From IMG/VR virus record IMGVR_UViG_2706794663_000006: a stretch of 4,629 bases of DNA. One strand, 5' to 3'. This DNA is from a virus. Lineage: Duplodnaviria; Heunggongvirae; Uroviricota; Caudoviricetes. Of the stretch, positions 1 through 4,629 are shown piece by piece. Below the pieces are notes generated by a model. The model was not told where the DNA came from, searched no databases, and was given only the letters and a program-made list of their open reading frames with translations. A program made the position numbers and the translations under genes. Positions within the stretch are counted from its first letter, which is position 1. Each line of letters begins with the position of its first letter.

Positions 1-28
1 AGGGACAGCTGATAGAAACAGAAGCCAC
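1..28 (-). CDS. insA: IS1 InsA, N-terminal 9 codons only (partial, runs off window)
   Basis: GTG start at 28..26 on the minus strand, preceded by GAGG. Codons GTG GCT TCT GTT TCT ATC AGC TGT CCC give (M)ASVSISCP, the known InsA N-terminus. Position corresponds to IS1 nt 56, the canonical insA start. Confidence 0.7.
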
Positions 29-83
29 TGGAGCACCTCAAAAACACCATCATACACTAAATCAGTAAGTTGGCAGCATCACC
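1..83 (-). mobile_element. IS1 insertion sequence, left terminus (partial; element continues beyond window start)
   Basis: Reverse complement of 61..83 is GGTGATGCTGCCAACTTACTGAT, which I recognise as the IS1 terminal inverted repeat. The minus strand continues TTAGTGTATGATGGTGTTTTTGAGGTGCTCCAGTGGCTTCTGTTTCTATCAGCTGTCCCT, matching the known IS1 left end through the insA start. Identification is from memory of the IS1 sequence, not a search. Confidence 0.85.
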
Positions 84-260
84 GTTTTAACGTTACTAAT
101 AAATCGTGAAACAATCTCCTCATTTGTTAGTATTTTCGCCTGAGCACAGCAAGAGGTTAATATTGCAACCGTCATTAAAAATGGCTTTATCACAAAACAA
201 ACTCCATTGTTAGCATGTTACGCGATAATTTTGCCTCATCTTTCACCACAAAAAAAGAAC

Positions 261-2210
261 TCACCTTTTAAATGGAGAATACCCAACATCATGGGTGATT
301 TTCATAAAGGGATCGCCTGTTTTCGGCAAATCGATAACGCGCATTCCAGGCGGCGCGTTGTCAAACGTCACCTTAAGTTCGCTGCGGGTTGCCGGTGAAG
401 ATGCAAGGCTTAACAGCTGATTCCTTTCCAGTGATACATTCGGGGTGTAGCGTTTATCGGGAGATAAATACCCATCACCACGTGGCATCTGCCATCCGGT
501 CATGTCATAGACAAAATCATGGAACTGTTTGCCCCACTCGTCGAACTTATCATTCAGACCAAATCCACTGTTCAGTGCATCAGCCACAAAATTTTTAACA
601 AGCCAGGGATGTGCTTTTTCAAACTCCTGCGCCATCATGCCCAGTTCAAGCAATCCACCAATCAGACTGATCTTTCCGAGGCCCTTTAATTTCAGCCCTG
701 TTTTTCCTGCCGCCGTTGTCCATTGATTCTGGGCGACTGTTGCCGCACGAATACTTGCCACCGCCTTCACACCAATATACAGGGCAGAAACCGTTGCTAT
801 TGTTTTTACTGCCTGTTCCCATCCCCCCATTGCTCTGACAACCTGATCAACCTCCTGCCAGACTTTTTTCACAACCGGACCGACCGTTTCCCAGTTATCA
901 ATTATGAGATATGCACCACCGACGAGAAGCGCAATTAATCCCTTTGCCGGCGTCATATTCATCACGCTACCCATGATTTTTGTTATGCGTGTCAATGTGC
1001 CAATCGCCACGCCCATCGTCAGTAATGCCGCACCAGTTTTCGCGATGGTTTTTACGACCTCAGGATTTTCTCTGACAAACGTGCGCACTTCTTCCAGAAA
1101 AGGCTTCATCTCTTTTATGCCTTCATTGAGTGAAGGCAGGAAGGTTTCCCCCAGCGTGGAAGAAATCGCATTGATCTGGTTCTGCAGCAGCAACAACTGA
1201 TTTTCTGTCGTCGCGGCACGGGCGGCATATTCTTTCTGCATTGAGCCGCCATACTGCTGCGCATCCGCCACACGATTAAAGTTGGTTCGCAACAAATCCA
1301 GATTCGTGAGCAGCGGCGCAATGGCCCCCAGGGATTCCTTCCCGAACAGCGCTTTCAGCACAGCAGCCTGTTTTTCTTTCGGCACTTTTGCCAGAGAATC
1401 CAGTACGTGCAGCATGGCCCCGCGGGCGTCTTTCTGCATATCCGCCGCCAGTTTTTTCGGGCTAATGCGCAACGAGCGGAGCACTTTTTTCTGCGATTTG
1501 GTGGCAGAATCCCTCGCTGTCAGCGACAACATAAAATTCTTTATCCCCGTCGCAGCAATTTCTGACTCCACCCCCATTCCGGCAATGGTTGCCCCCATTG
1601 CGGCAATCTCTCCGGAGGCCACACCCGCAACACTGCCTAAAGGGCCAATACGGGTCACAACATCAGAAATCTTTTTCGCACTTGCAGGACCGGTATTACC
1701 AAGATAGTTAATCTTATCCGCAAGCCCTGCCACCTCTCCCTGTGTCAGTTTAAAGGCAGTGCGCCACTGCGCCATCATCTGACCGGATTCTTCTGCCGTG
1801 GTGTCAAAGGCCACGCCCATCTTCACGGCATCGTCAGTAAACTGCATCAGCTCGTCACGGGCGATACCAGCCTGACCACCCGCCGCCACAATTTCGGCGA
1901 TACCTTCCGCCGACATGGGCAGTTCTGTTGACAGGTCGCGCACCTGCTCCGTCATTGCCTTAAACGCTTCCGGCGTATCCAGACCATCCACCACTTTCCG
2001 GACATCCGCCATTTTTGATTCAAGGGCAATGGCAGATTTGACCGGGAGCGCCAGCGCCCCCAGTACTGCGGTTCCGGCACCCGCTGCGCCCAGTAACAGG
2101 CTGGCAAACTCCTTTTTAAAACCTTTCAGCTGGCGCTGCATTCCCTTCAGCGGTGCCGATACCTTATCCACGGCAGTGATGATCGCCTTCAGCTGAAAAC
2201 TGTCAGCCAT
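261..2210 (-). CDS. Phage tail tape measure protein (649 aa)
   Basis: Long minus-strand ORF directly downstream of the tube and chaperone genes. The protein is Ala/Gly/Leu/Lys-rich and predicted helical, with a Gly/Ala-rich hydrophobic N-terminal segment (LLLGAAGAGTAVLGALALPV) and a central hydrophobic block (TGAALLTMGVAIGTLT..., LIALLVGGAYLII...), typical of tape measure proteins. GAGGAG Shine-Dalgarno sits 7 nt upstream of the ATG at 2210..2208. Coordinates include the TGA stop at 261..263. Confidence 0.9.
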   Translation of the reverse strand: MADSFQLKAIITAVDKVSAPLKGMQRQLKGFKKEFASLLLGAAGAGTAVLGALALPVKSAIALESKMADVRKVVDGLDTPEAFKAMTEQVRDLSTELPMSAEGIAEIVAAGGQAGIARDELMQFTDDAVKMGVAFDTTAEESGQMMAQWRTAFKLTQGEVAGLADKINYLGNTGPASAKKISDVVTRIGPLGSVAGVASGEIAAMGATIAGMGVESEIAATGIKNFMLSLTARDSATKSQKKVLRSLRISPKKLAADMQKDARGAMLHVLDSLAKVPKEKQAAVLKALFGKESLGAIAPLLTNLDLLRTNFNRVADAQQYGGSMQKEYAARAATTENQLLLLQNQINAISSTLGETFLPSLNEGIKEMKPFLEEVRTFVRENPEVVKTIAKTGAALLTMGVAIGTLTRITKIMGSVMNMTPAKGLIALLVGGAYLIIDNWETVGPVVKKVWQEVDQVVRAMGGWEQAVKTIATVSALYIGVKAVASIRAATVAQNQWTTAAGKTGLKLKGLGKISLIGGLLELGMMAQEFEKAHPWLVKNFVADALNSGFGLNDKFDEWGKQFHDFVYDMTGWQMPRGDGYLSPDKRYTPNVSLERNQLLSLASSPATRSELKVTFDNAPPGMRVIDLPKTGDPFMKITHDVGYSPFKR

Positions 2211-2289
2211 GCTTCATCTCCTCGTTAATGCGGACGGCCTCGGCTTCCAGTTCTGTAAACTGCGAAACAGCCCCCCGTCGCAGCTCCAG
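2203..2289 (-). CDS. 3' end of tail assembly chaperone or its frameshift-extended form (C-terminal 28 codons visible; upstream part masked by N-run)
   Basis: Of the three minus frames open after the gap, this one reads LELRRGAVSQFTELEAEAVRINEEMKHG* with E. coli-like codon choice (CTG, GAG, GCC, CGC, AAC). The other two frames use rare AGG/AGA/TTA codons and give implausible peptides. Its TGA stop (2205..2203) overlaps the tape measure start (ATGGCTGA), as expected for the G/GT-type chaperone product. Confidence 0.5.
   Translation of the reverse strand: MELRRGAVSQFTELEAEAVRINEEMKHG
2218..2223 (-). promoter_or_regulatory. Shine-Dalgarno (GAGGAG) for tape measure gene
   Basis: Minus strand reads GAGGAG, then a 7-nt spacer (ATGAAGC), then ATG at 2210..2208. 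Confidence 0.6.
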
Positions 2290-2290
2290 T

Positions 2291-2562
2291 NNNNNNNNNN
2301 NNNNNNNNNNNNNNNNNNNNNNNNNNNNNNNNNNNNNNNNNNNNNNNNNNNNNNNNNNNNNNNNNNNNNNNNNNNNNNNNNNNNNNNNNNNNNNNNNNNN
2401 NNNNNNNNNNNNNNNNNNNNNNNNNNNNNNNNNNNNNNNNNNNNNNNNNNNNNNNNNNNNNNNNNNNNNNNNNNNNNNNNNNNNNNNNNNNNNNNNNNNN
2501 NNNNNNNNNNNNNNNNNNNNNNNNNNNNNNNNNNNNNNNNNNNNNNNNNNNNNNNNNNNNNN
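2291..2562. other. Run of 272 N (assembly gap or masked sequence) inside the tail assembly chaperone region
   Basis: Uninterrupted n characters from 2291 to 2562. Flanked on both sides by minus-strand coding sequence. Confidence 0.99.
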
Positions 2563-2660
2563 TCGTCATACGTGGGCTCGCGCAACTCCAGCACATGCAG
2601 CATTTCGTTATGCGCTGTCACCGGTTTTTTTAAAACTATTTCTGTAACGTTCATTGCCAT
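2563..2660 (-). CDS. Tail assembly chaperone, 5' portion (32 codons visible: MAMNVTEIVLKKPVTAHNEMLHVLELREPTYD...; remainder masked)
   Basis: ATG at 2660..2658 overlaps the tube stop as TAATG. GGGAGGG Shine-Dalgarno lies 8 nt upstream. Position between tube and tape measure is the conserved location of the tail assembly chaperone (lambda G/GT, P2 E/E+E' analogues). Confidence 0.6.
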
Positions 2661-3016
2661 TACTGATACCCTCCCTCTTCGCCGTGGAATTCAAGATCTG
2701 CCGTGCCTTCTTCGGCATTATGATTAGCCTCTCCGTGCAGCCATGCCGCCGAAAGCACATACACCATGCCGTTTGCCAGCTCAGCGGTAATCGTCATCTG
2801 GTCTGAGGTGGTAATTTTGTCGACCGGAAAGTTTTTGGGCACTTTAAACGTGCCCTTAACGTAAGGTGACCGCCAGGTCTCCTTGTAATCCACATCCCCT
2901 GCCATGCCGACGATGTCATCCCGGACATTGGTGTTCATCGGCACTTCAATGCCACCTGTCAGCGATAACTGCTGACCATCCACTTTAAAAAAACAGGTTC
3001 CGGCGATCTTTGCCAT
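2660..3016 (-). CDS. Phage contractile tail tube protein (118 aa)
   Basis: Small ORF immediately after the sheath gene and before the chaperone and tape measure. Size and position fit Mu-type tail tube proteins. Start ATG 3016..3014 overlaps the sheath stop (TAATG); GAGGAG lies 8 nt upstream. Confidence 0.8.
   Translation of the reverse strand: MAKIAGTCFFKVDGQQLSLTGGIEVPMNTNVRDDIVGMAGDVDYKETWRSPYVKGTFKVPKNFPVDKITTSDQMTITAELANGMVYVLSAAWLHGEANHNAEEGTADLEFHGEEGGYQ
2669..2675 (-). promoter_or_regulatory. Shine-Dalgarno (GGGAGGG) for chaperone gene
   Basis: Minus strand reads GGGAGGG, then an 8-nt spacer, then ATG at 2660..2658. The motif lies inside the 3' end of the tube gene. Confidence 0.55.
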
Positions 3017-4512
3017 TATGCTGACTCCTCTGAATACTGAAGACGGAACTGGTTAACCACCGCAAAGACACGTAACTGATTAACATAATCCGGCGGGAAC
3101 AGCGTATTCAGTCGGTTCGGGTTATCTGCATCACGCTCAACTATCAGATACTGTTTAAACAGATCGTAATTTTCCACAATACCGGCACGCTCCATCTGAC
3201 GATATGTCGCCAGAAGTTCCCCTTTGATAACGGCAGGAGTGACAATCGCCTGCCCCGGACCAAAACGGGTACCATCATTTGCCAGCTTGTGACGTCCGTA
3301 CTTGCTTGTGATGACCGATTTCAGTTTGCGAAGAACATATGCACTGGTATGCAGAGTTTCACTGTCCAGATAGCTGTTGTCTGCCACGCCATACGCATTC
3401 TTTTTGTAGGTGGTTACGGAACGCTGGATCTGCAACGTGCCGCCTTCCACATAAGCCGTCGCCACGCCGTGAGATAAAAGGGTCTGCTGCTCTGTCATGA
3501 TGAATCGCTTACCTTTCGGTGCCGGAAGCATCCCCACCAGCTCCCCCGTCTGTGTCGGACGGGCAGGATCATTCCGGATAAATACCGCTTCACGGGCAAG
3601 GCGACTGGCAACCAGTTCATCGACAGGCGACTGGGTTTCTTTTTCGTAACCGGCAAGCGTGATATGTTGCTGATTATGCATATCTCCGGCACCAACCAGC
3701 TCTGACAGCGTTCCCAGTTTTGCGGTATAGCCATGCCCGTATAACTGGCGCGCATAACTCCAGCGACCGCTGCTGTCATTCATTTCGGTCATCATCATAT
3801 TGATGGAGGCGGCATCGTTGAACGGCAGACCGATAAAGTCGAATGCCTCATCGCCCATAGCAGCAACAGCGGCGGTAAGATCAGGCGCTCCGCTACCGGC
3901 AGCACCGACTTCCGTCACCACCCGAAGCCCTGCTGGCAGAATCTCACCACCACCAGAACCATAATAATTCAGACAGACCGGTAACTCATTACCATACAGC
4001 CCCTTATGACGGGCAGTCAGCGTCACCACACCTGCATCAGATGACGCCGTAAACGGCAGGGTGATAACCCCGTTTACCGCTTCCTTAATCGCGGTGGCAA
4101 CCGCAGTGGCATCATCGCCATTCACCACAGGCACCTGTACACGGGAGCGCCCGACATACAGACTCAGGGTGCCGCTTTCCTCTGCTTCTCCGGCAACCGT
4201 CACCCTGACCGTCGCCGCCGCCCCTCTGGCTTCCGGTACTGCAATAACATACAGTTCACCGAAAGGATCTGTCTGACGGTAGACTTCCACCATACGCGCC
4301 AGCTGGCTCCCCGCCCCACAAATCTGGCGGGCATAATCTGCCGATGGCATCAGCACCAGGCTGTTAACCTCAATGGCTGCATCGTTGCTGGCATGCCCGA
4401 TCAGTAATGCAGGCGCGCTGGTCACCGCTGTATTTGCCGCAGAATTGTTCATCTCGGCGTAGAACAACGGCACCAGCGTATTCGACGGAACAGTATTAAA
4501 ACTTATCGTCAT
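3016..4512 (-). CDS. Phage contractile tail sheath protein (498 aa)
   Basis: Roughly 500-aa ORF immediately upstream of the tube gene in the conserved sheath-tube-chaperone-tape measure order. Size fits Mu/SfV-type sheath proteins rather than the shorter P2 FI type. ATG at 4512..4510 is the first in-frame start (in-frame stops at 4521 and 4527 upstream). Confidence 0.8.
   Translation of the reverse strand: MTISFNTVPSNTLVPLFYAEMNNSAANTAVTSAPALLIGHASNDAAIEVNSLVLMPSADYARQICGAGSQLARMVEVYRQTDPFGELYVIAVPEARGAAATVRVTVAGEAEESGTLSLYVGRSRVQVPVVNGDDATAVATAIKEAVNGVITLPFTASSDAGVVTLTARHKGLYGNELPVCLNYYGSGGGEILPAGLRVVTEVGAAGSGAPDLTAAVAAMGDEAFDFIGLPFNDAASINMMMTEMNDSSGRWSYARQLYGHGYTAKLGTLSELVGAGDMHNQQHITLAGYEKETQSPVDELVASRLAREAVFIRNDPARPTQTGELVGMLPAPKGKRFIMTEQQTLLSHGVATAYVEGGTLQIQRSVTTYKKNAYGVADNSYLDSETLHTSAYVLRKLKSVITSKYGRHKLANDGTRFGPGQAIVTPAVIKGELLATYRQMERAGIVENYDLFKQYLIVERDADNPNRLNTLFPPDYVNQLRVFAVVNQFRLQYSEESA
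3025..3030 (-). promoter_or_regulatory. Shine-Dalgarno (GAGGAG) for tail tube gene
   Basis: Minus strand reads GAGGAG, then an 8-nt spacer (TCAGCATA), then ATG at 3016..3014. The motif lies inside the last codons of the sheath gene. Confidence 0.55.
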
Positions 4513-4522
4513 GATTTTTTAG

Positions 4523-4530
4523 CCTTATCC
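4523..4530 (-). promoter_or_regulatory. Shine-Dalgarno-like purine tract (GGATAAGG) for sheath gene
   Basis: Minus strand reads CAAGGATAAGGCTAAAAAATC then ATG. AAGG lies about 10 nt upstream of the start. Confidence 0.4.
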
Positions 4531-4574
4531 TTGAGGTGTACTGGCAATAGCGGACACTACCATTTGTTCTTTTT

Positions 4575-4629
4575 TTAAGCAGCCATCTGATGATATTTTT
4601 CCCTGAAGGCTGCCGGGGAGATATTCCCC
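4575..4629 (-). CDS. Possible 3' end of the gene upstream of the sheath (partial; only about 17 codons, ...GNISPAAFREKYHQMAA*)
   Basis: One minus frame is open from the window edge to a TAA at 4577..4575, leaving a 62-nt gap before the sheath start. The other frames give less protein-like peptides. Too short to confirm. Confidence 0.25.
   Translation of the reverse strand, partial: GNISPAAFREKYHQMAA

Follow-up and report, generated by a model that had tools for sequence, protein, structure and literature searches.

Genes and insertion sequence ends in the window

The window, by which we mean the whole stretch of 4629 nt analysed here, holds a block of contractile-tail genes that is bounded by the end of an IS1 element on one side and the end of an IS600 element on the other (Table 1). 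All recognizable genes are on the minus strand, in the order sheath, tube, tail assembly chaperone and tape measure protein (TMP), and in sister loci Mu gp43–48-like baseplate genes follow downstream. The original prediction of a Mu-like contractile tail is well supported both by the Pfam matches and by identity with phiP27 (NC_003356), an Stx2e phage with an HK97-type head and a Mu-like contractile tail. Positions 270–4531 of the window are 96.3% identical to phiP27 genes L44–L47 (sheath, tube, tail protein and tape measure), which stand in the same order. Phages SfV, SfII and SfI match the sheath–tube part only, at about 77%. In database records the exact TMP is named as a tape measure protein of Shigella sonnei or Shigella.

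Table 1. Features of the window (coordinates from its first letter) and, in the last row, of one related prophage locus
Feature	Position	Strand	Basis and remarks
IS1, first 83 nt	1..83	-	83/83 identical to K-12 IS1A and to the IS1 of locus L003; window edge lies inside the element
Truncated gene with features of a moron	62..193	-	GTG start at 193; 160 aa CDS annotated in loci L001 and L002
Target-site duplication, one copy	84..92		gttttaacg on the plus strand, CGTTAAAAC in IS1 orientation
Spacer from TMP stop to start of truncated gene, 67 nt	194..260	-	Read off the sequence
Tape measure protein (TMP), 649 aa, intact	261..2210	-	PF10145, E=1.4e-44
Tail assembly chaperone, start at 2660	2291..2660	-	Mostly under the N-run 2291–2562; end at ~2295 inferred from L003
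Tail tube, 118 aa	2660..3016	-	PF10618, E=1.4e-33
Contractile tail sheath, 498 aa, intact	3016..4512	-	PF04984, PF17482, PF17481
DUF2635 gene, last 19 nt; remainder deleted	4513..4531	-	Matches to L001, L002 and phiP27 end at 4531
IS600 right end (IRR and 3' end of orfB; IS3 family)	4532..4629	-	98–99% identity to annotated 'IS3-like element IS600 family transposase' copies; window ends inside the element
ipaH pseudogene / ISEc60 insertions of L001	4094-5735, 19039-20229, 24752-25942 of L001

The chaperone gene is the one tail gene of the window that is largely hidden by masking. Its counterpart in locus L003 (AGRD01000060.1, positions 7564–7899) encodes 111 aa and has a weak match to PF10109. 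Positions 7806–7989 of L003, which correspond to masked sequence of the window together with 2211–2290, hold the chaperone gene with a run of seven Ts at 7827–7833, and the −1 frame stays open between 7806 and a stop codon that overlaps the start of the TMP gene. To judge by sequence, this is the layout usual for a programmed −1 frameshift that would give a longer chaperone. The N-run itself measures 272 nt, against 242 nt between the same flanks in all 11 of the related loci that hold both; the excess of 30 nt preserves the frame and represents either masking that changed the length or a real insertion of 30 nt.

At the other edge of the window, the reverse complement of positions 1–83 is GGTGATGCTGCCAACTTACTGATTTAGTGTATGATGGTGTTTTTGAGGTGCTCCAGTGGCTTCTGTTTCTATCAGCTGTCCCT, and the K-12 sequence that it matches in full is nt 1–83 of the IS1A copy of Escherichia coli annotated in RefSeq (L005). 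The IRL occupies window positions 83 to 61 at the very tip of the element and begins GGTGATGCTGCCAACTTACTGAT. The GTG start codon of insA lies at positions 28 to 26 (IS1 nt 56); from it the codons read MASVSISCP, so that nine InsA codons are contained in the window, in a frame that runs on to a 91 aa InsA in L003. Matches in complete E. coli genomes carry the annotation 'IS1-like element IS1A family transposase', and the IS1 portion of the window was matched in 4976 of 5426 such genomes. An exact match of 83 nt to a known element excludes chance. The 83 nt are identical to IS1 of the IS1A/IS1E consensus type known from E. coli K-12 and Shigella, and the full element of L003 differs from the K-12 IS1A copy by three substitutions in 768 bp and is otherwise alike. 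The boundary of the element is fixed at 83/84, since uninterrupted relatives among complete E. coli genomes align from position 84 of the window and never earlier. With the TMP stop codon at 261–263, the distance from the TMP gene to the IS1 tip is exactly 177 bp (84–260). Thus the original prediction had correctly recognized the left end of IS1 with its insA start on the minus strand, and had correctly placed the tip 177 bp past the tape measure gene.

The presence of IS1 explains why the contig stops where it does. In the indexed collection the exact TMP is found in 2042 blocks, and for 1875 of these the longest contig carrying it measures just 2–5 kb, which indicates that the locus, as in the window, usually comes out of assembly as a short piece between IS1 and IS600. 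Short-read assemblies tend to break at repeats, and the window is a fragment of that kind.

In sister loci, a complete IS1 between 9 bp repeats, with baseplate genes beyond it

As the window stops at nt 83 of IS1, the far side of the element was read from other assemblies that have the same junction. An exact look-up of the 43 aa ORF that runs across the junction found two NCBI assemblies, L003 and L004 (AKNC01000076.1); the AKNC record belongs to S. sonnei 3226-85 (PMC5447701). An exact look-up of the TMP gave ten further places, all on multi-megabase chromosome records. Over the 4357 unmasked bases of the window, both IS ends included, there is no mismatch to L006, L007, L008 or L013, which are multi-megabase chromosomes, and a single mismatch to each of L003, L009, L011 and L014.

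In L003 the IS1 occupies positions 10111–10878, is 768 bp long and is 99.6% identical to K-12 IS1A. It contains both IRL and IRR, the 91 aa insA, a 167 aa insB frame and the A6C slippery motif for −1 frameshifting, TTAAAAAAC, in agreement with the defining anatomy of IS1 (PMC12428005). The insA and insB ORFs and the ends of the element are intact in the sister loci. The sequence CGTTAAAAC flanks the L003 element on both sides (10102–10110 and 10879–10887), and the same succession of junction, exactly 768 bp, CGTTAAAAC and the remainder of the interrupted ORF is found in L003, L006–L009 and L011–L014. At the empty sites of L001 and L010, CGTTAAAAC is present as a single copy. Aligned to L001 and L002, both of which have an empty site, the flanks of the L003 element share 9 bp, and zero bases are missing. 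Beyond the element come the remainder of the interrupted ORF and then the DNA_circ_N, GpP-like, Mu Gp45, GP46, Baseplate_J, Mu Gp48 and tail-fibre genes. A full 768 bp IS1 with insA and insB beyond position 1 of the window, as the original prediction envisaged, is therefore seen in L003 and in eight chromosomes, and the predicted 9 bp direct repeat is present at its far end.

The original prediction offered two readings of this end of the window, either a simple insertion or an IS1-mediated event that had truncated the prophage. By the second of these, an adjacent deletion or inversion mediated by IS1 took the baseplate and fibre genes away or moved them elsewhere, so that only a remnant reaching from sheath to TMP stayed in place. 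Such an event may be entertained for several reasons: the window ends inside IS1, with the far side unseen in its own assembly; Shigella genomes rearrange between IS copies, and in L010 phage terminase DNA takes the place of bamD to the left of IS4; and a deletion associated with an IS is indeed present at the opposite end of the window, next to IS600. An adjacent deletion would, however, be marked by lost target DNA and by the lack of a direct repeat, whereas at this site the flanks overlap by 9 bp, the repeat is present and no bases are missing relative to the empty-site relatives. Nine other assemblies with the junction have the 768 bp IS1, the second 9 bp repeat and the downstream tail genes (L004, with its tandem arrangement, stands apart), and four assemblies agree with the window at all of its unmasked bases. 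A matching duplication with baseplate genes beyond the element, which the original prediction had itself set against truncation, is what was found, together with the DNA-circularization and fibre genes, and on these grounds the truncation reading fails. IS1-mediated deletion was rejected for this end of the window, given the 9 bp overlap of the flanks and the presence of the downstream tail genes, and we regard a deletion or inversion in the window's own genome as highly improbable. The evidence favours the other reading offered, that of a simple insertion, for which the duplication, the lack of lost bases and the tail genes beyond the element all speak.

The junction could also, in principle, be an assembly artefact, an IS1 end misjoined to the contig. 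The contig is bounded by two high-copy repeats, where assemblers err, and the tandem IS1 of L004 is odd. Against this, the same junction is found base for base in at least ten independent assemblies, multi-megabase chromosome records among them, and it comes with a proper 9 bp duplication; a chimeric contig end was rejected for both of these reasons, and we consider the likelihood of an artefact to be practically nil.

In S. sonnei 3226-85 (L004, positions 4881–6424) there are two IS1 elements head to tail with 8 bp (TACATCGG) between them and the CGTTAAAAC repeats outside the pair. This pair is either a real tandem or an assembly artefact. To judge by it, the locus is structurally variable.

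An exact search of GTDB species-representative genomes with the junction (window positions 64–108) found no match, probably as a result of Shigella being merged into the species E. coli there, and among complete E. coli genomes the junction was likewise absent, only empty-site relatives being found. Both results are expected if the source of the DNA is Shigella, and the window probably originates from Shigella, with S. sonnei as the most likely species.

A complete 768 bp IS1 was inserted into codon 37 of a gene of 160 codons, with duplication of 9 bp and without loss of flanking DNA. From the established behaviour of the element, the InsAB' transposase would have made staggered cuts in GTTTTAACG, at a distance of 9 bp from each other, and repair would then have produced the second copy of those 9 bp. 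The IS1 is oriented in the same direction as the tail operon. As identical closed chromosomes continue in this way past IS1, the genome from which the window derives would be expected to do so too, and we predict a far junction there of the form IRR-CGTTAAAAC-ATCTGCAGAT, with the boundary falling between ...GGAGTCATTACC and CGTTAAAACATCTGCAGAT. IS1 insertions in the gal and lac operons are classically polar, and polarity of the IS1 described here would block read-through into the downstream baseplate genes.

The interrupted accessory gene

The original prediction had regarded the target of IS1 as an AT-rich spacer and the insertion as intergenic. This part of it does not stand, as the site lies inside an annotated, conserved ORF of 160 aa. 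Positions 84–193 of the window represent the first 36.7 codons (110 nt) of this ORF, which IS1 cut after codon 37. The fusion ORF (62–193) that results encodes 43 aa, consisting of 37 native residues, MIKPFLMTVAILTSCCAQAKILTNEEIVSRFISNVKT, followed by the IS1-encoded residues VMLPTY and a stop codon inside the IRL; the product of the gene would accordingly be shortened to 37+6 residues. The best relatives with an empty site are L001 (FDAARGOS_944, 99.8% identical) and L002 (AST215, 97%), and in both (at 14628–15110 in L001) the intact 160 aa CDS is annotated between the TMP and DNA-circularization genes. The original prediction had also stated that in phages of this kind the tape measure gene directly precedes the DNA-circularization gene. 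That holds for phiP27, but not for the lineage of the window, in which the 160-codon gene lies between the two.

The distribution and composition of the gene set it apart from the tail genes around it. It is absent from phiP27 and from the prophage of ATCC 43886, where the DNA-circularization gene follows 15 nt after the TMP gene; at the position of this 15 nt gap the window lineage carries an AT-rich cassette of ~0.55 kb, and it is this cassette that is the target of IS1. Among complete E. coli genomes, the segment was aligned through in 11 of the 24 best-ranked relatives. The GC content of the gene is 34–37%, compared with 52% for the TMP gene and 52–58% for neighbouring tail genes. A terminator-like hairpin with a T-run is located directly 3' of the ORF (L001 14622–14600, minus strand), and a simple scan upstream of the gene for a sigma-70 consensus promoter found none. 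The N terminus of the predicted product, MIKPFLMTVAILTSCCAQAK, reads by eye as a putative signal peptide with either an LTSC lipobox or an AQA cleavage site. On the grounds of distinct GC content, variable presence at a fixed position, a terminator-like hairpin and a small product of exported appearance, the 160-codon gene has the features of a moron, presumably acquired horizontally and with a product that may be exported or lipoprotein-like. It resembles known phage morons in its lower GC content, in being present or absent at one site among close relatives and in having a terminator-like hairpin with a T-run directly after the ORF, and differs from them in that no promoter of its own was found by the consensus scan.

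The intact protein matches phrog_5586 (E=1e-88), a PHROGs family of unknown function, and gave no match in Pfam or PADLOC. The nine clusters that make up its small family come from Shigella, E. coli and Yersinia. When the intact 160 aa protein was modelled with AlphaFold2 on an alignment of eight sequences, the mean pLDDT was 40.8, which is too poor for use. Beyond correct annotation, the significance of the insertion is small, and what interest the locus has lies in this small, exported-looking protein.

Decay of the prophage and the youth of the IS1 insertion

The IS600 at the other end of the window differs from the IS1 in what it has cost the prophage. In L003 the IS600 is 1263 bp long (4430–5692), with TG...CA termini; GAC stands on one side of it and AGG on the other, and thus it has no target duplication. 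It joins part of the prohead protease gene to the final 19 nt of the DUF2635 gene, which in intact relatives precedes the sheath gene. The ~3.5 kb that it replaces covers the remainder of the protease gene, the genes for major capsid, connector, head closure and tail terminator, and the DUF2635 gene apart from those 19 nt. The IS-associated deletion is therefore located at the IS600 end of the window, not at its IS1 end. A second IS1 (L003 15286–16052) lies the other way round within the gp46/baseplate J region, which it splits, and has a 9 bp duplication of its own, GGGGGCGCA, a GC-rich target as against the AT-rich one in the moron. Further out, in most genomes IS4 links the protease fragment to the chromosomal genes bamD-rluD-yfiH-clpB, and no portal, terminase, lysis or early genes were found at the locus joined in this way. 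A complete phiP27-like gene set (capsid, connector, terminator, portal, terminase, lysis and integrase) was not found.

These findings bear on the simple-insertion reading of the original prediction taken literally, by which the prophage would be otherwise intact and inducible and IS1 would lie in an AT-rich spacer that codes for nothing. The insertion is indeed a simple one with a target duplication, and the sheath, tube and TMP ORFs are intact in the window. The target, however, is within an annotated and conserved 160 aa ORF, the capsid, connector and terminator genes were lost with the ~3.5 kb at IS600, a further IS1 interrupts baseplate J, and the adjacent IS4 in most genomes joins the remnant to bamD, with no portal, terminase, lysis or early genes. 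We therefore give almost no credence to an intact prophage. The prophage is instead a decayed phiP27-like remnant, IS-riddled by comparison with phiP27 itself, and was non-functional before this IS1 arrived; the tail genes of the window belong to a dead prophage remnant and not to an inducible phage or a tailocin. As the prophage was already defective, the insertion would have been selectively neutral. Taking the evidence together, we consider it very probable that the window comes from a decayed phiP27-like prophage, of which it is a piece with an IS at either end, and that the IS1 end is explained by a simple insertion of IS1 into the AT-rich moron.

The order of events can be deduced from L010 (CP180280.1). 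This genome has an identical TMP and shares the IS4, the IS600 junction and the second IS1, yet its moron site is empty and the 160 aa ORF is intact (12018–12500). The most parsimonious reading is that IS1 entered the moron after all the others. To the left of IS4 in L010, phage HNH and small-terminase genes and another IS1 are found in place of bamD, which suggests an IS-mediated rearrangement that differs between genomes.

The chromosomes of S. sonnei carry a median of 286 IS insertions each, with IS1 as the top contributor, and five IS types, IS1 and IS600 among them, dominate this burden, at sites that vary from strain to strain (Hawkey et al., 2020; PMC7373316). The occupied, empty and IS5-containing states of the site described here fit that picture of IS expansion and prophage decay (PMC7373316), and the locus can be taken as an example of the process. 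The insertion of IS1 is an ordinary event, routine in S. sonnei genomes, and is already annotated in public genomes. Within Shigella, the three states of the site could be of use for marking lineages.

The state with IS5 is found in L015 (CP022672.1, positions 12085–13280), which has an identical TMP and the shared scaffold. Here IS5 follows ...AATACTAA at codon 23 of the same ORF, and with it goes a deletion of 448 bp that removes the remainder of the ORF and the terminator and reaches the start of the DNA-circularization gene. In this genome the moron was inactivated independently. It is possible to speculate that repeated knockout of the gene, by IS1 at codon 37 and by IS5 at codon 23, reflects selection in Shigella against an envelope protein encoded by the prophage, in the manner of an antivirulence gene, but we think this unlikely. 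An alternative is that both IS prefer AT-rich DNA, which at this site is probably bound by H-NS.

In L001 (NZ_CP065613.1, labelled E. coli FDAARGOS_944), an ipaH effector pseudogene adjoins the prophage, and ISEc60 insertions are present in the sheath and portal genes, indicating that the same prophage has decayed there by a different route.

Follow-up and report, generated by a model that had tools for sequence, protein, structure and literature searches.

Identical Chromosomes Point to an Ordinary Tail Assembly Chaperone Gene with a Conserved -1 Frameshift Site beneath an N-Run in a Prophage Tail Module

Introduction

The Pfam family PF10109, "Phage tail assembly chaperone proteins, E, or 41 or 14", is the family of gpE of phage P2 and gp41 of phage Mu, and the slippery heptamer of phage lambda is G GGA AAG. 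According to a review, frameshifting of the G/GT type is widely conserved among long-tailed dsDNA phages, is more efficient in the P2-like ones, and takes the form of a -2 shift in Mu (PMC5009743). In lambda, gpG and gpGT are two products made in a fixed ratio through a -1 slip near the end of a gene located 5' of the tape-measure gene (PMC5009743). The curated annotation of P2 gives a protein E of 91 aa and a fusion E+E' of 142 aa, which arises by a -1 shift at TTTTTTG. Relatives of the locus studied here also occur in the Mu-like-tailed temperate phages phiP27, SfV, SfIV, and ST64B, whose records annotate only the frame-0 protein of the gene, named "tail protein" or "hypothetical".

The window, that is, the whole stretch of 4,629 nt analyzed here, comes from the IMG/VR virus record IMGVR_UViG_2706794663_000006 (Caudoviricetes) and contains a run of N between its tail tube and tape-measure genes. 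Based on complete chromosomes that agree with the window at every readable base, the masked interval was restored and compared with its relatives. We found that the N-run is very probably a gap or mask in the record rather than a biological feature, with the interior of an ordinary tail assembly chaperone gene beneath it.

Results

Tail Genes and Boundaries of the Window

The features of the window are collected in table 1. The chaperone gene lies directly between the tube and tape-measure genes, all of them on the minus strand, which is the position of a G/GT-type gene. Its ATG at 2660 overlaps the tube stop codon, codons 1-32 can be read at 2565..2660 (MAMNVTEIVLKKPVTAHNEMLHVLELREPTYD), and the gene then enters the N-run. 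On the other side of the gap, the last 28 codons of the -1 extension are readable at 2203..2289, and its stop codon (2203..2205) overlaps the tape-measure start, the ATG of which is at 2208..2210. Of the two readable ends of the chaperone gene, one is thus in frame 0 and the other in frame -1. At position 2273, the window has C where E. coli FDAARGOS_944, phiP27, and the representative genomes of Shigella flexneri and E. coli have A; this base changes RRVAV to RRGAV in the -1 extension and serves as a lineage marker for the window.

Table 1. Coordinates of the Features of the Window
Feature	Position	Strand	Basis
IS1 end	1..83	.	IS1 InsA and DDE genes adjoin in twin loci; annotated as IS1-like element IS1A
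Tail tape measure protein, 649 aa	261..2210	-	ORF; PF10145 at 1.4e-44
-1 frame extension (T or E' part), readable 3' end	2203..2290	-	Translation LELRRGAVSQFTELEAEAVRINEEMKHG*; matches the conserved -1 tail of relatives
N-run	2291..2562	.	272 N by count; 242 nt in identical genomes
T TTT TTT slippery heptamer, bracket within the gap	2361..2397	-	Mapped from twin locus L003 3844..3850; conserved in relatives
Tail assembly chaperone gene, readable 5' end	2563..2660	-	Translation; identical to the start of the 111-aa gene in twin loci
Tail tube protein, 118 aa	2660..3016	-	ORF; PF10618 at 1.4e-33
Tail sheath protein, 498 aa	3016..4512	-	ORF; PF04984, PF17482, PF17481
IS600 (IS3-family) end	~4527..4629	.	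HTH_Tnp_1 and rve transposase adjoin in twin loci; annotated as IS3-like element IS600

Twin loci were found by an exact-protein look-up with the tape measure and tube proteins of the window, which led to complete chromosomes. There, the order is IS3-family transposase, sheath, tube, a 111-aa gene, tape measure, and IS1; a fragment of a head protease precedes IS600, and IS1 interrupts a 160-aa gene 3' of the tape measure. The IS600 boundary is approximate (4524..4532) and is situated about 15-20 nt upstream of the sheath ATG. At the other end, BLAST similarity to the annotated IS1A reaches about position 111 of the window, and we take the exact end of IS1 to be position 83 from the terminal repeat of this element. 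The window is therefore a degraded tail module of a Mu/SfV-like prophage, truncated by IS600 on one side and IS1 on the other, and it corresponds exactly to the unique segment between two multi-copy IS elements. Its IS load, together with the catalogued name of the chaperone protein (see below), suggests that the host is probably Shigella sonnei. Short-read assemblers emit such a segment as a stand-alone contig. The tape measure of the window was found in 1,875 collection blocks in which the longest contig carrying it was 2-5 kb.

Two further observations concern this decay. The hypothetical 160-aa gene occupies window 84..193 on the minus strand (ORF 62..193) and is cut by IS1 some 36 codons in; it begins with MIKPFLMTVAILTSCCAQ, which resembles a lipoprotein signal peptide, and the gene is intact after the tape measure in relatives (L001 812..1294, L007 6018..6500). 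An ISEc60 insertion divides the sheath gene of this prophage in FDAARGOS_944, its nearest E. coli relative (L001 5223..6413), an independent case of IS-mediated decay of the same tail module.

Sequence and Length beneath the N-Run

The base count gave 272 uninterrupted N, at the coordinates reported in a preliminary description made from the letters of the window, and the remainder of the window was free of N. Considering that an N-run is not a statistical feature, no chance test applies to it. Six complete chromosomes had 0 mismatches to the 4,357 readable bases of the window, and all six carried one identical sequence of 242 nt where the window has N. The interval was likewise 242 nt in six additional loci with 1-94 flank mismatches. 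Among these 12 chromosomal loci, 11 shared the same 242-nt sequence and the remaining one differed from it by a single base. Two IMG/VR contigs matching the 38-mer beside the gap were N-free and also had a 242-nt interval, and one of these two, L023 (4,498 nt), represents the same IS-bounded segment assembled without N. In total, the interval was 242 nt in 14 of 14 loci with matching flanks, 13 of which shared one sequence. The same length was obtained for FDAARGOS_944 (99.8% identical) and for phage phiP27 (96%). The 38-mer flanking the gap had no match in the genome or metagenome contig collections.

The preliminary description had asked whether the N count reflects the true length. It does not agree with any sequence having identical or near-identical flanks, as 272 N stand against 242 nt in all of them. 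The hidden interval is thus most likely 242 nt long, so that the N count is 30 too many and the restored window would have 4,599 nt. The unmasked sequence that the description had also called for was obtained from the six identical chromosomes, and it consists of chaperone interior with no unrelated gene. Because this content was taken from identical relatives and not read directly, we infer, though strongly, that the gap in the record of the window holds exactly the 242-nt consensus.

Alternatively, the source isolate might truly have 272 nt, in which case its chaperone gene would be longer by an insertion or duplication of 30 nt (10 codons) that keeps the frame. Hard masks normally keep coordinates, and with 30 being divisible by three, the readable ends would retain their frame relation. 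However, a random size error is divisible by three one-third of the time, and an in-frame excess therefore means little. The form longer by 30 nt was seen in none of the 14 loci with matching flanks. Nor did it occur among 52 close alleles from 5,426 complete E. coli genomes, in which the 621-nt query spanned 621, 615, or 613 nt and never the approximately 651 nt of such an allele. A protein of about 121 aa was likewise absent among the 15 cluster members listed. A true insertion, which we consider very unlikely, would be unseen in about 115 related sequences and could change the chaperone itself or the distances near the slip site. The preferred reading is that the surplus 30 N probably stem from a gap size estimated by a scaffolder, which would account for the 30-base error, or from a convention of masking. 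N-runs of at least 5 were found in 0 of 51 related loci fetched from the genome collection through the neighboring tube gene, and the family is therefore not masked by its content.

The Restored Chaperone Gene and Its Frameshift Site

In the sequence from the twin loci, the restored gene encodes a 111-aa protein in frame 0. The mask hides codons 33-111, the stop codon, and 3 bases, which amount to 71% of the frame-0 gene. The protein belongs to PF10109 (Phage_TAC_7), with 29.8 bits against a curated gathering cutoff of 25 (E 6e-07); this assignment concerns the protein from the identical-flank genomes, of which the window alone shows 32 of 111 residues. It also matched PHROG 166, "tail protein", at 5e-28, and an identical 111-aa protein is listed under the name "phage tail assembly protein" of Shigella sonnei on at least 1000 contigs. 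Its 90%-identity cluster also lists a 118-aa "phage tail tube protein" and has a representative of 118 aa, which looks like a clustering quirk rather than biology.

Frame 0 reads CTG CGT TTT TTT ACC and so contains the heptamer T TTT TTT, which occupies codons 88-90 of the 111, an in-frame slippery site of the kind found in G/GT-type genes. In the numbering of the window, the position of the heptamer depends on where the 30 surplus N are put, being 2361..2367 for the high side and 2391..2397 for the low side; with low-side anchoring, the frame-0 stop codon is at 2295..2297. A -1 slip at the heptamer leads into a frame of 52 codons, YPVGDGKHLRKRLYNVAWFWKLNPLELRRGAVSQFTELEAEAVRINEEMKHG, whose TGA overlaps the tape-measure ATG, and the fusion would have 142 aa. 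The peptide across the predicted -1 junction is ...ILRFFYPVGDGK. The supposition of the preliminary description that the chaperone body and its frameshift site lay under the N-run was accordingly supported, since codons 33-111 and T TTT TTT are present in the six identical chromosomes.

Based on the heptamer and the conserved -1 frame, we infer that two products would be made from this gene. Ordinary translation would yield the 111-aa protein, and a fraction of ribosomes is predicted to slip one base back at T TTT TTT (codons 88-90) and to read the 52-codon extension, giving the 142-aa fusion with a stop overlapping the tape-measure start codon. If lambda G/GT and P2 E/E+E' are a guide, the two proteins may bind the tape measure protein and the extension may bring in tube subunits, with neither protein expected in the finished virion.

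The RNA 3' of the heptamer was not more stable than shuffled sequences (z = -0.97), and thus gave no sign of a stimulatory structure. Lambda G/GT is not known to need such a structure, and the result is therefore neutral. Other early in-frame heptamers (TTTAAAA, AAAAAAA, and GGGTTTT) were rejected, as their -1 products would be just 17-45 aa long and are not conserved. A sequence search of solved structures with the 142-aa product returned no match at E<=1.

Conservation of the -1 Extension

The gene was compared across 11 phages and prophages of Escherichia, Shigella, Salmonella, Yersinia, Pantoea, Burkholderia, Pseudomonas/Stutzerimonas, and Edwardsiella (counted as seven host genera), in which the identity of the chaperone protein to the twin of the window falls as low as about 35%. 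In all 11, a T TTT TTN heptamer lies in frame and ends at codon 85-90, and the -1 ORF, 138-150 aa long, reaches or overlaps the start of the tape-measure gene. The slip sites of all 12 aligned sequences fell in one column. The same layout was found in 45 of 51 species-representative genomes fetched through the neighboring tube gene. These 45 loci were chosen for having the -1 extension, so 45/51 is the unbiased figure; the motif count given below is independent of this selection. In loci from Symbiopectobacterium, Arsenophonus, Pantoea bathycoeliae, and Atlantibacter assemblies, the region 3' of the tube gene yielded either no chaperone gene in intact form or no heptamer followed by a -1 extension. 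Gene decay is likely in them, because most are insect endosymbionts.

The 45 loci include a change of slippery sequence, which was observed in eight Gilliamella-type loci (seven of Gilliamella and one of Candidatus Schmidhempelia), where C CCA AAG stands at the same codon instead of the T-rich heptamer (T TTT TTY elsewhere). The -1 tails of these loci are longer (63-68 aa) and have a glycine-rich start. Here, the slippery sequence has been swapped and the layout kept.

Over all 52 distinct sequences, the -1 tails were 50-68 aa long, and 51 of them contained an FW[RK]xNP-like motif; the frame-0 tails were variable and had 3-23 aa. Between the heptamer and about the tape-measure start, the -1 frame thus has no stop and is conserved at the protein level, as in genes of the G/GT type. 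Since Mu, a member of the same Pfam family, is reported with a -2 shift (PMC5009743), a Mu-like -2 (or +1) shift was also weighed as the source of the second product. In the twin sequence, the +1/-2 frame is indeed open for about 45 codons past the heptamer. Nevertheless, across the 52 distinct relatives the median length of the -2/+1 tail is 16 codons, 44 of these tails stay below 45 codons, and the conserved motif occurs in none, in contrast to the -1 tail, which also aligns with the E' tail of P2. A -2 or +1 route was rejected as highly improbable, and the gene was not assigned to the Mu-type -2 chaperones, the conserved extension being in the -1 frame.

Open Reading Frames across the Gap and Other Contents

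Four X-containing ORFs of 148, 123, 172, and 139 aa had been dismissed in the preliminary description as artefacts of translating N. This judgment held for three of them. The 148-aa ORF joins the real chaperone start to a wrong tail (the real products being 111 and 142 aa), and in the restored sequence the ORFs of 123 and 139 aa shrink to 35 and 31 aa. The 172-aa ORF on the plus strand, on the other hand, stays open as a 162-aa frame antisense to the chaperone, although it still does not appear to be a real protein. In the twin loci and phiP27, this frame runs without a stop through the entire chaperone gene, as a real overlapping gene would. Against such a gene, which we regard as scarcely credible, stops interrupt the frame in SfIV (2), ST64B (2), YeP1 (4), SfV (4), AH07 (10), and EPP-1 (7), and long antisense frames elsewhere occur in high-GC hosts only. 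Because it is open only in near-identical sequences and broken in these six more distant enterobacterial relatives, the 162-aa frame is best read as a shadow ORF.

Unrelated content in the gap, whether a small inserted gene, mobile element, or RNA gene, is hardly credible. Both flanks continue directly into chaperone sequence in every relative, 272 nt is below the size of an IS, and the recovered interval contains no inserted gene. Rfam gave no match to the restored region at E<=1, and the sole other long frame is the unconserved antisense ORF.

Discussion

The hidden sequence is a standard tail assembly chaperone with a conserved -1 frameshift site, of a kind already known. Among the described systems, the P2 pair gpE/gpE+E' offers a close parallel, and the script used for the window also reproduced the curated P2 annotation. 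Both genes belong to PF10109 and lie between the tube and tape-measure genes, both have a T-rich heptamer in the same alignment column, and in both the fusion has 142 aa and the end of the extension overlaps the tape-measure start. The differences are an amino-acid identity of only about 15%, T TTT TTT here versus T TTT TTG in P2, a frame-0 product of 111 aa here versus 91 aa, and a tail module that is Mu/SfV-like and not P2-like.

phiP27 (P27p46, L46), an Stx2e phage, is much closer, with 96% identity at the DNA level, 98% in the chaperone protein, and the same heptamer and -1 tail. SfIV and ST64B have about 70% protein identity and the same layout. Unlike the window, which is a remnant, phiP27, SfV, SfIV, and ST64B are complete phages. 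No experimental report of frameshifting for the phiP27/SfV group was found in the literature. Lambda resembles the locus in its two products, its -1 slip, and the place of the gene 5' of the tape measure, and differs in its non-contractile tail. Mu shares the gene order (DUF2635, sheath L, tube M, gp41, tape measure gp42, DNA circulation), with gp41 named in the same Pfam family, and is distinguished by its reported -2 shift (PMC5009743), as opposed to the conserved -1 extension here. Judged by sequence comparison, the gene appears to be an ordinary member of the G/GT-type class that uses the -1 route.

The -1 product is unannotated in phiP27, SfIV, ST64B, YeP1, SfV, AH07, BgVeeders33, PG1, EPP-1, DVM-2008, and the PGAP annotations of E. 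coli. Its coding region appears there as an "intergenic" gap of 84-141 nt, for example at 3312..3395 of the phiP27 locus (L002) and before the tape-measure gene in loci L025-L033.

For this record, the N count is unreliable as a length (242 nt, not 272), and ORFs translated through N are to be discarded. Because the window is a prophage remnant cut by IS600 and IS1, the chaperone gene may no longer serve phage production here, and its function in this host is doubtful. The finding itself has little biological weight, as the conserved -1 frameshift has been known in long-tailed phages for decades. For the phage group as a whole (phiP27, SfV, SfIV, ST64B, and the E. coli prophages annotated by PGAP), it means that public annotation presents only the frame-0 protein of a gene whose -1 extension is conserved.
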